From the sequence record OK254197.1: a stretch of 64,000 nt of DNA. One strand, written 5' to 3'. The DNA comes from Escherichia phage PNJ1902. Below the pieces are notes generated by a model. That model was not told where the DNA came from and ran no database searches. It saw only the letters and a list, made by a program, of their open reading frames with translations. This document shows, piece after piece, positions 1 to 64,000 of this stretch; positions within the stretch are counted from its first letter, which is position 1; every line of letters starts with the position of its first letter. Made by a program: the position numbers and the translations under genes.

Positions 1-197
1 TTGACCCAACTAATTGAGACAACATTGATATTCTACCTCTAATAGGATAGAGCTTGTATGGTAATTCTTTCCGTTTCTCAAATAGAATAAGTCTACGTTG
101 AGAAAACGTGCCAGGCAACTTCCTGTTATCTAGCACATATTTATTATACCTTGTTGTAATTACGGAATAATCACCTTCTTGCTCAATTGATACAAAC

Positions 198-218
198 GCC
201 CGTAAAGCATATACGGGC
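198..218 (-). terminator. Hairpin downstream of DNA polymerase gene (possible intrinsic terminator)
   Basis: GCCCGTA...TACGGGC 7-bp stem immediately 3' of the minus-strand pol stop; weak T-run. Confidence 0.3.
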
Positions 219-227
219 AATTTGAAA

Positions 228-2795
228 TCAAGCACCGAGAATCCTTCTCACGTTATCCAAATCTTTACATACAGCAATAAACTTATCATCCTTGTATTTG
301 CTATGATCTGGATGCTCTTTATCCATTGCAGCTAGTTTCTTATACTCGAACTCTGCATCAAGTAATACACCCTTGACATAACGAGTATATTCATCATCAT
401 CAATACAAGCGATTGATGGGTGCTGTTTCTTCATCTTACCACAAGAGTAGTCACGAGAACCTCCAGCTTCAGAATCTGAATCAATACCAATCGGACAGCC
501 AGGAATACTGATACCACGGTCTTTCTGAATATTACGAATCAGGATTTCATTGTATTGATCAATCAAGTCTTCACGAACAATAGCAACCACGGAGTCGTGA
601 ACCAGCATAACAATCTTCATCTCTTGTTCTAGGCCAAGAGAAATGATCTCATTATCTGCGTCTACAGCACCTAAAAGGAGACTATCAGAAGAAGCAGACT
701 GAATGATTGCGTTAAATCCAGAACGAATTTCTTCACCCTGAACACCACGGTCTTCGGAATGAATATTATGCAGACGACGCTTACGACCAAAGTGGCTATA
801 GATAAATCCATGATTCTTGATCTGATCGTGGCACTTATCAATCCAACGCTTAAGCTGTGGGAACTGACCGAAGTAAGTTTCAATGTACTCTTTAGCATCT
901 GCAACAGTACACTCTACAAACGGTTCGCCTGTCTTAGCAGCCTGCTCCAGAAGAGCTTCGTTAACAGAATGAGCTACTTTAGCTGGGCCAGAACCATATA
1001 GAATACCAAAGGTGATTGCTTTAGCTGCTTGACGCAGAGCTGGGAATAACTTTTTAACATCACGAGGCTCGCATTGGAGTTTAAATACCATGTGTGCGAT
1101 GTTAGAGTGGAAGTCAGGGTATTTATCAGGTTCATTTCTCATGTTGATAAATACTTGTTGCATATTTCTATCACCAGATAGAACAGCAGCATAATAAACT
1201 TCCGCAGTTGTTAAGTCCCATGCGATTACACGATACCCAGGAGGAGCTACTACACAACCCTTGATAATAGATTCATCACGAGGTAACTGTTGCAGGTTCA
1301 GTTTACCAGAAGAACTCAGACGACCAGAAGTAGTCATATGTTCGTGGAAACCAGTACGAATGCAACCATCAGCATCAATACTCAGAAGAATTTTCTCAAC
1401 GTAAGTAGAGATCAGCTTAGTCAGCTTACGAATCTCTAGTAGAGTCTTAGCAATTGGATGCTGCGTAGACAATTCGTTCAGAGCTTCTGCATCTGTAGAG
1501 TCTGCTCCAGTATCCGTCAATTTACCTGTTGGAGTTAAGCCAACATAGTCAAACAGAAGAACACGGAGTTGTTTAACAGAGTTTGGGTTAAACGCTTCGT
1601 TCTGATCCTTCTCTAGCTGAACGACTTCTGGATAAGTATACAGCTTCTCACGAGCTTTATTCAGATTATGGGTTAACTGGTACTGAGCTTCTTTTAAACG
1701 ATCAATAGAAATAGGTACACCACGATCCTCAACACGCTGGAGAAATACGCAACCAGGCATTAGAACATCATAATACAGACTGCAAAGTTTTTCATTCTTC
1801 TCAATTTTTGGTAAGAAGAAGTTGTGCAAACGTATAGTGGCATCGGTATCTTTTGCAGCGTAAGGCCACATAATATCAAACGGAATTAAATCATAGGTGA
1901 AATCTTCTTTCTTGATTTTATGTGTTTTGCAGTAATCATCCTTGAACTTATCTAGTTCAAAGTCATAGTCACCCATATCGGTATACTTCATTGCTAAAGA
2001 TTTCAAGCCATGAGTACCACGACGCTCATCTAGAACATAATGCTGCAACATGGTATCATGGAGCCTACGTTCTTTATGTGCTTTATCAAAAGTAAGTCCC
2101 AGATGGTACTTATAAAAGTGCATATCAAACTTCAAGTTGTGAAAAACAATAATGTGGTTTTCACTATCCAGAATTTTCTGGAGATAATATACTGCAACCT
2201 CTGTGAGACAATCAGAATCGATATATACACCCTGATACTCTTGGTGAGACATAGAAACACCAAGCAGATAACCATCTCGACAGTATAGTGCTGAGGTTTC
2301 GGAGTCGAATGCGACAGGTCCGATAACCATATTATACACCATCTTGATATATTCTTCCGCCTCATCGGGGTCAGTAATAGGACGGTAATCACCAGCTTTT
2401 GCAATCTTCTCACGACCATTGATAATATCGTGGATACTCTCTACTGTTGCATCAAAAACTGGTTTCATTTCAGGCTTAAAGTGTAACTGGGCTGGGCTGA
2501 TACTCGCAATCCAGTTAGCATATCCATTATACTCTACACGTTTACCAGTATAGTCACCGATACCTTTCTTACCTGCAAAATATAGGAAAGGTTCAGCACC
2601 TACTAGTATAACAAAATCATAATCATTCGGATCAAATGGGTTTTCTGGTGTTCCAATAGTAATATGTTTTTTAAGCAAACGACCAGATAACTTCTCGTTA
2701 CACATATGGAATACATCAACTTCCTCGCCATATAGCTGGAAATGTTTATCGTAACGAGTGTTATTTAGAGCTTTATCAACTACTGCGATTTTCAA
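228..2795 (-). CDS. DNA polymerase, family A (Pol I-like) with 3'-5' exonuclease domain
   Basis: 855 aa; position after primase/helicase as in T5; C-terminal palm region with conserved Pol A-type residues (…RRxAKxxxFGxxYG…, HDS/E motif). Confidence 0.85.
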   Translation of the reverse strand: MKIAVVDKALNNTRYDKHFQLYGEEVDVFHMCNEKLSGRLLKKHITIGTPENPFDPNDYDFVILVGAEPFLYFAGKKGIGDYTGKRVEYNGYANWIASISPAQLHFKPEMKPVFDATVESIHDIINGREKIAKAGDYRPITDPDEAEEYIKMVYNMVIGPVAFDSETSALYCRDGYLLGVSMSHQEYQGVYIDSDCLTEVAVYYLQKILDSENHIIVFHNLKFDMHFYKYHLGLTFDKAHKERRLHDTMLQHYVLDERRGTHGLKSLAMKYTDMGDYDFELDKFKDDYCKTHKIKKEDFTYDLIPFDIMWPYAAKDTDATIRLHNFFLPKIEKNEKLCSLYYDVLMPGCVFLQRVEDRGVPISIDRLKEAQYQLTHNLNKAREKLYTYPEVVQLEKDQNEAFNPNSVKQLRVLLFDYVGLTPTGKLTDTGADSTDAEALNELSTQHPIAKTLLEIRKLTKLISTYVEKILLSIDADGCIRTGFHEHMTTSGRLSSSGKLNLQQLPRDESIIKGCVVAPPGYRVIAWDLTTAEVYYAAVLSGDRNMQQVFINMRNEPDKYPDFHSNIAHMVFKLQCEPRDVKKLFPALRQAAKAITFGILYGSGPAKVAHSVNEALLEQAAKTGEPFVECTVADAKEYIETYFGQFPQLKRWIDKCHDQIKNHGFIYSHFGRKRRLHNIHSEDRGVQGEEIRSGFNAIIQSASSDSLLLGAVDADNEIISLGLEQEMKIVMLVHDSVVAIVREDLIDQYNEILIRNIQKDRGISIPGCPIGIDSDSEAGGSRDYSCGKMKKQHPSIACIDDDEYTRYVKGVLLDAEFEYKKLAAMDKEHPDHSKYKDDKFIAVCKDLDNVRRILGA

Positions 2796-2855
2796 ATTTA
2801 ATCTCCTCTTGGTAAGTAAGTATAACTTCAGTGTTTCTTCTCTAACTTACCAATA

Positions 2856-2886
2856 TATTATACCAAATCTTTAAGCGATTCAGCAA
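2856..2886 (-). promoter_or_regulatory. Putative sigma70 promoter for the polymerase gene
   Basis: RC gives TTGCTG-19 nt-TATAAT; lies in 3' end of primase ORF. Confidence 0.35.
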
Positions 2887-3748
2887 CTAAAATTTCAATA
2901 CGTTTTGCTAACATATCAATTTCATCTTTGTTTAAATCACCTGGATCTTTGCCTTCAGGCAGGAGAAAGTTAGCAACTACAGGTGTTAAACGCGTTTTTG
3001 TACGAATTAGCTTGGCCAACGCTTGTGCAGCTTTATTACCAGAAGCATCATTATCTAGTAAGATAACAACAACTTTTACACCAGCAATAATATAAGGACT
3101 GAACTTATCTGCAATGTTATCTGAAGTGAACTGATGTGTACCAAAGCAGCAAGAAGCATAGTCTATACCATTATCCTCTAGGTTCAGCATATCAAAGATA
3201 CCTTCAACTAGAATAAGAACTGGAGTATTATATCGTACAGGGAAAATCGGTGGTGAAACTTGTTTTGGTTTTACTAAGTATTTAGGAGGGGCAGAACTGT
3301 TTATAGAACGACCCAAAAATAGGATATTGCGTCCAACAGCATCTGTGATTGGGAATACAATTCTGCCTTCCCAGTCTGCTTGGTGTTGGAAAGCAAAATA
3401 TTTCTTCAAGGTCTTAGAACTTATACCTCGGAAATCACCTTCGAAAAGGTAAGCAGATTCAGGAATTGCAAGATTTGTAGATCCATTCCTAATCTCTGAA
3501 ATCTTTTTACGTACCTGCGATAGTCTTGGGGACTGTCGGTACTGAGTCTCATTAAAATAATGGTAAATGCTCGGTATACCTTTACCGAAGCCACAACTCA
3601 AGCAGTGCATAATACCTGTTTCAGGATCAATACGCAAACTTGGGTGTTTATCGTCATGATCTGGATTGAGACAACAGATGAGGATGTCCCCACCTGTGTC
3701 TTTATATTCAATGCCTTTCAGATCAAGTAGTTCTGTTATTCTACTCAT
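2858..3748 (-). CDS. DNA primase (zinc-finger + Toprim)
   Basis: 296 aa; CHC2-type Zn motif (HCLSCGFGKG), Toprim E...DxD (EGIFD ... DNDASG). Confidence 0.7.
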   Translation of the reverse strand: MSRITELLDLKGIEYKDTGGDILICCLNPDHDDKHPSLRIDPETGIMHCLSCGFGKGIPSIYHYFNETQYRQSPRLSQVRKKISEIRNGSTNLAIPESAYLFEGDFRGISSKTLKKYFAFQHQADWEGRIVFPITDAVGRNILFLGRSINSSAPPKYLVKPKQVSPPIFPVRYNTPVLILVEGIFDMLNLEDNGIDYASCCFGTHQFTSDNIADKFSPYIIAGVKVVVILLDNDASGNKAAQALAKLIRTKTRLTPVVANFLLPEGKDPGDLNKDEIDMLAKRIEILVAESLKDLV

Positions 3749-5268
3749 ATATCGCTGGCCTGTTCACCTGTTGAATTTTCAGTTTTGTCTTTCTTAGCAC
3801 GTTTAGGTTGAGCTGGCTTATCCTTCTCAATAGGGATAACGAACTCAGCTTCCATTTGAGATATATCTTCCATTGCTAGGTTGGTAGTGTTATCCATTCG
3901 CAGAGTTTCCCAGTTCATTTTAGGCATAAACTTCACGCTATCAGAAGAACGAGTCTTAACGAAGTCAAACATAATAGCACCTTGACCATTATCAGCTTTT
4001 GCAGCATTAAGATTAGCAGCCATGTCAGCGGAATCAAGAATCCCCTTTGACATACGTGTTCTACCGTCTTGATCGATCTGGTAAGGAGCTACACCAGCCA
4101 CGTTATGTTTCTGGCAGATAGATTTGAAAGACGAGCTAACAACCATCTGTTCTTTCCAGTCATACATATCAATGGTTTTAGAGTCTGGAAGTCGGGTTTG
4201 GTTAATATAGTCCAGTAAAGCTACTGTAACTTTATCTCCATATCTAGCAACTAATTTATTTAGTTCTACGTCAACTGTTGTAATAGACAGCTCAGGGTCA
4301 TAAACAATAATCATAGGAGTATGTAGTTCATATCCCTCTATTAGCTTACTCTCCATATCGTAGAAATCGCTCATCTTAGCCATTGTGTACTGTTTAACGA
4401 AGCTATCGAAAAGCTCTTCACCTCCATTAAACATTCTAGCTCTAGTTCTGGCCAATCTCAACAGAGCTGCACCTTCTAGAGTATTATTACGCATTGCTAA
4501 TGCTGATACACCAGCTAACATGGCTAGATTACGTCTAAATACTTCATGTTCTTTCATCTCAATTGAGAAGTATGGAGCAATATCTCCATTCAAATATTGC
4601 TGAACCTGTATGTTTGAACAGATAATGGATTTACCAGTACCACGCCAACCACCAAGCAGTAACGTTTCTGTGCGAGCTAAACCAATTTGAGCGTCGAACT
4701 CATTACAAATACCAAGAGCGATTAAGTTCAGTTTGGTATCTTCTTCTCTCTGGAAAATACGCATGTTATCTGCGTTGAATACTTTTCCAGTATTCGTTAC
4801 TTTCTCTTCTAATTTTAAGTGAAGGGAGGCAACTCGGTTGAGAATTTCTCCCTGATCCAGCATTGTTAAATCTTGAAGCACGTCTGTTTCTAGAAGCTTC
4901 AGGAATAAATCCTGCGTATATTCGGCTTCTAGGACTTCAAGTGCCTGTTCCATGCTCACTTCTGGAATTTGAGTGTTAGCTAAGACGACTAGAGCTTGAG
5001 AAAGGCGGGCGTTCCTATTAGCTTCAAGCATAAGTGCGTCAATGGACGGCATTGTGTTATATTTTTTATAATAATTCTGGACGGCTTGGTAAATTGAGGA
5101 GAAAGCGTCATTAAAATGATCTTTATGCAGTTTTGAGAATGTTTCCAATGCTATTTGCTTCTGTTCGGAAGCTAGAAGCATCTTCAACACTACAGCTTGC
5201 ACGTTAAACAAGGTCATTCTCCTTTGCACGCTTTCGTGCCTTCTAAATGCAAAAAGGGGAAGGAGCAT
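3745..5268 (-). CDS. DnaB-like replicative helicase
   Basis: 507 aa; Walker A GGWRGTGKS; overlaps primase by 4 nt; RBS GGAGG upstream. Confidence 0.65.
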   Translation of the reverse strand: MLLPLFAFRRHESVQRRMTLFNVQAVVLKMLLASEQKQIALETFSKLHKDHFNDAFSSIYQAVQNYYKKYNTMPSIDALMLEANRNARLSQALVVLANTQIPEVSMEQALEVLEAEYTQDLFLKLLETDVLQDLTMLDQGEILNRVASLHLKLEEKVTNTGKVFNADNMRIFQREEDTKLNLIALGICNEFDAQIGLARTETLLLGGWRGTGKSIICSNIQVQQYLNGDIAPYFSIEMKEHEVFRRNLAMLAGVSALAMRNNTLEGAALLRLARTRARMFNGGEELFDSFVKQYTMAKMSDFYDMESKLIEGYELHTPMIIVYDPELSITTVDVELNKLVARYGDKVTVALLDYINQTRLPDSKTIDMYDWKEQMVVSSSFKSICQKHNVAGVAPYQIDQDGRTRMSKGILDSADMAANLNAAKADNGQGAIMFDFVKTRSSDSVKFMPKMNWETLRMDNTTNLAMEDISQMEAEFVIPIEKDKPAQPKRAKKDKTENSTGEQASDI

Positions 5269-5299
5269 AGCCCCCTCCCCTTAGGTTTAATTTACCAGA

Positions 5300-6067
5300 T
5301 TATTCAGCAGCCGCAGCTTTTGCATCCAGTTTAGCACGCTTAGCGGCACCATCATAGTCCTTAGCAACCAGACCACGACGAGACAGCATAGATTTAACAC
5401 CGCGCTCAGACTTACCAGTTTTCTCAGCGATCTCAGCAACAGTCATGTTAACCAGATCCAGACCTTCTAACAGATCTTCACGAGTTTTAGCACTTGAAGT
5501 TTCCTGTACCGGCATAGCAGCGATACGACCTTCACGAAGCAGGCTCAGAGCTTTACCACGGATCTGCTTGATATTACGACCGAAGTGAGCAGCGATAGCT
5601 TCAATAGTAGCACCAGCAACAACCTGATTAACAAAATCAGTTTCTTCATCCGGAGTAAAGGAACGAACAGCGGCAGCTTTTTCGGTTGGCTTAACAGAAG
5701 CGGTCATTTCCAGACTCAGGATCTTACCCTGTACCTGTTTAGCACCGAACTGACCACCAGCTACAGCAGCAGCGATTTCAGCATAGGTATACTGACCAGC
5801 ATGAGCGTTCAGGAAATCAACCAGTTCAGCTTCCTGCTCAGGAGTCCACGGGGATTTCTGTACTTCGTTAGCTTTTTGTACTTCAAAACCTTCTTTACGC
5901 AGTTTAGAGCCAACAGAGCGAGCAGTAACATCTTTGCCAGTTTCAGCAGCCAGTTCAGCAGCGATAGCAGCTACTTGTTCTTGAGAGATTACAGCAACAC
6001 CCAGAGCAGTGGCTTTTGCTTTCAGAGACTCAGTTACACCTTCTACGTTCCAGTTCAGTTTAGACAT
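5300..6067 (-). CDS. Ala/Lys-rich DNA-binding protein (T5 D5-like)
   Basis: 255 aa, repetitive Ala-rich composition; position between ligase and helicase as in T5. Confidence 0.4.
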   Translation of the reverse strand: MSKLNWNVEGVTESLKAKATALGVAVISQEQVAAIAAELAAETGKDVTARSVGSKLRKEGFEVQKANEVQKSPWTPEQEAELVDFLNAHAGQYTYAEIAAAVAGGQFGAKQVQGKILSLEMTASVKPTEKAAAVRSFTPDEETDFVNQVVAGATIEAIAAHFGRNIKQIRGKALSLLREGRIAAMPVQETSSAKTREDLLEGLDLVNMTVAEIAEKTGKSERGVKSMLSRRGLVAKDYDGAAKRAKLDAKAAAAE

Positions 6068-6842
6068 TATTATTTTTCTCCAATAGTTCTTTAATCGACA
6101 GGATTTCTATCCCATTCGTTTCGGCTTTCTTATAAGATGAGGAAGAACGTTTTGATTCATCCTCACAGATTAGGTATTTGACGTCTTTAGTAACGGATTT
6201 CTTAACCGTATACCCTAGACTTTCTAAATAGTTTGTTGCATCCGTTCTATTTGCAAAATCTTGCAAAGATCCGGTAATACATACCGCGATTCCTTTTGGC
6301 TGGGCAACTAATTCATCTGTAATGATGATATTAGCTTTTGCACCTCTGATACCTGTTGAGAATTTCCACGGTAGTTCGATAACATCCTTGCCTTGTGGGG
6401 AATTTAGCCAGGCTTTATAGTTTTCTCCAGCCTTACCGTCAGCCTTCACATCGTGGAAGCTAGTGCAATTTTGGGATAATTTCTTTGCTGCAACCTCTCC
6501 AATTAGAGGGATTCCTAAAGAACCGAGAACTGAACCAAAGTCAATGTCTCCGCGAACTTTAGTATTTAATTCGCTAATTAACTTAGCGGCAACCTTGCTA
6601 CCCACGGCTCTAACCAAATCTTCTTCGGTTAGGTAAAATAGTTCTGAAATCTTCGTCAGCTCCAGCTTCTCAATAGTTTTTGGGCCAAAGCCCTTTAACT
6701 TCATTTTTGAACAGAAGTTCTCAATTAACTTACTTGATTGCGCTGGACAGTTGGACTTATTCCGACAGAATAATTGTCCGTTGACAAGATCTAGCTTAGA
6801 ACCACAAGAGGGACATTGTGTTGGAATTTCGATTTTCATCAA
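6060..6842 (-). CDS. NAD-dependent DNA ligase, C-terminal part (Zn finger, HhH, BRCT-like)
   Basis: 260 aa; CPSCGSKL...C Zn ribbon, HhH-like GFGPKTIEKL. Confidence 0.8.
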   Translation of the reverse strand: MMKIEIPTQCPSCGSKLDLVNGQLFCRNKSNCPAQSSKLIENFCSKMKLKGFGPKTIEKLELTKISELFYLTEEDLVRAVGSKVAAKLISELNTKVRGDIDFGSVLGSLGIPLIGEVAAKKLSQNCTSFHDVKADGKAGENYKAWLNSPQGKDVIELPWKFSTGIRGAKANIIITDELVAQPKGIAVCITGSLQDFANRTDATNYLESLGYTVKKSVTKDVKYLICEDESKRSSSSYKKAETNGIEILSIKELLEKNNNV

Positions 6843-6869
6843 ATTTCTTCCTTATCAATTTATATAAAT

Positions 6870-6898
6870 ATTATAGCAAGTATTTAAGCATTTAGCAA
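6870..6898 (-). promoter_or_regulatory. sigma70 promoter (T5 early type) for ligase C-part gene
   Basis: RC: TTGCTA-17-TATAAT followed by ATAAATTGA leader. Confidence 0.7.
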
Positions 6899-7041
6899 CT
6901 ACAATTTTAACTAACTTTGCTTACCCTCGCCATAACTTTCTATCCCTCAACTGAATGATAATAGTATATACCTAAGCGGCGAAAATGTCAATAACCACTT
7001 TATAATTCCGATATGGTAGATGGGTAGCAAAGGGTTATGTA

Positions 7042-8013
7042 TTAATCGTATACTCGCTCTACGATGCACGGGATTACACCACCAGCACGAATTACTCGAA
7101 TCTGGCAACCGATCTCTAGATCGAGAGAGTTAATATAATCAACGTTATTAAGAGTCGCTTTAACAATTGTAGCATCATCAATAATTACCGGTTCGAAATA
7201 ACCAACTGGAGTTACTTTACCAGAAGCCCCTACCTGCCATTCAACTTTAGTAAGAGTTGTAATCTCGCCTTCTTCATCCTCTTTAATAGCGAATGCTCCA
7301 CGAGGAAATTTATTAGTCCAGCCTTCACGGAAGAATTTGTTGTTGTCATTAATACGAACAACTTTACCATCCGTCGGAATCCATTTAAAGAAGGAACGCA
7401 CATTAACAACTGTTAAGAAGTCCTCATTCTCTAGCCAGAGCATATCTTTTAAATACGATTCTGTAATACCTACAGATTCAGCAGAACACTGGATACCGTA
7501 TGCAACGAAGATTAGACCACCTTCTCCGATACGTTGTACGAAATCATCACTATCTTTGAGGTTAATAGCACCAGAGGCAAAGTTACGTTTATTTTCTACT
7601 TCTTTTGTAATTAGAACTTCACCAGTGATTTGAGTAGGTACTTTTTGGGAAATCTTTTTAGGGATGTTCAGCAATCTTACGTTGCTTGTGACATCATTCC
7701 CTAGAATGCCATTACCACGAGTTAGTGCTTGAACAAATTCGCCATTAATATATAACAGAGAAATCGCACAACCATCTAACTTATCAGTTTCTACCTGACC
7801 TAATGGATTAAACGGAGGTTTATCTCCACGATTATAATAAACTTTCTGTAAAGAATACATACGATACAGATGTGGAATATCTCCCTTAGGCCCAATCTCT
7901 TCTTCTAACGGAAATCTTTTAATCAGACGATCATATTCTTCGTCAGAGATTAAAGACATGCCTTGATAATATGCTTCTTGACAGCGTTTAATAAATTCTT
8001 TTACATTAGTCAT
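7042..8013 (-). CDS. NAD-dependent DNA ligase, N-terminal part (adenylation + OB fold)
   Basis: 323 aa; adenylation motif KLDG (…TDKLDGCAISLLY…). Confidence 0.8.
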   Translation of the reverse strand: MTNVKEFIKRCQEAYYQGMSLISDEEYDRLIKRFPLEEEIGPKGDIPHLYRMYSLQKVYYNRGDKPPFNPLGQVETDKLDGCAISLLYINGEFVQALTRGNGILGNDVTSNVRLLNIPKKISQKVPTQITGEVLITKEVENKRNFASGAINLKDSDDFVQRIGEGGLIFVAYGIQCSAESVGITESYLKDMLWLENEDFLTVVNVRSFFKWIPTDGKVVRINDNNKFFREGWTNKFPRGAFAIKEDEEGEITTLTKVEWQVGASGKVTPVGYFEPVIIDDATIVKATLNNVDYINSLDLEIGCQIRVIRAGGVIPCIVERVYD

Positions 8014-8044
8014 TTATTTATATCTCTCATCAATTTATATAAAT

Positions 8045-8073
8045 ATTATATAATAAAACTGAGTTGAAAGCAA
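8045..8073 (-). promoter_or_regulatory. sigma70 promoter for ligase N-part gene
   Basis: RC: TTGCTT-17-TATAAT, conserved leader ATAAATTGATGAGAG. Confidence 0.7.
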
Positions 8074-8083
8074 ATACATTTAT

Positions 8084-8116
8084 AAAGAAAAAGCCAAGAA
8101 CTAGGCATTCTTGGCT
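8084..8116 (-). terminator. Intrinsic terminator (minus strand)
   Basis: GCCAAGAA...TTCTTGGC hairpin followed on minus strand by T-run. Confidence 0.55.
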
Positions 8117-8409
8117 TTGAGTTCTTCAGCTCGTTTCTGTACTTCATGTAAAACCTCAGATTCACTAAGAATCTGTGTAAACGCATAGAAAAGCTGTGAT
8201 GTTGTTTCTAGGGTGTAAGGAAAAGAGAAGCCAGATTTCGTTGGAAACCATTCATCATTAATATCAAGAAGCCAGTAACGAATACCCATGTATAGATTCC
8301 CACGAAATTCAGATACTGTTAATCTTACTTGTTCTCCCTCCTTCTCCCAGAGTATGATGGACTGGTCATCAACGTGTCCTTCATAGTTTTGATTTACCTG
8401 TTCGCTCAT
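8101..8409 (-). CDS. Hypothetical protein
   Basis: 102 aa ORF in minus-strand operon. Confidence 0.5.
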   Translation of the reverse strand: MSEQVNQNYEGHVDDQSIILWEKEGEQVRLTVSEFRGNLYMGIRYWLLDINDEWFPTKSGFSFPYTLETTSQLFYAFTQILSESEVLHEVQKRAEELKAKNA

Positions 8410-8459
8410 TTACATATCCCAAATACACAAAAAGCCCCATATAGGGGCTAATTGGTTTC

Positions 8460-8756
8460 TTATCGGCCTACTGGAGAAGCACGATCTAACTCTGATTGGA
8501 GGCTAGTCACACGACGGACTTTCTCGACAGGAATAAAACGGAAGCTATCATTAGTACGAGAGAAGACAAGGATCTCATCATCTTTCGCTTTACGAATACG
8601 TTCACGTTTAATACGCTCAGCCAGATATTTATCTTGGGCTGGATCAAATTCCATCGTACCCTGAAGGTACGTGGTTCCTTTCTGACGAAGTTTCTCGTAA
8701 TGAAGATAAAACTCACCAAATTTTTCACATTGTGCGATAATTTCAGCTTTGGTCAT
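8460..8756 (-). CDS. Hypothetical protein
   Basis: 98 aa ORF. Confidence 0.5.
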   Translation of the reverse strand: MTKAEIIAQCEKFGEFYLHYEKLRQKGTTYLQGTMEFDPAQDKYLAERIKRERIRKAKDDEILVFSRTNDSFRFIPVEKVRRVTSLQSELDRASPVGR

Positions 8757-8792
8757 AACTGTGTTCCTTTTGTTGGTGGATTTATCTAAAAA

Positions 8793-9203
8793 TTACTTAG
8801 TGATAGCTCGGATTGCTTCTGCCAGATGAGCGGCTGCTTTACCGGTCAGTTTGTCGATAATTGCATCATCCAGAAAATCTGGTGCTAGGCCAGCATCAGA
8901 GAATGCTGAACGAAGATCGGCATGAGCTTGGGCTTTGGAAGTACGAGAACCACCAGAAGCTTTTTCTCCAGTAGATGCGCTAGATTTAGAAGCAGAGCCA
9001 GCAGCTTTCTTGATATACAAACCTGCTTTAGTCAGCTTCATACGAAAACCGTTCGGAGTTACACCATTTTCCTGGGCAATTTCGCTAACAATTTCCATGC
9101 TAACACCCGGACGTTCATCCTCTGGGAATTGCTCCATACGAGCAACGTATTCGGAAGACATTTTTTCGAACAGTTCATCAGTCCACTGAGTTGGAGTAGT
9201 CAT
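8793..9203 (-). CDS. Hypothetical protein
   Basis: 136 aa ORF preceded by promoter at 9261-9289. Confidence 0.55.
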   Translation of the reverse strand: MTTPTQWTDELFEKMSSEYVARMEQFPEDERPGVSMEIVSEIAQENGVTPNGFRMKLTKAGLYIKKAAGSASKSSASTGEKASGGSRTSKAQAHADLRSAFSDAGLAPDFLDDAIIDKLTGKAAAHLAEAIRAITK

Positions 9204-9260
9204 ATTTTATATTTCCTTAATTAAGAATTAAACAGAATAGTTCTTTCAAACTATGAGAAT

Positions 9261-9289
9261 ATTATATCAAGAATTATAGGATTAAGCAA
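9261..9289 (-). promoter_or_regulatory. sigma70 promoter
   Basis: RC: TTGCTT-17-TATAAT. Confidence 0.65.
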
Positions 9290-9309
9290 CTGAAATTTTT
9301 CGGTAACTG

Positions 9310-9564
9310 CTACACATCTAGCTCAACAATCTCCCAATCATCCGCTAGAGCTTCTTCTAGAGTAAGGTTTACTTGACGGATAAGTGGGGATTCCATACCG
9401 TTCTCCCACACATGTTCAGTCACTGTACCCTGCTCTACGTTAAATTCTAAAACCACTGTAAAGTGTTTATTATTTTCCCAGCAATCTCGCTGGAGATATT
9501 TTACGTCCCCAGCTTTCAGCAAATCTGTTAGCTTACTCACGGCGTTTTCCTTTTTCTTTATCAA
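9310..9564 (-). CDS. Hypothetical protein
   Basis: 84 aa ORF. Confidence 0.45.
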   Translation of the reverse strand: MIKKKENAVSKLTDLLKAGDVKYLQRDCWENNKHFTVVLEFNVEQGTVTEHVWENGMESPLIRQVNLTLEEALADDWEIVELDV

Positions 9565-10237
9565 ATTTCAAGGCAGCCTTAACAGCTTCATTAATTAATG
9601 AAATTACTTCTTCACGAGTCCACTTGTACCCTAGAGATTTTACGTCAACCCCTAATTTTTCCAGATGTTTAACAGAAGCCAGCTCGTAATTCATATAATG
9701 GACGTTCTGTTGTTTGCCTTCTGATAGAAGCCATACACGATAGCAACCAACAGGATTATCCATTGCTTTTTTGATTTCACCAATACACTGGTATCCAGGA
9801 ACCCAAACAAGCTCACCAACTGCAAATTCTTCTGCTACAGCATCATCAGGAATAATTGGAGGATTCAATGGATCTACAATATCGTTCAAACGAAGTAGAG
9901 CACCATATCGTTCCAGAACAGATTTAACCATTGCTACAGAGCGGTAATTACGATCGGCAATTTCTTCGAAAGAATCACCAGATAAATACTGCTCAATAAC
10001 GTTAGCTAACTCAATGCCTTCAATGAGTGTGCCACGTTTCTTTTTCTTCATTTCGGCAACTTGAATCTGGCGGTCTTGCCATTCTTCAATCATCCTTTCC
10101 ATAGTTGGATTGGATGATACGCCGAGCATTTCACATGCTGCTTTCTTAGTACCACCGTTCTCCAGATGCTCTATAACCTTTTTAAAGACTTCATCCGGGA
10201 TTTCATGGATATGTTTCTTTCTACGAGAACCAGCCAT
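9533..10237 (-). CDS. HTH-containing hypothetical protein
   Basis: 234 aa; N-terminal helix-turn-helix-like segment; first gene after PN25-type promoter. Confidence 0.55.
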   Translation of the reverse strand: MAGSRRKKHIHEIPDEVFKKVIEHLENGGTKKAACEMLGVSSNPTMERMIEEWQDRQIQVAEMKKKKRGTLIEGIELANVIEQYLSGDSFEEIADRNYRSVAMVKSVLERYGALLRLNDIVDPLNPPIIPDDAVAEEFAVGELVWVPGYQCIGEIKKAMDNPVGCYRVWLLSEGKQQNVHYMNYELASVKHLEKLGVDVKSLGYKWTREEVISLINEAVKAALKFDKEKGKRRE

Positions 10238-10268
10238 ATTTAAACTCCTCTCTCAAATTTATGAATCT

Positions 10269-10297
10269 ATTATACAGAAAAATTTTCCTGAAAGCAA
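10269..10297 (-). promoter_or_regulatory. T5 PN25-type early promoter
   Basis: RC of 10243-10305 reads AAAATTTATTTGCTTTCAGGAAAATTTTTCTGTATAATAGATTCATAAATTTGAGAGAGGAG, matching the published T5 PN25 promoter/leader as I recall it. Confidence 0.85.
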
Positions 10298-10305
10298 ATA
10301 AATTT

Positions 10306-10548
10306 TTACGATTCCTTGAGCAAAGAAGCAAGTTCAGCATAGACTTTATCTAACTCAAAGCCGATGCGAAGAGACACGTTTGTTTTCCGTTGTTTAAGTA
10401 ACCACTCGGATATGTTAGGGATGCCAGCTAATCTATGTGGTACCACCCTACATAGCTTCTCCGAAGTGTCGTAAACAGGAACTTTACGCTCTTTTACTGG
10501 GAACTTCCTTGTTTCCCATTTTTTATTCTTCACTGTCATTTCTAGCAC
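10306..10548 (-). CDS. Hypothetical protein
   Basis: 80 aa ORF between PN25 region and helicase gene. Confidence 0.35.
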   Translation of the reverse strand: MLEMTVKNKKWETRKFPVKERKVPVYDTSEKLCRVVPHRLAGIPNISEWLLKQRKTNVSLRIGFELDKVYAELASLLKES

Positions 10549-13312
10549 CTAGCTCTGCCATTGCTTCATCATGCATATGTTTCTCCTCATCAGTCATAAA
10601 CTTATATGGGATTGGCATACACTCGATTTTACAATAGGTTCTGTACCAGTCTACAATATTCTCCGTGTTCATATCCTTACCAATACCCATCATACCAAGA
10701 TACATTCTCGCATATTTTGGGTTAGCACTCTGACCTGTTTTAAGGAAGAAATCTTTCTTCTTACCTTTCAGAGCTTCTATGAATGGTTTGATAGTGACAT
10801 TTGAACACTTCTTAATATCTTCCCAGAACATCTCGTGCATTTTATGGAAGAATGCCGCTCGATCATTCGGTTTATCTTTGATATATTGTTCAACGTGCTC
10901 AACTGTTACATCTTTAATAGACTCAAGATGATAGTAGCGAACAAGAAGTAGTTTAGCCTCATACGCATCTGCATGGCGTGGAGCACAATAATCAGGAGTT
11001 GAATACAAAATGGCTTTGATTCGCTCTTCCGTATACTCTTTTCCTGCACCTTCGATAGTTCCCCAGCTTTCACTGAAAATATCAATAGTTGCACCCTGAT
11101 CAAGCAAGTAATAACGTAAGGTACTAGTATAGTTTCTAGATTCCAGCTCTCTACGACGTGCGTATAATTGCTGTGCTAACTCCAGCCAACCTTCATCAAT
11201 GTTATATTGTTCAGAACCTGCGGAGAATCCACTCGTAGATTTATCAATAAAATAATAAATGTTCTGAGCGCCACGGTCGCGCCTGATTGCTTGGAAACGC
11301 ATGTTTGGCGCTTGGTTACTGGTTCTAGTAATAACGAATACGTTATCAAAGTAGTTGAAGTCAACGCCACTCGTTACGGATGGACTACATAATAAGCAAT
11401 CAATTTGTTGATCAATTAGCTCATTAGTTGTGTAATCCAGAATACGTCGAATATCTACATCAGACGTAGAATTTGAGTGGATTTCCTTAACTAGGGCACC
11501 TGTATTACGACGTAATGCCATACCCTTCTCATTCAGTTCATCCGGCCCACAGTCAGATACTAGGATAGATTTCTCACCCATCTCTAGAGAAGTCTGAAGT
11601 GCAACCCAAATACTGGATTCATCCGGGAACTCATAAGCATGAGCTTTTGACAGCATCTTACGGTGATGGTTGTAAAATGCAACCGGTTTATCAAAATCAA
11701 TTAGAGAACCGTAGGCTTCAATCGTCTCAGCACTAATATCACCATCAGATAAGATTACAGTTTTAGCTGTCATGAGGATGTCACGTAGAACTTGAATACA
11801 TTCGCGACGTTGTTTAACAACGGGGGCGAATAATAGATCATTCATTACAGCGTCACATTCATCAATAAAAATGGTGTCTATTTGACCAATAAAACTCTTG
11901 AACTTATGCAAAGAGTGAATAGTTGTGGACATACGGTCAATAGCGCCACGCTTAAAATTAAGCATATCTACAGACTTATCATATTGTCCTGCACTAAATT
12001 TCTTAGCATTTGAAGATACCAGCGCTCTAGTATTTGTAACTGCTAAAAAGTTGCCAGGAAGAACACCTGCGTCCAGCCATTTAGTTACTGCCGTAGTTTT
12101 ACCAGTACCAAGACTTGCCTTAACAAATGTTATATGGCCTTTTGGGGGCACAATGTTAATCTTCAGGTATGGAACTTCTGGTGGAGAATCCACTTCTAAT
12201 TTCTTGAGTGGAACACCTTTCAGATTTAATGGAATCTCACGTTTAGAATTATTAACAAACGCTTTGAGAGCCTGCTTGCGACCGTTATTAAAGTAATCTT
12301 GAATATTACGACTATTATCTTTAGTTGCAATATATTCAGATAAAGCGGGTTTAATCTCACGTTCTAGCCATGCGAAATCAACACCATCCTCTAATGCTCT
12401 ATGGTATAGTTTGGGGATAATACGCAAGTACACCCCATCCTCAGCTTCTTCCAATTCGCTGATGGTTTCTTCTACTTTATCAGACGCGATCTTTTTGCCT
12501 TTAATTTGGTCAAGTAAGGAATAGAATTCCTCTTTAAACTCTCCTCTAGTTGTTTCATAATCAACCAGATTATTGGGCAAATTTACCTTCGAACCTTTAA
12601 CATACACCAGACGTGGCTTACTCTCCGCTTTAAACGGATCTACAATACCATCGCTAAATAAAGGGTCGGCAAAATAGTGAAGCTGGACAGATGAATAATA
12701 AGCTAAGTCGGCAATGTCAAAACCGAATTTTTGCTTACTACTATCGTTGATGGATGTAAATAAGAACTTTAGCTGACCCTGAGTTACCTTGACGTTAGAT
12801 TCTAGCATTAAGTGCATTCGGATACCTGGTTTTAGGCCAGCCGAAGATGATGCATGAGCAATAAACCCTGCATCAAGAGGAAACATGTCCTCACTAATAC
12901 TATTCAACATCTTAATAATGTGGCGGGCCATGCCTACAAGATTAAACTTGTCGTACCCACCGGTATCTAGGATACCATCCACGTCCATAGCAATAATATT
13001 GCTGGGGTTGGATACATTAAAGTTACCTTTCTTACGCCGCACGTTATTTTTAGGTGCAAGACATCGACCTCGTACCGCAACGATATGAGGATCAGACGTT
13101 AAACGTCTCATAAGTGGTAACATTTCGGCAAGGCTTTGCGGGTCATGCTCTTCTATTACATCAAATTTGAAGGGCATAGAGGCTGGTTTACCTTCTGGAT
13201 GCTCTTTCGAGAATCGCTTGGCAAAGGTATAATCCTCCGCTTTGATTTCTCGCCAAATACCTGTTGCTAAATCACGAGAAAATCCGGCGTGACCTTGAAG
13301 AATAGAAAACAC
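10523..13312 (-). CDS. Large SF2-type helicase / putative replication-origin-binding protein
   Basis: 929 aa; Walker A GTGKTT, Walker B-like IFIDECD. Confidence 0.6.
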   Translation of the reverse strand: MFSILQGHAGFSRDLATGIWREIKAEDYTFAKRFSKEHPEGKPASMPFKFDVIEEHDPQSLAEMLPLMRRLTSDPHIVAVRGRCLAPKNNVRRKKGNFNVSNPSNIIAMDVDGILDTGGYDKFNLVGMARHIIKMLNSISEDMFPLDAGFIAHASSSAGLKPGIRMHLMLESNVKVTQGQLKFLFTSINDSSKQKFGFDIADLAYYSSVQLHYFADPLFSDGIVDPFKAESKPRLVYVKGSKVNLPNNLVDYETTRGEFKEEFYSLLDQIKGKKIASDKVEETISELEEAEDGVYLRIIPKLYHRALEDGVDFAWLEREIKPALSEYIATKDNSRNIQDYFNNGRKQALKAFVNNSKREIPLNLKGVPLKKLEVDSPPEVPYLKINIVPPKGHITFVKASLGTGKTTAVTKWLDAGVLPGNFLAVTNTRALVSSNAKKFSAGQYDKSVDMLNFKRGAIDRMSTTIHSLHKFKSFIGQIDTIFIDECDAVMNDLLFAPVVKQRRECIQVLRDILMTAKTVILSDGDISAETIEAYGSLIDFDKPVAFYNHHRKMLSKAHAYEFPDESSIWVALQTSLEMGEKSILVSDCGPDELNEKGMALRRNTGALVKEIHSNSTSDVDIRRILDYTTNELIDQQIDCLLCSPSVTSGVDFNYFDNVFVITRTSNQAPNMRFQAIRRDRGAQNIYYFIDKSTSGFSAGSEQYNIDEGWLELAQQLYARRRELESRNYTSTLRYYLLDQGATIDIFSESWGTIEGAGKEYTEERIKAILYSTPDYCAPRHADAYEAKLLLVRYYHLESIKDVTVEHVEQYIKDKPNDRAAFFHKMHEMFWEDIKKCSNVTIKPFIEALKGKKKDFFLKTGQSANPKYARMYLGMMGIGKDMNTENIVDWYRTYCKIECMPIPYKFMTDEEKHMHDEAMAELGARNDSEE

Positions 13313-13810
13313 AACAATACTCCTGTGTTGGTTAATCGAAAATCTTTTCTTTAGGACTATTCAGAAAGAATAGAACAACTATTACTACTGTTTACGTAAA
13401 CATCAATTATCATCAAGCAATATGAATAAGTTATCATATCTCAGTGCTGTGCTCTCTTCGCTCATATACAGAATAGAACCTAGGTCATTGGCCGCTAAGC
13501 CGATTCTATTTGTCCTCACTATCCTATTGGTAGGTGACTACTGTACGTGCCGCCATTCGCTGCTCTTTTCGTTCGCACCCCCATATAAAGCTCTGCCTAT
13601 ATAACGAGCTAAATATGCACGGTTTGGATTTACCTTTCCGAATTCAGGGTACACAGATCACTTAATTGAAGATTAACTAATGCAATATAAACACTAGTAA
13701 TAGTTAAAACAACCCTTAATGGGGCAGCCTAACTGTTCCGTATCGCGGATTGTAAACAAGAAAAATTAGCAAAATCAATTTTTACTAATGTCTCTCAATT
13801 CAATATAAAT

Positions 13811-13839
13811 ATTATATCAAGATTTTGGGCATCCGGCAA
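13811..13839 (-). promoter_or_regulatory. sigma70 promoter
   Basis: RC: TTGCCG-17-TATAAT; fires toward helicase gene across ~480 nt ORF-poor leader. Confidence 0.55.
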
Positions 13840-13933
13840 GTAAAATTTTCCGGATGGTGCTATCAGTGTCTTTGAGCATAGAGAAAACCGAGCCAAAATG
13901 ACTCGGTAATCAGAGTTCAGCTAATAAAAATCA

Positions 13934-14323
13934 TTAGTCATTTAATCCCGGAACATAGATCCCAACACGGCTTAACTGTTCTTTAGCTTCTGCGAGAATA
14001 TCTGGAGTGTACTCCCAAATATCATCTTCCACCTGTAAAAGATGGGGCGAACAACCGTCACCAGGCACACGACATATGGCCAAACCACGTGGATGGAATA
14101 TAGAGAAGTTTAGGGCAACAATTAAACCCATAGCGGACAATTCATTCCAGTCCATCTCCCACTCCCTGGCATATCCAGATAGGAAAACGCCAATGCATGG
14201 ATCATCTATTTGCTGCTCAGGAAAAGTGAAGGAGGCTTGTCTTACCCCCAACCAACGTTGTAGCAGCTTCTCCGCACGTTTCACCAAACTAGGGTCAATC
14301 TGACGCCAATATACTTGTTCCAT
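13934..14323 (-). CDS. Hypothetical protein (paralog of 14333-14761)
   Basis: 129 aa; shares PCIG ... MGLxxALN(F/Y) ... (Y/M)(V/I)PGL motifs with neighbour. Confidence 0.55.
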   Translation of the reverse strand: MEQVYWRQIDPSLVKRAEKLLQRWLGVRQASFTFPEQQIDDPCIGVFLSGYAREWEMDWNELSAMGLIVALNFSIFHPRGLAICRVPGDGCSPHLLQVEDDIWEYTPDILAEAKEQLSRVGIYVPGLND

Positions 14324-14332
14324 TCTGCCTCC

Positions 14333-14761
14333 TTAAGCAGTTAAACCTGGGATCATATACCCGAAACGGCGAAGTTTCTGAATCCCCTCATTTACTTCTT
14401 CCGGTGAGTAAGACCAACCATAACGTTCATTAACCTGAAAACCAGGAGATTCACTAGTTTTATAGTTAACAACGAGGCGATGCTTAACAGGCATAAACAG
14501 CTTATAATTTAACGCAAAAACTAAGCCCATTTCGTCTAACTCTTTCCAGCCGACAATCTCTTCAAGACCCTCCTCTACCTGAACAATTAAACCAATACAG
14601 GGAGCCTCATCAATATCATCTTTAAAAGCAAAGGAGATTTCGTTATTCTCACACCATATTTTCAAGGAATTAATAGCCTCATTATACAGGCTAGAGGGGA
14701 GAGTACGCCAAAAGTTAACTAAAATTGGGTTAACTTCTTTAGAGAAGACATTATTGAACAT
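14333..14761 (-). CDS. Hypothetical protein (paralog of 13934-14323)
   Basis: 142 aa; same motif set as neighbour. Confidence 0.55.
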   Translation of the reverse strand: MFNNVFSKEVNPILVNFWRTLPSSLYNEAINSLKIWCENNEISFAFKDDIDEAPCIGLIVQVEEGLEEIVGWKELDEMGLVFALNYKLFMPVKHRLVVNYKTSESPGFQVNERYGWSYSPEEVNEGIQKLRRFGYMIPGLTA

Positions 14762-14763
14762 AT

Positions 14764-15270
14764 TTACACCTTAAATTGTTGTAAGGATTTACACATTTCA
14801 AGATCTGGGCTAAATTCTAGCATATAGCTAACAGCTTTTAAATCTTGAAGATTTATCCCAGTCCTACCGTTGACTATAACCGTTGGATACTGATACATCA
14901 TAGCACCCGCATCATCAAGCACACACCAATGTTTGAGCTTATGATTTTCAACAAAGCGAAGAACAGAATTACCCCTAGATAATCCACCCCCAGTAAAATC
15001 CGTTGTACCAAGAAAACGATCGATAAGACCTAATCTGGTCATAATCTGAACGTTCTCCATTTCATTTCTGACAGAAAACCAAGATGATACTCCAACAATC
15101 ATTATCGGAGAAGGACGAATAAAGTCCTGAAAAGCCTTGAGAAGCGGTTTGAAAACCCAATCACTTCCAAAGAAAATCTTTTCATCATCAGGTGCATGAT
15201 GGTGGGAGATGCTCGAATTGAGCACCCCATCAATATCTAGAAAAATAATTGGAGTATTACTTATTTCCAT
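14764..15270 (-). CDS. HAD-superfamily phosphatase-like protein
   Basis: 168 aa; N-terminal FLDIDGVL (DxDG motif I) and VLDDAG (motif IV-like). Confidence 0.5.
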   Translation of the reverse strand: MEISNTPIIFLDIDGVLNSSISHHHAPDDEKIFFGSDWVFKPLLKAFQDFIRPSPIMIVGVSSWFSVRNEMENVQIMTRLGLIDRFLGTTDFTGGGLSRGNSVLRFVENHKLKHWCVLDDAGAMMYQYPTVIVNGRTGINLQDLKAVSYMLEFSPDLEMCKSLQQFKV

Positions 15271-15466
15271 TTTTGTTCCTTTCTAAGAACGTATCATACT
15301 CAACCGTATCAACATATATAACACCATAGTCATCGGATTTATAGTCCATTTCCCACAGCTCACAGCGATAGCACCAACTACCATCCGCCCACACAAATAT
15401 ATCATCGGGATGTGTATACACAGGTTTAACTATGGACATATCTGTTTCCCTTGCTTCTCGACACAT
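15257..15466 (-). CDS. Hypothetical protein
   Basis: 69 aa ORF. Confidence 0.4.
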   Translation of the reverse strand: MCREARETDMSIVKPVYTHPDDIFVWADGSWCYRCELWEMDYKSDDYGVIYVDTVEYDTFLERNKNGNK

Positions 15467-16262
15467 AAGGTCTACCCTCTAAATGAGCTTCTACACGAGC
15501 AATAAAATTAGGGTCACTAAAAGCATCTACCGCACCTTTACTCCAGTAGGGGATACCACGTTCTTCTAGCTGGTACATCTCACTACGAGTCATACCTTGA
15601 TAGCCCGGTTCCGCCGCTAGGGCACTATCATAGTAGTTAACAACCATAAGTTTCGCAGCAGTCAAATTAAGAACAGGAAATAATTCCCAGTAGAAGTTAA
15701 TTACTTGGTTAGAGCAACCAACCACAATGATCATATCTTGACTGGTAATACCATCAAAAACATTATACATTTCTGCGTATGCAGGAGCATGCTCCCCAAA
15801 GAAGATTACATTAGGTTTAACCCATTTATAATCATCTGGGTCAATAGAATTGTATCCTACATCAATAATCCGTTTATTGCTACTATTGTAGCTATCAGCT
15901 ACAACAACCTCTTTTAAATATCCGTGAATGTGCAGAATGTCACTATGTGGAACGCCAGCACGCTCAATAAGGTCATCAACGTTGGTAGTCAAGTTTACTA
16001 CTTGACCTGGATATTGTTTATACCATTCACCAATACGCAAATGCGCAAGATTGGGTTCAACAGTTTTTAGCTCTTCACGACGCTTGTTGTAAAACATATG
16101 GGTTTTATGGTAAAAATTACCACGAAAGGCATGAATATTACATACTTCTTCTAGGTCATAATCATCCCACAGTGCTTTACCACTAGCAGTATCAGTACGA
16201 AAAGCTCGTACACCACTTTCAACACTCAAACCTGCACCGCTAATAATAATTAATCTACGCAT
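15426..16262 (-). CDS. Sir2 (sirtuin)-family protein, apparently lacking Zn-binding cysteines
   Basis: 278 aa; GAGLSVESGVRAFR (sirtuin GAGISxxSGIPxFR), TNVDDL, catalytic-type HG; no CxxC pairs. Confidence 0.6.
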   Translation of the reverse strand: MRRLIIISGAGLSVESGVRAFRTDTASGKALWDDYDLEEVCNIHAFRGNFYHKTHMFYNKRREELKTVEPNLAHLRIGEWYKQYPGQVVNLTTNVDDLIERAGVPHSDILHIHGYLKEVVVADSYNSSNKRIIDVGYNSIDPDDYKWVKPNVIFFGEHAPAYAEMYNVFDGITSQDMIIVVGCSNQVINFYWELFPVLNLTAAKLMVVNYYDSALAAEPGYQGMTRSEMYQLEERGIPYWSKGAVDAFSDPNFIARVEAHLEGRPYVSRSKGNRYVHS

Positions 16263-16476
16263 TTTTCACCTGTTCTCTGAAGTTTTGCCCAATACTGTCT
16301 AATAGCTCAGCTAATTCTTTATTGCCTTTCTCCATGAAGGTATTGGCAATAACTTCTAGCATAGTAGCGCAGGATTCAACACCATCCTTATAGCCAGTCT
16401 CCCAGTGCTGCATTAATGCGTTTTCCAAAGCGGAGTTTAAACCCTTATCTGGCAGCATCAGCTTCGAGAATGCCAT
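16255..16476 (-). CDS. Hypothetical protein
   Basis: 73 aa ORF. Confidence 0.4.
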   Translation of the reverse strand: MAFSKLMLPDKGLNSALENALMQHWETGYKDGVESCATMLEVIANTFMEKGNKELAELLDSIGQNFREQVKNA

Positions 16477-16648
16477 AAAGTTTCTCCTCTAGTTCCATAA
16501 CACGATTTTCATAAGAGGCACGCAACTTTTCAATTGCCAGCGCACGCACTGTAACCTCATTAGAATTAATAGCTAACTGGGCCAGGTCTTCTGTTTCCAT
16601 ACGTCCGTTGTAAATTAAGCGATATTTAAGATGTTTTACGTTTTTCAT
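16445..16648 (-). CDS. Hypothetical protein
   Basis: 67 aa ORF. Confidence 0.4.
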   Translation of the reverse strand: MKNVKHLKYRLIYNGRMETEDLAQLAINSNEVTVRALAIEKLRASYENRVMELEEKLYGILEADAAR

Positions 16649-16657
16649 TCTTGTTCC

Positions 16658-16939
16658 TTAGTTCTGTACTGTAAACTCATTCTTATCACAGTGAGCATAA
16701 TAATACCCATACATACGATAAATTTTCACAGCCTTAGTAGACCCCTTCGATTCTTCATAATCAATCCAGAGCCACTTGTCTTTACCTACATAATGTACCC
16801 GAAACTTCTTAACTTTCTTATCATTCCATGTTGCAACAACACGACGATAATCAAATCCTCCCAACCAATCTAGAGCCTTACGTTCTTCGCTAGGCTCTCC
16901 AAAATGGGAGACATCTACTTTAGGAAGCAACTCACTCAT
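16658..16939 (-). CDS. Hypothetical protein
   Basis: 93 aa ORF, first gene after promoter 16968-16996. Confidence 0.5.
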   Translation of the reverse strand: MSELLPKVDVSHFGEPSEERKALDWLGGFDYRRVVATWNDKKVKKFRVHYVGKDKWLWIDYEESKGSTKAVKIYRMYGYYYAHCDKNEFTVQN

Positions 16940-16967
16940 AGCTTTCTCCTCTCAAATTTATAAATCT

Positions 16968-16996
16968 ATTATATATAAATTTTTGGCTGAAAGCAA
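16968..16996 (-). promoter_or_regulatory. sigma70 promoter (T5 early type)
   Basis: RC: TTGCTT-17-TATAAT + ATAAATTTGAGAGGAG leader. Confidence 0.7.
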
Positions 16997-17038
16997 ATAA
17001 AATAAAAGCCAGGTCGACTAGCAACCCGGCTGATTAGC

Positions 17039-18913
17039 TTATTTAGCTCGAATATCCTGATGTTTCACCCTGCCCATCACCTCGTGCTGTTTGCCGGGGT
17101 TAAATGGACGAGCACCCGGATTTCCAAGATACCCACAAACTCGACGAGTTACTTCAAGAGTTTCGGGGTCATGATTACCACAGATAGGGCACTTAAATCC
17201 ATCTTCGGATGCTATTGTTTCACCTAAGAATCCACATTTACCACAAGAATCCACTGGGGTATTAATACCGAAATAATGAACCTTACTAGCAGCATAATTA
17301 ATAACCCATTCCAGTGCATCTGGGAATCGTTTCATATCCGGTAGTTCTACATAGGAAATGCACCCACCAGAAGCAATAGGAGTAAAGTTAGATTCATAAT
17401 CAAATTTCACATTGGGAGCAACTTTACGTTCTACATCAAGGTGGTGCGAGTTAGTGTAGTATCCTTTGGACAGAATATCTTCATGCTCTGGGAAATATTC
17501 ACGGTCTAGACGACAAAAACGGTCACATAGGGATTCTGATGGTGTAGCATACAGGCTATAACCTAATTTAGTTTCTTCCTTCTTCTGATCGACTCTATCC
17601 CGCATGTATTGCAATACACGCTGAACAAACTTGATGCAGGTCTCGGACATTGTGTCTACCTCTTTGCCAAACATGAACTGTAGCATTTCATGGCAACCAA
17701 TATACCCTAGAGATACAGAAGCACGGTTATAGAAATGATCGAATACATATTCATCAGGCCCCAAGCGTAACCCAAAGGCTCCTGACATATAGAGGATAGG
17801 TGCAGCTTTAGCTTGAATGTATTTTAAGCGATCAACTCTCCATTCCAACGCTTTTAATGCTGTATCCACACGTAGCTCAAGCAAATCAAAGAATAGATCA
17901 ATATTTCCTTCAGCTTCGATAGCAATTCTAGGCAAGTTTACAGAAACAACACCTAAGTTATTACGACCGGCAGTTTCACCATCTTCTGTAGCAGCTAGGA
18001 ATGAACGGCAGCCCATAGAAACTTTGTAGTCTCCAGTAACCTCTACAACCTTGTCATAGCTGATATAATCTGGATACATACGTTCAGCAGTACATTTCAT
18101 AGCTAACTTCTTGATGTCATAATTAACATCTCCTGGTTTCATATTTACTCCATCACGAAGTACAAATACCAGTTTCGGGAAGATAGCTGTACGTTTATTG
18201 ATACCTAAACCATCCATGCGTACTTTCAGTATTGCTTTCTGTACTAGACGTGCTTCCCAAGAAGTTCCTAGACCAAAACCAAAGGTAATAAATGGACTCT
18301 GACCATTAGAGTTGAACATGGTATTGATTTCATATTCTAAACCCTGACAAGCGTCATAGACTTCTTTTTCAGTCATCTCCGTAGCCATTACGGATGCTTT
18401 GGCTTCATCCTTAGTCCAACGTTTTGCAAACGCATGATTTTTATCATAGGATTTACGTACATAAGGGGCTAATACTTCATCAAGGCGATCTACAGAAGTA
18501 CCACCATACTGATGGGAGCTAACCTGAGTGATAATCTGAGCAGTAATAGCCGCCGCAGTAGTGATAGAGTTTGGAGTGCTAATTTCAGCATTACCAACCT
18601 TCATACCATTCTTCAACATATCTTCCAGAGCTACCAGACAACAGTTAGTCATACCTAATGCAGCATAATCAGCATCATGGAAATGAATATCCCCAATCAT
18701 ATGAGCATTTCGAATCTGAATTGGCATTTCTTCTAGAATCAGATACTTACTCAATTCACCTGCAAGCATATCCCTTTGTGTAGGGAAACGTTCTGAGGGT
18801 TTATTAGCATTATTAAACAGCAGCTCTTCATCTGCTGACCCTTCGATAATCTCTTTGCAGTTTCTAATTAACGCCTGCATTTCTTTATACTTTAATTCTT
18901 CATTGCGATTCAT
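17039..18913 (-). CDS. nrdD: Anaerobic ribonucleoside-triphosphate reductase (class III)
   Basis: 624 aa; C-terminal glycyl-radical motif RVCGYLG and Zn-ribbon CGKCGF...CPICG. Confidence 0.8.
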   Translation of the reverse strand: MNRNEELKYKEMQALIRNCKEIIEGSADEELLFNNANKPSERFPTQRDMLAGELSKYLILEEMPIQIRNAHMIGDIHFHDADYAALGMTNCCLVALEDMLKNGMKVGNAEISTPNSITTAAAITAQIITQVSSHQYGGTSVDRLDEVLAPYVRKSYDKNHAFAKRWTKDEAKASVMATEMTEKEVYDACQGLEYEINTMFNSNGQSPFITFGFGLGTSWEARLVQKAILKVRMDGLGINKRTAIFPKLVFVLRDGVNMKPGDVNYDIKKLAMKCTAERMYPDYISYDKVVEVTGDYKVSMGCRSFLAATEDGETAGRNNLGVVSVNLPRIAIEAEGNIDLFFDLLELRVDTALKALEWRVDRLKYIQAKAAPILYMSGAFGLRLGPDEYVFDHFYNRASVSLGYIGCHEMLQFMFGKEVDTMSETCIKFVQRVLQYMRDRVDQKKEETKLGYSLYATPSESLCDRFCRLDREYFPEHEDILSKGYYTNSHHLDVERKVAPNVKFDYESNFTPIASGGCISYVELPDMKRFPDALEWVINYAASKVHYFGINTPVDSCGKCGFLGETIASEDGFKCPICGNHDPETLEVTRRVCGYLGNPGARPFNPGKQHEVMGRVKHQDIRAK

Positions 18914-18942
18914 TATACTCTCCTTCTCTAACTAAGACTACT

Positions 18943-18971
18943 ATTATAACTCATTCGAGGGCGGATGTCAA
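18943..18971 (-). promoter_or_regulatory. Consensus sigma70 promoter for nrdD
   Basis: RC: TTGACA-17-TATAAT. Confidence 0.7.
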
Positions 18972-19022
18972 CAATATTTTACTATAAAGTTCTGTAACAT
19001 GATCTGAGTCAAAAAATTTTAT

Positions 19023-19051
19023 TTGCCAATCTCTATTAAAAATTGTATAAT
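19023..19051 (+). promoter_or_regulatory. sigma70 promoter
   Basis: TTGCCA-17-TATAAT. Confidence 0.55.
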
Positions 19052-19163
19052 CACGCACTCGTGCACGCGATATAAAATGATTATCTAGTATCACACATCT
19101 CACGTTAAAAGCAAGCAAATTTTTTATTTAAATGCAATATCATAGGCTTATTTAAAATTGTAG

Positions 19164-19192
19164 TTGCTTTTTACTGTATATATTGGTATAAT
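19164..19192 (+). promoter_or_regulatory. sigma70 promoter for phoH operon
   Basis: TTGCTT-17-TATAAT. Confidence 0.65.
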
Positions 19193-19256
19193 ATATTTGT
19201 AAGTTGATAAACAAGATCTTTTTGTTGATCCTCTGTTAGCGAAGTACACTATAGGA

Positions 19257-20018
19257 GTGTTATTTATGGGAAAAGCACGTCAAAAAAGAGAGAACCGCAA
19301 TGGTTCAAGAAAGCGTGGCAACAAATATGAGAACAACGTAATTCAGGCTGATTTTTCTAATGATTACGCTAATCCAGTTGCTAAATCCCTAGTAGGTAAA
19401 AACCGCGAGCAAAAATCATATATCAATATGATCAAGAACAACACAGTGACTGTGGGTATCGGTGAGCCGGGTACTGGTAAAACCTTTATTCCGTCCGTTC
19501 TTGCAGCTCAGGAACTCGTAGACATTCACTCAGATATTGAGCAAGTGATCCTCGTACGTCCTAATGAACCTCTAGGTAAGTCTCTTGGTATGCTTCCTGG
19601 TGATCTAGCGGAAAAGCTAGAGCCTTGGTTGGAACCAATAGCTGATGGTATGAAATGGGCCATCGGCGATCATGCATATAAGGGATATGTCGAACGTCAG
19701 AAAATTAAATTTTTGGCTATCGAACATGCTCGTGGCAGAACTTTCAACAACTCCTATGTAATTGTCGATGAAGCTCAGAATATTTCCGTTGAGGCAATGA
19801 TTTGTCTCCTAACTCGTGTAGGACAAGACTGCCGTTTAATTATCTGCGGAGATATAGCTCAGAAAGACATTAAAGGTGACTCAGGTCTAGCACTCCTTAT
19901 GGAAGTCTATGAAAAATACGAAAATGCCCCATTCTCAATGATCGAATTGATTGATAACGTTCGTTCTGCTGAGTCTAAAGCATTCTATGACATTTTTAAA
20001 GACATGGGGAAGGTGTAA
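19257..20018 (+). CDS. phoH: PhoH-like ATPase
   Basis: 253 aa; Walker A GEPGTGKT; Walker B VIVDEAQN. Confidence 0.8.
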   Translation: MLFMGKARQKRENRNGSRKRGNKYENNVIQADFSNDYANPVAKSLVGKNREQKSYINMIKNNTVTVGIGEPGTGKTFIPSVLAAQELVDIHSDIEQVILVRPNEPLGKSLGMLPGDLAEKLEPWLEPIADGMKWAIGDHAYKGYVERQKIKFLAIEHARGRTFNNSYVIVDEAQNISVEAMICLLTRVGQDCRLIICGDIAQKDIKGDSGLALLMEVYEKYENAPFSMIELIDNVRSAESKAFYDIFKDMGKV

Positions 20019-20019
20019 T

Positions 20020-20262
20020 ATGGGAAACGTCGTTCATCTGAGCCGTAAAACTAAAATACATCGTACTTCACTGAGTGCTGCTAATATGATTACACGTAAG
20101 GAAGGGGAAGAAAGTCCTAAGACAACCCTAGCGTGGAAAATTGTAACCTCAAATCCAAATAAACCATTCAATTATAACGAGCTGAGCACCTCCATAGATA
20201 TTCTATTAAAAGAGGCAGCTAGAGCTAAAGTAATTGAACAAGCTAAAAAGCTAGACTGGTAA
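20020..20262 (+). CDS. Hypothetical protein
   Basis: ~80 aa; ATG overlapping phoH stop; table ORF 19951 has a longer, probably spurious N-terminus. Confidence 0.45.
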   Translation: MGNVVHLSRKTKIHRTSLSAANMITRKEGEESPKTTLAWKIVTSNPNKPFNYNELSTSIDILLKEAARAKVIEQAKKLDW

Positions 20263-20268
20263 TATACA

Positions 20269-20301
20269 GGGCCTGGGTATGAAAATACCCGGGCCTTTTC
20301 T
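20269..20301 (+). terminator. Intrinsic terminator
   Basis: GGGCCTGGGTAT...ATACCCGGGCC hairpin + TTTTCT. Confidence 0.65.
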
Positions 20302-20383
20302 ATCAGAAAATTTTATTTGCCTAATGACCGATAATAAAGTAGAATATTCCTTAAATCCTGATAACTATAAAAAGGAAAGCCAA

Positions 20384-22714
20384 ATGAGCCATCGCATTGA
20401 AAAAGTAATTAAACGTGACGGTACTGTAGAAGACTTTGCTCCCGAAAAAATCAATGGTTGGGCAGAGTATGGTTGCAAAACAGTTGATGTAAGTTGGTCA
20501 GCCATTACTATGGCTGCTCAAAAAACTCTGCCTAAAGGGGTTGTAGATTCCGACACTCTGATGGATGCATTAATTAAAGCTGCTGAAAGTCTTATTAAAG
20601 ATAATCCAGCATATGATGTGCCAGCAAAGGAATTACGTCTTGCGCAAATGCGTAAACGCCTTTATGATTCTTTCGAACCACCTTCTCTACGCTTCTTCCA
20701 TGATCACATGGTTAGCGTAGGTGCATGGGAAGACATGAGTGCATGGATTACCGATGAGCAATTTGAAGCTCTGAATCAAGTTATCGACCATGATCGTGAT
20801 CGTCTTTTTACTAGTGGTGGACTGAAACAGTTCTTTGATAAGTATTCCCGTCGTAACATAGCCACTGGTGAAATTTATGAAACTCCGCAGTTTGCCTACA
20901 TGGGTATGGCAATGGCGATGTTATCTCAACCTAACTGGACAATTCTAGATGCAATCGACCTCTACAACGCAATGTCACTCCACAAAATCAACGTTCCTAC
21001 GCCGCCACTGGTTGGTCTGCGCTCTAGTGACCGTGGATTTGCTAGTTGCTGTCTCGTGGATTCCACTGACACGTTGGATTCAATCGACACCGCCGAGCAC
21101 ATCGTCTTCAAAATGGTCGCAGCCAGAGCGGGAATCGGGTATCATCTTGAAAGCCGATCAATTGCTGATCCGGTGCGAAATGGGGCATTCCCGCATTCCG
21201 GAAAACTGCCATATTATCGACACATTGACCGCTCAGTAAAGGCCAATACTCAGCAAACTCGTGGTGGTTCTGCCACAGTGTCTTATCCGTACTTCGACCC
21301 TGAAATCATTCAATTGATGCAGGTTAAGCAACAACGTGCTACAGATGAGAATAAAATCGATAAGATGGATTATTCTCTGAGCTTTAACAATCTTTTGTTA
21401 AAACGTTATCTTAAAAACGAAGATATTACGCTAATGTCATACTTCTATGCTCCAGAAGTTCATGAAGCGTTTTATAGTGATGACGAGGCTAAATTTGAAG
21501 AAATCTACGTGGCAGCGGAGAAACGTGTGGCATCTCTTACAAAGATCGACCACGAAGGAAAAACAGTTCCTGCAGCTCCTAAAGTCTCTGCAAAAGAAAT
21601 CCTAGATACTTGGCTACGTATCCGAATGGAAACAGGACGTATGTATGCTCACCACATTGGGGAATCTAATCGTCACGGTAACTTCCTTGATCCGATCCGT
21701 ATGACAAACCTTTGTGTTGAAATTACTCAGCCTACACGCCCGTTCCATCACATTACAGAGCTGTACAAGACAAAAGAGCAGCTTGATCAAATGAAGCCGG
21801 AGGATATTGGTGAAGTATCTCTGTGTAACTTAGGTGGTGTTGTACTTGGACGCATGGAATCTCTGGCTGAGTGGGAAAAAACTTGCTACATCCTTCTGAA
21901 ATTCGTTGATACAATTATTGAAATTCAGGATTATCCGTTCCCAACTATGGAATATACGGCTAAGAAACGTCGTAATGTTGGTATTGGCCTGATGAACGCA
22001 GCAGGTGCAATGGCAGCAGAAGGTCTGGCTTACGAAGGTATTGAAGCTCGTAACTGGATTCACCGTGAGGCTGAAAAACTGTCTTACTTCCTGCATAAAG
22101 CCTCTGTACGCCTAGCTAAAGAACAGGGTGCATGTGAGTGGTTTGATCGTACTAAACCATCTAAAGGAATCCTGGTAATCGACACGTACAAGAAAACTGT
22201 TGATGAACTGGTATCCGTAGGTCTAGAAATGGATTGGGAGTCTCTGCGTGCAGATATTCTGAAATATGGTATGCGTAACTCTGTTCTGACTGCTCAGATG
22301 CCAGGAGAAAGTTCTTCTGTTCTGTTAGGTGTTACTAACTCTATCGAACCACCTCGTAAGATTGTATCTATCAAGGGTAGTGCAGTAAATAAAGTAATTG
22401 CAATTGCTCCAGGTGCAACCGATTGGGAAACGTTAATGAGCTATAAACTGGCTTATGATGTAGATCGTATCGAGTGGATCAAGTGGGTAGCAACTATGCA
22501 GAAATTCTTCAGTCAGTCTATCAGTACGAATATGTACTATGACTACACCAAGTTTGAGAATGAAATCATTCCTGGCCCAGTAGTAGTTCGTGATTTCATG
22601 ACTGCTGTTAAGTATGGATGGAAAACTTGGTATTATGCTAACTTCAATACCGCAAATGGTGGAGGTGCTGGAGAAGAAGCAGCCGGTTGTGCATCCGGTG
22701 GTTGTACTATTTAA
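20384..22714 (+). CDS. nrdA: Ribonucleoside-diphosphate reductase large subunit (class Ia)
   Basis: ~776 aa from ATG at 20384 (MSHRIEKVIKRDGT ATP-cone start) with RBS AAAGGAAAG; catalytic-site cysteines present. Confidence 0.85.
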   Translation: MSHRIEKVIKRDGTVEDFAPEKINGWAEYGCKTVDVSWSAITMAAQKTLPKGVVDSDTLMDALIKAAESLIKDNPAYDVPAKELRLAQMRKRLYDSFEPPSLRFFHDHMVSVGAWEDMSAWITDEQFEALNQVIDHDRDRLFTSGGLKQFFDKYSRRNIATGEIYETPQFAYMGMAMAMLSQPNWTILDAIDLYNAMSLHKINVPTPPLVGLRSSDRGFASCCLVDSTDTLDSIDTAEHIVFKMVAARAGIGYHLESRSIADPVRNGAFPHSGKLPYYRHIDRSVKANTQQTRGGSATVSYPYFDPEIIQLMQVKQQRATDENKIDKMDYSLSFNNLLLKRYLKNEDITLMSYFYAPEVHEAFYSDDEAKFEEIYVAAEKRVASLTKIDHEGKTVPAAPKVSAKEILDTWLRIRMETGRMYAHHIGESNRHGNFLDPIRMTNLCVEITQPTRPFHHITELYKTKEQLDQMKPEDIGEVSLCNLGGVVLGRMESLAEWEKTCYILLKFVDTIIEIQDYPFPTMEYTAKKRRNVGIGLMNAAGAMAAEGLAYEGIEARNWIHREAEKLSYFLHKASVRLAKEQGACEWFDRTKPSKGILVIDTYKKTVDELVSVGLEMDWESLRADILKYGMRNSVLTAQMPGESSSVLLGVTNSIEPPRKIVSIKGSAVNKVIAIAPGATDWETLMSYKLAYDVDRIEWIKWVATMQKFFSQSISTNMYYDYTKFENEIIPGPVVVRDFMTAVKYGWKTWYYANFNTANGGGAGEEAAGCASGGCTI

Positions 22715-22723
22715 TAAAAACAA

Positions 22724-22750
22724 GGAGATCTTCGGGTCTCCTTTTTCTTT
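22724..22750 (+). terminator. Intrinsic terminator
   Basis: GGAGATCTTCGGGTCTCC hairpin + TTTTTCTTT. Confidence 0.65.
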
Positions 22751-22820
22751 GAAATTTTACTTGCTAATCGCTACCAGATTTGCTATAATATTCCTGAAAT
22801 AGTGAGAAAGAGGAAAATCA

Positions 22821-23966
22821 ATGACTACTTTACTAAACCTGAATTGGGATCATACTAACGCTGACCTTTTCCTGGGAGATTCTCTCGGTATCGCAGATTA
22901 TGTACGTGTAGCACACCCAGAACTAGAACGTCTAGCACTTTTGCAACGCTCTCAATTTTGGACTGAAACTGAAATCAGTCTAGAAGCAGATAAGAAACAA
23001 TGGCCTAATCTCCCACGTGAAATTCAGGAAATTACACTCCTGAACTTAGCATGGCAGACTCAAACTGATTCCTTTATCAGTCGTGCTCCTGAAGCAGCTA
23101 TTATGCCGCTTGTAAGTCGTCCAGAATTGGAAGGTATGCTCAAACAGTGGAGCTATTTTGAAGACCTGCATAGTCGTGCTTATAGCAATATTATTCGTAA
23201 TGTGCTAACTGATCCAGCAGAATTTATTGATTCTGTAACCAAAAACCAAGAAGCATTCGCACGCATCGCTGATTCTGTTGAACTATTCGATGAACTGTAC
23301 CAGTTAGGTCAGTATTTCATCGCAGTACGCGATCATCGTGGTGACAATACATATCCAGAAACTGAGTTCCCTGAAGTTAAACGTGAAACTCAGGCTAAAC
23401 TATTAGACGCTTACTTTGCGATCTACGGTCTGGAAGCAATGCAGTTTTACGCATCCTTTGCATGTACCTTTGCATTAGCAGAAAACGATATTCTGCAAGG
23501 TATTGCTAAAAATCTGCAATTAATCGCTAAAGATGAAGCTCTGCACACTCAGATGTCCAAAGCAATCATCCAGATTATGTTTCAACAATTTGACAAAGAT
23601 CTGGTAGAGGAAGCAGTGGCTAAAGCACCAGCACAGCTCCTGAAAACTCTGAAAACTGAAATTGAATGGGGTCATTTCATTTTCAAAGGTCGTAGTCTGA
23701 TTGGCTTGAATGCAGAACTTCTAGAAGAATATCTGTACTTTGTGGGGCGTAATGCATTTATGCACATCGGTGTAGAATGGCCAAGTAACCTGCCGGTAAT
23801 CACCAAGAACCCTATTCCATGGATCATGAACTGGTTGGATACCACTTCTTTACAGCCTGCTCCACAAGAAATCCAGATTGGTGCAGCATATCGTGTAGGT
23901 CAGGTAACTGAGACCTCTACTGATACTCTGAAAGATCTGGGCAATGAATTTGGAGATTTCTTATGA
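22821..23966 (+). CDS. nrdB: Ribonucleoside-diphosphate reductase small subunit
   Basis: 381 aa; di-iron ligand pattern and position after nrdA. Confidence 0.8.
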   Translation: MTTLLNLNWDHTNADLFLGDSLGIADYVRVAHPELERLALLQRSQFWTETEISLEADKKQWPNLPREIQEITLLNLAWQTQTDSFISRAPEAAIMPLVSRPELEGMLKQWSYFEDLHSRAYSNIIRNVLTDPAEFIDSVTKNQEAFARIADSVELFDELYQLGQYFIAVRDHRGDNTYPETEFPEVKRETQAKLLDAYFAIYGLEAMQFYASFACTFALAENDILQGIAKNLQLIAKDEALHTQMSKAIIQIMFQQFDKDLVEEAVAKAPAQLLKTLKTEIEWGHFIFKGRSLIGLNAELLEEYLYFVGRNAFMHIGVEWPSNLPVITKNPIPWIMNWLDTTSLQPAPQEIQIGAAYRVGQVTETSTDTLKDLGNEFGDFL

Positions 23967-24496
23967 TAACGGCATTATATGCAGTTGGGCCGAATGGGGA
24001 GTTCGGCCTCCGAGGTAAACTCCCCTGGGGTTCCTTCAAAGAAGAACTAGATGCTTTCTACTCTCAACTGGACGTGTTGAACCCAGATAACATCATCATT
24101 GGTGCGGGCACTTATTTAGCACTTCCAGAAGTTGTTCGGCAACGTATGATTGGAGAATCTGACCTCTTTATTCGTGCGGATCGTCCTCTGCCTGATGATA
24201 TTAAACATGGTATTTACACTCCAATTTCTAAGATTGGGGATACATTACCTACATTCTTAAAAGATCAACAGACAGTGGTTTTAGGTGGCGCAACATTATT
24301 GTACGAAATGTATATTCATGGACATATTGAAAGTGCTTTTGTATCCACAATCTTTAGTAATCAAAAACTAGAGGCAGATGTACATCTGGATAATACGATT
24401 CTAGATTACAACTATGAATCTACTCGTTTAGTTTACGCAACTGGCGCAAACAGTGATAACAGCCTGCGATTTGTACAGGAATTGGTTACTTATTAA
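23963..24496 (+). CDS. Dihydrofolate reductase
   Basis: 177 aa; overlaps nrdB stop; sits between nrdB and thymidylate synthase. Confidence 0.65.
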
Positions 24497-25350
24497 TGGA
24501 TCAGTATATCGAAGTTGGAAAACGTATTCTATCAGAGGGTCAGTGGGTAACGAATCCTAGAACAGGGGTTCGTTGCCTAACTATTATTGACGCAGATTTT
24601 ACTTTTAACGTAGGTGCAGGTGAATTCCCCCTTATTACTACCCGTAAGGCGTTTGCAAAACAAGCAATAATGGAAATGATTGGGTATCTACGTGGATATG
24701 ACTCAGCAGCACAATTCCGCGCTATTGGTGTTAACACATGGAATGCTAATGCAAATGAAAACTTAGCTTGGCTAGACAATCCATACCGTAAAGGTGAGGA
24801 TGATATGGGGCGAGTCTATGGTGTTCAAGGACGTCAGTGGACTAATTCCGATGGTCTTATGTTTGACCAACTAGCCAAGATTTATCATAATCTGAAGAAG
24901 GGCATTGATGATCGTGGGGAAATTCTAACATTCTGGAATCCGGGAGAGTTCTCAAAGGGTTGCTTACGTCCATGTATGCACACTCATCAGTTCTCTATTT
25001 TGGGAGATACATTATACCTGAACTCTTTCCAGAGATCTAATGACTTCCTGTTAGGCCAAGTATTTAACATGGTTCAGTGCTATACGCTTCTAGCATTAAT
25101 GGCACAGATTACAGGCCTTAAACCAGGAATTGCACGCCAGAAGATTATCAATCTTCATATCTATGAGGATCAGTATAATGTTTTGATGGAGCATAAGCAA
25201 TTCGATCGTGAACCTTTTGCACATCCTACTCTAGAAATCAATCCAAATATCCGAACTCTGGAGGATGTATTGACCTGGGTAAGTAAGGATGATTTTACTG
25301 TCCGTGGTTACGAACACCACCCTGCTATTGCATATCCATTCACTGTGTAA
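24496..25350 (+). CDS. Thymidylate synthase
   Basis: 284 aa; active-site region CLRPCMHT... Confidence 0.75.
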
Positions 25351-25356
25351 TTTAAA

Positions 25357-25380
25357 TAGCCCTTCGGGGCTATTATATTT
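25357..25380 (+). terminator. Intrinsic terminator
   Basis: TAGCCCTTCGGGGCTA hairpin + T-rich tail. Confidence 0.55.
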
Positions 25381-25443
25381 AAATTTCATTTGCTTATTTA
25401 GTGAAATTTAAATATAATATATTTTATAAATTGGAGGCATATA

Positions 25444-25725
25444 ATGATCTCAGCCAAAGAAGCTCAAGAACTTGCAGGATTAACAGAAGTACCTGCATTT
25501 CTAAAGTTTATAGAAGAAAAGATCGTAGAAGCTGCTAAGTCTGGAAATACAGAAGTAATTATTCGAGATAATCCTTACGCTAGGTGGCTATATAATCCTA
25601 GAGAAATGCCAGGAGCAGCTAAATCGGTACTAAAAACCTTATCGGATAAGGGGTATCATATCTCTCAATACTACCGAGAAGCTGCCTTTGTAGACATGGG
25701 TCTTAAAATTAGTTGGGAGGTATAA
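25444..25725 (+). CDS. Hypothetical protein
   Basis: 93 aa ORF. Confidence 0.5.
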   Translation: MISAKEAQELAGLTEVPAFLKFIEEKIVEAAKSGNTEVIIRDNPYARWLYNPREMPGAAKSVLKTLSDKGYHISQYYREAAFVDMGLKISWEV

Positions 25726-26201
25726 TGTCGGTTTTCCACATTTACACAGATGGTGCTTGTAAGTCTAACCCAGGTCCAGGTGCTTGGGGTTTTATTGTCT
25801 ATAATGATAACGACGATCGTTTAGGTTCTAAATCTGGTTATAATCCTAAAACTACAAATAATGAGATGGAACTCACAGCTATTGTAGAGGCTTTACGTTG
25901 GTCTGTTAAAAAAGATAATAGACCAATTGCTATCTATACTGACTCTGCTTATTGCAAAAATGGCATGGAAAGTTGGATGTTTTCTTGGCAAAGGAAAGGC
26001 TGGAAGAAAGCAGATGGTGAAGCTCCTCTTAATCTAGAACTTTGGCAGGAAGCATTTAAATTAACACAGCAGTATATCAACTTTCATAATACTAACCCTA
26101 CCTTTATTAAGGTTAAAGGACACTCTGGTATTAGTGGTAATGAAGCTGTAGATGCATTGTGTAATACAGTTATTACTGAAGCTGAAATGGCTGAGATGTA
26201 A
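25725..26201 (+). CDS. Ribonuclease H
   Basis: ~158 aa from ATG 25725 (RBS GGGAGG); MSVFHIYTDGACKSNPGPGAWG... RNase HI N-terminus. Confidence 0.75.
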   Translation: MSVFHIYTDGACKSNPGPGAWGFIVYNDNDDRLGSKSGYNPKTTNNEMELTAIVEALRWSVKKDNRPIAIYTDSAYCKNGMESWMFSWQRKGWKKADGEAPLNLELWQEAFKLTQQYINFHNTNPTFIKVKGHSGISGNEAVDALCNTVITEAEMAEM

Positions 26202-26221
26202 TAAATAAATTAAAAATTCAC

Positions 26222-26250
26222 TTGCTTAAAGCCCTCTAATTTAGTATAAT
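26222..26250 (+). promoter_or_regulatory. sigma70 promoter (T5 early type)
   Basis: TTGCTT-17-TATAAT preceded by AAAAATTCA. Confidence 0.65.
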
Positions 26251-26277
26251 ATTCGTATTGAAAGTGAGGAGGGCTTT

Positions 26278-26562
26278 ATGCGGATTTATAACTCAAATTC
26301 ATTAGGATTTAAGCCATTGAGAAAACGTGCACAATCACCTCGTCAAATAAGAAAGGCTAATATTGGTGAGCCAGAAACACGTCTTCCACCTCCTCCAGAG
26401 CAACGTTTAGTTTATCTGGACGAAGAGTTAGCTGAACGCGAAAGAAAAGCTCAAGAAGAGATTGAGCGTAAGAAAATGTGTACTGCTCCAGCCTACTCCA
26501 AAGGAGCTTATCAGTATATCTATACAGCCGAGGAGGCTAAAGATGCGGGGCGTAAAAAATGA
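26278..26562 (+). CDS. Hypothetical protein
   Basis: 94 aa ORF. Confidence 0.5.
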   Translation: MRIYNSNSLGFKPLRKRAQSPRQIRKANIGEPETRLPPPPEQRLVYLDEELAERERKAQEEIERKKMCTAPAYSKGAYQYIYTAEEAKDAGRKK

Positions 26563-27008
26563 AGATTACCGAATTTAAAGGTACTTATAGTTTCTTATCT
26601 AACTTTTATTTATCACCAATTACTTTCGAATACCTAAACGAGATATGGCATGCTGATACTGTAGAACATGCTTTTCAGGCTATGAAATCCGACCAAAAAG
26701 ATGATGTAGCTCATGTACTGCGCTCCCTAAATGCAGGAGTTGCCAAACGTAGAGGACGTAAATTAACTCTACGCTCTGACTGGGATAAGGTAAAAGATGA
26801 TGTAATGCTAGAGCTTTTACGGTTAAAGTTTGCAATCCCTGATTTGAGAGACAAACTGTTAGCAACAAAAAATGCAACTTTGATCGAAGGAAATACCTGG
26901 GGAGATACATATTGGGGTGTTTGCCGAGGCATCGGGGATAATACTCTAGGTGTTCTTTTGATGCAGGTAAGGTCTGAAATTAAAAGAAGCTTACAGTTAA
27001 TAAATTAA
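26559..27008 (+). CDS. NADAR/YbiA-like domain protein
   Basis: 149 aa; LSNFY...HAFQAMK motifs typical of the YbiA/NADAR family. Confidence 0.5.
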   Translation: MKITEFKGTYSFLSNFYLSPITFEYLNEIWHADTVEHAFQAMKSDQKDDVAHVLRSLNAGVAKRRGRKLTLRSDWDKVKDDVMLELLRLKFAIPDLRDKLLATKNATLIEGNTWGDTYWGVCRGIGDNTLGVLLMQVRSEIKRSLQLIN

Positions 27009-27016
27009 AAATTCAT

Positions 27017-27045
27017 TTGCTAAATGCTTCAAATTCTCGTATAAT
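27017..27045 (+). promoter_or_regulatory. sigma70 promoter (T5 early type)
   Basis: TTGCTA-17-TATAAT. Confidence 0.7.
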
Positions 27046-27083
27046 ATACTTCATAAATTGATAAACAAAAAGGAAAACAAATA

Positions 27084-27599
27084 ATGGCTAAGCAGAAAAA
27101 CGCAAAAACTCAAGCAGCTCCGGCAGTTAAAACTTTCCCGCAGACCGAGGCTAATCGCAAAGCTCGCCTGGAACGTCACCTGCGTAAGCATCCTACCGAT
27201 ACCCAGGCTGCGCAAGCACTGAATAATCCGGCTCCGATTCGTCAGAAGCCTAAAGCTAAAAATGCCACCCGTAAATCCTACAAAATGGTTATGTATGTAG
27301 AAAATTACGGCCACAAATCTGTCCCAGTTTCCCTGAGCTTTAACGCTGGGGCTGAATTGTTCTCTCGTAATGGTATGTCTATGAAAGACTATGAGAAGGC
27401 AGTTAACCAGAAGCGTAAACCAACAGCAGATGTATTGCGCGATACTCGTGGACAGTTTGGTTCTGTTAAGCCAAATATCTTTGGCGTAGAGTATAGTAAA
27501 GATAATGTTCGTGCTCTGTGTTACGGTGTAGGCATTAAGTTCACGGGTGATTCTGCTTGTAAATCTGCTAAACCAGCTCGTAAGCGTAAAGCGAAGTAA
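27084..27599 (+). CDS. Basic hypothetical protein
   Basis: 171 aa, Lys/Arg-rich termini. Confidence 0.55.
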   Translation: MAKQKNAKTQAAPAVKTFPQTEANRKARLERHLRKHPTDTQAAQALNNPAPIRQKPKAKNATRKSYKMVMYVENYGHKSVPVSLSFNAGAELFSRNGMSMKDYEKAVNQKRKPTADVLRDTRGQFGSVKPNIFGVEYSKDNVRALCYGVGIKFTGDSACKSAKPARKRKAK

Positions 27600-27609
27600 T
27601 AGATAAATA

Positions 27610-27623
27610 GGGGCGAAAGCCCC
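27610..27623 (+). terminator. GC hairpin (weak terminator candidate)
   Basis: GGGGCGAAAGCCCC, no clear T-run. Confidence 0.3.
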
Positions 27624-27663
27624 TACAATCGATTAATTCTCTAACTAATCAAGGATATTTTTT

Positions 27664-27879
27664 ATGTTCTCTAAGAAACCACGTTCTGTTACTGAAATTG
27701 TTGCTTCCTTTACCACTATCACTGATGAGCTTCAAGCTCGTATTGAGGCTGATCAAAAAATCGCAGCTGATATTCAGAAACAGCAGGAAGAACTCGCTTT
27801 AAAGTTGGCTGAAACTAACAAGAGTGAAAAATCTGCCCAAACTATTATGGAAAATATCCTTAAACTGCTGGGCAAGTGA
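27664..27879 (+). CDS. Hypothetical protein
   Basis: 71 aa ORF. Confidence 0.45.
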   Translation: MFSKKPRSVTEIVASFTTITDELQARIEADQKIAADIQKQQEELALKLAETNKSEKSAQTIMENILKLLGK

Positions 27880-27887
27880 TTTAAATC

Positions 27888-27908
27888 AGGGGGCAAAAGC
27901 CCCTCTTA
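27888..27908 (+). terminator. Hairpin terminator candidate
   Basis: AGGGGGCAAAAGCCCCT + CTTATTT. Confidence 0.4.
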
Positions 27909-27920
27909 TTTGGAGAAACT

Positions 27921-28142
27921 ATGCGTAATTTTGTAGCAAAGAATGATTTTAACCGTGCTAGCACCCATAAGTCAGCTAGGGATTATACACGACTTTCTAG
28001 TCATGAGGTAATGGATTTAGCAGTGGATGAGTTAGACTTAGATGACCCCTATATGGAAGAGAACTGGGATGTCAGTGAGGATATGCTTCCTGGTTTTAAA
28101 GACCCCAAGAAGTGGGAGTCTATTAAAGAGACAGCTCTTTAA
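27921..28142 (+). CDS. Hypothetical protein
   Basis: 73 aa ORF. Confidence 0.45.
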   Translation: MRNFVAKNDFNRASTHKSARDYTRLSSHEVMDLAVDELDLDDPYMEENWDVSEDMLPGFKDPKKWESIKETAL

Positions 28143-28170
28143 TAGTTTTCTACACAATAAAGGATAAGTT

Positions 28171-28872
28171 ATGAAAGTAAAACCATTTGGTATGCTAGAT
28201 ATTGAATCTCTAGGAACTCCAGGAGATTGTGGTACTACTCATATCGCAATGCCTTCTTTCGCTTTTGTGGCTATGCATGGAATTGATAAAGACCCTGATC
28301 TAGTATTTGTTACTTTGGATGTGCAAGATCAACTTAATTCTGGTGCCAAAGTTACAGCATCTACTCTAGCATTCTGGATGGATCAAGCTAAAAATAGTCC
28401 GTCTGCTATCCACATTATGGAAGCTATGAAGGAACGTAATCCAAAACTGATTGCCTTCCAAAATGGTAAACATCATTGCACTAATAAATTAGGCTCAAAC
28501 TATGCTGCCTTCTCTATGGCTCAAAATATTATGGAGTTGGCTCTAGGCGAAAATGCTTTGTATTATGGCAATGGCCCAGAGTTTGATATGACTATCTACT
28601 CTGCAAATACGTTCCATGCTGGAACCAATGAAGAGGTAGTTCCGTGGAAATTCTGGAATTTGGGCAATGTTCGATCTCTTCGTAATCTCTGGATGCAAGC
28701 TGGATACAGTTATAAAGCTCTAGAGACCGAAGGTATTAGCTGGGCAATAGCTAAAATGGAGAAGATGGACACTATTCGTTATGGGATCTATCCGGTTAAG
28801 CACGACCCAGCATTCGATGCCTTAGTTGAGAGCTATTGTGTTGCAGCTATGATCGAAAAAATGAAAATTTGA
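28171..28872 (+). CDS. Putative DEDDh-type 3'-5' exonuclease
   Basis: 233 aa; Exo I-like LDIES and Exo III-like HDPAFDAL motifs. Confidence 0.45.
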   Translation: MKVKPFGMLDIESLGTPGDCGTTHIAMPSFAFVAMHGIDKDPDLVFVTLDVQDQLNSGAKVTASTLAFWMDQAKNSPSAIHIMEAMKERNPKLIAFQNGKHHCTNKLGSNYAAFSMAQNIMELALGENALYYGNGPEFDMTIYSANTFHAGTNEEVVPWKFWNLGNVRSLRNLWMQAGYSYKALETEGISWAIAKMEKMDTIRYGIYPVKHDPAFDALVESYCVAAMIEKMKI

Positions 28873-28873
28873 T

Positions 28874-28902
28874 TTGCTTCCGGCTCCAAAATTCTGTATA
28901 AT
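28874..28902 (+). promoter_or_regulatory. sigma70 promoter (T5 early type)
   Basis: TTGCTT-17-TATAAT. Confidence 0.65.
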
Positions 28903-28942
28903 ATATTCATAAATTTGAGAAAACAATAAAAGGAAAACAAAT

Positions 28943-29125
28943 ATGCCAGTATCTAAAAATGTTCGTAAAAATGGTAAGAAAGCTACTCGTGATCTGGGTA
29001 TCCGTCGTATGGCTGAACGTCAATCAGGTATCCAGAAAATCTTTAATCTACTAAATCGTGCTAATCCTAAAATTGATAACAGTAACGATACTGTTCTGCG
29101 CACTCTGCTGGCAATTGGTCTGTAA
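28943..29125 (+). CDS. Hypothetical protein
   Basis: 60 aa ORF. Confidence 0.4.
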   Translation: MPVSKNVRKNGKKATRDLGIRRMAERQSGIQKIFNLLNRANPKIDNSNDTVLRTLLAIGL

Positions 29126-29178
29126 TAGACCAAATTTAAACAAATTCAAATCTCAAACTTCATATAAGGAAGCAAATA

Positions 29179-29817
29179 ATGACTACTCGTATTTCTAAAA
29201 CTCGTGCTCTGGCAACTATCAAATCTCTGGAAGCTAAAATCCGTAAAGCTACTGAACAGCAGCTTCTGATCGCTGTTGGTGAAGGTAAGGATAAAAACCA
29301 GGTTGTAGTTGGCGCTGCAATCGAAGTAGCCGATCTGTCTACTCGTATTAAGACTGATTTCCAGTCTCTGCTGGATATGATGTCTAAGCGTGATAGTATC
29401 AAATCTGCTCTGATTAAGAGCAATGCAGAAACAATCGTTGAGATTGGTTCTCGTAAGATGACTGTTGCGGAAGCAATTGAAGCTAAGCGTTCTATGGAGC
29501 TTAAAGCTCAGCTGCTGGCTAACATGCGTAAGCAGTTCCATGCCGCTACGGTTAAGTTTAATACGCAGAAAGCACAGTTTGACGCTAAATATGAGCGTTT
29601 GCAGGATAGCATGGCTACCCGCGATAAGAAAACTTCCGAAGATGAAGTTAAAATGCAGCTCAACCTGCTGGAACTCAAGAATACTCCATTCTTGATTGAT
29701 CCGCTGGAACTGGAGAAGCTGATTAAGCAGCATGACGAGGAATACCAGGACTTTGCAACAAATGTTGACTTTGTTCTGTCCGAGTCTAACGCCTCTACCT
29801 TCATTGAAGTAGAGTAA
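29179..29817 (+). CDS. Coiled-coil hypothetical protein
   Basis: 212 aa; overlapping reverse-strand ORFs judged spurious. Confidence 0.55.
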   Translation: MTTRISKTRALATIKSLEAKIRKATEQQLLIAVGEGKDKNQVVVGAAIEVADLSTRIKTDFQSLLDMMSKRDSIKSALIKSNAETIVEIGSRKMTVAEAIEAKRSMELKAQLLANMRKQFHAATVKFNTQKAQFDAKYERLQDSMATRDKKTSEDEVKMQLNLLELKNTPFLIDPLELEKLIKQHDEEYQDFATNVDFVLSESNASTFIEVE

Positions 29818-30200
29818 TAATTTAAAAGCTAGTAAATCGGTAGACGAAAGCCTAAGCATCTTACCTCGCAGCAGCGGTTGAAATACGAGGTTAAATAAGA
29901 CCGCTGACCATACTATAAAGTATAATCTATTGGAGATTATGTTTATTACACCAGCCTTTTAAGCTGACACGTAAGAACAAAGCGTCGTTGATATTACCGA
30001 CACAACTTCAAAGATCAACATTTAAGTATGAAAGCTGAAAAGTTTAAAGAACTCAAACTTCTAAACTTCTAAAGCTAAAAGATGCAAAGTATTCGTTGAT
30101 GATTCAAACCCTAGATCAAAGGTACATGGCTCATAAGATATGGCCTGTGGCGCCTCTAGGCTGTTTATCGGTTTACTAGTTTCACAATTTAAAAATGTAT

Positions 30201-30229
30201 TTGCTAATCTACTAAATTATATGTATAAT
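30201..30229 (+). promoter_or_regulatory. sigma70 promoter (T5 early type)
   Basis: TTGCTA-17-TATAAT. Confidence 0.65.
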
Positions 30230-30259
30230 ATATTTTTAAATTGATGAAACGAGGCTATT

Positions 30260-30577
30260 ATGACTTTTCATATTTTGATTGATGATGTGCGTAATCTTCA
30301 CGGAATGGACATTATCATTCGAACCCCAGAAGCCGCTGTAGAGTTTCTGAATAAAACTGATACCACAGGCCATTTTGTTTATATGGATAATGACTTGGCT
30401 GTAGATGGTATGGAAGGTTATCAAATTCTTCGTTTACTCTTAGAATTTGGGCAGAGACCAAAGAAAGTGGTACTAGTAACCTCGAACCCAGTAGCTAAGC
30501 AAAATATGCGTAATGATTTGCTTGACTTAGGGTATAAAGAAAATCCCAATCGTGTTGAATATGATTGGCAGGAGTAA
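30260..30577 (+). CDS. Stand-alone receiver (CheY-like) domain protein
   Basis: 105 aa; DD near N-terminus, central Asp, VVLVTS and downstream Lys consistent with receiver fold. Confidence 0.4.
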   Translation: MTFHILIDDVRNLHGMDIIIRTPEAAVEFLNKTDTTGHFVYMDNDLAVDGMEGYQILRLLLEFGQRPKKVVLVTSNPVAKQNMRNDLLDLGYKENPNRVEYDWQE

Positions 30578-30582
30578 AAAGA

Positions 30583-31032
30583 ATGAAGGCAGCTTTGCTT
30601 TTAGTAGCTGCCCTTACCTTCAGCTTTAGTAGTCAGGCATCGCACGATGCAAAAGAAATAGATTGCATTGCTAAAAATATCTATTTCGAGAGTCGTGGTG
30701 AGGGCATAAAGGGAATGACGGCGATTGCACATGTTACTAAAAACCGTGTAAACTCCGGTAAATTCCCAGATTCCTACTGTAAAGTAGTATATCAGTCTAA
30801 CCAGTTCTCTTGGGTATCTAAGAGACCAAAAGTTGATAAAACCGATGAGGCTTGGCAAACAGCCAAGAATTTAGCTAGAGTGATATACTACGTTGATTTA
30901 CCACAAGATCCTACACATGGAGCACTATACTTCCATAGTGGTAAAGATAAACCTTATTGGACAAAGAAGTTTAAGAAAACAACTAAGATTAAGGGACATA
31001 CGTTTTATAAACCTGTTGTCACTAAAACTTAA
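30583..31032 (+). CDS. Secreted SleB-like cell-wall hydrolase
   Basis: ~149 aa from ATG 30583; signal peptide then NIYFESRGEG...AHV..NR motif. Confidence 0.6.
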   Translation: MKAALLLVAALTFSFSSQASHDAKEIDCIAKNIYFESRGEGIKGMTAIAHVTKNRVNSGKFPDSYCKVVYQSNQFSWVSKRPKVDKTDEAWQTAKNLARVIYYVDLPQDPTHGALYFHSGKDKPYWTKKFKKTTKIKGHTFYKPVVTKT

Positions 31033-31040
31033 AAATTTAC

Positions 31041-31069
31041 TTGCTTAAATACTTAAATTTCTGTATAAT
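31041..31069 (+). promoter_or_regulatory. sigma70 promoter (T5 early type)
   Basis: TTGCTT-17-TATAAT. Confidence 0.65.
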
Positions 31070-31100
31070 ACTTCCATAAACTAATGAGAGGAAGCGAAAT

Positions 31101-31271
31101 ATGAAATCAGTTGTAATTATTGGTGTTAACACTCGCGGTATTCGTACTACGAAAACTGTTAAAACATCTAACGTGGCTGAAATTACTACTAACCCTAAAA
31201 AGTTTGATTTCGCCAAAGTCTCGGCAGTTATGACAGAACAATCTTTTAACCAAGCGTTAGGAATGAAATAA
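31101..31271 (+). CDS. Small hypothetical protein
   Basis: 56 aa ORF with RBS GAGGAAG, below 60-aa table cutoff. Confidence 0.4.
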   Translation: MKSVVIIGVNTRGIRTTKTVKTSNVAEITTNPKKFDFAKVSAVMTEQSFNQALGMK

Positions 31272-31714
31272 TGGAAGAGAATATTTTAGATGTTTTGCGT
31301 AGAGCTTTGCAGGATTCTAAGTTTAATGGTTCTGATAAAGAAGTCGCTAAAAGCTACCAGACCATAATCGGGGATCTTCAGCGTATTGATAAAGATTTCA
31401 TCACTTCTGAACAATTTGTGTCTTATCTCAAAGCTCAACTAAAAAGCATTAACCAGATGAAAGCTAAACTTCATGGTCAAGATCTTGATAGTTATAGCTT
31501 GCAGTCTGCTCAGTATGAGTACATTCTAAATAAATGGTTGCAGGAGTATCTGCCTCCTCAGTTATCTGATACTGAGATTCGTAAATACTTTGCAGAATTA
31601 GTTAAGCTAAACCCTGGAATTACAAAGGGTATGCTGATGAAAGCGATTAAGGAAGAATTTCCTGGGCGTTATGATGGCGGTACTGCTGCTCAGATTGCTG
31701 GCGAATTTAATTAA
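31271..31714 (+). CDS. GatB/YqeY-domain protein
   Basis: 147 aa; C-terminal ...MLMKAIKEEFPGRYDGGTAAQIAGEF typical of YqeY family. Confidence 0.5.
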   Translation: MEENILDVLRRALQDSKFNGSDKEVAKSYQTIIGDLQRIDKDFITSEQFVSYLKAQLKSINQMKAKLHGQDLDSYSLQSAQYEYILNKWLQEYLPPQLSDTEIRKYFAELVKLNPGITKGMLMKAIKEEFPGRYDGGTAAQIAGEFN

Positions 31715-31722
31715 AAATTTAT

Positions 31723-31751
31723 TTGCTAAATGCCTTTAAATTCTGTATAAT
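31723..31751 (+). promoter_or_regulatory. sigma70 promoter (T5 early type)
   Basis: TTGCTA-17-TATAAT; fires into ~800-bp ORF-free segment. Confidence 0.7.
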
Positions 31752-31973
31752 ATATTCATAAATTAGGGAACAGCGAGCCGATTACGCTGAGTGCAGAATC
31801 CCAACCGGAGCGCATTGAATAGAGTCGGTGGGTTAGTTGTAAAACTAGTACACAGGGGGCGGCAATCCCGGTTAGTGGCTAGAACGTGTAAAATGAGGCG
31901 TCTGAAACCTCTCCCCTAAACTCTTCTCTAATTTATAAATAGTGGGGTGTGGAAATCACTTATGTAGTAACAC

Positions 31974-32047
31974 TGCCGTCCTAGTATAATTGGTATTATC
32001 AAGCCGTAACTGGTGGAAGATGTAGGTTCGAATCCTACGGTCGGTAA
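31974..32047 (+). ncRNA. tRNA-like element (degenerate)
   Basis: GTAGGTTCGAATCCTAC T-arm and 6/7 bp acceptor pairing, tRNA-sized, but no clean D or anticodon arm. Confidence 0.25.
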
Positions 32048-32548
32048 GAACTGGATAACTGGTGCTTTTAATGTAAAAGCTTCCGAGGTTAGTTGCGCAC
32101 TGCCTAAACCACGCGGTAGTTGGTTCCAGACTAGCCAACCAGTCTGCTGAATAGTTTTATTACGATTTAACTATGTCCAGACTAAAGAAGAACTTTAGAA
32201 GGTATTCTAGGATAGTGAAGTTCTTTCTCCATATCGGAGTAGTTTTTCAAGCTATCCACAAAGTGGGAAATGCTGACATGAGAGATGTCACTAATGGTGC
32301 ACAATAGCACAGGTAATTCGCGATAATTCCTGTTGAGTAGCAGCAAAAGGCGGGAAGTCATGACCCCAAGCCTAACCGAGTCCTCAATATACCGCAGGAC
32401 ATAACCACTAAGTCACCCTGACTTAAACTGGAAAATAATAGACGTTACCGTATTTTGTCTTGAAATACTTAATGAGTGAGACTTATGACTCTCCCGGTAT
32501 CGTCTGTATTTTTAAGAGTTTTTACGAGAGTTCTTAAAAATACTTAAA

Positions 32549-32623
32549 CGGGGTGTAGTCTAAGGGAGAGGCAGGAGTCTTCTAAATTCCTTTATGCAGG
32601 TTCGAATCCTGTCACCTCGGCCA
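32549..32623 (+). tRNA. tRNA-Arg (anticodon UCU), tentative
   Basis: Hand fold: acceptor CGGGGTG/CACCTCG, anticodon stem GGAGT/ATTCC loop CTTCTAA, T-arm GCAGG-TTCGAAT-CCTGT, encoded CCA. Confidence 0.45.
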
Positions 32624-32657
32624 ATTTTATTAACTGTAACTAAAACAAAGGAAATAT

Positions 32658-33605
32658 ATGTTTGCTACTAAAAACACTAAAGAACTGACTTATGAGCAAA
32701 AATTAATGCGTAATATCAAACGTTGGGGTATTGGGGCTGCAGTTGGTTTGGTAGGTTTAGTTCTGGCTCTTAACTCTTACACTGTTGTTCAAGACGGTAC
32801 TGTTAAAACCCAGACTTTCCTGGGTAAAGTTGACCCTAGCCCAGTATTACCCGGCTTTCATATTGTAAATCCTTTTGCTTCTTTCGATACTTTTAGTACT
32901 AAAGATATTGCTCTAAAATTAGATAAACTTCAGGTTCCTAGTCAGGATAAGTTTAAATCCACTGTTGACCTGACTGTTATGTTGCAGTTTGATGGTTCTA
33001 AGGCACCGATTAACCGTATTAATGCAGGTACTCAGGATCAAGCATTAGACAAATATGTAACTGAAAAATTACTGTCTACTATTCGTGAGTTTGGTAAGTC
33101 TGTACCTAAAGCACAAGATTTATTTGATGCTAAAATTCAGGCTCAATTGCAAACCGCAATTCAACAGGAAGTTGAAGAGTATGCACGCCCATATGGTTAC
33201 ACAGTTAAGCAGGTGTTTCTTCAGGATATTACTTTGCCACCGGTAATCATGGAACAGGTACAGAATACCAAAGTTCGTGAAGAGCAAGTTAACGCTGCGA
33301 AAGCTGAACTTGCCCGCGTTGAACAGGAAGCACAGCAAAAAGTTAAACAAGCAGAAGCAGATCGTGAAGCTCGCAACAACCAAGCTATTGCTAATGAACG
33401 TGACGCAGATGCTAAACTGTACGCAGCTAAGAAAGAAGCTGAAGCTAACGCCGCACTGCAACGTACCATTACTCCTGAGATGATTCGTTGGAAACAACTG
33501 GAAGTTGAAATGATTCGTGCTCAGAAGTATCAAGGTGGTGTACCTCAGACTGTAGTTGGCACTGGCTATGATGGTCAAATGATTATGGATATGCGTAACA
33601 AGTAA
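32658..33605 (+). CDS. SPFH/band-7 (prohibitin-like) membrane protein
   Basis: 315 aa; N-terminal TM helix, SPFH-like core, C-terminal Ala/Gln/Glu coiled coil. Confidence 0.55.
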   Translation: MFATKNTKELTYEQKLMRNIKRWGIGAAVGLVGLVLALNSYTVVQDGTVKTQTFLGKVDPSPVLPGFHIVNPFASFDTFSTKDIALKLDKLQVPSQDKFKSTVDLTVMLQFDGSKAPINRINAGTQDQALDKYVTEKLLSTIREFGKSVPKAQDLFDAKIQAQLQTAIQQEVEEYARPYGYTVKQVFLQDITLPPVIMEQVQNTKVREEQVNAAKAELARVEQEAQQKVKQAEADREARNNQAIANERDADAKLYAAKKEAEANAALQRTITPEMIRWKQLEVEMIRAQKYQGGVPQTVVGTGYDGQMIMDMRNK

Positions 33606-33630
33606 TAGTTACACGTAATCTTCGAACTAA

Positions 33631-33662
33631 GCCCGCGTTTTCTCCGAGAGCGCGGGCTTTTC
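33631..33662 (+). terminator. Intrinsic terminator
   Basis: GCCCGCG...CGCGGGC hairpin + TTTT. Confidence 0.7.
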
Positions 33663-33683
33663 TGTATTTAAGGCAAAAGAAAA

Positions 33684-33712
33684 AGCCCCTAAGTCTTTCG
33701 ACTAGGGGCTTT
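33684..33712. terminator. Bidirectional hairpin terminator candidate
   Basis: AGCCCCTAAG...CTAGGGGCT flanked by A-run upstream and T downstream; lies between convergent genes. Confidence 0.5.
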
Positions 33713-33929
33713 ACTGTTTGGTTCTTTAGAACCATATACTCTTGTTACAGCAACCACCCATACGGGAGGCCAATCTTGACTGAAAATCTACTCTAGGGGG
33801 CAGGATAAGAGTAGGCTTAAAGGCAAACGGATTGAACGCCGGTATTTGCGTAAACATTGCTGGAGAGCAACAACGTGCTACAGGCATTGGGCAGCACGAA
33901 ACAGATTTTCTGCAACACATAATTCCTCC

Positions 33930-34346
33930 TTAGGAGTTATTACCACCATTTTGAGCTTTTGCAACTTGGCTTTGGCAGAAGCTATTAAACTTACCCATAA
34001 GTGATACAAGCTGCTTCCCATCCTCTGTCTTTGCGAAGTCTTCGAAAAGGGCTAGTACTGCCTGTCCTTCCGCAGAAACCTGCGGTTGTTGGGTTTGTTG
34101 CTGAACTTGCTGCTGCGGCATCTGTTGCTGCATTTGTTGGGGCATTTGCGACTGCCCGCTCATTTGCTGCATCATTTGCATAGGACTCACACTTCCAGGG
34201 TTTTGCTGGAGTTGTTGCTGCATCTGTTGCGCTTCTGCTAAACGCTGTTGCAATTGTTGTAAGTAGGGGTTATCCAGACCCGGAATGGGCTGCTGGGAGC
34301 CCATACTTTGATTAAGTCCGTTATTTACAAAACCATATTTACTCAT
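33930..34346 (-). CDS. Gln-rich low-complexity protein
   Basis: 138 aa; long Q/M-rich repeats. Confidence 0.45.
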   Translation of the reverse strand: MSKYGFVNNGLNQSMGSQQPIPGLDNPYLQQLQQRLAEAQQMQQQLQQNPGSVSPMQMMQQMSGQSQMPQQMQQQMPQQQVQQQTQQPQVSAEGQAVLALFEDFAKTEDGKQLVSLMGKFNSFCQSQVAKAQNGGNNS

Positions 34347-34367
34347 AATGGGCTCCTCCCCTTAATA

Positions 34368-35354
34368 TTAAGCCGGCAGTTTAGCCTGCAGACCAGCCAG
34401 AGTCTGAGTGATAGCACCAAGACTTAAAGCGATTTGATTAATTACCTGACCGTTAGCACCACTACCCGCAGCGATTGCTTCACGTAGGCGACATGCGTCT
34501 AACTCGTCCTGGATACGTGCAGTAGTTACACCAGCGATCGCAGTCTGAAGTTCACAGCAACATTCAGCGATCTGACGTTCCAGAGAGTTCTGGTTAGCAC
34601 ACATCTGAGCCTGAACAGCGGCAAACTGGTTATTAGTTTGTAAAGTCTGCTGGAAAGCGATCTGTGCAGAATCAAACTTATCTTGTGCACGAGCTATCTG
34701 GTTAGCTGCGAAAGATTGATCAATCTGGCGAGAAAGATCGAACTGACCCTGAATAACGTTGCGAGTTTCCTGGCAGATCTGATTAGACAGATTAGCACCT
34801 GTACCATAGATCGTAGTTAGTACAGACTGAGTATCACGGCTCTGGTTTTGGGATGTCTGGCTAAAACCATTGTTAACTGCGCTTAAAACAGCCCCAGTAC
34901 CCTGGTTAGCTTCTGTACGAGTAGTGTTAATAGCTGCTAGAATACTAGCGGTATCTTGATTCTGAAGTACTGCATCAACTGCGCTACCATCACCAACTAC
35001 ACCACGTCCACCGAATCCACCGAAACCACCGAATCCGCCTGTTAATAGAGCACCGATTAGGATAGCTCCGAATAGTCCCATACCTTCACCACCGAAAGCA
35101 CCTGCGTTTGCTGGGTAACCACCTAGTAGGCCAGGGAAGCCACTAGTGAATACGTTTACTGGTTCTTGCATTTTATGTTTTCCATGTTTATGACAATGTT
35201 CATCATCGTCATCTTCTTCATCATCATGTTCACGATGTTTTTCTTCGTAGGCTCTGACCTTCTCCCACTTTTTCTTATCTGATTCCTCGTGACGGTGCAG
35301 TTCTGCTGCAACGCTAGCGACGGTCTCAGGACTCTTAGCTACTTCTTCTGTCAT
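34368..35354 (-). CDS. Gly-rich membrane-associated hypothetical protein
   Basis: 328 aa; acidic/His-rich N-terminus, GGFGGFGGFGG glycine-zipper segment, Q/A-rich coiled region. Confidence 0.5.
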   Translation of the reverse strand: MTEEVAKSPETVASVAAELHRHEESDKKKWEKVRAYEEKHREHDDEEDDDDEHCHKHGKHKMQEPVNVFTSGFPGLLGGYPANAGAFGGEGMGLFGAILIGALLTGGFGGFGGFGGRGVVGDGSAVDAVLQNQDTASILAAINTTRTEANQGTGAVLSAVNNGFSQTSQNQSRDTQSVLTTIYGTGANLSNQICQETRNVIQGQFDLSRQIDQSFAANQIARAQDKFDSAQIAFQQTLQTNNQFAAVQAQMCANQNSLERQIAECCCELQTAIAGVTTARIQDELDACRLREAIAAGSGANGQVINQIALSLGAITQTLAGLQAKLPA

Positions 35355-35419
35355 TTTTTAACACCTCCTAGTATATAGAAAATGTGTGTCTCTTTGATCA
35401 CTCATCCATAACATATACT

Positions 35420-35447
35420 TTACACTACCCCAACAAAAATGTCAAGG
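35420..35447 (-). promoter_or_regulatory. Putative sigma70 promoter
   Basis: RC: TTGACA-17-TAAAGT. Confidence 0.35.
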
Positions 35448-35561
35448 GGTCTTTAAAAATTGCCCCCGGATTTTTAGTGGGGTCACAAATTTTGGTCCTC
35501 ACCACTTATCTGCTACCCTTAAGTGCCCTATGATTTTCCTCTAAAAAGTTAAAAATTTTGA

Positions 35562-35590
35562 TTGCTTGAATGCTAAATTCTCTGTATAAT
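35562..35590 (+). promoter_or_regulatory. sigma70 promoter (T5 early type)
   Basis: TTGCTT-17-TATAAT + ATAAATTTGAGAGAGG leader. Confidence 0.7.
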
Positions 35591-35620
35591 ATATCTATAA
35601 ATTTGAGAGAGGAATAAGAT

Positions 35621-36139
35621 ATGAATGTTGATGAGCTAACACAGCACCTCTTATCTAGAGGATTTGATACAGATAAATATCATTGCTGGTTAAGCCCGGA
35701 AGGGTGGCTAACAGTCCCATTGTATGACTTCTCTGGGATGTTGCGGGGCTATCAGACGTATAATCCTTCTGCTCCAAAAGGGCATGGTAAGTGCCCCTTT
35801 GAGGCTAAATATTTTACCTACTCCACTACACAGTGTGTATGGGGACTAGAAACTCTCAATGGAGATGAAAAAGTAGTATTGATTGCTGAATCTGTATTTA
35901 AGGCAGTTGCATTACATAATGCTGGTTATCCAGCCCTAGCAATGTTGGGTTCTACCCCAGGAAAAGCGTTATTAAAGCAACTGAAATTACTACCTTTTAA
36001 ATTGGTAGCTGTCGGGGATAATGATCCTGCGGGTGAAAAATTTGCTAGAAAATTGAACGGCTTTGTTTCTCCTGTAGATGTGGATGAGATGTCTACCGAA
36101 AACTTGAAAAATTTTCTTGCTATGAAGCTAAATTTCTAA
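35621..36139 (+). CDS. Toprim-domain protein
   Basis: 172 aa; conserved Glu (LIAES) and DxD (GDNDPAG). Confidence 0.5.
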   Translation: MNVDELTQHLLSRGFDTDKYHCWLSPEGWLTVPLYDFSGMLRGYQTYNPSAPKGHGKCPFEAKYFTYSTTQCVWGLETLNGDEKVVLIAESVFKAVALHNAGYPALAMLGSTPGKALLKQLKLLPFKLVAVGDNDPAGEKFARKLNGFVSPVDVDEMSTENLKNFLAMKLNF

Positions 36140-36160
36140 TATAATATATCTTATAAATTC

Positions 36161-36249
36161 GGAAGAATAGCATAACGGTATTGCAGCAGATTGCTAATCT
36201 GTCGGTTTGAAATATAGCCTTGTGGGTTCGATTCCCACTTCTTCCGCCA
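36161..36249 (+). tRNA. tRNA-Ser (anticodon GCU), class II
   Basis: Hand fold: acceptor GGAAGAA/TTCTTCC, loop TTGCTAA, long variable arm, T-arm GTGGG-TTCGATT-CCCAC, CCA encoded. Confidence 0.55.
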
Positions 36250-36255
36250 GATTTT

Positions 36256-36333
36256 GGTTCTCAAGCTCATATGGTATGAGCACCCGGCTCATAACCGGAA
36301 GGTACGTAGGTTCGAATCCTCGGGGAGCCACCA
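36256..36333 (+). tRNA. tRNA with CAU anticodon (Met/Ile2), tentative
   Basis: Acceptor GGTTCTC/GGGAGCC (2 GU), loop CTCATAA, TTCGAAT T-loop with weak 3-bp T-stem. Confidence 0.45.
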
Positions 36334-36351
36334 ATTAAATAGAGGTCACAA

Positions 36352-36540
36352 ATGGATCTATATATAGTTTATGTTGTGTTTATTCAAGATAGAGAATACC
36401 CGGATGAATATAAAAAAGGATATAGGCTAGCCAGAGCTACCTCTGAAGCCCAAGCTATGGATAAAGTGGCAGATTATATGATTACGGTAGAAAACGTACA
36501 CTATATAGACTACCTCGAAGCCTCAAAAGTAATTGACTAA
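36352..36540 (+). CDS. Hypothetical protein
   Basis: 62 aa ORF. Confidence 0.45.
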   Translation: MDLYIVYVVFIQDREYPDEYKKGYRLARATSEAQAMDKVADYMITVENVHYIDYLEASKVID

Positions 36541-36549
36541 GGAGACTAT

Positions 36550-36735
36550 ATGTCCAAGTTTCAAGAACTCAAGCAAGAGCTAGAAGAATGTGCCTGCCCT
36601 GAGTGTAGGGGAATTGGTGAAAGTTCTGATGCAGAAGCAGGAGATACTTTTTGCAATATCTGGGTTTGCCCAAATTGCAGTGGTACAGGTATTAATCCTA
36701 ACTGTGGTATTTCCCTAGATATTGAACGAGGATAA
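36550..36735 (+). CDS. Cys-rich small protein
   Basis: 61 aa; CxxC...CxxC pattern. Confidence 0.45.
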   Translation: MSKFQELKQELEECACPECRGIGESSDAEAGDTFCNIWVCPNCSGTGINPNCGISLDIERG

Positions 36736-36836
36736 TACCTATGAAACTAAAAGATTATTATATTGGTTGGTTTGTGGGACTAGTAGTAGGATTTTCACTA
36801 GGCTATAATATGTATCAACTAATAAACTGATTACAC

Positions 36837-36913
36837 GGGGGTGTAATCGAATTGGCATAGGTACTGGACTTAAAATTCAGGTTTTGTGGGTTCGAATCCC
36901 ACCACCCCTACCA
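36837..36913 (+). tRNA. tRNA with apparent UAA anticodon but class I (short variable arm) architecture
   Basis: Acceptor GGGGGTG/CACCCCT, anticodon stem CTGGA/TTCAG loop CTTAAAA, 5-nt variable loop, T-arm GTGGG-TTCGAAT-CCCAC, CCA encoded. Confidence 0.45.
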
Positions 36914-37088
36914 AATTAAGGAAATAAGATGTATAGACATCCACCTCCGCCAACACGTCGTTCTAGGGAAGTTATCCTCATGGAATTGACTAAAAACTTC
37001 AAGGCAACTCTTGAAGACAGAGATCTAGGCACGGATGAAGACATTGATTTTATTTGTAGACTATTAAAGATGAAACTGGAGAAAAAAC

Positions 37089-37295
37089 ATGGCTAATCCT
37101 GAAATTACAGCACAACGTTTCATGCTTAAAGGCATGATTGCTGAGGCAGGTATAACTCAAGAGGTTGCAGATTTTCATAAGCAATTTCTTGACATTATAA
37201 CTCTAGCTAAAGAGACTGGAGAAAAAGAGCATGGAGCGGCAATTATGGCTATATCTCTTATTAGTCTAGACTTGGCTGAAGAATCTGGAATTTAG
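37089..37295 (+). CDS. Hypothetical protein
   Basis: 68 aa ORF. Confidence 0.45.
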   Translation: MANPEITAQRFMLKGMIAEAGITQEVADFHKQFLDIITLAKETGEKEHGAAIMAISLISLDLAEESGI

Positions 37296-37325
37296 CTCCT
37301 CCAAACAGAATTTTTAAAAATGTAC

Positions 37326-37355
37326 TTGCCTTTTGCTTTAAATTTCTGATATAAT
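37326..37355 (+). promoter_or_regulatory. sigma70 promoter
   Basis: TTGCCT-18-TATAAT. Confidence 0.6.
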
Positions 37356-37385
37356 AGTTATATAAATTGATGAAGGAGTTAATGA

Positions 37386-37661
37386 ATGCAAAATCGTGTT
37401 ATAGCAGCTGGTATTGAAAGTGCAATCTGTAAATCCTGGGAAGGCTGGGAAGGTGAGATTGAATGGCTTTATTTCTACGATGTAGAACTTCTGCCGGAAA
37501 TTAAAGCTAAATGTATTGAAGCTGGCATGGCTCCAGATGCAAAAGCTGATATTGATATTTCAATGTCTGAACTTAAAGGTCGTGTAATTACTGTTAGTGA
37601 TGAGGGCGAAGAAGTTTTCGAACTTCCGTTCTCCTTAACTGTCGCTCCTAAGTTCGACTAA
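37386..37661 (+). CDS. Hypothetical protein
   Basis: 91 aa ORF with RBS AAGGAG. Confidence 0.5.
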   Translation: MQNRVIAAGIESAICKSWEGWEGEIEWLYFYDVELLPEIKAKCIEAGMAPDAKADIDISMSELKGRVITVSDEGEEVFELPFSLTVAPKFD

Positions 37662-37692
37662 CTAATACAGCACTGAGCAAGTTCTTTAAAAT

Positions 37693-37726
37693 TTGACTTG
37701 CTCAGTGCCTTAAAACTTGGTATAAT
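37693..37726 (+). promoter_or_regulatory. sigma70 promoter driving tRNA cluster
   Basis: TTGACT/TTGCTC-17-TATAAT. Confidence 0.65.
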
Positions 37727-37793
37727 AGTTATCTAATTTGGAAACATATTTAAAAGTGTTTAAATTAGAATTTTTTTGAATACTTCTAAATAT

Positions 37794-37881
37794 GGGGAAA
37801 TATTCTGTAAGTGGTAGCAGAGCTGACTGTAAATCAGTTGTCATTGCGACTCGGGTGGTTCGACTCCATCTTTCCCCACCA
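37794..37881 (+). tRNA. tRNA-Tyr (anticodon GUA), class II
   Basis: Acceptor GGGGAAA/TTTCCCC, loop CTGTAAA, ~15-nt variable arm, T-loop TTCGACT, CCA. Confidence 0.6.
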
Positions 37882-37887
37882 ATTTAA

Positions 37888-37964
37888 GTCCTGTTAGACA
37901 AACTGGTAAAGTCACTACCCTTTCAAGGTAGGATTTGCGGGTTCGATCCCCGCACAGGACGCCA
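37888..37964 (+). tRNA. tRNA-Glu (anticodon UUC)
   Basis: Acceptor GTCCTGT/ACAGGAC, anticodon stem CTACC/GGTAG loop CTTTCAA, T-arm GCGGG-TTCGATC-CCCGC, CCA. Confidence 0.65.
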
Positions 37965-37972
37965 ATTCCTGC

Positions 37973-38049
37973 ATTCCTAGAGTGTTACTGGACAGCATGT
38001 CGGTCTCCAAAACCGTACGGTCTAGGTTCGAGTCCTAGTAGGTTTGCCA
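37973..38049 (+). tRNA. tRNA-Trp (anticodon CCA), acceptor stem with two U-U mismatches
   Basis: Anticodon arm CGGTCTCCAAAACCG as in E. coli tRNA-Trp; T-arm CTAGG-TTCGAGT-CCTAG; acceptor ATTCCTA/TAGGTTT. Confidence 0.5.
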
Positions 38050-38055
38050 AAATTT

Positions 38056-38130
38056 GCACCTTTAGCTGAGATGGATTAGCGCTTGCCTGAAGAGCTTGAG
38101 AGGTTCGTTCGATACGAACAGGGTGCACCA
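38056..38130 (+). tRNA. tRNA-Phe (anticodon GAA), tentative
   Basis: Acceptor GCACCTT/AGGGTGC, loop CTGAAGA at canonical position, anticodon stem with two U-U mismatches, T-arm GTTCG-TTCGATA-CGAAC. Confidence 0.45.
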
Positions 38131-38147
38131 ATTTGAAGGAGCTGCTT

Positions 38148-38420
38148 ATGCATCCTGAAAACTTCTTTATTTACTGCGCGGATAAGTCGCTGAAACGTAG
38201 AATTAACAAAGTCTATCATTATCGTGCTAGTCAACAGCCTTATGTATACGCTTTTGACGGTGATCACATTCCATTAGAACAATTATCTTGTGATTACATG
38301 ATATTGAAGAACTTTGACGAGACAAAGATCTCAAGCGTTCACAATCGACAGAATCCATTAACGTGGAAATATAAGAAGAAAAAGAAAGGCATCAAATTCT
38401 TAAAAAATGTAGTTGCTTAG
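38148..38420 (+). CDS. Hypothetical protein
   Basis: ~90 aa from ATG 38148 with RBS AAGGAG (table start 38133 is TTG). Confidence 0.5.
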   Translation: MHPENFFIYCADKSLKRRINKVYHYRASQQPYVYAFDGDHIPLEQLSCDYMILKNFDETKISSVHNRQNPLTWKYKKKKKGIKFLKNVVA

Positions 38421-38441
38421 TTTCCAAAAGTTCTGTATAAT
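38413..38441 (+). promoter_or_regulatory. sigma70 promoter
   Basis: TTGCTT-17-TATAAT. Confidence 0.65.
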
Positions 38442-38489
38442 AATTACATAAATTGAACTGGAGAAGCAACATGATAGAATAAGATAAAT

Positions 38490-38565
38490 CGACCGTTGGC
38501 TGAATGGCTTAGGCGAAGGATTGCAAATCCTTTTTATGTGAGTTCAAATCTCATGCGGTCGTCCA
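38490..38565 (+). tRNA. tRNA-Cys (anticodon GCA)
   Basis: Acceptor CGACCGT/GCGGTCG, anticodon stem AAGGA/TCCTT loop TTGCAAA, T-loop TTCAAAT, CCA. Confidence 0.6.
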
Positions 38566-38717
38566 ATTTGCTGAAAGAATTGTTTTAACAATTCAGGCAC
38601 GCGTAGGAACACTGTCTCCGTAATTGAAAGATGAGGCACGGTTTGGAGAGGTATGCCGCTACACGCTACGGTGCTAACTCCGTCTAGGTGAAAATCCTAG
38701 TCAGCAATATAAATTTA

Positions 38718-38800
38718 GGGTCGTTAGCCAAGCGGTTTGGCGGTGGACTGTTAATCCATGTCGAAAGACAACGTAGGTTCGAATCCTACACGGCCCGCCA
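38718..38800 (+). tRNA. tRNA with class II architecture (13-nt variable arm, G73) but apparent GUU anticodon
   Basis: Acceptor GGGTCGT/ACGGCCC, 3-bp D stem, anticodon stem GTGGA/TCCAT loop CTGTTAA, variable hairpin GTC-GAAA-GAC, T-arm GTAGG-TTCGAAT-CCTAC. Confidence 0.4.
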
Positions 38801-38902
38801 AATTCTGTGTAGAGTTAAGTAAACCGGTAGCCAACCAGCTATCATTGCTGACATCGAATTCAGCCACAGATACCATTTTCATTAATAACTGAGGAAACAA
38901 GC

Positions 38903-39088
38903 ATGTCCAAGAATGTAATTGCGCAGCTAGAAGTTCATCGTGATAGCACTATCAACAATATTGAAGTTGAGAAGAAATACATCGAAGAACTTAAACATGA
39001 TATACTAGTAAGTCTTAATCGTCTTAATGTACGAAAAGAGTTTCTTAAGGAACTTAATGCAGCTATTGAAAAACTCAAAGCTGAGTAA
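38903..39088 (+). CDS. Hypothetical protein
   Basis: 61 aa ORF with RBS GAGGAAACAAGC. Confidence 0.45.
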   Translation: MSKNVIAQLEVHRDSTINNIEVEKKYIEELKHDILVSLNRLNVRKEFLKELNAAIEKLKAE

Positions 39089-39097
39089 ATGAATTAT

Positions 39098-39174
39098 GCG
39101 ACAGGGGCTGGCTTGGTAATGGTACTCCCCTGTCACGGGAGAGAATGTGGGTTCGAATCCCATCGGTCGCGCCA
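39098..39174 (+). tRNA. tRNA-Asp (anticodon GUC)
   Basis: Anticodon stem CTCCC/GGGAG loop CTGTCAC, T-arm GTGGG-TTCGAAT-CCCAT, CCA. Confidence 0.6.
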
Positions 39175-39200
39175 AATTAAACTAGCACGAGAAATATGCT

Positions 39201-39548
39201 ATGATTAATGCTAAAGAAGAGTTGTTACTTGCCCTAAAGAATACTAATTCTGAAGTTAAGTGTATTAAGATAGAATTCGGTTATTATGGAGACAAAGAAG
39301 TTTGGGTATTGCCCGTAGGTTATACAGAAAAAGATATTGAAGATTTTCTAAATAATCTAGACTTTAAATATGACTCGGGTTTCGGTGGACAATTGCTTTA
39401 TGGTAACGTATGGTTTACTGATGGAACTTGGTTAGAACGTGGTGAATATGATGGTTCTGAATGGTGGGAGTATAAGACTACACCAGCAATCCCTGAGGAA
39501 TGCCGAACAATTAATGGTGAAGTAGATAATACTTTACGGTTAAACTAA
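39201..39548 (+). CDS. Hypothetical protein
   Basis: 115 aa ORF. Confidence 0.55.
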   Translation: MINAKEELLLALKNTNSEVKCIKIEFGYYGDKEVWVLPVGYTEKDIEDFLNNLDFKYDSGFGGQLLYGNVWFTDGTWLERGEYDGSEWWEYKTTPAIPEECRTINGEVDNTLRLN

Positions 39549-39553
39549 TAAAA

Positions 39554-39660
39554 TTTCAGTGCAGAACACGGAGCTAGCAATTCGGAAGTGCTGACTCATG
39601 ATAAGCTGCCTATGTACTTGCGAAGCGGTCGTGTCCAAGACTCGGACTCTTGCACTGAAA
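39554..39660 (+). ncRNA. Hairpin-closed structured element (candidate small RNA)
   Basis: 10-bp terminal inverted repeat TTTCAGTGCA/TGCACTGAAA enclosing ~87 nt, no ORF. Confidence 0.3.
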
Positions 39661-39670
39661 ACAATCAAAC

Positions 39671-39791
39671 ATTCTAGCGTGGTTGATGGGGAAACCAGCT
39701 TGGCTAGGGCAGAAGCTCGTTCGATTCGAGTGAAAGAATGGTTCTCGTAAGTCCGCACAAGTGATAACAGGTTCGAGTCCTGTCTAGAATG
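39671..39791 (+). ncRNA. tRNA-like cloverleaf with ~48-nt insertion in the anticodon loop
   Basis: Perfect 7-bp acceptor ATTCTAG/CTAGAAT, D stem TGGT/ACCA, anticodon stem GCTTG/CAAGT enclosing 55 nt, T-arm ACAGG-TTCGAGT-CCTGT. Confidence 0.4.
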
Positions 39792-39806
39792 ACACTATAA
39801 AGTTTA

Positions 39807-39920
39807 CTTATTATGTAGGTTCCGATAGATCGGCGGGTCTATTCTGGCATTTAAGAGAGGTCTCGCAAACTTCTTTGTCAGCCGTGGGGTTGGTAGCCTC
39901 CAGGTGGCCTACACAATAAG
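39807..39920 (+). ncRNA. Hairpin-closed structured element (candidate small RNA)
   Basis: 13-bp inverted repeat CTTATTATGTAGG/CCTACACAATAAG (12/13 match) enclosing ~88 nt with internal CCGATAGATCGG hairpin. Confidence 0.3.
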
Positions 39921-39940
39921 TAAATTTATTAAAAATTCAT

Positions 39941-39969
39941 TTGCTATTCTGCTTAATTCTCTGTATAAT
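39941..39969 (+). promoter_or_regulatory. sigma70 promoter (T5 early type)
   Basis: TTGCTA-17-TATAAT. Confidence 0.7.
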
Positions 39970-40001
39970 ATATTTTATAAAGTGAAGAGAAGGAAAGCAA
40001 A

Positions 40002-40160
40002 ATGAAACACAAGATAGCTCAAGTTTTTATGGCATTATGGTGTATGCCAGTAGCTATAACAGCATTTAATCTAGATACTTTTACTATAGAAGAAAAATGT
40101 ATCGGGTTAGTTAGCGGCTTTAGTATGCTGGGCTTATCCTTGTTGTGGTTGAAGAAATAA
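40002..40160 (+). CDS. Small hydrophobic protein
   Basis: 52 aa ORF with RBS AGGAAAG, hydrophobic core; below table cutoff. Confidence 0.4.
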   Translation: MKHKIAQVFMALWCMPVAITAFNLDTFTIEEKCIGLVSGFSMLGLSLLWLKK

Positions 40161-40164
40161 TATT

Positions 40165-40242
40165 CTCCGTGTAGCTCAGTTTGGCCAGAGCGTTTCGTTT
40201 GGGGCGATAGGGTCGGGGGTTCAAATCCTCCCACGGAGACCA
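40165..40242 (+). tRNA. tRNA-Pro (anticodon UGG)
   Basis: Acceptor CTCCGTG/CACGGAG, D arm GCTC...GAGC, loop TTTGGGG, T-loop TTCAAAT, CCA. Confidence 0.55.
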
Positions 40243-40248
40243 AACAAT

Positions 40249-40326
40249 TGCGGGTTAGATCTCTGGTAGAGATCGCTAGTCTCATAAGCTAGAAAGAGGT
40301 AGGTTCGATTCCTGCACCCGCTTCCA
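40249..40326 (+). tRNA. tRNA with CAU anticodon and unpaired 1:72 (initiator-like), tentative
   Basis: Acceptor TGCGGGT/ACCCGCT with U1-U72 mismatch, D stem GATC/GATC, anticodon stem CTAGT/GCTAG loop CTCATAA, CCA. Confidence 0.5.
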
Positions 40327-40346
40327 TTTTAATAGAGGATTTCGAA

Positions 40347-40514
40347 ATGAAAGTATTTCGATTAGTAGTAAGTGACAAACGTTTAGGTAAGAATACATCA
40401 AAATCCTTAATCGCTCATTACGGTAAAAATTGGGATGAAGTAATGGCAGAGTTTAATACTAATCACCCTTACTTGAAAGTTCACTCTATTAAAGAAGTAT
40501 ACAATGGTTACTAA
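40347..40514 (+). CDS. Small hypothetical protein
   Basis: 55 aa ORF with RBS GAGGA; below table cutoff. Confidence 0.35.
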   Translation: MKVFRLVVSDKRLGKNTSKSLIAHYGKNWDEVMAEFNTNHPYLKVHSIKEVYNGY

Positions 40515-40515
40515 T

Positions 40516-40594
40516 AGATCGCTAGCTCAATAGGTTTAGTAGCATCCGACTTTTAATCGGAAGGTTCTGGGTTCGAGTCCCAGGCGATCTACCA
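40516..40594 (+). tRNA. tRNA-Lys (anticodon UUU)
   Basis: Acceptor AGATCGC/GCGATCT, anticodon stem TCCGA/TCGGA loop CTTTTAA, T-arm CTGGG-TTCGAGT-CCCAG, CCA. Confidence 0.6.
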
Positions 40595-40612
40595 ATTTCA
40601 AGAAAAACGCAG

Positions 40613-40641
40613 TTGCTTGATGCTTAATTTCTTGTTATAAT
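40613..40641 (+). promoter_or_regulatory. sigma70 promoter
   Basis: TTGCTT-17-TATAAT; followed by ~230 nt ORF-free transcribed spacer. Confidence 0.65.
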
Positions 40642-40879
40642 ATTTATATAAATTGATGAGGAGAGATCCTCATCATAGTTCACTAAGGTATTAGCTCGAC
40701 CTAGGACTGGCTGCCAAAAAGCACGATCCCTTCTACTTGGGAGAAGTTCTAGATTAGTCCACTAGATTCAGCGGCAACTGAATAGTGTATCGGGTTTGCG
40801 AGATGACGCAGTTCCTTCCGCTCGAAGCGAAGGTGCTGTAGTTACGCCGAGCTAATAGCCTTAGTAAACTAAAGATTTT

Positions 40880-40954
40880 GGGCGGTTAGTTTATCTGGGA
40901 AAATACCTGACTTGCACTCAGGAGTGAGGAGTTCGACTCTCCTACTGTCCACCA
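40880..40954 (+). tRNA. tRNA-Ala (anticodon UGC)
   Basis: Anticodon stem CCTGA/TCAGG loop CTTGCAC, T-arm AGGAG-TTCGACT-CTCCT, CCA. Confidence 0.6.
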
Positions 40955-40972
40955 AATTAAAGGGTATGTAGT

Positions 40973-41473
40973 ATGAAGGTAGCTAAAAATGGGAGAAAAG
41001 ATAACTTAAATGAGTTAGAAATATTCCTCCACAATAACAAACTAGACGTAACCGCTAGTAATTACATGCAAATAGCTCTATGGTATAATGGGTATATAGT
41101 TAGGAAGGCCAATCCTAGTAAGGATAAGAAGTCAAATACATACCAAAAGAGACTAGAGCATAGCTATCAAAGATCCCTAAGAGTAGTACAGCTTTATTGT
41201 TATATCAATAATATAAATAATAAGCTGGGATATATTTATATAATATCTAATCCAGCTTTTCCAGGCTGGTTTAAAGTAGGAGCAGCCAAAGATGCTGAGA
41301 CTAGATTAAATACCTATCAAACATACTCCCCTTTTCGGGACTATGTATTAGAGTATTATAAACTAGTAGATAATTATGAACTCAAAGAAAAAGAAATCCT
41401 AAGTTCTTTTTCATCTAGAAATAATGAGTGGGTTCATGCTCCACTTGAAGAAATAATTGCTTGCGTGGCGTAA
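40973..41473 (+). CDS. T5orf172-domain (GIY-YIG-like) protein
   Basis: 166 aa; GYIYIISNP...KVGAA...RLNTYQT motif; 3' end overlaps tRNA-Leu start by ~15 nt. Confidence 0.55.
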   Translation: MKVAKNGRKDNLNELEIFLHNNKLDVTASNYMQIALWYNGYIVRKANPSKDKKSNTYQKRLEHSYQRSLRVVQLYCYINNINNKLGYIYIISNPAFPGWFKVGAAKDAETRLNTYQTYSPFRDYVLEYYKLVDNYELKEKEILSSFSSRNNEWVHAPLEEIIACVA

Positions 41474-41541
41474 TTGGTAGACGCGCGATCCTTAGGAGTT
41501 CGTGTTAATTCGTGTGGGTTCGAGTCCCTCCGCAAGCACCA
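41459..41541 (+). tRNA. tRNA-Leu (anticodon UAG), class II
   Basis: Perfect acceptor GCTTGCG/CGCAAGC, Leu-type D arm, loop CTTAGGA, long variable arm, A73, CCA. Confidence 0.55.
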
Positions 41542-41653
41542 AATTTGATGGTCAGAGTAAATTAAACCTACTATCTCGGTTGAGCTGTTTTAATGGGTTC
41601 GAATCCCAGCGAGGCGTAACTGCCTGGTGTGATAGGGGCATCATCTTATTATT

Positions 41654-41744
41654 GGAAGAGCAAATCGAATTGGCGACGAAAACCGCTTGGAAAGTGGCTG
41701 ACTGGTAAAACGGCTTGAGAGTTCAAATCTCTCCTCTTCCGCCA
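41654..41744 (+). tRNA. tRNA-Ser (anticodon GGA), class II
   Basis: Acceptor GGAAGAG/CTCTTCC, loop TTGGAAA, ~18-nt variable arm, T-arm GAGAG-TTCAAAT-CTCTC, G73, CCA. Confidence 0.5.
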
Positions 41745-41757
41745 AACAATTTATATG

Positions 41758-41851
41758 GTAGGTCAATCCAACGGCTGGCGCTGGACTCCGACTTGAAATC
41801 GGTTGATCGTAGTGATACGGTGTAAGGGTTCGATCCCCTTACCTACCTCCA
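41758..41851 (+). tRNA. tRNA-Ser (anticodon UGA), class II
   Basis: Perfect acceptor GGTAGGT/ACCTACC, loop CTTGAAA, long variable arm, T-loop TTCGATC, CCA. Confidence 0.5.
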
Positions 41852-41856
41852 AATCT

Positions 41857-41988
41857 TGAAGTATGCCGGAATTGGTAGACGGGGCTGCCTAAAAGGTTTA
41901 TAGAGAACATCCACTCTCTACAACATACCTCATAAAGCGGCTGAGATAAATGGTCTATCTCGTGAAGGTTCAAGTCCTTCTGCTTCTT
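41857..41988 (+). ncRNA. Class II tRNA-like cloverleaf with ~41-nt insertion in the anticodon loop
   Basis: Acceptor TGAAGTA/TGCTTCT (6/7, U1-U72), U8-G9, Leu-type D arm, anticodon stem GCTGC/GCGGC enclosing 48 nt, variable hairpin GAGATA...TATCTC, T-arm GAAGG-TTCAAGT-CCTTC; no encoded CCA. Confidence 0.4.
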
Positions 41989-42102
41989 GATACATCTATG
42001 GCTCAAAGTGTAACGGTGCTATTTGATGCTCTTAGTAAGACTTCCCCGACATGCGTTCGGGAGTAAGCTGCTAAGGCTAGGGTAGAAGAGTTTCGGAGAG
42101 CC

Positions 42103-42222
42103 GCCACAATTGAAAATTCGTACTCGTCTTGAGCTGCGTGCAATAGGAGATAACTTGATTAGTATTCTAGAACATGCTAATTGAGGAAGGTTTCGCTAAC
42201 CCTGCGAGTTTTCAATTGTGGC
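42103..42222 (+). ncRNA. Hairpin-closed structured element abutting tRNA-His
   Basis: 14-bp perfect inverted repeat GCCACAATTGAAAA/TTTTCAATTGTGGC enclosing ~92 nt; right arm overlaps tRNA-His 5' end. Confidence 0.3.
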
Positions 42223-42294
42223 TATATCATAATTGGTTAATGATCCTGATTGTGAATCAGGCCTATGTGGATTCGAATTCCACTAGCCACCCCA
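42218..42294 (+). tRNA. tRNA-His (anticodon GUG)
   Basis: Perfect acceptor GTGGCTA/TAGCCAC, anticodon stem CCTGA/TCAGG loop TTGTGAA, T-arm GTGGA-TTCGAAT-TCCAC, C73, CCA. Confidence 0.6.
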
Positions 42295-42319
42295 AATTAA
42301 CTTAAATAGGAAATAAAAT

Positions 42320-42514
42320 ATGGCTGATTTCTGCAAACAATGCTCCATTGATATGTGGGGCAGAGATACTGGTGATCTTTCTGGTTTGATTACAGAAGCT
42401 GAAGTTAAAGAAGGCTACGGTGCTGTTGTGATTTGCGAGGGATGCGGAGTTATTCGAGTAGATCATGAAGGCAAACGTTTGGAAGAATCTGAGCCAACAA
42501 CAATTTTTCCGTAG
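42320..42514 (+). CDS. Cys-rich small protein
   Basis: 64 aa; CxxC...CxxC; RBS GGAAATAAAATATG. Confidence 0.5.
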   Translation: MADFCKQCSIDMWGRDTGDLSGLITEAEVKEGYGAVVICEGCGVIRVDHEGKRLEESEPTTIFP

Positions 42515-42526
42515 AATAAAAATTAT

Positions 42527-42602
42527 TGGGATGTAGATCAATTGGCAGATCGTCGGCCTCTGACTCCGAAGGTTCCACGTTCGATCCGTGGCATCCCAGC
42601 CA
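42527..42602 (+). tRNA. tRNA-Gln (anticodon CUG)
   Basis: Perfect acceptor TGGGATG/CATCCCA, D stem GATC/GATC, loop CTCTGAC, T-arm CCACG-TTCGATC-CGTGG, CCA. Confidence 0.6.
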
Positions 42603-42608
42603 AATAAT

Positions 42609-42684
42609 TGGAGAGTAGTGTAACGGTTAGCACAACGGCCTTTGACTCCGTTAATGGTAGGTTCGATTCCTCCTTCTCCAGCCA
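42609..42684 (+). tRNA. tRNA-Gln (anticodon UUG)
   Basis: Acceptor TGGAGAG/TTCTCCA, anticodon stem ACGGC/TCCGT loop CTTTGAC, T-loop TTCGATT, CCA. Confidence 0.55.
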
Positions 42685-42692
42685 AACAATAA

Positions 42693-42768
42693 GCGGTTAA
42701 GCACACGGGTTGTGCCGCAGGCCTTCCAAGCCTCGCTGAGTAGGGTTCGATTCCCTCTAGCCGCTCCA
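42693..42768 (+). tRNA. tRNA-Gly (anticodon UCC)
   Basis: Anticodon arm GGCCTTCCAAGCC as in E. coli tRNA-Gly(UCC), 3' end GCTCCA. Confidence 0.6.
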
Positions 42769-42784
42769 ACTTTAAGGAAACGTT

Positions 42785-43039
42785 ATGCACGTTTTTGAAT
42801 TTCGTAATAAAAGTACCGATAAACGAGTTATTGTTATTGGGGAAACATACCGAGCATACGAACAAACTGACGGCTCTGTTATCCTGAATGATGAGAAAGG
42901 AGGTTTTAGCTTTTATCCAGAAGAACCTTATGAAGAGTTTCGAAAACAATTTAACCTAGACTGGAGAAAGCATTTAAACACTGTTGCTTCATCTGTAATA
43001 CTGCCAACTACCAGTACTGAGTCCTCTAATGGCCGATAA
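42785..43039 (+). CDS. Hypothetical protein
   Basis: 84 aa ORF with RBS AAGGAAACG. Confidence 0.5.
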   Translation: MHVFEFRNKSTDKRVIVIGETYRAYEQTDGSVILNDEKGGFSFYPEEPYEEFRKQFNLDWRKHLNTVASSVILPTTSTESSNGR

Positions 43040-43193
43040 CCTAAAAGTAAAGATCGATAAACAAAAGAAACGTGTAGAAGTAGAGATTGGTGAAGAACGT
43101 GTAGCCTTCACCTTTGAATTTCTACAACAAATGGCAATGACAGTTATGACTGACAAGTCTCCTATTATTGAAAAAGAAATCCCGTTGGAATAA
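43029..43193 (+). CDS. Small hypothetical protein
   Basis: 54 aa ORF overlapping previous stop; below table cutoff. Confidence 0.35.
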   Translation: MADNLKVKIDKQKKRVEVEIGEERVAFTFEFLQQMAMTVMTDKSPIIEKEIPLE

Positions 43194-43201
43194 CGGGTTC
43201 T

Positions 43202-43288
43202 GCTGGGTTGGCAGAATGGTTGAATGCACCTGATTTGTAATCAGGAGGAGTAATCCCGTTGCAGGTTCGAATCCTGTGCCCAGCACCA
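43202..43288 (+). tRNA. tRNA with class II architecture (15-nt variable arm, A73) but apparent UGU anticodon
   Basis: Acceptor GCTGGGT/GCCCAGC, 3-bp D stem with 11-nt loop, anticodon stem CCTGA/TCAGG loop TTTGTAA, T-arm GCAGG-TTCGAAT-CCTGT, CCA. Confidence 0.4.
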
Positions 43289-43302
43289 ATTTAAGGATTA
43301 GT

Positions 43303-43470
43303 ATGTTTAAACTCCTAGTAGTTATCTGGTATAGCCAATCAAACAGAGCTAATACCTCTCACGTTATAGACTTTAATACTAAAAATGAAGCTGAAGAAGC
43401 ATATGCTAATTTAATACAACGTAATAAAGAATCTCGTAGTATAGTTTATGAAGTGACTAAACTTTATTAA
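43303..43470 (+). CDS. Hypothetical protein
   Basis: 55 aa from ATG 43303 with RBS AAGGA. Confidence 0.4.
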   Translation: MFKLLVVIWYSQSNRANTSHVIDFNTKNEAEEAYANLIQRNKESRSIVYEVTKLY

Positions 43471-43478
43471 AAATTCAT

Positions 43479-43507
43479 TTGCCTTCTCTCTTATTTCTTG
43501 TTATAAT
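43479..43507 (+). promoter_or_regulatory. sigma70 promoter (T5 early type)
   Basis: TTGCCT-17-TATAAT + ATAAATTAATGAGAGG leader. Confidence 0.65.
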
Positions 43508-43537
43508 ATTTATATAAATTAATGAGAGGGAAACCAA

Positions 43538-43831
43538 ATGAAACGTTATCTTTCTGTTATGTTCCAAACTGGTGGTCAACGCTATACTTATGAATTTCCT
43601 AGCTCTTGGAAGATCAAAGAAGGTGATCAAGTAGTAGTGTTAACACCGCGCGAGGGTTTCAAGGTAGTAACGGTTAAGCAAGTATTTCCAAAAGATCGTG
43701 AACCAGCTAAAGGCATTCGCTATAAGATGATTCATGGTGTAGTTCGTCAAGTACCACGAGCGGAAGTCGAAATCAAAGTAGATAAAGATGGTAAACTTAA
43801 ATATACCTCTTGCTTAGACGAGTTGCTATAA
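43538..43831 (+). CDS. Hypothetical protein
   Basis: 97 aa ORF. Confidence 0.55.
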   Translation: MKRYLSVMFQTGGQRYTYEFPSSWKIKEGDQVVVLTPREGFKVVTVKQVFPKDREPAKGIRYKMIHGVVRQVPRAEVEIKVDKDGKLKYTSCLDELL

Positions 43832-44037
43832 TGAGAATTACTTTCACAGAAAAGATTATGGGTAATGGTGTTATGATCATTACCGCATGGGATGGTAATC
43901 AGTGGTGTAGTGTTTCAGGTATTAAGCCTGAAGAACAAACACTAGAAAATATCTCAAAGATTAAGCGAAGAATGGCAGAACGTGCACGACTTCCAGGTGC
44001 GCCTAGAAATGGTAAACGTTCTGCAATTAAATATTAA
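43831..44037 (+). CDS. Hypothetical protein
   Basis: 68 aa from ATG 43831 (TAATG overlap). Confidence 0.45.
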   Translation: MRITFTEKIMGNGVMIITAWDGNQWCSVSGIKPEEQTLENISKIKRRMAERARLPGAPRNGKRSAIKY

Positions 44038-44038
44038 T

Positions 44039-44115
44039 GCTTCGGTAGCTTAGCGATCTAAAGCACTCGGCTGATAACCGAGAGATCGGGGGTTTAAATC
44101 CCTCCCGGAGTACCA
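44039..44115 (+). tRNA. tRNA-Ile (anticodon GAU)
   Basis: Acceptor GCTTCGG/CCGGAGT, anticodon stem CTCGG/CCGAG loop CTGATAA, unusual T-loop TTTAAAT, CCA. Confidence 0.55.
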
Positions 44116-44211
44116 AATTTAGGAATTAAGACTATGCGTCCAGGAAAGTTTAAAAAAGCTAATTGGTCTAAAGAGTATAAAGAATACTTACTTAGTCTAG
44201 TAAAACATAAC

Positions 44212-44287
44212 AGTTAGTTGGCAGAGTGGTTATGCACCTCCTTCATACGGAGCGACTACAGTGGTTCAAATCCACTACTAACTACCA
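44212..44287 (+). tRNA. tRNA with CAU anticodon (Met or Ile2)
   Basis: Perfect acceptor AGTTAGT/ACTAACT, loop TTCATAC, T-arm AGTGG-TTCAAAT-CCACT, CCA. Confidence 0.55.
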
Positions 44288-44324
44288 TTAAAATAGCTAG
44301 AGATAGCTAAATTTAGGAGCAGCT

Positions 44325-44519
44325 ATGTTAACAATTAAAATAATGTCAGCCAAGAATGGTGAACATATCCATACGGGCAAAAGCGTAAGCTTTAATCCTA
44401 GAAATAAGAGATTGGCTATAGTTGGAGTAGATCAAGCCATCTTTTTAAAAGAAGATGAAGTAGCATACGTCATGAACCAAACTGGTAAGACAGTTTCCGT
44501 ATACTATGGAAAAGTATAA
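44325..44519 (+). CDS. Hypothetical protein
   Basis: 64 aa ORF with RBS AGGAGC. Confidence 0.5.
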   Translation: MLTIKIMSAKNGEHIHTGKSVSFNPRNKRLAIVGVDQAIFLKEDEVAYVMNQTGKTVSVYYGKV

Positions 44520-44561
44520 AGAATAAAGAGCTGAGCCAAATTCTAACATCGGGGAGATCTA

Positions 44562-44930
44562 ATGAAAGCATATCAAAATCTTAAATCTGGCGTAATTAAC
44601 CTTGTTCATGAAAATCAGATTATTCAGCTATACTCCGACAATGGTGAACTTAAACAGAAAGTTCTAGTTGAAGATCTAGAAGGTATCACACCACAATTCG
44701 ATCCCGAAGCCTTCCGTGAAGTCAAAGTGGAAGTCGCCCCTCAAATCGAAGGTGGTCAGCACCTAAATGTCAATGTGTTAAGCCGTGATCAGCTTTTGGA
44801 TGCGCAGAAACATCCTGAAAAATATCCTCAGTTGACCATCCGTGTTTCCGGGTACGCTGTACGTTTTAATGCACTGACTCGTGAACAGCAGAACGACGTT
44901 ATTAGTCGTACATTTACTCAGGCGATGTAA
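44562..44930 (+). CDS. Hypothetical protein
   Basis: 122 aa ORF with RBS GGGGAG. Confidence 0.55.
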
Positions 44931-45011
44931 TGGGGTTTGGATACGATTTCTACCAGCTACGCAAGGTAGTCGAGCAAACTCCATTTATCTCCCAAGTTTT
45001 AGGAGAAATGT

Positions 45012-45317
45012 GTGGATCGAGCATTAAGACGCCATCACCGGCAACGTGTGAAGAACAACCGCAAGAAGTATTGGACAGTCTTTCCACATGAAGAAAGCCC
45101 TAAGCGGTTAGGTATTGTCACTACTACTCCTTGCATCTGTTCTTGTTGGATGTGTGGGAACCCTCGCAAATACTATAAGAATAGTAAAGCAGGCATGAAA
45201 ACCTCGGAGATCCGGAAAATGGAAGCGATGATTGCTGACATCACCTATACTGGTGGTATTTCAAATGATGAATTTGATGGCTTCGTGGCGTTCGAAGATG
45301 AACGCCCCGATCTGTAA
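45012..45317 (+). CDS. Cys-containing hypothetical protein
   Basis: 101 aa; probable GTG start 6 nt after AGGAG. Confidence 0.5.
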   Translation: MDRALRRHHRQRVKNNRKKYWTVFPHEESPKRLGIVTTTPCICSCWMCGNPRKYYKNSKAGMKTSEIRKMEAMIADITYTGGISNDEFDGFVAFEDERPDL

Positions 45318-45326
45318 TTAATAACA

Positions 45327-45362
45327 AACCCCAGCTATTGAATAAGTAGTCTGGGGTTTTTC
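45327..45362 (+). terminator. Intrinsic terminator
   Basis: AACCCCAG...CTGGGGTT hairpin + TTTTCT. Confidence 0.65.
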
Positions 45363-45438
45363 TGTATAAAGGTACATAATATATGTATAATAAAATTCAT
45401 CCACATTAGGTTAATTTAAAAGACTTAATGGAGGTAAT

Positions 45439-45786
45439 ATGAGCCGTACTTACCGTAAACAATCTGGTGATCAGTGGTGGAAGTCTAAAGAACAATTCTC
45501 TCAAGAATATTCTTTCCTCAAAGAAAATGGCTACTGGATTCGTGTTATTTATGCCAAATCTTGGGATGACATCAAGAAAGAAATGAAGGAAGCAACCATT
45601 CGTAATGAGAAAAAGGATGGTTATAACTGGAATTCTATTAGTAAGAATGTTAAGTGGCATTCTAATAAAATGGTTCGTCAAGGGAATCGTCAAGAACTCC
45701 ACCGCGTGATGAAAGATCCAGAAAATTATGACTATAATCGCGATCATGACATGCGTAAGCGTGGATTATGGTGGTGCTATGACTAA
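45439..45786 (+). CDS. Hypothetical protein
   Basis: 115 aa ORF with RBS GGAGGT. Confidence 0.55.
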   Translation: MSRTYRKQSGDQWWKSKEQFSQEYSFLKENGYWIRVIYAKSWDDIKKEMKEATIRNEKKDGYNWNSISKNVKWHSNKMVRQGNRQELHRVMKDPENYDYNRDHDMRKRGLWWCYD

Positions 45787-45803
45787 ATTCTGAAATAATT
45801 CAT

Positions 45804-45832
45804 TTGCTAAACCTCTCTTTTCTTGCTATAAT
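45804..45832 (+). promoter_or_regulatory. sigma70 promoter (T5 early type)
   Basis: TTGCTA-17-TATAAT. Confidence 0.7.
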
Positions 45833-45862
45833 ATGTTTATAAATTGATGAGAGAGGTTTGAA

Positions 45863-46144
45863 ATGAAAACTCGTCTAGACTGTGCTGTTCATGTTCTTGA
45901 ACATGATGTTGCAGGAACCTGTATGTCTTACCACGAAGCAGGTCGTTTAATTAAAGAACGTGTGGCAGATGTGTGCGGATTGAAGATTACTGCTGAGGAA
46001 GCTGATGATCTTTTAGGCCAAGCACTGGAGAAAACCGAAATGTTTCTCTGCGATTCTTGTTCTTGGTGGTGTGAAGCTCACGAACGTTCTTTCAACGATT
46101 ATGATGTATGTCGTGACTGTAGTGGGGAGGATGAAGATGAATAA
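45863..46144 (+). CDS. Cys-rich (Zn-binding-like) small protein
   Basis: 93 aa; CDSCSWWC ... CRDC. Confidence 0.5.
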   Translation: MKTRLDCAVHVLEHDVAGTCMSYHEAGRLIKERVADVCGLKITAEEADDLLGQALEKTEMFLCDSCSWWCEAHERSFNDYDVCRDCSGEDEDE

Positions 46145-46436
46145 GTTTATTATTGCACTGGTGATCTCCGCAGTTAGTTTAGGTTCTCTAGCGTCTACCA
46201 AAGTTTCTATGAAAAATGGCAGTGTTAAAGTCCAACAGAACGGCATTATTACCGAGTATGGTAAAGTTCGTGATGTTAAGGAACGTAATGGTAAAGTAGA
46301 AATCTATACTAATAAAAACTTCTCTACTCCAGCCGTTACTATTAGCAAACGCGGTGAAATAACCACTCAACGTACTAATAGCTCCAGTTCTTTTACTTGT
46401 CGTTATGATTGCGACTTTGAAGGTGAAGATGAATAA
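46137..46436 (+). CDS. Secreted/lipoprotein-like small protein
   Basis: ~99 aa from ATG 46137; N-terminal signal peptide. Confidence 0.5.
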   Translation: MNKFIIALVISAVSLGSLASTKVSMKNGSVKVQQNGIITEYGKVRDVKERNGKVEIYTNKNFSTPAVTISKRGEITTQRTNSSSSFTCRYDCDFEGEDE

Positions 46437-46824
46437 TTTAGACCCTAGAATTAAATTTGCAATTACAGAAATCCAAGATCAAATTGATGAGGATTTCACT
46501 GTTTGGTCAAGGTCTGGTAATGGAGAATATTGCCAGCTTTATAGTATGAAAATGGGTATCTCAATTGAGCTTAATATCAACTCTGAAGGTAGAGTAGAAG
46601 CCCGACCCATGTTCAGTGTTCCAGGCTTCTCTGGATTTGTTGCAGGTATAAAATTGTGTCTACCAAATAACCATCTTCATCGAGTTATTTGTCAGCTAGA
46701 GACTATTAAGCATTTCTTACCAGAAGGTAACATTAATGACTACTACCATGAAGTTGTAGCAGCTCATATGATGAAAGAAACTAAACGTAGGAGAGAAGAA
46801 CGTGAAAAGACTAAACATCAATAG
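46429..46824 (+). CDS. Hypothetical protein
   Basis: 131 aa from ATG 46429 overlapping previous stop. Confidence 0.5.
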   Translation: MNNLDPRIKFAITEIQDQIDEDFTVWSRSGNGEYCQLYSMKMGISIELNINSEGRVEARPMFSVPGFSGFVAGIKLCLPNNHLHRVICQLETIKHFLPEGNINDYYHEVVAAHMMKETKRRREEREKTKHQ

Positions 46825-47098
46825 CACGGTGCAGATTCCAGCAACTAAGGATGTTTTAACATTCCTACGTAGTGAGAATACCCAGTTTTGGCATGACTAT
46901 ATTCAGGAAAATAAAAATAATCCAGATGTAGTTGCCTTTGCCAAAAAACGTATCGAAGAATATAAAGATCCAGAGATTAAAGATGGGATGATTACTATGC
47001 AATTGTGGGTAGCCATGAATACGTTTGGACCCACTATGAGTCTAGGAGTTACTCCACTGTTTACTAATATTCTAATTAATGAAAAGGATCTGAAATGA
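46802..47098 (+). CDS. Hypothetical protein
   Basis: 98 aa ORF (possible GTG start). Confidence 0.45.
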   Translation: MKRLNINSTVQIPATKDVLTFLRSENTQFWHDYIQENKNNPDVVAFAKKRIEEYKDPEIKDGMITMQLWVAMNTFGPTMSLGVTPLFTNILINEKDLK

Positions 47099-47379
47099 TT
47101 ATCTCTCCATTTGCTCTTTGGTTCGTCATTGGATCTATAGTAGCTATTTACAGCTTGGTTGATGATCTGTATATTTCTAAGAATAAAGATGTAATATTAT
47201 ACGTTATACATAAAACTCGACCGTTAGATCTGTCTCCTCTTGATGATAAAACATTACTCAGATGTGCTAGATCTATGATATTTATTGTGGATATTCTTCT
47301 AGGCCCAACATCTGTGTTTTTCTTTTATAGAAAAACTCGTAATATGAAAAAATTTAAAGCTGAAATGCAGAATACCTAA
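47095..47379 (+). CDS. Small membrane protein
   Basis: 94 aa with two hydrophobic segments. Confidence 0.5.
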   Translation: MIISPFALWFVIGSIVAIYSLVDDLYISKNKDVILYVIHKTRPLDLSPLDDKTLLRCARSMIFIVDILLGPTSVFFFYRKTRNMKKFKAEMQNT

Positions 47380-47489
47380 AGAACTCGCGTAGGACCGAGT
47401 TGCGTCACCTGCAACTGTTACGGATAAGGGAGTCGTGCCCCTTAGTGCGGTAAGTGGTGAGGTGGCTGCTAGCCCTAACTGGAGATAAT

Positions 47490-47834
47490 ATGACTATATT
47501 ACTAATTCTTGTTACAACCTGGTTTTTAATCAGTGCTGGATATGCGATAGCTATTATTAGACATTTGGATGAATATTCTGCTGAATGGTTTGTTAAGTAT
47601 CTACGTATTGATGATCAAGAACAGAAGTTTAAAGATGAAAAGCAGAAAAAAGCAGTAAATAATATGACAGCCAAAGAATACTTGTTCTACATGCGTATTG
47701 TAGGGTTCTTTGGACTATTAGTTGCTGGCCCAATTGGTTCCACCATTGCTCCATATAAGGAAACAGTTGCTGACATCAAATTGTGGAGAAATGCAGGGGT
47801 ACTGCACAAAGCTAGAAAAACTAATATTACATAA
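47490..47834 (+). CDS. Membrane protein
   Basis: ~114 aa from ATG 47490 (RBS GGAGATAAT); hydrophobic helices. Confidence 0.5.
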   Translation: MTILLILVTTWFLISAGYAIAIIRHLDEYSAEWFVKYLRIDDQEQKFKDEKQKKAVNNMTAKEYLFYMRIVGFFGLLVAGPIGSTIAPYKETVADIKLWRNAGVLHKARKTNIT

Positions 47835-47877
47835 GATTGACACTAAGTCAACTTACTAGCAAAAGCAAATAATGACA

Positions 47878-47915
47878 AAGCCCAGCCTGCACTTTTGCGA
47901 CTGGGCTATTTTTAT
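47878..47915 (+). terminator. Intrinsic terminator
   Basis: AGCCCAGC...GACTGGGCT hairpin + ATTTTTAT. Confidence 0.65.
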
Positions 47916-47928
47916 AATAAAATTTTAG

Positions 47929-47957
47929 TTGCTTAGATGCCCAAACTTTTGTATAAT
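47929..47957 (+). promoter_or_regulatory. sigma70 promoter (T5 early type)
   Basis: TTGCTT-17-TATAAT. Confidence 0.7.
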
Positions 47958-47988
47958 ATGTTTATAGATTGAGGCAAGAGGATTAAAT

Positions 47989-48687
47989 ATGAGGATTATT
48001 TCTAAGTTCGCCGATGTGTATGATTTGCAGAACAGTTTGTTCGACCCAGATCGTGTGTGGGAACGTAAAACTGAGGAGTTACTGGTTAAAGTAACTGATG
48101 ATGCAGAAAAGAACATTGTGCATACTCGCCAGGTATTTCGTGATGGTTCGCTATCTTTCCATGGTGATTTCGAATATTTTGTAAACCCACTATTTGTTGC
48201 AGGTGAAGTTTACTGGTTACACGAGCTGTACTGCTGGCATCCAGCATTTAGCTTCAAAACGTTTAATCTCGACACTATGTTCGATAAAATGGAAGAGATG
48301 GGATTGCATGCTCGCTCTTACTTAATGGATAAGAGTCGTGGAGATGTTCGTGAAACAATGCGTGATTTGCTCGCTGAAGCAAAACCTAAAGCAGAACGTA
48401 TCTTATCCGAACTGCGTGTACCGATTGCATATGTGAAAGGTATTAAAAAGAACGATAACGATGATGTTCGTAACTTCGTGATTCAGACTAACATTCGTTT
48501 CCATCAGTCAGGTATTCCGTGGCAGGAAATTGAAAGTAACTTATACCGTTTACACCAAGTTCTCGAACAGTATATCTTCGGTGTACTAGGAACTGGTGAG
48601 CCTGATATGATTAAAGTATCAGATAAAGACAGGTTAGCAGCGCATGGATTTGATACAAAAACTTCTTTCAGGAATATGGCACGGTAA
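47989..48687 (+). CDS. Hypothetical protein
   Basis: 232 aa ORF with RBS AAGAGGA. Confidence 0.6.
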   Translation: MRIISKFADVYDLQNSLFDPDRVWERKTEELLVKVTDDAEKNIVHTRQVFRDGSLSFHGDFEYFVNPLFVAGEVYWLHELYCWHPAFSFKTFNLDTMFDKMEEMGLHARSYLMDKSRGDVRETMRDLLAEAKPKAERILSELRVPIAYVKGIKKNDNDDVRNFVIQTNIRFHQSGIPWQEIESNLYRLHQVLEQYIFGVLGTGEPDMIKVSDKDRLAAHGFDTKTSFRNMAR

Positions 48688-49093
48688 GTGGTATATCCTG
48701 GGAGCAGGTCTAGCGATAGGCATCGGGTTCGGTGCTTATCACTTAGTAGATAGAGTGGAGACTTTAGCGGGAGATCTTGCAGTAGCTACTAAAAAGATCT
48801 CTTCTCTAGAGACTTCCCTTAATAAGGTGAAAGCTGAAAGCGAACTTCGTGAGACTAGAATGAATCAGTATTTCACAATGAATAATATTTCGCAAGCAGA
48901 TCTAGACAAAAAGATTAAGCAGCTAGATAAAGCTCTTAGTCGTCAAGATGTTATCGCTGCAAAGCCTGGATTGGTAACATTAATTGCTAAAAAGCAGAAT
49001 AAAGAGTTCGAGGAAAGATTAGCATGTTTAACTGGAAACTTGGAGTACTGCTCGCAGCCACAATCACAATCACAGGCTGTGCAGAAGAAATAA
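48644..49093 (+). CDS. Membrane-anchored coiled-coil protein
   Basis: 149 aa; N-terminal TM helix. Confidence 0.45.
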   Translation: MDLIQKLLSGIWHGKWYILGAGLAIGIGFGAYHLVDRVETLAGDLAVATKKISSLETSLNKVKAESELRETRMNQYFTMNNISQADLDKKIKQLDKALSRQDVIAAKPGLVTLIAKKQNKEFEERLACLTGNLEYCSQPQSQSQAVQKK

Positions 49094-49377
49094 AACCAGA
49101 GCCATCTCATGAGTTAAAGCAAGCTCATGTAGACTGGCCTAAAGGACTTCAACCTTGTAGCTTTGACTTTAAGTTTGAAAAGAAATTAGCTACAAATGGA
49201 GAAGATGGCGTAGTAGTTGTTATACCATACAAAGATTGGAATGCAAAAGCAAAATGTGAGGAAGCAGTTTACTCTTACATTTCACGACTGACTGGTATGG
49301 TCTGCTTCTATCGTCAAGATTTACAAGAAAAACGTTGCTTAGTTTACTATCCACCCATTACAAATAGGAAAGATTAA
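49024..49377 (+). CDS. Putative lipoprotein
   Basis: 117 aa; signal peptide with lipobox ITGC. Confidence 0.5.
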   Translation: MFNWKLGVLLAATITITGCAEEIKPEPSHELKQAHVDWPKGLQPCSFDFKFEKKLATNGEDGVVVVIPYKDWNAKAKCEEAVYSYISRLTGMVCFYRQDLQEKRCLVYYPPITNRKD

Positions 49378-50129
49378 TGTCAGTATTAGTCGGTTTACAT
49401 GGTGAAGCTGGTTCGGGAAAAGATACCGTTGCAAAATTAATTATCGATTGGTGTAATGACACATATCCAACGTGTTTATCACGTCGTTACAGTTTTGCTA
49501 AGCCCGTTTATGAACTTGCATCTGTAATCCTCGGTGTAACTCCAGAGTTTCTAGGAGAGCGCAAGGGAAAAGAGATTGACCAATGGTTTACGGTCACACA
49601 ATCTCAATTGGAGCGAGCCAGAGATGTGTGGTTTAAGTACGGTATCGATAAGTTTGAAGATTTCTCGTACGTTTGGCCTATTTTTGAGGAAAAATATCTT
49701 AATCCTCAACAACTTATCTCAGAGAGTAAAGAAGACGGACTTTATAGTTTATTTATTTCTCCGAGAAAAATGTTACAGCTCGTAGGGACAGAGCTAGGAA
49801 GGCAGCTGGTGCATGAACGCATTTGGCTCATAATTCTGGAGCAATCCATCGCTAAAGACGACCCAGATGTCGCCGTAATAACAGATGTTAGATTCCCCAA
49901 TGAAGGAGAGTTACTCAGAGAAACAAACCATTTAGATATGGATTCTTTGATAGTAAATGTAGTGCCCGCTGAGCAGAAGTTCACTATTAAATCAGATCAT
50001 CCATCTGAAAGTGGTATTCCTGCAAAATATATTACTCACGAATTAGTTAATAAATTCGATGGTATCAATAACCTTAAACTAGAAGTTTATAACTTCTGTG
50101 ACTTAGAGCTAGAACCACTAGTTGGATAA
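49377..50129 (+). CDS. Deoxynucleoside monophosphate kinase-like P-loop protein
   Basis: 250 aa; Walker A GEAGSGKDT at N-terminus. Confidence 0.55.
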   Translation: MSVLVGLHGEAGSGKDTVAKLIIDWCNDTYPTCLSRRYSFAKPVYELASVILGVTPEFLGERKGKEIDQWFTVTQSQLERARDVWFKYGIDKFEDFSYVWPIFEEKYLNPQQLISESKEDGLYSLFISPRKMLQLVGTELGRQLVHERIWLIILEQSIAKDDPDVAVITDVRFPNEGELLRETNHLDMDSLIVNVVPAEQKFTIKSDHPSESGIPAKYITHELVNKFDGINNLKLEVYNFCDLELEPLVG

Positions 50130-50141
50130 TCAAGGATCGCT

Positions 50142-50741
50142 ATGACTAATAAAAAAGAAGAAAAGACTAACCTGTTTCACTCCATTCGCCAATCTAATGA
50201 GTATACCTTTTTCTTTGATGAAGAATTAGGCCCGCCGGATGAATACCGTGATTTATCAATGGTACTTATGCAGGCACATGAGGACGACGAAATTAATCTG
50301 ATGATTAATGGCCCGGGTGGTTATGTTGATACTGCTGCACAGTTATCTAACTTAATTGCTAATTGCCGTGGAACAGTTATAGGACATCTGGTTGGTCCTA
50401 GTGCTTCTGCTTACTGCACAATTTTCCTATCCTGTCATGGATGGGTAGTACATCCACATGCTACGCTAATGGGACACACGTTCTCTGGCGGATTCTGTGA
50501 GAAGGGTCAAGAAATCAAGAAAGCCTATGAATCTTACAACAAGTTCGTAGAAGATATGATGTTAGATGTCTACTATCCGTTCTTCTCAATAGACGAAATC
50601 GACGAGATGGTAAAAGACAACAAAAATATCTATCTAGATAGCAAAGAAATCCATAAGCGTATTGAAATCTTGGCAAAATATCGATCTGAGCAATATAATA
50701 AAGCCCAGTTACCTCAACCAGAAGAGCATAACGAAGGGTAA
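50142..50741 (+). CDS. ClpP-like serine protease
   Basis: 199 aa; INGPGGYV (ClpP INSPGG-like), downstream Ser and His. Confidence 0.55.
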   Translation: MTNKKEEKTNLFHSIRQSNEYTFFFDEELGPPDEYRDLSMVLMQAHEDDEINLMINGPGGYVDTAAQLSNLIANCRGTVIGHLVGPSASAYCTIFLSCHGWVVHPHATLMGHTFSGGFCEKGQEIKKAYESYNKFVEDMMLDVYYPFFSIDEIDEMVKDNKNIYLDSKEIHKRIEILAKYRSEQYNKAQLPQPEEHNEG

Positions 50742-50750
50742 GTAATTTTA

Positions 50751-50784
50751 AGCCAGGGTTTAACGACCCTGGCTTTTCTTTTAT
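50751..50784 (+). terminator. Intrinsic terminator
   Basis: AGCCAGGG...CCCTGGCT hairpin + TTTTCTTTT. Confidence 0.7.
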
Positions 50785-50897
50785 CTAAAATTCTTCTTGA
50801 CAACGACAAAATTTTATGCTCCAGAAGTGATCTTTAAAAACACATTGTAATTTTCCTCCAAAATTAGTATAATGGTACTGGTTAGAGGAGGTTACAA

Positions 50898-51554
50898 TTG
50901 GAAAAGTTCTTACAATTATTAACGGTACTGCTCCAAGAAGCGAAAGATCCAGCATCGCTTCTTAAACGTCTGCTAACTATCTTAGTTGCTGTCATTATTT
51001 TCTTATTTGTTAGTAATACTAGTGAGGTGATGTCATTCTTAAAGACTTTCTCCACGTCTGCGGTTCTACAGGATGTTCAAACTCAAAGGATAGATAACTT
51101 TCCTAATGTAGCTAGAGAAAAGAGCATGGTACTCTTTTCTCAAACGGGTGCGGATGCTGTTTTTGTCGTCAAGTATAAACCCGATGCCATTAATGATTAT
51201 TCTAACATTATTGCATGGGAAAGCAATGCGCAATTAGATAGGGCTGACTTGGCCGATAAAGCGGTAAATAAAACGTCTGAGCTATATAGACGTCACTTGG
51301 AAGGCTTTAACTACGCATCGGATTTAAGTGTAAAAGTAAATAAATACATGGGGTTAAATATACCTGCGTTTAAGAACGTTACTTTTAATTACATATACAC
51401 TTGTCCGTATTTCAATCTAAACAATATCTATGCTGGATATATTGGTATTGCTTGGAAAGATAATCCTGTAGATGCAGCCGATTCTGAGAAATTTAACGAG
51501 TATTTAACAAAGCTCTGTTCCCCACAACAGAGATCTTTAGGTAGATCAATATGA
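50898..51554 (+). CDS. Putative holin
   Basis: 218 aa; N-terminal TM segment; immediately upstream of and overlapping endolysin gene. Confidence 0.55.
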   Translation: MEKFLQLLTVLLQEAKDPASLLKRLLTILVAVIIFLFVSNTSEVMSFLKTFSTSAVLQDVQTQRIDNFPNVAREKSMVLFSQTGADAVFVVKYKPDAINDYSNIIAWESNAQLDRADLADKAVNKTSELYRRHLEGFNYASDLSVKVNKYMGLNIPAFKNVTFNYIYTCPYFNLNNIYAGYIGIAWKDNPVDAADSEKFNEYLTKLCSPQQRSLGRSI

Positions 51555-51964
51555 GTTTTAAATTTGGTAAAAATAGCGAAAAACAATTAGCTACCGTTAA
51601 GCCAGAGCTACAAAAAGTAGCTCGTAGAGCTTTAGAATTATCTCCGTATGATTTCACGATCGTACAGGGTATTCGTACAGTAGCACAAAGTGCCCAGAAT
51701 ATCGCTAATGGTACTTCATTTTTAAAAGATCCTAGTAAAAGCAAGCATATTACTGGGGATGCACTTGATTTTGCTCCATACATTAATGGCAAAATTGATT
51801 GGAATGATTTAGAAGCATTTTGGGCAGTTAAAAAGGCTTTTGAACAAGCTGGTAAAGAACTAGGCATTAAACTTCGCTTTGGTGCTGATTGGAATGCTTC
51901 GGGAGATTATCATGATGAAATAAAACGTGGTACCTATGATGGCGGTCATGTCGAACTAGTTTAA
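51551..51964 (+). CDS. Endolysin, L-alanyl-D-glutamate peptidase (M15 family)
   Basis: 137 aa; Zn-ligand pattern H-x6-D (HITGDALD) and C-terminal GGH. Confidence 0.75.
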   Translation: MSFKFGKNSEKQLATVKPELQKVARRALELSPYDFTIVQGIRTVAQSAQNIANGTSFLKDPSKSKHITGDALDFAPYINGKIDWNDLEAFWAVKKAFEQAGKELGIKLRFGADWNASGDYHDEIKRGTYDGGHVELV

Positions 51965-51975
51965 TTAATAACTTA

Positions 51976-51998
51976 GGCGGGAATATTCCCGCCTTTTT
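51976..51998 (+). terminator. Intrinsic terminator
   Basis: GGCGGGAATATTCCCGCC + TTTTT. Confidence 0.75.
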
Positions 51999-52041
51999 AG
52001 GCAAAGGGGGCTTTAATAATTTTTGAAGATAGGAGAAAGCC

Positions 52042-52458
52042 ATGTTTGCAGAACTATTCACTATGATGCTGCTAGGTATCTGGAAAATAAGTCTAGTAGT
52101 ATTCGTTTTAATGATAGTCTTTACTATCCTTGCATTAACTACCCGAAATAGCTTATTAATAAAGGTTATTCACGGACTAGAGTATATAATTATGGGTTCA
52201 TTCGGCGTTTGTAAATGCAATTGCCATAGAGATACGAAATATTGTTGGTTATGGATGGAACTAGAGAATCCTATATCCATAGCTTTGGCTGTTTCATTCG
52301 GCATGATTCTTATGGCCCTTACTCTAGCATTAATACCTTTGATGTTAGCTGGGGGAGTTACAGCGTATTTCACCCTTTTCTCCCCGATACTTATGTACTC
52401 AATTTACCCAATAACTATGTATCTAGTTAGGAAAAGATTTATACATACAGTAGATTAA
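52042..52458 (+). CDS. Multi-pass membrane protein
   Basis: 138 aa; several hydrophobic helices. Confidence 0.5.
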   Translation: MFAELFTMMLLGIWKISLVVFVLMIVFTILALTTRNSLLIKVIHGLEYIIMGSFGVCKCNCHRDTKYCWLWMELENPISIALAVSFGMILMALTLALIPLMLAGGVTAYFTLFSPILMYSIYPITMYLVRKRFIHTVD

Positions 52459-52471
52459 GATAAAAAAGTAG

Positions 52472-52500
52472 TTGACTTTTAGCCCTAGTTATTATATAAT
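52472..52500 (+). promoter_or_regulatory. sigma70 promoter
   Basis: TTGACT-17-TATAAT. Confidence 0.7.
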
Positions 52501-52533
52501 ATATACATAAATTAGTTAAGAGAGGTATATATT

Positions 52534-52965
52534 ATGTCTGATCGTTTCTATACTCAAATGGCGGAACATTTTCGTATACCACATTACGAGCTAAACATTG
52601 CACTCCGTGATCATGACTCTCCTGAGTACAAAAAGCTCGAAAAGAAAGCGGAAAAATCTATTGATACAAAGGTAGGTGCATCTATGTCTAAGGGCAAAAA
52701 GTTAACTCGTCTTGATCTTAATAAAATTTTAACTGAACTTTTGGGTACTGATATTGAAGGTGCTAAATTACCGCTTCTTGTACTAGAGACTATGATTAAA
52801 AAGGTCAAAAATAAAGAGTATAAAAAGGTAGAAGTCCCAGAAGGCAGATTGAAGGCTCCTTATCAGGAAGCATTAACCGAGTGTTTGGGTGTAAATCTTG
52901 ATCTAAGCACCGCAACCGTAAAAACTATGAAAAACTTCTTAGAGGCCATTAATAACTATGAGTAA
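52534..52965 (+). CDS. Hypothetical protein
   Basis: 143 aa ORF with RBS AGAGAGG. Confidence 0.55.
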   Translation: MSDRFYTQMAEHFRIPHYELNIALRDHDSPEYKKLEKKAEKSIDTKVGASMSKGKKLTRLDLNKILTELLGTDIEGAKLPLLVLETMIKKVKNKEYKKVEVPEGRLKAPYQEALTECLGVNLDLSTATVKTMKNFLEAINNYE

Positions 52966-53248
52966 ATTAGTATATCTATTGAAAGGTTCCACTTGCAATC
53001 CTTGCAAAATGTTTGAGCCAGTATTTGATAAAGTAGTCAATGACTATAATTTGGAAATCCATAAAGAGACTGATAATACAGAATTAATGCAGAAATTTGG
53101 TGTGCGCCAAGTTCCTGTAGTAGTTCTGGCAGATCGCTTACCTAATGGTCGAGTAGAAGCTAATCATATTCTGATTGGACGTCAGCTTCGTAAAGAAACT
53201 ATGCACGAAGCTATTAAAAATTTCCTGGATGATAATCCAGAGGACTAA
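52958..53248 (+). CDS. Thioredoxin/glutaredoxin-like protein
   Basis: 96 aa; CNPC redox motif near N-terminus. Confidence 0.5.
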   Translation: MSKLVYLLKGSTCNPCKMFEPVFDKVVNDYNLEIHKETDNTELMQKFGVRQVPVVVLADRLPNGRVEANHILIGRQLRKETMHEAIKNFLDDNPED

Positions 53249-53255
53249 TAAACAA

Positions 53256-53286
53256 AGCCTGATCTTAGCTGATCAGGCTTTTATTT
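53256..53286 (+). terminator. Intrinsic terminator
   Basis: AGCCTGATC...GATCAGGCT hairpin + TTTATTTT. Confidence 0.65.
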
Positions 53287-53289
53287 TAC

Positions 53290-53318
53290 TTGCTTTTTGC
53301 TAAAAATTTTGGTATAAT
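53290..53318 (+). promoter_or_regulatory. sigma70 promoter
   Basis: TTGCTT-17-TATAAT. Confidence 0.6.
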
Positions 53319-53345
53319 AATTATATAAATTGATTGGAGGATTAA

Positions 53346-53591
53346 ATGTTAGCGGAACAAGCAAAACGTTTAGCCAGGATAAATAGAGCTACACTCCTTA
53401 AGAGCAGAAAGAAACCATATAAATACGTTAAAAAGAGAATAGTTTCTTCTGTGGAGATTGGGGGTTCTTTTGTACAGTTTAATCGTGATGAAATTAGTTA
53501 TGAAGCTATAAAAGCCCTATATAAAGAGGGTTATAATCTCCAACTATCTAATGATTATGGCACAACTATTTTAACTGTTATTTGGGAATAA
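53346..53591 (+). CDS. Hypothetical protein
   Basis: 81 aa ORF with RBS GGAGGA. Confidence 0.5.
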   Translation: MLAEQAKRLARINRATLLKSRKKPYKYVKKRIVSSVEIGGSFVQFNRDEISYEAIKALYKEGYNLQLSNDYGTTILTVIWE

Positions 53592-54457
53592 TTATGAAAA
53601 AAGAATTTAATGTACATAAAACTCTAGTAGTGCCGGATGACGCCAACTTGTTTTTCGTTGGTGATATTCATGGATGCAACGATTTACTAGAAGATGCGTT
53701 GAAATTAGCTGGGTATAATAGCAAAAAAGATTATGTAGTATGTGTTGGTGACTTAATTGACCGAGGCACACAAAACTTACAAGTTTTAGCCAAATTCCTG
53801 TATAATCCACGTTTTATTAGTGTCCGTGGTAATCATGACCAATTTATGATTGTAGGAGATTGGGCTAATTGGATGTATAATGGTGGTATGTGGGCCATGA
53901 ATGAACTAGATGCAGACACCATTAAAAATATTGCCGAAGATATGGCTGAAAAAATGCCAGTATTCCTAACTGTTAGACATCGTGGTAAGAAATTTGGTGT
54001 TGTTCACGGTGGTGTACCTTTTACATACAAAGAATGTGGTAATGAAGTAGAAACCCCAGTATGGGATAATCTTATTGCACAAGTAGAAGCAGCTAAGGAA
54101 GACCCACATGACCATCCTGGATACCATATTGAACCATATTTATGGGATCGAGATGTAATCCAAGAAATAGGCTTCTACTTGTCCAAAAATAGTGAGGAAC
54201 ACCCGTATTTCCAGCGTTATGCAGGATTTAAAGAAAAATACATGGTAGAAGTGCCAGAAGTTAAAGGTGTAGATTTCGTGTTTCACGGACATACTGGAGT
54301 TCCTTACCCACTTCTTTATAAGAACCGTGTTTATCTTGATACTGGCGGTGTTTTCAACGGGCAGTTGACGGTTGCGCAAGTTAACGATGAAACTGGCAAA
54401 ATCACCACATTTACCACACTCCGGGAAGATAGCTGTGGTGTACAGAGGGTTCTTTAA
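53582..54457 (+). CDS. Ser/Thr protein phosphatase (calcineurin-like metallophosphoesterase)
   Basis: 291 aa; GDIHG, GDLIDRG, GNHD motifs. Confidence 0.75.
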   Translation: MGIIMKKEFNVHKTLVVPDDANLFFVGDIHGCNDLLEDALKLAGYNSKKDYVVCVGDLIDRGTQNLQVLAKFLYNPRFISVRGNHDQFMIVGDWANWMYNGGMWAMNELDADTIKNIAEDMAEKMPVFLTVRHRGKKFGVVHGGVPFTYKECGNEVETPVWDNLIAQVEAAKEDPHDHPGYHIEPYLWDRDVIQEIGFYLSKNSEEHPYFQRYAGFKEKYMVEVPEVKGVDFVFHGHTGVPYPLLYKNRVYLDTGGVFNGQLTVAQVNDETGKITTFTTLREDSCGVQRVL

Positions 54458-54978
54458 TGAAAGTTTGTTTTTGGAGTGATCTCCACTTGGGGCATGCAAA
54501 TATTACTAAATTCAGACCAATCTTCTCTACTATGGAAGAGCATGACGAATTTATTATGGATACTATTACATCCGTGAAAGATAAGCGTACAGTATTCTAT
54601 ATTTTAGGAGACGCATTTGTATCTAGAAATGGTTTGGAAAAGTTCGAAAAACTCTTTGGCAATGTTAGAACTACGTTAGTTTTGGGAAACCACGACTTAG
54701 AACGAGAAGGATTATCTTTCAAAGACTTAATAGGGGTTGTAGATAACGTACAATCACTAGTTAAGTATAAAAACTTCTGGCTTTCCCATGCTCCAATACA
54801 CCATGGGGAGCTGAGGGGTAAGAAGAACTTACATGGGCATACTCACTTTGAGCTAATGGGGGATCCTCGTTATATTAACGTTTGTGTCGAGTATGCAAAA
54901 TCACCAGTACGTCTGGAAGACATCATGAGTGGTAAGTATACCTCACATGATAAAACTAGCTGGATGTTAAATGTCTAA
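54457..54978 (+). CDS. Calcineurin-like metallophosphoesterase
   Basis: 173 aa; GDAFVSRNG, GNHD, HGHTH motifs. Confidence 0.6.
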   Translation: MKVCFWSDLHLGHANITKFRPIFSTMEEHDEFIMDTITSVKDKRTVFYILGDAFVSRNGLEKFEKLFGNVRTTLVLGNHDLEREGLSFKDLIGVVDNVQSLVKYKNFWLSHAPIHHGELRGKKNLHGHTHFELMGDPRYINVCVEYAKSPVRLEDIMSGKYTSHDKTSWMLNV

Positions 54979-55086
54979 GTATATAGCTGAGGCTATTATT
55001 AAACGAATCATACAAGCGATAGCAATACTTATAATCATTTGTATTGCTATTGGTACAGGATTAGGCATTTTAATTAAAAGTTTTAT

Positions 55087-55115
55087 TTGCTAAAATGCTT
55101 AAGTTTCTGTATAAT
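55087..55115 (+). promoter_or_regulatory. sigma70 promoter (T5 early type)
   Basis: TTGCTA-17-TATAAT. Confidence 0.7.
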
Positions 55116-55145
55116 TACTTTATAAATTGATGAGAAGGAATCAAA

Positions 55146-55577
55146 ATGAACAAAGTTGATAAAGCTCTAGTTTTCGCAGCAGCAGATAAGTTTGAACAAG
55201 TTAAGGCAACTTTCCGAACCTTGTTCCAGTCTTACGTTCAGGATAAGTCTAATCCTATCTCTGAACGTTTGATGGTCTGGGAATGTCATGCTTGCAATGC
55301 CCTATTAATTGCGGATTATCGTAGCGATATAGATAAAGATCTGTGCGAAATTCTTATCGCTGAGGAGGCAGAACGTTATCAGTTAATCTCTTTCCAAGAT
55401 TTGGCGGAGCATATCATTCCTGATGATCTTTGGGATAAATACTATGGGGATCCTGAAGATGAAGGAATGACTCCAGAAGCCTGTATTGAGCTAATCTGCA
55501 AAAATCATCCTGAAATTGCAGAGAAATTTGAAAAAGTTTTTGCTTCTGAGTTCTCCGGCGTTGTTAACGATTGGTAA
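55146..55577 (+). CDS. Hypothetical protein
   Basis: 143 aa ORF with RBS GAAGGAA. Confidence 0.55.
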   Translation: MNKVDKALVFAAADKFEQVKATFRTLFQSYVQDKSNPISERLMVWECHACNALLIADYRSDIDKDLCEILIAEEAERYQLISFQDLAEHIIPDDLWDKYYGDPEDEGMTPEACIELICKNHPEIAEKFEKVFASEFSGVVNDW

Positions 55578-55594
55578 GTAATTAAAAAATTCAG

Positions 55595-55623
55595 TTGCTT
55601 TAAGCCTTAAAATTCTGTATAAT
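55595..55623 (+). promoter_or_regulatory. sigma70 promoter (T5 early type)
   Basis: TTGCTT-17-TATAAT. Confidence 0.7.
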
Positions 55624-55655
55624 AAGTTCATAAATTAATGAGAGAGGAAATTCTA

Positions 55656-55907
55656 ATGGAAAACATGACTAAAAACGAAATGGCTAACGTTCTGGCAATT
55701 CTCCTCGACATGCAGGGTTTTGAGGGTCAGCTCATGAAGATGTCTATTCCGGCAATGAAAAAGATGTATGATTCTCTAAATAAGAATGCTATGGCATTCA
55801 ACCTCGCAAAACAGGAAGCACGTTTTGCGAAAGAACATCAGGCTACTGCTGAACGCCGTGCAGCATCTTTTGAGCGTGAAGTTAAGCAACTGAAAGGTAA
55901 GAAATAA
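55656..55907 (+). CDS. Hypothetical protein
   Basis: 83 aa from ATG 55656. Confidence 0.5.
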   Translation: MENMTKNEMANVLAILLDMQGFEGQLMKMSIPAMKKMYDSLNKNAMAFNLAKQEARFAKEHQATAERRAASFEREVKQLKGKK

Positions 55908-56070
55908 TGGAAAGAGTATCAATCTCAATACTGTCATTCCTTATAGGAATACTAATATATAATATAGTTGCTCTTAATGTACACTTAACTGAGGTAGACA
56001 AATCTCTCCATGAGTTAAATGTAGAAATGTGTAAATTAGTCCCGGATAACGAAAAATGTAGGGGTACTTA

Positions 56071-56352
56071 ATGTTAATTGAAATTCTTATTGGATTGCTA
56101 GTGCTTATGACACTAGTAGCTATAGGTGGGATTATTGGTATTGTAAGCATACGAAAAAATATGGAGAGTATGCTTATTACTAATAGTGGACTTCATTGCC
56201 GCTTAATAGAACAAGAACAAGATATTGAACTAGCGCAAAGACGCTCAGATATTCTAAAAGAAAAACTAAACAATATTGAAGCAATAGCTGGGAATACAAA
56301 ATTACCTAATAAAGTAATGCGTGCACAGATAATTACGGAGATTAAAAAATGA
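56071..56352 (+). CDS. Small membrane protein
   Basis: 93 aa; N-terminal TM helix. Confidence 0.45.
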   Translation: MLIEILIGLLVLMTLVAIGGIIGIVSIRKNMESMLITNSGLHCRLIEQEQDIELAQRRSDILKEKLNNIEAIAGNTKLPNKVMRAQIITEIKK

Positions 56353-56594
56353 TGATGTTTATTCTAGCGTTTTATCTAATTGTGGTTGGTGTACTGGTTA
56401 CTAAGTATCACACATGGGCACCAAAGAATGTTGTTAAGGTAGCTTTATTTGTTATTCCAGTTCCACTTATTATCTTTTCTATGCTACTGGTAATGTTAGT
56501 TGGTAAAGTAACAAAAACCGATATTAAACGAATTGCGGATGAATTGCAACAGTCTTGTGATATGGTAGAGGACATTCTTAAAGATGAAGCTTAA
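56349..56594 (+). CDS. Small membrane protein
   Basis: 81 aa; two hydrophobic segments. Confidence 0.45.
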   Translation: MMMFILAFYLIVVGVLVTKYHTWAPKNVVKVALFVIPVPLIIFSMLLVMLVGKVTKTDIKRIADELQQSCDMVEDILKDEA

Positions 56595-56910
56595 TTTTAA
56601 TGAATTAAATACCTTACATGAGATATTACAGTTTGTGAATAATAATATTAGTATTCCAGATAATACATTAGAAGTTCTCATGTTAATCGAGAAAAAGGTA
56701 GGGATTGAAATTGAGGACTCTTGGAAACCACTTTCTGTATTAACACCTCTTAATATGAAAGTGATAGTTAAAAATATCGATACTGGTGAAGAATGTAAGA
56801 TGATTCGTAAAGAGCTAGCTGATAGTTATTCACCAAAGTCTGTAGTAATGTATCATGATGACACACCTAAGGTTCTACAGACAGCTAATTACGTATGGCG
56901 TCTCCCATGA
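56584..56910 (+). CDS. Hypothetical protein
   Basis: 108 aa ORF. Confidence 0.5.
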   Translation: MKLNFNELNTLHEILQFVNNNISIPDNTLEVLMLIEKKVGIEIEDSWKPLSVLTPLNMKVIVKNIDTGEECKMIRKELADSYSPKSVVMYHDDTPKVLQTANYVWRLP

Positions 56911-57009
56911 TTGATTTAGTACCAATTACTGCGGGGCTATTAGCACTATTAGTGCTTGCAGTTTTTATTATAGTGGAGCAGGCCAAAGTAATAAGGAGAC
57001 TTAAAAACA

Positions 57010-57210
57010 ATGATAAAACGTCTTGTTTATCAGGCACCAAAGATTGTAACTGAGTATTTTGTATTACTGCCTCAGATTGTATTTCTAACAGCATTATTTA
57101 ATATACTTTTTCGACATCTAGGAATAACAGAAAATATCTTCTACACTTCTGGACTACTTCCTTTTATGTACGAAGGCATCATCGTGGCAATTAACGGAGT
57201 TCGTAAATGA
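57010..57210 (+). CDS. Small membrane protein
   Basis: 66 aa ORF. Confidence 0.4.
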   Translation: MIKRLVYQAPKIVTEYFVLLPQIVFLTALFNILFRHLGITENIFYTSGLLPFMYEGIIVAINGVRK

Positions 57211-57668
57211 CAGCACTACAACAACTACAGAATTACTGGTTTGATAACCAATTTAACGATCTCTTCATCCAGTTGTTTGTCGAAACGAACGGACGCTTCA
57301 ACTACCGATTCTTTAATAAGTTTCACGAAACAAAATTCTCGCATACAGAAATTAATACAGCGATCCAAGACCTAACTGGTTCTAAAGTAGTTCAATATCG
57401 TGAAGTAGACTTTACACCAGATTGTTTTGGGTTTGAATTGTTTAAGAAAGCATATAAATTTGGTAAGTTTGAGGATGCTCGTCAATGGGTTCATGATTTC
57501 TGGTACAACACTGATATTGTTCCTAGTCGTGTACTGATTCTTAACTGGATTGCTAAACAACATCCGCCTAAAGCTCAATCGTCCTTCTTACCAACTGACA
57601 CAGGAAACCTCTACCATGACAGAAAAGAAAAATCCATTGCTGGAGCAGATGAAGGAATGGGAGAGTAA
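57207..57668 (+). CDS. Hypothetical protein
   Basis: 153 aa ORF. Confidence 0.55.
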   Translation: MTALQQLQNYWFDNQFNDLFIQLFVETNGRFNYRFFNKFHETKFSHTEINTAIQDLTGSKVVQYREVDFTPDCFGFELFKKAYKFGKFEDARQWVHDFWYNTDIVPSRVLILNWIAKQHPPKAQSSFLPTDTGNLYHDRKEKSIAGADEGMGE

Positions 57669-57987
57669 TATTGAATCTGGTCTAGTAGACGGAGAAGATA
57701 TTGTTAACTCCATGTTAGAAGTAACAATAGATAATATTGATCCTATTTTGGCCAGTGAAACTTCAGATCTTATAGGACTTTCTATTGCATTTGATTCTTT
57801 GGGTCGGTTAGCCTTAGATGACGAAGAGATAACTAAAGAAGATCTTGCGAAGGCCATGGATATGGCTATTGTAGCTTACATTAGTAAACGCACTGATGAA
57901 CTCGGCAAACAGATCAAAAAGCGTGATACAACATTAAATCTTATGGAAACGGCCACTATTTTAAGAAGTGGTAAACAACTTCATTAA
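57616..57987 (+). CDS. Hypothetical protein
   Basis: ~123 aa from ATG 57616. Confidence 0.45.
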   Translation: MTEKKNPLLEQMKEWESNIESGLVDGEDIVNSMLEVTIDNIDPILASETSDLIGLSIAFDSLGRLALDDEEITKEDLAKAMDMAIVAYISKRTDELGKQIKKRDTTLNLMETATILRSGKQLH

Positions 57988-57994
57988 TTCTAGA

Positions 57995-58026
57995 GGCCAG
58001 GACTTAATTGTTCTGGCCTTTTGTGT
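57995..58026 (+). terminator. Intrinsic terminator
   Basis: GGCCAG...CTGGCC hairpin + TTTTGTGTTT. Confidence 0.6.
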
Positions 58027-58041
58027 TTCAAGGAACTTCAG

Positions 58042-58245
58042 ATGCAAGTATATGTACTTACTAGAGATATAAATGAGTATAATCAGGATGGTGAATATTT
58101 TGTAAAGGTATTCGCTGAAAAGCCAAGTAAACAACAATTATTAGATGCTGGAGTACCAGAAGACCAGGCTAAGTGTATACTACAAGATAAAGAATTTACT
58201 GGTGATGCTTACGAATGTTTCTACCTTAGCTGTGAGAATATCTAA
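58042..58245 (+). CDS. Hypothetical protein
   Basis: 67 aa from ATG 58042. Confidence 0.45.
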   Translation: MQVYVLTRDINEYNQDGEYFVKVFAEKPSKQQLLDAGVPEDQAKCILQDKEFTGDAYECFYLSCENI

Positions 58246-58246
58246 T

Positions 58247-58693
58247 ATGAGAGAAAAAGTAAATGAATTACTAATCGAGGAAGCTAACAACTTTCCAATA
58301 AACAGGTTTATCAAATCGGATGGATCTATTAATAGAACTAAGATTAAGCAGCTACATCCTGACTTTCAACAAGAAGCACTAAACCTTATATTTATCAAGA
58401 AAGCTATTGCAGTTCATGGAGCTTTCTTTGGATATGAGCGTGTAAATTACAAAACAATGCAACAGCAAGTCGAGATCTATTGTCCAGATCATGATGGTTA
58501 TTACTGGCAAACTGCTAGATCTCATTTAGAAGGGCATGGTTGTCGACTGTGTGCACACAAGGTTGTGCAGCGTGTCACAGATTATGGAACCTATACCGTA
58601 CCAGCATGTTATCATAAATTTGTAGTTGACGATAATCATATAGTTTGGTATAATAAGTTTTCAAAGTTAAGAATGGAGATAAATAGTGAGTAG
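58247..58693 (+). CDS. Hypothetical protein, paralog of N-terminal half of 60714-61442
   Basis: ~148 aa; shared stretch KQLHPDFQQEALNLIFI...GYERVNYKT...QTARSHLEGHGC. Confidence 0.55.
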   Translation: MREKVNELLIEEANNFPINRFIKSDGSINRTKIKQLHPDFQQEALNLIFIKKAIAVHGAFFGYERVNYKTMQQQVEIYCPDHDGYYWQTARSHLEGHGCRLCAHKVVQRVTDYGTYTVPACYHKFVVDDNHIVWYNKFSKLRMEINSE

Positions 58694-58976
58694 CTATATT
58701 ATATGGTCAAATCCATTAGCAGCACTTAGTAACAAACTATTTAAAACAACATGGGGCTATAATGAAATAGACTTAAGCAGTCGCCCCATACCAAATACAT
58801 GCTCTCTAGTCCCAGATCTGTATAAAGTAGTAATAAATAACGTAGAATATTTGGTTGACGAATTTGACAGAAGGTATATACTAGAGTGCATTTATGATAA
58901 CAATACATCAATGAATGAACTAATAGATCATGCCCAAATGTGTGATAAAAGCTGGATGTTAATATGGAAATCATAG
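58686..58976 (+). CDS. Hypothetical protein
   Basis: 96 aa ORF. Confidence 0.45.
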   Translation: MSSYIIWSNPLAALSNKLFKTTWGYNEIDLSSRPIPNTCSLVPDLYKVVINNVEYLVDEFDRRYILECIYDNNTSMNELIDHAQMCDKSWMLIWKS

Positions 58977-59197
58977 CAATTATTTTAGTAGTTATGTTAT
59001 TCATCGTAGTACTTGTATCTTTTGCTATTATGCGTAGAGCTAGAGAACTAGCAGAAGATCTAATAAAATTACGTGGTGAGGTAGCGGGTCTAAAACTACA
59101 ACGTGAAGCTCTCAAGCTATTCGTAGCTCAAGGTAGTGTAGAGCATACAGCAGAAGACTTCATCATATATCTCAAACGTTACATGGGAGTTAAATAA
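58964..59197 (+). CDS. Small membrane protein
   Basis: 77 aa; N-terminal TM helix. Confidence 0.45.
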   Translation: MEIIAIILVVMLFIVVLVSFAIMRRARELAEDLIKLRGEVAGLKLQREALKLFVAQGSVEHTAEDFIIYLKRYMGVK

Positions 59198-59382
59198 TGG
59201 AAACTCTTTTTCTTTTAATGCTCGTAGGTTCTCTGTTACTAATACTAGCACTTCTACTAATCTGCAACATTCTTAACAACAAGAATCTAGAATTAAAGTG
59301 TGAGAACCAAATCCTTAATCGTGAACTTAAACAATATAACATCGCAGCCCATAAACTATTAGACAAACTGGAGAATAAATAA
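59197..59382 (+). CDS. Small membrane protein
   Basis: 61 aa; hydrophobic N-terminus. Confidence 0.4.
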   Translation: METLFLLMLVGSLLLILALLLICNILNNKNLELKCENQILNRELKQYNIAAHKLLDKLENK

Positions 59383-59996
59383 TGTTTACACAACAACCTA
59401 TTCAAGTAGTACCAGACCATGAACTGAACACATGGGATTATAGCTTTAAAGATTTAATTGCTACTGTACAATTCAAATCTATGAAGCTAACATTTGCACA
59501 CAATGACCTTAGAGCCTGTAAAGATCTTGAAAGTAAGCTCGAAGATGCTCGTAAGATTTTTGGCAAGGCTCGCATCCCAGCTGATAATCTAATTAACGCA
59601 TTAATCGATGCAGGGTACAAACTTGTGAAGACTGAGGTGAACCGCCCTAGTACTCCAGTGACTATTAGAGATCCGTGGCAGTCAGGGACAATCTCAATGC
59701 TGAATAACTCCGATAAAAGATTAATGTCGGATTTGCACAATGTTCCTTGTGGGGGTGTGGTAAGTAGTACGCAGTCATATAAGTTTGCGGAAGATTACGG
59801 CCCTTCTGTACAGTTGAAACATACTCAAGAAGCTTTTGAATCTGATATGCAAAGCGTAGCACCTGCGGATGCTGGAGTTTCTAGGAGTTCTGTTTGTACT
59901 ATTCATTTTAATAATCCTAGTAAACATGGAAGTTTAGAGGATGCTATTATGGAGGCGTTGGGAGCTGCTCTTAATGAAGATAAGAGAGGTAATTAA
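59382..59996 (+). CDS. Hypothetical protein
   Basis: 204 aa ORF. Confidence 0.55.
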   Translation: MFTQQPIQVVPDHELNTWDYSFKDLIATVQFKSMKLTFAHNDLRACKDLESKLEDARKIFGKARIPADNLINALIDAGYKLVKTEVNRPSTPVTIRDPWQSGTISMLNNSDKRLMSDLHNVPCGGVVSSTQSYKFAEDYGPSVQLKHTQEAFESDMQSVAPADAGVSRSSVCTIHFNNPSKHGSLEDAIMEALGAALNEDKRGN

Positions 59997-60721
59997 TGAG
60001 TATAAAAAAGAATTTAGCAGAGATTATTAAGTTAGCTAGAGCTTGTAATGGGAAATATGTTTCTCAGCTTAATGAACTAGAGGCACATGCAGTAGCATTT
60101 TGTGCAGAGTTTTATCCTGCATACCTTAATGCTAGTGGACAGCCCAAATATAATAAAGATGCAGGAGAAGTTACGTTAGCTCCTTCATATATTAGCTTGC
60201 GTCGTCTAATCCAAACTGTTGATCCTACTATTAAAGGATTCTCAGCAGATTCATTCCACGTCTTTGCAGATAAAGAACTCCCGTATTTTAAAGAAGGAAA
60301 TGCAAAGTCATGTTTAGAATGTTATCCAAATATTCTGATGATTCCTCAAAAGCAATGTAAATACGATCATCTTCCTAGACTTACAAAGAAAGTAGAACCA
60401 CCTTATTCTTCTCTATCTGAATTAAAGCTAGGAATTGTATCTACACTTGCGCAGGTTCATCTAAGTATAGTTGACGACTCAACAACATCTAATCCTATTC
60501 TAGATGCTGCACACTTTGAAATTTTACGTGATCCTGAACAAGCTAGAAAAGTTGCAAAGTCTGTTAAGTTTGATATATCAACAATTCTTGACACTAAACA
60601 AGAAACTAGACCTAGAGGAAGTGTAGATTATTCTGCACTAAATTCCGAGTCATCTTATTTAGCAACATTCCTTTTCATGGCGTCAAAAGGGGTTATTCTA
60701 AAGGTTAATAAAGATGGATGA
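59996..60721 (+). CDS. Hypothetical protein
   Basis: 241 aa ORF. Confidence 0.55.
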   Translation: MSIKKNLAEIIKLARACNGKYVSQLNELEAHAVAFCAEFYPAYLNASGQPKYNKDAGEVTLAPSYISLRRLIQTVDPTIKGFSADSFHVFADKELPYFKEGNAKSCLECYPNILMIPQKQCKYDHLPRLTKKVEPPYSSLSELKLGIVSTLAQVHLSIVDDSTTSNPILDAAHFEILRDPEQARKVAKSVKFDISTILDTKQETRPRGSVDYSALNSESSYLATFLFMASKGVILKVNKDG

Positions 60722-61442
60722 TTTACGTGCTGAAATTAATAAAAAGCTACGCGAGGAAGCCAGGAGGTTTCCTCTTAAAAACTTTTTGAAGTCAAATGGC
60801 TCTACTAATATAACGAAGATTAGGCAACTTCACCCTGACTTCCAACAAGAGGCCTTAAACCTTATCTTTATTAGGAAAGCTTTAAAAGTCCAGAAAGAAG
60901 AGTATGGGTATGAAAGAGTTAATTATAAGACAGCCAATCAGTTAGTAGAGATATGGTGCTATAAACACAAAGGATACTTTATGCAAACTGCTAGATCTCA
61001 CCTAGATGGGCACGGTTGTTTACAATGTGCTAGAGAAAGCAACCTCAATACACCTATCGAGAAACCGGAAGTAGAAGAAGATGTTCAGTTCCCCACATAT
61101 CTCTATATCTTCTCTAATAAAGATCAGTCTAGGAAGAAATTAAAGACAAAGATTGGGGTTTCTAGAGAGCCACATCAAAGGTTTAAGAATCTAGAGTATG
61201 ATAAATTACGTGTGCCGGGTTTTGAAGATATGGAAGTATTTGGTATCTACCAATATAAGAAAGGATCGAAAGAACTCGCTTACAAAATAGAACACCAAGC
61301 ACATAAATTTTTCGAGAATAAATTTGCTAATCATTATAAATTCGATGGAGCAAAAGAGATATTCAACATTAAAGCTGTAGAGGCAGAAGAATATCTATTA
61401 AGTCAAGGTTGCATAAAAATTTACCCAACTCCAAACTCATGA
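60714..61442 (+). CDS. Two-domain protein: N-terminal domain paralogous to 58247-58693 plus C-terminal T5orf172 (GIY-YIG-like) domain
   Basis: 242 aa; C-terminal YLYIFSN...KIGVSREP...RFKNL motif. Confidence 0.55.
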   Translation: MDDLRAEINKKLREEARRFPLKNFLKSNGSTNITKIRQLHPDFQQEALNLIFIRKALKVQKEEYGYERVNYKTANQLVEIWCYKHKGYFMQTARSHLDGHGCLQCARESNLNTPIEKPEVEEDVQFPTYLYIFSNKDQSRKKLKTKIGVSREPHQRFKNLEYDKLRVPGFEDMEVFGIYQYKKGSKELAYKIEHQAHKFFENKFANHYKFDGAKEIFNIKAVEAEEYLLSQGCIKIYPTPNS

Positions 61443-61469
61443 CAAAAATTTAAAAGTAACGAAATTTGC

Positions 61470-61499
61470 TTGACATTCGTGAGAATAATGTGTTATAAT
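61470..61499 (+). promoter_or_regulatory. Consensus sigma70 promoter firing into the repeat locus
   Basis: TTGACA-18-TATAAT, no ORF downstream. Confidence 0.55.
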
Positions 61500-61851
61500 A
61501 ATCTCATAGATTAAAAACATCAACTTGTTTTTACCTCTAGGCCGTAGATTTACATCATTCCTCGTAGGAAAACACTTGATGACGGTTCTGCTCGCAGGTT
61601 CTCGTCAATTGTTCTTCCACACCGAGACTTAGGAGGATGTATCAAATCGCACGCGCCTAGAGGGGCTAACTCTCATGAAATGGGGGTATATTTACTTTTA
61701 AATAACTAAAAATATTTAAAGGCAATATCTGTGTTCAAGATGATACACCGGTTGCCTCTCATCTGCTAGGATGGCACAACACTTTCTCCTAGACTCCTAA
61801 GTTTCTAGGAATAGTTGAACACTACCTCTAGCGTTTACACTAAACTTTAAA

Positions 61852-62587
61852 TCGGATTTGCACATGTTCTAGGGCAGTTTTTCACCTACTATAAATATCC
61901 TAGGCCGGTTTTCCTATACAGGGCGGTTATGGGGAGGGCGGTTATTTCTAGACAACATTTTTTGAAAACACATTTCTGGATTTTACTGTCGGATTTGCAC
62001 ATTGTGTTTCTAGAAATTTATGGTCGGATTTGCACAATTGCCTAAGTTTTTAGGAACATATAATCTCCTGAAAATGGCAGCATTATTTCGGGCCGAAGGC
62101 CCATGTTTGCCTGAGTTTTTGGAGCCACAGAAATTTTCACTTGTCAAACTATTTTGCCCCATTTTGCTAATAAAATTTTACTTTATCTCCTCTAATCTCA
62201 AATTAACCTAAATCTTCTCAACTCTTCCCCAAAATCCCCGCAAATCGGGTGCCCCGCACCAAACATGCGCCCCTCCAGTTTCTCCTCTTATTTTCTCTCG
62301 CTCTCTCATCTTCTCCCCAAACCCACACAATCACACACCCTCCAATCGAAGTCACAAAAATCTTGTCGGATTCGCACATCTTAATCCTAGAAAAACCATG
62401 TCGGATTTGCACATACCCCACAGGATTCGAACGCAGTTCGTGATTGCTGGAGTTTTTGGGAAAATTCATTGTCGGATTTGCACACTATAAAAATTTTTCG
62501 GGTCGGATTTGCACACTACCAAAAATTGTCGGATTCGCACATACACGCCCGCACGTAACACCCGTGGAGCAATGTCGGATTTGCACA
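61852..62587 (+). repeat. Array of 9 direct repeats GTCGGATT(T/C)GCACA
   Basis: Copies at 61852, 61988, 62023, 62365, 62400, 62471, 62502, 62528, 62574, all same orientation. Confidence 0.8.
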
Positions 62588-62616
62588 AAAGCGCAGGGCA
62601 ATTGCCCTGCGCTAAA

Positions 62617-62830
62617 ATACGAATGATAATAAGAATCATTCTCATTTAAAAAGCGGAATGAGAATGATAATAATTCGCATTTAGAAAGTGAAATGATAAT
62701 CATTATCATTTAAAAAGCGGAATGATTCTCATTTAAGAAGTGAAACGATTCTCATTTAAGAAGTGAAACGATTCTCATTTAGAAAGTGAAATGCAAATGA
62801 TAATGATTCTCATTTAAGAATGGAAGTGAG
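62617..62830 (+). repeat. Tandem ~22-bp repeats (GATTCTCATTTAAGAAGTGAAAC-like)
   Basis: At least 8 imperfect copies; two identical adjacent units around 62727-62772. Confidence 0.7.
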
Positions 62831-62847
62831 AAACACTATTATTTAAG

Positions 62848-62929
62848 TTATCCACAGACTTATCAACAGCACGATTTGACTTGACAAAATTCTAGCCGTT
62901 TTGAAGCGTTATCAACAGACTTATCCACA
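62848..62929 (+). promoter_or_regulatory. Cluster of four DnaA-box-like 9-mers
   Basis: TTATCCACA at 62848 and 62921; TTATCAACA at 62860 and 62909; same orientation. Confidence 0.55.
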
Positions 62930-63150
62930 GCTTATCCTACTGTATAAATATACAGTATTCCTACGCAGCGAATAATTCTAATATACCGCTAAAACGCTCT
63001 CAAACGCATTCTAACGCGTTTAATTTTGTTGGGGATACTAAAACAAGGGCAAAATTGGAGGAGGCTTGAAAATTAGTTAGCCCGCTAACGATCACACAAG
63101 GCGACACGTAACACCCTAACCATTAGCAGGCTAACCATCGCGGGCGCGGT

Positions 63151-63173
63151 CAAATGAGAATGATTCTCATTTG
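63151..63173. repeat. Perfect 23-bp palindrome
   Basis: CAAATGAGAAT-G-ATTCTCATTTG. Confidence 0.7.
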
Positions 63174-63213
63174 AGAATTGGGGGCACTTCCAGATAGTTG
63201 CGCCCCGTGATTA

Positions 63214-63408
63214 TTAGTCGGGTAGTCGATGCGTGATTTTTTCCTCCTCCCCATAGGAATCTACCAAATACTGATAATAACCATCGTGATCATAAATCAC
63301 TTTATCATAATCGCCACGCTCGACCGCTTGTCGGTTTTCCGGCGTATCGGGCACGTAAAAAATATCAACCATTGTACTAGTTTTGGTTACAACAATTTTA
63401 TTGCTCAT
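63214..63408 (-). CDS. Hypothetical protein
   Basis: 64 aa ORF beyond the repeat locus. Confidence 0.4.
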   Translation of the reverse strand: MSNKIVVTKTSTMVDIFYVPDTPENRQAVERGDYDKVIYDHDGYYQYLVDSYGEEEKITHRLPD

Positions 63409-63681
63409 AATAACGCCCTAGTAAATATATTTTTGCCAATAGTGGCGAACGTTATCGCCACCAGCGGAATCATTAGCGGCCTTACTATTACCAACGAAAG
63501 TATATAATCTCATTAGTATTATTTTCCTTGCATTAATTTATATATAACGAACATCCCGCAAAACTGCCCTAATATAGTGCAGACAACAAGGGATAACACA
63601 ATATTGCCGATCATGTTATAAGTAACCATACCAGTAATAAGGGATAGCGCATACCCTAGCAAAGCAATATAAACAGCCATA

Positions 63682-63978
63682 TTATTTACCTATTTTTCGA
63701 AACGCTGTTTCAATACTATCAGCCGTGGATTGAATATATGCGCCTTTCATTATCAGGCGCTCAGTGCATACTTTACGGAAAATATTAATAAAATCATCTT
63801 CATTTTCTGCGATTAATGCCTCACCCATAACCTGAACGTCGCAAGATGCAAAGGTCAAAAATTGAAACGCTAGTTCACGGGCAACGACCGCATTGATTTT
63901 ATAATGCGCCTTTCCCTCGTAAATATTAATAACGCCCTTATATGCTGGCGAAAGCTGGTTTAAATAGTTTGCTAACAA
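63682..63978 (-). CDS. Hypothetical protein
   Basis: 98 aa ORF. Confidence 0.45.
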   Translation of the reverse strand: MLANYLNQLSPAYKGVINIYEGKAHYKINAVVARELAFQFLTFASCDVQVMGEALIAENEDDFINIFRKVCTERLIMKGAYIQSTADSIETAFRKIGK

Positions 63979-64000
63979 TGCCGGGCGGCAGTTAGCAACA

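What the first reader, a model, noticed from the sequence alone, without database searches (positions are those of the whole stretch)
36837..36913. Class I tRNA carrying an apparent UAA (Leu-decoding) anticodon
Bacterial tRNA-Leu is class II, with a long variable arm that LeuRS needs. This gene has a clean 5-bp anticodon stem with loop CTTAAAA but only a 5-nt variable loop. Either the anticodon assignment is wrong, or this tRNA reads UUA/UUG with a non-Leu identity, or it is non-functional.
Basis: inference. Interest (0 to 1): 0.6.

Follow-up and report, generated by a model that had tools for sequence, protein, structure and literature searches.

The report
Phage leucine tRNA lacking extra arm
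This T5-like phage carries a real leucine tRNA (anticodon UAA) that lacks the long extra arm normally seen in bacterial leucine tRNAs but keeps every feature the host charging enzyme is known to need, and it belongs to a large, little-noticed family of such arm-less leucine tRNAs in phages.

Summary
Window 36837..36913 (+) encodes a 77-nt tRNA with anticodon UAA and a 5-nt variable loop (ARAGORN; Rfam 57.4 bits).

E. coli LeuRS does not need the long arm. It needs A73, the A15:U48 pair, G18G19 and A20a, and the gene has all of these. It also shares the 3-bp D stem, 11-nt D loop and G1.U72 pair of host tRNA-Leu(UAA).

The gene is identical in about 290 T5-like phage records and is usually annotated tRNA-Leu. 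T5 itself has lost it to the homing endonuclease gene hegA.

It belongs to a wide family. A scan that left the anticodon free found 129 foldable class I tRNAs with this D loop in viral contigs and 109 in bacterial assemblies. All of them carry Leu anticodons, all six types occur, U48 is invariant and A73 nearly so, and the stems covary strongly.

UUA is the phage's commonest Leu codon, and TTA/TTG align to Leu in T5 orthologues.

Best reading: an ordinary functional tRNA-Leu, charged by host LeuRS, that supplies UUA/UUG decoding. Charging has not been tested, and E. coli LeuRS rejects the one other bacterial class I tRNA-Leu that has been tested.

Interest is moderate: a new member of a known kind.

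The parts
36837..36913 (+). Class I tRNA-Leu(UAA) gene, 77 nt including the encoded CCA
   Evidence: ARAGORN and Rfam at 57.4 bits. Identical in 292 phage records.
36849..36859 (+). 11-nt D loop GAATTGGCATA (G13 A14 A15 U16 U17 G18 G19 C20 A20a U21 A22), flanked by a 3-bp D stem. This is the tRNA-Leu-type D arm.
   Evidence: Same length and register as E. coli leuZ GAATCGGTAGA. It carries the determinants A14, A15, G18G19 and A20a listed in PMC9976931.
36871..36873 (+). Anticodon TAA (U34 A35 A36) in the loop CTTAAAA; reads UUA and UUG
   Evidence: E. coli leuZ has the loop TTTAAAA.
36881..36885 (+). 5-nt variable loop GTTTT ending in U48, the partner of A15 in the Levitt pair
   Evidence: U48 is invariant in 129/129 viral and 109/109 genomic relatives although the search pattern did not specify it.
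36910..36910 (+). Discriminator A73, the main Leu identity determinant
   Evidence: A73 is present in 129/129 viral and 107/109 genomic relatives although the pattern did not specify it.
36354..36906 (+). Block of three small ORFs plus the tRNA (all but its last 7 nt). In phage T5 this block is replaced by the hegA HNH endonuclease cassette.
   Evidence: blastn of the window against T5, junction sequences and the T5 annotation.
36117..36145 (+). Promoter-like site upstream of the run tRNA-Ser(GCU), tRNA(CAU), three ORFs, tRNA-Leu(UAA). It may drive a polycistronic transcript. This is inferred only.
   Evidence: Consensus scan, 10 of 12 matches, but the region has no more such sites than shuffled sequence. 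T5 annotates promoter P15b at the syntenic place.
41459..41541 (+). The phage's second leucine tRNA, tRNA-Leu(UAG), 83 nt with a short extra arm (class II). Its anticodon complements UAA.
   Evidence: In SPC35 and Ob_P the same slot holds a 77-nt class I tRNA-Leu(UAG).

Best explanation
It is a functional leucine tRNA that has lost the long variable arm. The phage transcribes it within its tRNA and small-ORF cluster. Host enzymes process it, and the CCA end is encoded. Host LeuRS charges it with leucine, recognising A73 and the tRNA-Leu-type core (U8:A14, A15:U48, G18G19 and A20a in an 11-nt D loop on a 3-bp D stem) rather than the anticodon or the arm. It then decodes UUA and UUG, which tops up a codon the AT-rich phage uses more than its host does. 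Shown here: the gene's structure, its conservation, the family pattern and the codon meaning. Inferred: transcription, charging by LeuRS and the benefit to the phage.
For: (1) Two tRNA finders agree on the gene and the anticodon.
(2) All published E. coli LeuRS determinants are present (against PMC9976931). The body matches host leuZ feature by feature, apart from a 15-nt versus a 5-nt variable region.
(3) Family test with the anticodon, position 73 and position 48 left free. Viral contigs gave 129/129 foldable hits with Leu anticodons (UAG 81, UAA 22, CAA 17, AAG 4, CAG 3, GAG 2), A73 in 129/129 and U48 in 129/129. Bacterial assemblies gave 109/109 Leu anticodons, A73 in 107/109 and U48 in 109/109. 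Anticodons that span both Leu codon boxes imply an identity that does not depend on the anticodon.
(4) Across 105 distinct sequences, every helix position is 95-100% paired and shows 3-7 pair types.
(5) Purifying selection. The gene is identical in 292 records, while only 2 of 388 records reach 99% identity over the surrounding 801 nt. The two variants I read change only wobble pairs to Watson-Crick pairs (G24A, U72C) or the variable position 20, with flanks 2-9% diverged.
(6) In phage tRNA arrays, class I and class II Leu genes carry complementary anticodons in every co-occurring pair I printed. tRNA-Ser, whose synthetase needs the arm, is never class I in 99 genes.
(7) TTA is the phage's commonest Leu codon (25%, against 14% in an E. 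coli sample).
(8) TTA and TTG align to Leu in T5 orthologues (169/175 and 90/95). Where the codon changed, the change is mostly to another Leu codon (48/54 and 20/25).
Against: There is no aminoacylation or expression data for this gene. E. coli LeuRS failed to charge the only bacterial class I tRNA-Leu tested, S. coelicolor tRNA-Leu(CAA) (PMC6614811). That tRNA has C48, not U48. E. coli LeuRS domains contact the arm and favour larger arm loops (PMC3643597), so charging may be less efficient. T5 does without the gene, so it is dispensable in at least some settings. The codon-meaning test shows that UUA means Leu, but not which tRNA delivers it.
Confidence: 0.8

Rival explanations
1. The arm-less body is an adaptation and not a neutral deletion. 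It would let the phage's tRNA-Leu escape a host nuclease, toxin or other factor that recognises class II tRNAs or host tRNA-Leu, while the tRNA still works in translation. This adds to the best explanation and does not exclude it.
For: T5-type phage tRNAs are known to act as nuclease-resistant replacements (PMC12409363; references in PMC13056530). The class I state is discrete and recurs: variable regions are 5 nt or 11-17 nt with nothing at 7-10. It is enriched in phage tRNA arrays. From my own knowledge, human SLFN11 selectively cleaves type II tRNAs; that paper's title appears in the reference list seen.
Against: I found no bacterial defence that targets tRNA-Leu or reads the variable arm. 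AriB recognises the anticodon stem, HepS targets Thr, Ile and Ser, and the bacterial Schlafen paper reports no type II preference. Most phage tRNA-Leu(UAA) genes keep the arm (89 of 95). This same phage keeps a class II tRNA-Leu(UAG).
Confidence: 0.12
2. The tRNA is charged with an amino acid other than leucine, or is partly mischarged, so that UUA/UUG are read with a non-Leu identity.
For: A35 and A36 are shared with tRNA-Phe, and A35 and A73 with tRNA-Val, so some cross-recognition is conceivable. E. coli LeuRS rejected one class I tRNA-Leu.
Against: Relatives carry all six Leu anticodons and no others, which an anticodon-reading synthetase could not follow. The pair at 3-70 is G3-C70, so the tRNA lacks the alanine identity pair G3.U70. 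It has no long arm and has A73 (tRNA-Ser has G73), so not Ser. From my knowledge of E. coli identity sets, the Phe determinants G34, U20 and U59 are absent (the tRNA has U34, C20, A59), as is Val's C36. TTA and TTG align to Leu as well as the other Leu codons do, and TTA makes up 22 of every 1000 codons, so misreading would be costly.
Confidence: 0.04
3. It is a decaying or non-functional tRNA-like relic, or an RNA with a role outside translation such as a decoy or a processing signal.
For: The cluster holds degenerate tRNA-like genes, for example the tRNA-Ser(UGA)-like gene at 41757..41847 with three acceptor mismatches. T5 annotates several tRNA-like stable RNAs. T5 lacks this gene.
Against: The cloverleaf is clean and has all the conserved tertiary positions. 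The gene is identical in 292 genomes with diverged flanks, and the variants I read preserve pairing. Family-wide covariation includes the anticodon stem, and A35 and the Leu anticodons are invariant. A relic or decoy would have no need to keep these.
Confidence: 0.04

Closest known systems
E. coli tRNA-Leu(UAA), leuZ (class II)
   Same: G1.U72, U8, 3-bp D stem, 11-nt D loop GAAT(C/T)GG(T/C)A(G/T)A, A26, YUUAAAA anticodon loop, U48, A73, encoded CCA.
   Different: leuZ has a 15-nt variable region with a stem-loop, and the phage tRNA has 5 nt. The stem sequences are unrelated, and blastn finds no close homologue in 5,426 E. coli genomes.
Streptomyces coelicolor type I tRNA-Leu(CAA) (PMC6614811)
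   Same: A bacterial-world tRNA-Leu with a 5-nt variable loop. It coexists with class II tRNA-Leu and is charged by a single LeuRS.
   Different: It has C48, not U48. A73 is not a determinant for ScoLeuRS. E. coli LeuRS does not charge it. It is chromosomal, not phage-borne. The phage family keeps the E. coli-type determinants A15:U48 and A73 invariant.
Animal mitochondrial tRNA-Leu(UUR)
   Same: Class I body, UAA anticodon, and A73 and A14 as identity elements (PMC9976931).
   Different: It has a degenerate, floppy mitochondrial structure and is read by a dedicated mitochondrial LeuRS. The phage tRNA has a canonical, fully conserved core.
Engineered E. coli tRNA-Leu variants lacking the variable arm (Larkin 2002 and Asahara 1998, as summarised in PMC9976931)
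   Same: These constructs show that the arm can be removed while A73 and the D/T-loop tertiary contacts still support leucylation. This is the design the phage tRNA has.
   Different: They are laboratory constructs. I could not read the primary papers, so I have no kinetic comparison.
Short-variable-loop tRNA-Leu(TAG) in horizontally acquired tRNA clusters of Mycobacterium (PMC6582537)
   Same: A class I tRNA-Leu in a mobile tRNA array that also carries an HNH endonuclease gene. It probably belongs to the same broad phenomenon.
   Different: It is mentioned in one sentence with no analysis of identity. It has a different host and a different anticodon.

Membership tests
tRNA (Rfam RF00005) | Cloverleaf with conserved U8, A14, G18G19, U33, G53-T54-T55-C56, A58 and C61, scoring above the family threshold | tested here: met
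   57.4 bits against a gathering score of 29. ARAGORN gives the cloverleaf.
Bacterial tRNA-Leu as a substrate of E. coli-type LeuRS | Discriminator A73 | tested here: met
   A at 36910. The determinant is listed in PMC9976931.
Bacterial tRNA-Leu as a substrate of E. coli-type LeuRS | A15:U48 Levitt pair | tested here: met
   A15 at 36851 and U48 at 36885. The pair is invariant in the family.
Bacterial tRNA-Leu as a substrate of E. coli-type LeuRS | G18G19 placed as in tRNA-Leu, with A20a, A14 and a 3-bp D stem plus 11-nt D loop | tested here: met
   D loop GAATTGGCATA against leuZ GAATCGGTAGA, in the same register. Among the window's 24 tRNAs only the two Leu genes combine this D arm with U48 and A73. 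tRNA-Thr(UGU) comes close but has its GG one position earlier.
Bacterial tRNA-Leu as a substrate of E. coli-type LeuRS | D/T-loop contacts G18:U55, G19:C56 and U54:A58 | tested here: met
   The T loop TTCGAAT supplies U54, U55, C56 and A58. Whether the contacts actually form is inferred.
Bacterial tRNA-Leu as a substrate of E. coli-type LeuRS | Leucine anticodon | tested here: met
   UAA. LeuRS does not use it as a determinant.
Bacterial tRNA-Leu as a substrate of E. coli-type LeuRS | Actually accepts leucine from host LeuRS | not testable with these tools
   This needs an aminoacylation assay.
Class II (type II) tRNA | Variable region longer than 10 nt that forms an extra stem-loop | tested here: not met
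   The variable loop is 5 nt. The gene is therefore a tRNA-Leu by identity elements but not a class II tRNA.
Suppressor or recoding tRNA | Anticodon complementary to a stop codon, or a changed codon meaning | tested here: not met
   Anticodon UAA pairs with the codons UUA and UUG, not with a stop codon. TTA and TTG align to Leu in T5 orthologues.
tRNA-Ala | The alanine identity pair G3.U70 in the acceptor stem | tested here: not met
   The pair at 3-70 is G3-C70, a Watson-Crick pair. The identity rule is from my own knowledge.
tRNA-Phe, tRNA-Val and tRNA-Ile (neighbouring anticodons) | Anticodon determinants: G34 for Phe, C36 for Val, U36 for Ile | tested here: not met
   The tRNA has U34, A35 and A36. 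The identity sets are from my own knowledge of the E. coli literature.

The most novel reading that the evidence does not exclude
Loss of the extra arm is a selected trait that recurs in phages. A widespread family of arm-less leucine tRNAs would be charged by ordinary bacterial LeuRS enzymes but would be invisible to some host factor that recognises class II tRNAs, such as a defence nuclease, a toxin or a turnover pathway. That would make tRNA architecture, and not only anticodon-loop sequence, a field of conflict between phage and host. It would also overturn the textbook statement that tRNA-Leu carries a long arm everywhere except animal mitochondria.
Probability: 0.12. Interest if true: 0.75.

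Novelty: new member of a known kind. Interest (0 to 1): 0.42.

Why it matters
The review literature states that tRNA-Leu has a long arm in all organisms except animal mitochondria (PMC9976931). It also treats S. coelicolor as the single bacterial exception and its LeuRS as the only prokaryotic enzyme able to charge both types (PMC6614811).

The surveys here show hundreds of arm-less tRNA-Leu genes in phages and in bacterial tRNA arrays. They keep exactly the determinants that mutagenesis defined for E. coli LeuRS. This works as a natural experiment that confirms the identity rules: Leu can lose the arm, and Ser never does.

The practical points are these:
- Annotators should not flag such genes as errors.
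- Phage tRNA-Leu(UAA) of the BASEL T5-like phages offers an easy system for testing whether enterobacterial LeuRS charges a natural class I substrate.
- Whether the loss of the arm has a selective reason is an open question.

Tried and rejected
- Alternative anticodon register: neither ARAGORN nor Rfam supports one.
- Recent capture from the host: blastn against 5,426 E. coli genomes finds only a 23-nt T-arm match on plasmids.
- A homologous T5 gene with another identity: T5 has none. hegA replaces the segment and only the last 7 nt of the tRNA remain.
- Recoding of UUA/UUG: rejected by codon alignment to T5 orthologues.
- Link to known tRNA-targeting defences: the papers on Schlafen, HepS, AriB/PARIS and phage anticodon-loop evasion give no connection to tRNA-Leu or to the variable arm.
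- Literature search for a prior description of a phage class I tRNA-Leu family: nothing beyond S. coelicolor and one sentence on Mycobacterium clusters. One search was wasted because 'RemAIN' matched the word 'remain'.
- Primary papers that were not held: Larkin 2002 and Sargen & Helaine 2024.
- Promoter and terminator scan: no more sites than in shuffled sequence, so it says nothing firm about transcription.
- Plain single-sequence folding does not return the cloverleaf as the minimum-energy structure for this or several related tRNAs. That is usual for tRNAs and I did not count it as evidence.

Full report
**1. The observation**

ARAGORN finds 21 tRNA genes in the window. One is tRNA-Leu(taa) at exactly 36837..36913 on the + strand. 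The Rfam tRNA model matches 36837..36910 at 57.4 bits, E = 1.3e-10.

Read against the standard cloverleaf, the gene has these parts:
- acceptor stem GGGGGTG/CACCCCT, with G1.U72
- U8 A9
- D stem ATC/GGT, 3 bp
- D loop GAATTGGCATA, 11 nt
- A26
- anticodon stem CTGGA/TTCAG
- anticodon loop CTTAAAA, with the anticodon at 36871..36873
- variable loop GTTTT, 5 nt
- T arm GTGGG-TTCGAAT-CCCAC
- A73 and an encoded CCA

It is a class I tRNA with anticodon UAA.

**2. Where the window comes from, and the T5 question**

The surrounding 801 nt match 388 phage records, all relatives of T5 that infect Salmonella and Escherichia (Demerecviridae, Markadamsvirinae). Most annotate the gene as tRNA-Leu.

The 77-nt gene is identical or nearly so (at least 99% identity) in 292 records.

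T5 itself has no such gene. T5 homology to the window stops at 36353 and resumes at 36907. The block in between holds three small ORFs and all but the last 7 nt of the tRNA. In T5 that block is replaced by the HNH homing endonuclease gene hegA, and the remnant CCTACCA is still visible at the junction.

**3. Does LeuRS need the arm?**

For E. coli the published answer is no. The identity review PMC9976931 says three things:
- A73 is crucial, but the anticodon and the long variable arm are not.
- Selection experiments found A15:U48, G18G19 and A20a to be essential.

The phage tRNA has every one of these elements. Set against the host's own tRNA-Leu(UAA), which I read from the K-12 genome (leuZ), it shares G1.U72, U8, the 3-bp D stem, an 11-nt D loop in the same register (GAATTGGCATA against GAATCGGTAGA), A26, the YUUAAAA anticodon loop, U48 and A73. 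The difference is a 5-nt variable region where leuZ has 15 nt.

Among the window's 24 tRNAs, only the two Leu genes combine this D arm with U48 and A73.

**4. Relatives**

Divergent blastn hits led to 77-nt relatives:
- Vibrio phage JSF12 (UAG)
- Vibrio phage PG07 (UAG and UAA, adjacent)
- Obesumbacterium phage Ob_P (UAG)
- Aeromonas phage LAh_8 (UAG)
- Salmonella phage SPC35 (UAG)

In SPC35 and Ob_P the class I UAG gene sits in the slot after tRNA-Ala, where T5 and this window have a class II tRNA-Leu(UAG). So the two architectures replace each other at one locus.

**5. An unbiased family test**

I scanned IMG/VR for the D-loop design at class I spacing. The pattern fixed U8, R13, A14, A15, U16, G18, G19, A20a, U21, A22, U33 and the T loop. 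It left the anticodon, position 48 and position 73 free. The scan stopped at its 120-locus limit.
- Of 133 matches, 129 fold as cloverleaves.
- All 129 have Leu anticodons: UAG 81, UAA 22, CAA 17, AAG 4, CAG 3, GAG 2.
- All 129 have A73 and all have U48.
- There are 105 distinct sequences.

The same scan of one genome per bacterial species gave 125 matches. Of these, 109 fold, with Leu anticodons in 109/109, A73 in 107/109 and U48 in 109/109. The 16 that do not fold act as a sample of chance matches and show no such regularities. Most of the 109 lie in multi-tRNA arrays.

Anticodons drawn from both Leu codon boxes, and from nowhere else, are what an anticodon-independent leucine identity predicts. 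They are very hard to reconcile with any other identity.

**6. Structure and selection**

Across the 105 distinct viral sequences, every helix position is paired in 95-100% of sequences and shows 3-7 different pair types. A35 is also invariant.

ARAGORN, run independently on the 120 viral loci, tRNA-Leu genes of 74-79 nt and 54 of 80 nt or more. In 46 loci both classes occur together. In every co-occurring pair I printed, the anticodons complement each other. All 99 tRNA-Ser genes keep the long arm, as expected if only LeuRS tolerates its loss.

Within the T5 group, only 2 of 388 records reach 99% identity over the surrounding 801 nt, while 292 records do so over the tRNA itself. The two variants I read are:
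- phC17: G24A and U72C, each turning a wobble pair into a Watson-Crick pair
- EC148: C20U, at a position that varies across the family

Their flanks differ from the window at 2-9% of positions.

**7. Codons**

In 57 long ORFs of the window, TTA is the most used Leu codon (25% of Leu, 22 per 1000 codons) and CTA accounts for 20%. A 49-kb E. coli sample analysed the same way gives 14% and 3%, with CTG at 49%. The phage's two Leu tRNAs (UAA and UAG) therefore cover the codons it favours and the host does not.

To test the recoding idea, I aligned 32 orthologous protein pairs between the window and T5, which lacks the gene. Of 175 TTA codons, 169 align to Leu, and 48 of the 54 changed codons are other Leu codons. 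For TTG the figures are 90 of 95 and 20 of 25. This is the same behaviour as CTN codons and control codons. UUA and UUG mean leucine here.

**8. How common is it?**

A second scan used the D loop plus the CTTAAAA anticodon loop and fixed nothing downstream, so it sampled phage tRNA-Leu(UAA) genes of either class. In loci not pre-selected for class I, 6 genes are class I and 89 are class II. Variable regions are 5 nt or 11-17 nt, with nothing at 7-10. A73 and U48 are present in 133 of 133. So the arm-less form is a discrete minority state for the UAA isoacceptor. It looks commoner for UAG.

**9. What is known**

Class I tRNA-Leu is established in animal mitochondria and in S. coelicolor tRNA-Leu(CAA) (PMC6614811). 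That paper calls ScoLeuRS the only prokaryotic LeuRS able to charge both types, and it reports that E. coli LeuRS does not charge the Streptomyces tRNA.

This is the main caveat to my explanation. However, the Streptomyces tRNA has C48, so it lacks the A15:U48 determinant that the phage family never loses.

A Mycobacterium genomics paper notes in one sentence a short-variable-loop tRNA-Leu(TAG) in an acquired tRNA cluster (PMC6582537).

I found no paper that describes the phage family. The library is limited to open-access texts, so a prior description elsewhere cannot be excluded.

**10. Verdict**

The gene is a real, conserved leucine tRNA without the extra arm. It is most likely charged by host LeuRS and used to read UUA and UUG (confidence about 0.8). 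It is already annotated as tRNA-Leu in hundreds of records. What is new is the recognition that it is class I, that it keeps the E. coli determinant set, and that it belongs to a large family in phages and tRNA arrays.

Why the arm is lost is unknown. Escape from a host factor that recognises class II tRNAs is possible, but nothing I could find supports it.

Noticed in passing
window 43202..43288 (+): The inverse oddity: tRNA-Thr(UGU) is 87 nt and has a class II-like extra stem-loop in the variable region, together with A73, U48 and an 11-nt D loop. T5's own tRNA-Thr(UGU) is 75 nt. tRNA-Thr(UGU) is a main target of the PARIS nuclease AriB (PMC12409363), although AriB reads the anticodon stem.
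   Followed up: partly
window 38718..38800 (+): tRNA-Asn(GUU) is 83 nt with an enlarged variable region of about 11-13 nt. T5's is 78 nt. tRNA-Asn(GUU) is a secondary AriB target.
   Followed up: no
window 36256..36330, 41757..41847 and 42692..42765 (+): Rfam found three tRNA-like genes that ARAGORN's default run missed. The first is a CAU-anticodon tRNA with weak stems, the counterpart of T5 tRNA-Ile2. The second is a tRNA-Ser(UGA)-like gene with three acceptor-stem mismatches and U73, probably decayed. The third is a tRNA-Gly(UCC).
   Followed up: partly
L002 (Escherichia phage APCEc03, KR422353) about 1293..1369: A mosaic hybrid gene: the 5' part is class I tRNA-Leu(UAA) and the 3' part is class I tRNA-Leu(UAG), and the roughly 5 kb of tRNA genes normally between them is missing. 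It looks like a deletion by recombination between the two paralogous class I Leu genes. The hybrid's anticodon stem no longer pairs.
   Followed up: partly
window 36354..36906 compared with T5 record 36372..37063 (L001): T5's hegA homing endonuclease cassette exactly replaces three small ORFs plus the tRNA-Leu(UAA) gene. This is an example of homing-endonuclease traffic remodelling the tRNA cluster.
   Followed up: yes
window 36550..36735 (+): The 61-aa ORF just upstream has CxxC...CxxC motifs. Many records annotate it as 'antitermination protein Q' or 'Q-like'. That is an unusual label for so small a protein inside a tRNA cluster.
   Followed up: no
L208 (Ezakiella peruensis), L137, L151, L210, L228 and L233 (Clostridia MAGs), and Acidobacteriota contigs such as L167, L187 and L238: Some class I tRNA-Leu genes in bacterial assemblies are the only tRNA in an 8-kb stretch, sometimes on very long contigs. 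Native chromosomal class I tRNA-Leu may therefore exist in lineages other than Streptomyces.
   Followed up: no
window 41459..41541 (+); T5 tRNA-Leu1 (L001 3625..3709): Even the class II tRNA-Leu genes of T5-like phages have short extra arms (variable regions of 11-13 nt, against 15 nt in E. coli leuZ).
   Followed up: partly

Follow-up and report, generated by a model that had tools for sequence, protein, structure and literature searches.

Phage-encoded tRNAs defeat the tRNA-cutting immunity of bacteria, and the focus so far has been on anticodon loops and on single substitutions. Stem mismatches are also familiar from tRNAs outside phages. A mismatch at 1:72 is expected in initiator tRNA, and in the 5′ editing of mitochondrial tRNAs, mismatches in the first three acceptor pairs are corrected by a 3′-5′ polymerase. 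A U·U mismatch can stay stacked within the A-form helix but narrows and weakens it. Among nucleases that cut tRNA, the AriB protein of the PARIS system cleaves between positions 40 and 41, inside the anticodon stem, and the T5 tRNA-Lys resists it through substitutions at 39 and 41 (PMC12409363); the cleavage site of bacterial Schlafen lies between positions 30 and 31 (PMC13056530); and CdiA-CT EC869 cleaves Escherichia coli tRNA-Trp between positions 71 and 72 (PMC9071432).

The window analysed here is a 64,000-nucleotide stretch of Escherichia phage PNJ1902 (OK254197.1). A preliminary description of it had drawn attention to U-U mismatches recurring in the stems of two adjacent, otherwise well-formed tRNA genes, and had offered two readings, a phage-specific feature that might act on processing or host nuclease sensitivity, or mis-registered folds. 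We have compared the two genes with those of T5, with the host genes, and with large sets of phage tRNAs.

Results

The tRNA-Trp and tRNA-Phe genes carry tandem U·U mismatches

The window comes from a member of the Demerecviridae, a T5-like phage. A 700-base segment around the Trp and Phe genes is 99.7% identical to Salmonella phage vB_SpuM_X5 and shares more than 95% identity with more than 100 Salmonella and Escherichia phages. ARAGORN predicts 21 tRNA genes between 32.5 and 44.3 kb of the window. The two genes of interest are the final members of a tight four-tRNA cluster, Tyr-Glu-Trp-Phe (37794-38130), and the T5 cluster has the same order. The upstream members, tRNA-Tyr (37794-37881, plus strand) and tRNA-Glu (37888-37964, plus strand), have fully paired acceptor stems; a tRNA-Tyr start at 37794 gives the perfect stem GGGGAAA/UUUCCCC, the start called by ARAGORN being one base late.

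The tRNA-Trp(CCA) gene (37973-38049, plus strand), found by ARAGORN and by the Rfam model RF00005, is 77 nt long including the encoded CCA, with A1-U72 and G73. It aligns to RF00005 over its full length (model 1-71) with 36.3 bits against a gathering score of 29 and a posterior of '*'. On the non-canonical line the model places 'vv' marks at U2 and U3 (37974-37975, plus strand), which face U71 (38044) and U70 (38043) on the 3′ side of the acceptor stem (38043-38044, plus strand). The U-U pairs reported at 2:71 and 3:70 are thus confirmed by the covariance model, the ARAGORN register and a check of the bases. The model marks a third mismatch that had gone unmentioned, U27 (38000)·U43 (38016), the closing pair of the anticodon arm (38000-38016, plus strand), and here too the bases were checked.

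The tRNA-Phe(GAA) gene (38056-38130, plus strand; ARAGORN and Rfam) is 75 nt long with its encoded CCA and has A73, A20 and G37. It scores 42.4 bits against RF00005, again full length (model 1-71), with the same gathering score of 29 and a posterior of '*'. In its anticodon stem U28 (38083) and U29 (38084) on the 5′ side (38083-38084, plus strand) face U42 (38097) and U41 (38096) on the 3′ side (38096-38097, plus strand), and this 2x2 internal loop is flanked by C27-G43 and by G30-C40 and C31-G39. The two U-U pairs previously noticed in this stem are therefore U28·U42 and U29·U41, on the same three lines of evidence. The covariance-model alignment that had been suggested as a check marks the same non-standard pairs in both full-length genes.

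Both genes fold as cloverleaves (7/4/5/5 stems) in which the 7-nt anticodon loop has U33 and a purine at 37, the T-loop is of the UUCRANN type, and CCA follows the discriminator; between them the two have U·U at five stem positions. The T-loops (UUCGAGU in Trp, UUCGAUA in Phe) and the anticodon loops (CUCCAAA and CUGAAGA) are canonical, as had been stated. The wider claim that the molecules are otherwise well formed holds less well. The core of tRNA-Trp has G8 and U14 in place of U8 and A14, its model score still being above threshold, and tRNA-Phe, in which U8 and A14 are present, departs at A20 and G37.

Of the E. coli tRNA-Phe identity elements, G34, A35, A36 and U59 are present and U20 is absent, the D loop AGAUGGAU placing A at position 20. 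The tRNA-Trp gene has the bacterial identity elements G73, anticodon CCA and A1-U72 and lacks the identity pairs G2-C71 and G3-C70, which are strong determinants for Bacillus subtilis TrpRS (PMC9976931); U2·U71 and U3·U70 stand in their place, so charging of this variant may be inefficient. The host genes trpT and pheV of E. coli, retrieved by coordinates for comparison, differ from the window genes at the mismatched stem positions, and trpT has G-C at both 2:71 and 3:70. A BLAST search with both genes against 5,426 E. coli genomes gave zero matches, so there is no host or prophage copy for comparison. A possible processing signal, in which the 5′ leader would pair with the 3′ end (GC...GC in the window), was considered and dropped, since relatives do not conserve it.

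The fold register is correct

ARAGORN and the Rfam tRNA covariance model give the same register for both genes, with maximal posteriors in the model alignment, and for tRNA-Trp there is no alternative. For tRNA-Phe, a slipped 4-bp anticodon stem (G26-C40, C27-G39, U28-A38, U29·G37) is present in the minimum-energy fold, and nearest-neighbour energies for the isolated arm are -2.9 kcal/mol for the slipped stem versus +1.0 kcal/mol for the canonical stem with its 2x2 loop. The slipped register was rejected as the functional fold: it puts C in the place of U33, presents CUG, has a fourth pair that fails in relatives, and is not selected by the covariance model. No paired alternative with loops conserved equally well or better was therefore found for either gene, the slipped Phe stem losing U33, and the suggestion of mis-registered folds can be discarded. 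Both are genuine, correctly folded phage tRNA genes. Nor do they have the appearance of decaying pseudogenes, since the mismatches are invariant and compensatory changes occur at 31:39, 6:67, 7:66 and in the T stem.

The predicted lability of the Phe anticodon arm may nevertheless be real. A review (PMC9976931, citing Kholod et al.) describes T5 tRNA-Phe as a genuine substrate of E. coli PheRS whose identity elements differ between low and high Mg2+, and such Mg2+-dependent recognition fits a labile structure.

ARAGORN under-calls mismatched tRNAs. It missed the T5 tRNA-Trp and a Phe-like gene of Serratia phage Slocum and did not call the tRNA-Trp of Streptomyces phage Manuel in a 194-nt fragment, so its counts are lower bounds.

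Single mismatches are common in phage tRNAs and tandem U·U is rare

With the tRNA-Tyr offset corrected, the 21 tRNAs of the window contain about 16 stem mismatches, ten of them U·U and four C·U, with a single C·C and a single A·G. Fifteen of these are pyrimidine·pyrimidine (Y·Y), which is only slightly richer than in phage tRNAs at large. Parsing of the stems located U28·U42 in tRNA-Pro and U1·U72 in an initiator-type tRNA-Met (40165-40326, plus strand); U30·U40 and U50·U64 in tRNA-Leu(UAG) (41459-41541, plus strand), both absent from T5; C31·U39 in each of tRNA-Gln(CUG) and tRNA-Gln(UUG), the latter also having U50·C64 (42527-42684, plus strand); and C27·C43 in the elongator tRNA-Met (44212-44287, plus strand), which T5 shares. 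The U1·U72 of the initiator is likewise common to the window and T5. The tRNA-Pro mismatch has no T5 counterpart and is thus sporadic, and several of the window's mismatches, this one and the two in tRNA-Leu(UAG) among them, look sporadic for the same reason. What had been described as one repeated pattern accordingly comes down to two conserved tandems, mixed with sporadic U·U pairs and the expected initiator mismatch at 1:72.

The background was a set of 1668 unique phage tRNAs other than Trp and Phe, taken from the IMG/VR matches listed; the IMG/VR scans were seeded by chosen sequence patterns, and all counts from them are counts among the matches listed. Within this listed set, 45% of tRNAs have at least one stem mismatch (mean 0.62 per tRNA), with U·U the most frequent type (32% of mismatches) and Y·Y making up 51%. 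A single U·U in a phage tRNA is therefore ordinary. A tandem U·U occurs in only 0.8% of the listed set, and the window has two neighbouring genes with one each. We estimate that about 2.6 tandem U·U would be expected under independence versus the 14 observed among the matches listed, an excess of about 5x.

The 2:71/3:70 tandem of tRNA-Trp

Close relatives of the two genes show compensatory changes beside the mismatches and none within them. The tRNA-Trp sequence is 100% identical in many Epseptimavirus and Tequintavirus records. In phage GSW6 its sole difference from the window is the compensatory replacement of U31-A39 by C31-G39. At 81% identity to the gene of the window, the tRNA-Trp of Klebsiella phages AmPh_EK80 and GZ8 keeps U2·U71 and U3·U70, with compensatory substitution at 6:67, at 7:66 and throughout the T stem. 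Serratia phage Slocum has U2·G71 and G3·U70 instead of the tandem U·U.

An IMG/VR scan seeded on the anticodon arm returned at least 120 unique tRNA-Trp. About a dozen of those listed, with quite different acceptor, D and T arms, have Y·Y at both 2:71 and 3:70, and the combinations seen among the matches listed are U·U/U·U, U·U/C·C and U·U/C·U. In the unbiased set, again among the matches listed, Y·Y at 2:71 is always U·U and never C·U or C·C. When samples taken without selection on the acceptor stem are compared, the tandem Y·Y at 2:71 and 3:70 is present in 8 of 111 unique phage tRNA-Trp versus 1 of 1980 other tRNAs (Fisher p = 4e-10, matches listed), and in the matches listed no tandem-mismatch hot spot of any isoacceptor is stronger. 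Among listed tRNA-Trp with the 3′ end UUUGCCA, the 5′ end is AAG in 30 unique sequences, AUU in 24, GAG in 8, AUC in 7, and AAA, which would make the stem fully Watson-Crick, in about one; AUU and AUC together thus number 31 versus about 1 for AAA.

We aligned 35 distinct members of the mismatched Trp class (median identity 64%, 16 clusters at 80%) by fixed-length stem-loop segments, because plain MAFFT misplaced acceptor-stem gaps in Trp genes with an atypical D arm. Pairs 1:72 and 4:69-7:66 are always paired, with both sides changed in 4-19 sequences for each, pairing in the T stem is 98.9%, and 27:43 is unpaired in 17 of 35, in a class that was chosen by the mismatch itself, so that lineages with a repaired pair are invisible in these pair counts. 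What is informative is consequently that U2 and U71 are constant in all 35 and that the pairs around them turn over.

The tandem is carried by T5-like phages of Salmonella, E. coli and Klebsiella, by Streptomyces phage Manuel, where it lies in an unannotated gene between tRNA-Met and tRNA-Gln, and by a prophage in a Paramicrobacterium chromosome, where the tRNA-Trp adjoins portal and capsid genes. The prophage tRNA scores 62.6 bits; the two 'vv' pairs are the only ones marked, and the rest of it is canonical. In single phage arrays of about 20 tRNA genes most acceptor stems are perfect and tRNA-Trp has the tandem. A scan of GTDB bacterial genomes with the Trp 3′-UUUGCCA pattern gave, among the 120 matches listed, one real tRNA, in a prophage, the rest being chance matches. 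These listed matches, which are not a census, suggest that tandem-bearing tRNA-Trp is rare in cellular genomes. The idea of a phage-specific feature has thus gained ground, from conservation by position and isoacceptor in very different phages and from a prophage as the sole genuine bacterial-genome match among those listed.

The 28:42/29:41 loop of tRNA-Phe

The tRNA-Phe of the window is 97.7% identical to the annotated T5 tRNA-Phe, and the anticodon arm CUUGC/GCUUG is identical. In phages GSW6 and phiR2-01 the gene differs from the window only in the T arm, including a coordinated swap of T-loop positions 54 and 58, and at position 66; the mismatches are intact. When a scan was seeded on the D arm, the CUUGC/GCUUG arm turned up on unrelated acceptor and T stems (matches listed). 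A scan for U28·U42 with 29:41 left free returned at least 27 unique tRNAs with at least 21 different acceptor stems. Of the 27 listed U28·U42 tRNA-Phe, 11 have U·U at 29:41, 5 have A·C, 4 have C·C, one has U·C and one G·A, and the other 5 have a standard pair there. Given this variety, the conserved Phe element is a 2x2 internal loop flanked by C27-G43 and by G30-C40/C31-G39. The tandem at 28:42 and 29:41 is present in 4 of 96 tRNA-Phe versus 3 of 2048 other tRNAs among the matches listed (p = 1e-4), a weaker enrichment than for Trp. Many of the Phe carriers have one D arm in common, so common descent contributes.

Discussion

It is highly probable that the tandem mismatches are real and selectively maintained at fixed, isoacceptor-specific positions. 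The maintained set is U2·U71 with a Y·Y at 3:70, often accompanied by Y27·U43, in tRNA-Trp, and the 2x2 loop at 28:42/29:41 in tRNA-Phe, and the rest of each molecule evolves by compensation. The Trp and Phe tandems look like a maintained feature, and not like error or decay.

What they are maintained for is a separate matter, on which our leading guess, offered tentatively and by analogy, is escape from nucleases. A local irregularity in a stem would alter the view of the molecule for proteins that read the stem as a regular duplex. Host nucleases or toxins that recognise tRNA stems might then act poorly on the phage tRNA, which would keep its function in translation and could substitute for a host tRNA destroyed by a defence system. 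We favour this explanation because escape from a stem-cutting nuclease has been demonstrated in the T5 system itself, and the T5 tRNAs that rescue from PARIS (Lys, Thr and Asn) each have anticodon-stem mismatches in our parse; the cuts made within tRNA stems by Schlafen and CdiA-CT EC869 are further precedents. Against it, we know of no phage-defence nuclease that targets the stems of tRNA-Trp or tRNA-Phe. For CdiA-CT EC869 a weak or mismatched top of the acceptor stem makes a better substrate, not a worse one (PMC9071432), and the T5 GenBank record (AY543070) states that T5 tRNA-Trp and tRNA-Phe given amber anticodons do not suppress, which also counts against escape, as does the possibly poor charging of a Trp variant that lacks the B. 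subtilis TrpRS determinants G2-C71 and G3-C70.

The main rival explanation, somewhat unlikely in our estimation, is that the irregular helix tunes translation partners or tRNA identity, the candidates being TrpRS or PheRS kinetics, rejection by a non-cognate synthetase, gain of AlaRS recognition through 3:70, EF-Tu affinity, and decoding flexibility of the anticodon stem. A mismatch fixed at one position in one isoacceptor, in phages of Proteobacteria and Actinobacteria alike, points to a conserved partner, and a motif that crosses host phyla fits a universal one (synthetase, EF-Tu or ribosome) better than it fits host-specific defence. In the matches listed, the 3:70 pair of phage tRNA-Trp is G·U in 9 of 111, the highest rate outside tRNA-Ala (61 of 61), and Y·Y in about as many; an irregular 3:70 in tRNA-Trp might recruit AlaRS, as one example of an identity change. 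The T5 tRNA-Gln(UUG) has U1·U72, at the pair that GlnRS must open. GlnRS has the same set of determinants (G2-C71/G3-C70, G73 and a weak 1:72 pair), but any Watson-Crick replacement would remove them, so the avoidance of mischarging needs no mismatch. For Phe, tuning is supported by the predicted marginal stability of the canonical anticodon arm (the +1.0 kcal/mol given above) and by the Mg2+-dependent PheRS identity of T5 tRNA-Phe (PMC9976931). For Trp, the loss of G2-C71/G3-C70 should reduce TrpRS efficiency, at least with the B. subtilis enzyme (PMC9976931).

The null hypothesis is a tolerated legacy, in which an ancestral mismatched Trp or Phe gene spread among phages without benefit, U·U mismatches, above all in tandem, being the least harmful and supplementary phage tRNAs being under weaker selection. 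We regard this as unlikely. It draws support from the frequency of mismatches in phage tRNAs (0.62 per tRNA among the matches listed), from the window's Pro and Leu U·U pairs without T5 counterpart, from the common D arm of many Phe carriers, which suggests common descent, and from the excess of tandem U·U over independence (about 5x, matches listed), as if such tandems were well tolerated. Neutral sites should drift, however, yet U2 and U71 are invariant beside pairs that have been replaced many times by double substitution. Among the matches listed, Y·Y at 2:71 is always U·U, the enrichment is limited to one isoacceptor and one position (the p = 4e-10 comparison), and the sequence AAA...UUU is almost never seen although one transversion repairs each pair; most of the other tRNAs of the same arrays have perfect acceptor stems. 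Neutral legacy therefore fits the abundance of U·U, and does not fit the invariance of U2 and U71 amid compensatory turnover.

A constraint at the DNA level, in which the odd bases shield the tRNA genes from homing endonucleases or overlap DNA signals, is very improbable. The T5 tRNA region does hold the HNH homing endonuclease genes hegA, hegC and hegD (AY543070), and T4 SegB is active in a tRNA gene cluster (PMC2330249), but the same RNA geometry recurs where the flanking DNA is unrelated, and also within the structural module of a prophage, no endonuclease gene adjoins the Tyr-Glu-Trp-Phe cluster in the window, and the altered bases are exactly pairing partners. It is more improbable still that the genes are an artefact, decaying pseudogenes or uncharged decoys. 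Their Rfam scores, 36 bits for Trp and 42 bits for Phe, are the lowest of the cluster versus 61 bits for Glu, the cloverleaf is not the minimum-energy fold, both genes are unannotated in several GenBank records, and there is the lack of amber suppression noted in the T5 record; on the other side stand the single register from both tools with compensatory changes in relatives, the 100% conservation of the sequence in many phages, and the reported charging of T5 tRNA-Phe by PheRS (PMC9976931). As for post-transcriptional repair, the least probable explanation of all, a Thg1-like 3′-5′ polymerase would correct Trp pairs 1-3 with the UUU strand as template, and the confinement of acceptor mismatches to positions 1-3 agrees with this for Trp only, but where several affected isoacceptors would be expected, the window and the arrays examined have one per genome, the Phe tandem sits in the anticodon stem, and no Thg1-like protein is known to us in enterobacteria or T5.

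A broader proposal, somewhat less likely than not, can also be put forward. Phage tRNAs could contain a hitherto unrecognised family of tandem pyrimidine mismatches, each conserved and tied to one isoacceptor. They would be functional signatures that cellular tRNAs lack, giving either immunity to stem-reading nucleases or a changed identity. Possible further members are the U·U runs of tRNA-His (4:69-6:67) and of some tRNA-Phe (4:69/5:68). In some GenBank records the genes are unannotated or labelled 'tRNA-OTHER', and tRNA finders score them low, so phage tRNA complements may be undercounted.

Conserved, functional mismatches of the acceptor stem that are read by proteins have a precedent in the 1:72 pair of initiator tRNA, at another position and in another isoacceptor. 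The substrates of mitochondrial 5′ editing have mismatches in acceptor pairs 1-3 as does the Trp gene of the window, but here only tRNA-Trp is affected, and the carriers are bacterial viruses without a known editing enzyme. With van den Berg et al. (eLife 2023; PMC10264068) we share the idea that phage tRNAs deviate where nucleases bind. Their case concerns base substitutions in the anticodon loop, and the window presents a conserved non-Watson-Crick pair in a stem; a search of the available text of their article found no mention of stems or mismatches. Literature searches, with the early T5 papers (including Kholod et al. 1997), which may note T5 mismatches, outside their scope, returned no account of the conservation of such tandems across phages by position and isoacceptor.

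The closest known counterparts of the two genes are those of T5 (AY543070), which are like the window in gene order and in the tRNA-Phe arm. The comparison with T5 tRNAs proposed in the preliminary description thus succeeds for the anticodon arm of Phe and fails for Trp, the tRNA-Trp that T5 has at the same site being of a different type, 71 nt long with an atypical D arm and U1·U72, and not called by ARAGORN; the tRNA-Trp type of the window is that of Epseptimavirus and Sugarlandvirus, not of T5. In the action of T5 tRNA-Lys, tRNA-Thr and tRNA-Asn against PARIS AriB, differences from the host copy in the anticodon stem block a stem cutter (PMC12409363, PMC11464382). Unlike in those PARIS-neutralising tRNAs, the Trp tandem of the window lies in the acceptor stem. 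The T5 sequences have long been public and the biochemistry of T5 tRNA-Phe is already known; what appears to be new is the conservation of the tandem mismatches across phages.

Tandem mismatches and the third acceptor pair

Isoacceptor-specific tandem pyrimidine mismatches also exist beyond the U2·U71/U3·U70 tRNA-Trp (37973-38049) and the U28·U42/U29·U41 tRNA-Phe (38056-38130) of the window, both in the acceptor stem of other tRNA-Phe genes and in tRNA-His. C4·C69 and U5·U68 are kept in the tRNA-Phe of three related large tRNA arrays (loci L186, L218 and L297), and runs of U·U at 4:69-6:67 are found in approximately five of 69 phage tRNA-His from IMG/VR.

Among unique phage tRNA-Trp from IMG/VR and phage records that were not selected on the acceptor stem, nine of 111 possess G3·U70, the highest rate of any non-alanine isoacceptor in the phage tRNAs compared; in the same comparison tRNA-Ala has it in 61/61. 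Among the matches listed for tRNA-Trp ending in UUUGCCA, the pair is present in 42 of 97, with 5' ends AAG, GAG and AGG. Examples are encoded by Mycobacterium phage Popcicle (L581, 55-128), Gordonia phage BrutonGaster (L580, 61-134) and Serratia phage Slocum (L002, 1870-1944). G3·U70 is the alanine identity pair, and judged by sequence the phage tRNA-Trp that carry it might be mischarged by AlaRS. A U2·U71 tRNA-Trp is encoded on the uncultured viral contig L310 alongside a manA RNA motif (Rfam RF01745; 1980-2205, 67.9 bits), which lies at the upstream end of the tRNA array.

T-loop exchange, annotation and neighboring tRNAs

In many phage tRNA-Phe genes the T-loop UUCGAUA is replaced by AUCGUUA, a coordinated 54/58 swap from T54:A58 to A54:U58 that is present even among close relatives of the window phage. 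The swap is found in the T arm of phiR2-01 (L576) and GSW6 (L575), in locus L578 (1501-1575) and in Slocum (L002, 1501-1575), and some genes of this type escape ARAGORN. The tRNA-Trp and/or tRNA-Phe genes are without annotation in the phage records H31, H32, H34, H42, H45, H47, H48, H51 and H91, likely because the mismatches lower tRNA-finder scores. One tRNA of the same cluster is tagged 'tRNA-OTHER' in the phage NBSal005 record, and notes in the T5 record (L001) name the tRNAs convertible into amber suppressors and give Trp and Phe as not convertible.

The long-arm tRNA-Tyr (37794-37881) has a perfect acceptor stem when started at 37794; two apparent acceptor mismatches were rejected, since the ARAGORN start at 37795 is one base late. 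Its best Rfam match, below threshold, is the tRNA-Sec model, and the phiR2-01 record labels its tRNA-Tyr 'tRNA-Pseudo-GTA'. Two further window tRNAs are atypically long for their isoacceptors: tRNA-Asn (38718-38800; 83 nt), with G1-C72 and a 12-nt variable region, and tRNA-Thr (43202-43288; 87 nt), whose variable region contains its own stem.

Two tRNA-Trp families at one locus

At the same locus T5 encodes a different, 71-nt tRNA-Trp (L001, 7935-8005), for which ARAGORN made no call. Its first acceptor pair is U1·U72, and its D arm is atypical, being shortened and resembling the Streptomyces-phage type AGCGUAGGYUGUGCC. In T5-like phages this locus thus alternates between two tRNA-Trp families. 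The window tRNA-Trp has G8, A9 and U14 (37973-37986), in contrast to the near-universal U8 and A14, and shares G8/A9/U14 with the tRNA-Trp of a Klebsiella phage.

Follow-up and report, generated by a model that had tools for sequence, protein, structure and literature searches.

According to the textbook view, a long variable arm is restricted among bacterial tRNAs to those for Leu, Ser, Tyr and Sec. The asparagine identity set of E. coli consists of the anticodon G34-U35-U36 and the discriminator base G73 (PMC9976931). For serine, the variable arm together with the tertiary shape of the molecule constitutes the main determinant, supported by G73 and the acceptor pairs G1-C72 and G2-C71, and identity is independent of the anticodon; G73 acts in addition as an antideterminant for TyrRS and LeuRS (PMC9976931). 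Slight changes in the geometry of the arm suffice for rejection by SerRS (PMC7590224). In bacteriophage T5 the slot between tRNA-Cys and rna3 is occupied by a tRNA-Asn of class I, 78 nt long and with a variable loop of 5 nt, and it was this T5-type tRNA (T5t17), not a long-armed allele, that was used in the counter-defence experiments on the PARIS system (PMC12409363).

The window analysed here, a stretch of 64,000 nucleotides from Escherichia phage PNJ1902 (OK254197.1), holds in the same slot a different tRNA-Asn, built on a class II-like scaffold. The source of the window is a T5-like phage (Demerecviridae); the 801-nt stretch around the tRNA-Asn gene is 99.6% identical to Salmonella phage vB_SpuM_X5, and 477 phage records were matched. 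ARAGORN finds 21 tRNA genes at 32.5-44.3 kb of the window and places tRNA-Asn(gtt) exactly at 38718-38800 on the plus strand, 83 nt including the encoded CCA. It is the sole tRNA-Asn gene within the window. An earlier note on this DNA had described a class II-like tRNA with a 13-nt variable hairpin and G73, and this description proved correct in every detail (ARAGORN, Rfam and minimum-free-energy fold). The covariance-model check it had proposed gave 59.0 bits with Rfam RF00005 (E=1.8e-12; gathering score 29) over 38718-38797, model positions 1-71, the extra bases being aligned as an insertion within the variable region. The minimum-free-energy fold (-30.5 kcal/mol, z = -2.3 versus shuffles) shows the cloverleaf and, in addition, a hairpin with a GUC/GAC stem and a GAAA loop. 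The anticodon GUU, in the loop CTGTTAA on the stem GTGGA/TCCAT, was likewise confirmed; no alternative fold of 38718-38800 offers a Ser, Leu or Tyr anticodon, or indeed any other.

The hallmarks of a tRNA are intact, namely stems of 7, 4, 5 and 5 bp, U8, A14, G18G19, the T-loop sequence UUCGAAU, U33, A37, a 7-nt anticodon loop and the terminal CCA. Segmentation of the gene, all on the plus strand, begins with the acceptor 5' strand GGGUCGU at 38718-38724, which contributes G1-C72, G2-C71, G3-C70 and U4.G69. The D arm GCCA-AGCGGUU-UGGC (38727-38741; ARAGORN and segmentation) is of class I type, with a 4-bp stem and a 7-nt loop; it has C16 and is without the U16 of E. coli asnT. The anticodon arm GUGGA-CUGUUAA-UCCAU extends from 38743 to 38759, with GUU at 38750-38752 (ARAGORN and segmentation). 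The variable arm GUCGAAAGACAAC at 38760-38772 comprises 13 nt, which the minimum-free-energy fold and covariation resolve into GUC-GAAA-GAC-AAC, i.e. a 3-bp stem, a GNRA tetraloop and a 3-nt 3' tail. It is followed by the T arm GUAGG-UUCGAAU-CCUAC (38773-38789; ARAGORN and Rfam) and, as read from the sequence, by the acceptor 3' strand ACGGCCC, G73 (38797) and CCA (38798-38800), which together occupy 38790-38800.

The upstream neighbour is tRNA-Cys(GCA) at 38490-38565 (plus strand, ARAGORN), separated from tRNA-Asn by a 152-nt spacer. A consensus scan located a sigma-70-like promoter, TTGAAC-16-TAGAAT with TG, at 38453-38480 on the plus strand, a candidate for a Cys-Asn transcript; this region corresponds roughly, by position, to the T5 promoter P14b, annotated upstream of T5.070 and tRNA-Cys. 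Comparison with the annotated T5 tRNAs, another check the earlier note had suggested, was productive, in that T5 turned out to hold the 78-nt class I tRNA-Asn between tRNA-Cys and rna3. As the two genes share this slot, they behave as alternative alleles of one function. The T5-type allele matches 152 GenBank records, and the window type belongs to a long-arm set of 650 records; the type found in phage Bas33, 86 nt in length, is a second long-armed allele. In T5 (NC_005859) the 519-nt ORF T5.069 occupies the interval from tRNA-Cys to tRNA-Asn and runs into the 5' end of the class I Asn gene (5953-6525); it is annotated in other records as a GIY-YIG or T5orf172 homing endonuclease, and the window has only the 152-nt spacer (38566-38717) at this place. 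The swap of Asn alleles may thus be linked to endonuclease homing.

Some further features of the region deserve mention. Directly downstream of tRNA-Asn, at 38803-38875 (plus strand), lies an element also present in T5, where it is annotated as 'rna3, putative tRNA-like RNA'; its termini are able to base-pair (UCUGUG...CACAGA), UACCA comes next, and neither Rfam nor ARAGORN calls a tRNA there. A tRNA missed by ARAGORN was detected by Rfam only (40.3 bits) at 36256-36330 (plus strand); it has a CAU anticodon and the position of T5 tRNA-Ile2(CAU). The tRNA-Leu(UAA) at 36837-36913 (plus strand, 77 nt) has a short variable loop of 5 nt and hence the shape of a class I tRNA, and such short loops occur in 46 of 117 distinct phage Leu tRNAs from the fetched loci. 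An ORF of 147 aa at 31271-31714 (plus strand), upstream of the tRNA cluster, shows a weak YqeY/GatB-tail-like match (PF09424, 25.4 bits, cut-off 27). Its counterpart upstream of tRNA-Arg, matched by position, is T5.081, annotated as 'tRNA amidotransferase', and in BASEL phages a 'recombination-related exonuclease'; the product may be a tRNA-binding protein.

The window tRNA-Asn is by no means an isolated case. As query it matched 650 GenBank phage records, 207 of them at no less than 99% identity; in 534 the match spans 80% of the gene or more, and the sequence is 100% conserved across many phages. Matches include T4-like phages of Klebsiella, Serratia, Enterobacter, Cronobacter, Aeromonas and Citrobacter, and among 60 records sampled along the match ranking the annotation is tRNA-Asn wherever the feature is annotated. 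The earlier note had raised the prospect of a diverged or pseudo tRNA, perhaps absent from relatives; the 650 matching records speak to its presence, and the 207 nearly identical phage copies together with tRNA covariation exclude a pseudogene. For the analysis of covariation, homologues were collected from T5-like phages (Lindwurm, GEC_N7, Bas32, Bas33, JNwz02, 26175IV and Proteus PM135-like contigs) and from T4-like or other large enterobacterial phages (Klebsiella KpV477 and Marfa, Serratia X20, Citrobacter CF1), giving an alignment of 14 sequences. Its cloverleaf is 98.5% paired, with double-sided changes in 13 pairs and compensatory changes in six of the seven acceptor pairs. The variable helix is 100% paired, and three of its four pairs covary with changes on both sides; judged by this covariation, the extra hairpin is real and selected. 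Besides GUC-GAAA-GAC-AAC, the arm occurs as GUUC-GAAA-GAAC-RAC, AUCC-GCAA-GGAU-AAA, GUCA-GAAA-UGAC-UAG, GUCG-GUAA-CGAC-AAG, GUC-UUAG-GAC-AAG and GUC-UAU-GAC-AAU, in all variants with a stem of 3-4 bp, always with a 3-nt tail and usually with a GNRA loop. In most relatives the D stem has 3 bp and its loop 9-10 nt, as compared to 4 bp and 7 nt in the window allele; this class II D arm (3-bp stem, long loop) is present in Bas33, X20, KpV477, Marfa and CF1 and absent from the window allele.

A broader view was obtained by scanning IMG/VR with a pattern that combined a fixed Asn anticodon arm and a fixed T loop at any spacing, a design which misses variants such as the Bas33-type allele. Among the matches listed (120 IMG/VR loci), 33 of 122 had variable regions of 11-18 nt. 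A scan for long spacings returned 68 viral loci with 51 distinct sequences and many different acceptor and D arms; with the further long-armed copies that ARAGORN found in the same loci (all fetched loci), the set amounts to 54 distinct long-armed tRNA-Asn. A GNRA or UNCG tetraloop closes the arm in 30 of the 54, compared to 0.6 expected from shuffles, and in 61 of 75 loci no Asn gene other than the long-armed one was seen. The same scan of 185,579 bacterial and archaeal species, one genome each, produced six matches, two of which were rejected as not being tRNAs; of the four credible cases, two reside in phage-like tRNA arrays on MAG contigs and two are single genes. No copy of the window tRNA-Asn was found in 5,426 complete E. 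coli genomes. Phages thus commonly have long-armed tRNA-Asn(GUU), which cellular genomes lack almost entirely. The Flavobacteriales MAG contig JALVDN010000438.1 (11 kb) bears 23 tRNA genes and a tmRNA at 4061-7952, with both a long-armed and a normal tRNA-Asn. Its tRNAs for Lys(UUU), Ile(UAU) and Glu are unusually long, at 90, 93 and 89 nt, respectively, and the contig has the look of a phage tRNA array that ended up in a bacterial MAG through binning.

Long arms are not confined to Asn. Among the matches listed for the 120 loci, arms of at least 11 nt were present in 8 of 39 Cys, about 6 of 43 Thr(UGU), 4 of 50 Ile(GAU) and 4 of 42 Trp tRNAs, in one Arg(CCU) out of about 90 Arg tRNAs and in the single Phe(AAA) (1/1); none of this length occurred there in Lys, Gly, Phe(GAA), Ala, Gln or Met tRNAs. 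Occasional arms of at least 11 nt were also seen, again among the matches listed, in phage tRNAs for Asp, His, Glu, Pro and Val.

With regard to aminoacylation, the E. coli AsnRS identity set is complete in the window tRNA, with GUU at 38750-38752 and G73 at 38797. The anticodon arm differs from that of E. coli asnT (GCGGA-CUGUUAA-UCCGU; NC_000913) solely by the compensatory exchange of C28:G42 for U28:A42, and in Lindwurm, GEC_N7, Bas32 and X20 the stem is identical to that of asnT, the loops being CUGUUAA or UUGUUAA. In place of the class I body of cellular tRNA-Asn with its variable loop of 4-5 nt there is an arm of 13 nt; the short loop is typical of tRNA-Asn and not one of its known identity elements. 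Class II synthetases such as AsnRS reach the tRNA from the variable-loop side, and for this reason the arm could hinder AsnRS. The arm itself is not of the Ser type, for which at least about 5 bp and at most two unpaired 3' nucleotides would be expected: E. coli serT has C-GACCC-GAAA-GGGUU-C (5 bp, one unpaired 3' nucleotide) and serU has A-GUAGGG-GCAA-CUCUAC-C (6 bp, one unpaired 3' nucleotide), whereas the window tRNA-Asn, with GUC-GAAA-GAC-AAC, has 3 bp and three unpaired 3' nucleotides. The latter arrangement is that of the tRNA-Tyr species, namely C-GUC-AUC-GAC-UUC in E. coli tyrT and GUC-AUUGC-GAC-UCG in the tRNA-Tyr of the window, both with 3 bp and three unpaired 3' nucleotides. The Tyr arm (13 nt, 3 bp, 3-nt tail) is thus present in a molecule that has G73 and GUU instead of the Tyr set A73 and GUA; the Ser-compatible acceptor set G73, G1-C72 and G2-C71 is there as well, as is C11-G24.

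The same distinction is seen across the fetched loci. Of 82 phage tRNA-Ser arms, 77 have a stem of 4-7 bp (58 reach 5 bp or more), and 77 leave 0-2 nucleotides unpaired on the 3' side. In long-armed phage tRNA-Asn, by contrast, 40 of 54 stems measure 3-4 bp, and a tail of 3-4 unpaired 3' nucleotides is likewise seen in 40 of the 54. G73 is found in 48 of these 54 distinct tRNAs and U1-A72 in 32. This first pair is the commonest one in short-armed phage tRNA-Asn (53/75) and is rare elsewhere in the same loci (1/82 phage Ser and 2/49 phage Tyr tRNAs). Since the arm is not Ser-type and G73 is an antideterminant for TyrRS and LeuRS, AsnRS is the only synthetase for which the known identity set is complete.

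Taken as a whole, the sequence evidence makes it probable that the gene encodes a functional elongator tRNA of a T5-like phage which decodes AAC and AAU and most likely receives Asn from the host AsnRS. The enzyme would read the GUU anticodon and G73, while the rest of the body follows a class II-like scaffold. The extra arm is a small, structurally selected hairpin of Tyr/Leu-type orientation. This orientation, together with G73, should prevent efficient charging by SerRS, TyrRS and LeuRS. More speculatively, the arm may alter the surface of the tRNA such that host tRNA-targeting factors, for example immune nucleases, no longer fit.

The last point touches on the question of what the arm is for. 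That it is restricted to phages, recurs in lineages unrelated to one another and comes in a mosaic of alleles among T5-like phages suggests selection, and it is possible, though on the whole doubtful, that a class II-like arm on tRNAs whose identity resides in the anticodon (Asn, Thr, Cys, Ile, Trp) is a general, phage-specific means of counter-defence. The arm would reshape the hinge and variable-loop face so that nucleases, toxins and modification enzymes misfit, with synthetase and ribosome still accepting the tRNA. For the working of such tRNAs as such, the nearest experimental support comes from the equally unusual tRNA-Thr(UGU) at 43202-43288 (plus strand, 87 nt), whose D stem has 3 bp and whose class II-like arm reads A-GGA-GUAA-UCC-CGUU. 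The gene shows 100% identity to the tRNA-Thr(UGU) of phage Bas33 (HildyBeyeler), in whose genome both the Asn and the Thr gene are long-armed alleles only; the Thr tRNA of reference T5 and of Bas32 is of class I and 75 nt long. The Thr tRNA of Bas33 strongly rescues phages from the P2 OLD tRNase (bioRxiv 10.64898/2026.07.10.737580), and Bas33 escapes PARIS when given T5 tRNA-Lys alone (PMC12409363). These Bas33 data imply that class II-shaped versions of normally class I tRNAs function in E. coli, an argument which for Asn is indirect.

As to counter-defence, the class I Thr tRNAs of Bas32 and T4 resist OLD too (bioRxiv 10.64898/2026.07.10.737580), and the notion that the arm is needed for OLD resistance was rejected on account of the Bas32 tRNA. 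For PARIS, an AF3 model of AriB puts the enzyme on positions 40-41 of the anticodon stem and positions 16-17 of the D-loop (PMC12409363); where AriB cuts, the window allele is unchanged from the host (U36-A-A-U-C-C41). The intact host sequence at this site and the arm-independent OLD resistance both speak against the counter-defence idea. The PARIS rescue data themselves were dropped as evidence for the window gene, given that reference T5 holds the different 78-nt class I allele; for the same reason no use was made of the T5 GenBank note that an anticodon swap gives no amber suppressor, which concerns the T5-type allele. Phage Bas34, whose own tRNA-Asn fails against PARIS, was set aside as a test case; its long-arm copy is broken and hence uninformative. 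In Bas34 SelmaRatti (MZ501103) the long-arm allele is annotated as tRNA-Asn at 12598-12681, where ARAGORN found no tRNA; its acceptor strands, GGGUCGU and the 3' ACCCGCU, fail to pair, and to judge from the sequence the gene is probably a deletion chimera. The broken copy could explain the published need of Bas34 for T5 tRNA-Asn in order to escape PARIS.

It is rather unlikely that the arm is a neutral leftover from a class II ancestor, tolerated and of no advantage, as would result for instance from a tRNA-Tyr converted from GUA to GUU by A36U and A73G. Such a descent would account for the GUC/GAC stem of 3 bp and the 3-nt tail, identical in E. coli tyrT and the tRNA-Tyr of the window, for the anticodon loops of Tyr and Asn being one base apart (CUGUAAA and CUGUUAA), and for the full class II D arm in most relatives. 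Body similarity, however, yields no clear Tyr ancestry; nearest-neighbour comparisons of the body, tried as a means to decide between Tyr, Ser and Asn ancestry, were discarded as they returned noise-level signals only. Moreover, the arm occurs in many unrelated lineages (51 distinct pattern matches, 54 in all), with tetraloops far in excess of the shuffled expectation (30/54 versus 0.6), its stem is maintained by compensatory changes, and the form is almost absent from cellular genomes. This spread over lineages, the tetraloops, the compensation and the rarity in cells point to selection rather than drift.

Improbable is also the scenario of the earlier note, in which SerRS would recognise the arm together with G73 and G1-C72/G2-C71 and charge a meaningful fraction of the tRNA, resulting in Ser at Asn codons. 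Serine identity does not depend on the anticodon, and precedents exist in the nev-tRNAs (PMC3333845) and allo-tRNAs (PMC5389517). Some serylation is conceivable because G1-C72, G2-C71, C11-G24 and G73 are all present, and because some relatives combine 4-bp arms, G9 and a D arm like that of serT (UGGCUGAGCGGUUUAAGC). Judged by these features, relatives with a 4-bp arm, G9 and G73 could be partly serylated. Himeno et al. reportedly found in 1990 that a single base pair added to the variable stem of tRNA-Tyr leads to Ser acceptance, a precedent on which the possible serylation of the relatives leans. Against the proposal stands that G73 alone is not Ser-specific, as it forms the E. coli Asn set together with G34-U35-U36, and that the 3-bp arm with its 3-nt tail resembles that of tRNA-Tyr, which SerRS rejects. 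The Ser arms of E. coli and of the same phages are longer with tails of 0-2 nt, and tiny shifts in arm geometry suffice for rejection (PMC7590224). U1-A72, present in most long-armed Asn tRNAs, is almost never encountered in Ser tRNAs, and the anticodon arm stays like that of the host tRNA-Asn. Finally, in most such phages, as in the window, this is the sole Asn gene, so that proteome-wide Asn-to-Ser errors would hit the phage itself; insertion of Ser at Asn codons is thus not supported. A non-translational role, be it as a decoy or sponge for tRNA-targeting nucleases or tRNA-binding host factors or simply as a decaying gene, is very improbable: competition by viral tRNAs has been raised as a possibility by Belukhina et al. 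(PMC12409363), T5 has several tRNA-like stable RNAs in its tRNA regions and the Bas34 copy of the allele is broken, yet tRNA hallmarks and identity set are all intact in the window gene, its sequence is 100% conserved in many phages, and Northern blots on a sibling viral tRNA revealed replacement of the cleaved host tRNA and no inhibition of the nuclease (bioRxiv 10.64898/2026.07.10.737580).

A literature search on long variable arms in phage tRNAs gave no relevant paper; the annotation as tRNA-Asn is already found in many records, and it is the class II-like build and the near-restriction to phages that appear to be undescribed. The long-armed tRNA-Asn is the common allele in T5-like phages and extends to T4-like and many uncultured phages. 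As most T5-like phages have an allele other than that of T5, experiments with T5 tRNA-Asn are not automatically transferable to them. If the tRNA is charged with Asn, AsnRS and the remaining translation machinery tolerate a class II shape, and a natural scaffold for the engineering of arm-tagged tRNAs would be at hand. The long-armed form is, furthermore, a candidate for a shape-based escape of phage tRNAs from tRNA-cleaving immunity (PARIS, OLD, PrrC, retron effectors).

In comparison with known systems, the window tRNA shares with E. coli asnT/U/V/W the loop CUGUUAA, an anticodon stem one compensatory pair removed, G73 and the encoded CCA; it departs from them by the 13-nt arm in place of the 5-nt loop AUGUC, by G1-C72 in place of U1-A72, and by different acceptor, D and T arms. 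With E. coli tyrT it has in common the 13-nt variable region, the GUC/GAC stem of 3 bp with three unpaired 3' nucleotides, and G34 and U35; stem and unpaired nucleotides recur in the tRNA-Tyr of the window. U36 replaces the A36 of tRNA-Tyr and G73 its A73, and the window allele has a 4-bp D stem. tRNA-Ser, both of E. coli (serT, serU) and of phages, agrees in G73, G1-C72, G2-C71 and C11-G24, and a serT-like D arm is found in relatives only; in contrast, the stems of the serT and serU arms are 5-6 bp long and leave a single 3' nucleotide unpaired, and GUU is not a Ser anticodon. The nev-tRNAs (PMC3333845) and allo-tRNAs (PMC5389517) likewise join an extra arm to an anticodon outside the Ser/Leu/Tyr set, but they retain Leu or Ser identity elements, and their misacylation was shown or argued, whereas the Asn identity set of the window tRNA is intact and misacylation is not indicated. 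T5t17, finally, coincides with the window allele in the slot between tRNA-Cys and rna3, in anticodon, G73 and CCA, and differs as a 78-nt class I tRNA with a 5-nt loop and the anticodon-stem mismatches G27.A43 and U30.U40, which adjoins a homing-endonuclease-like ORF.
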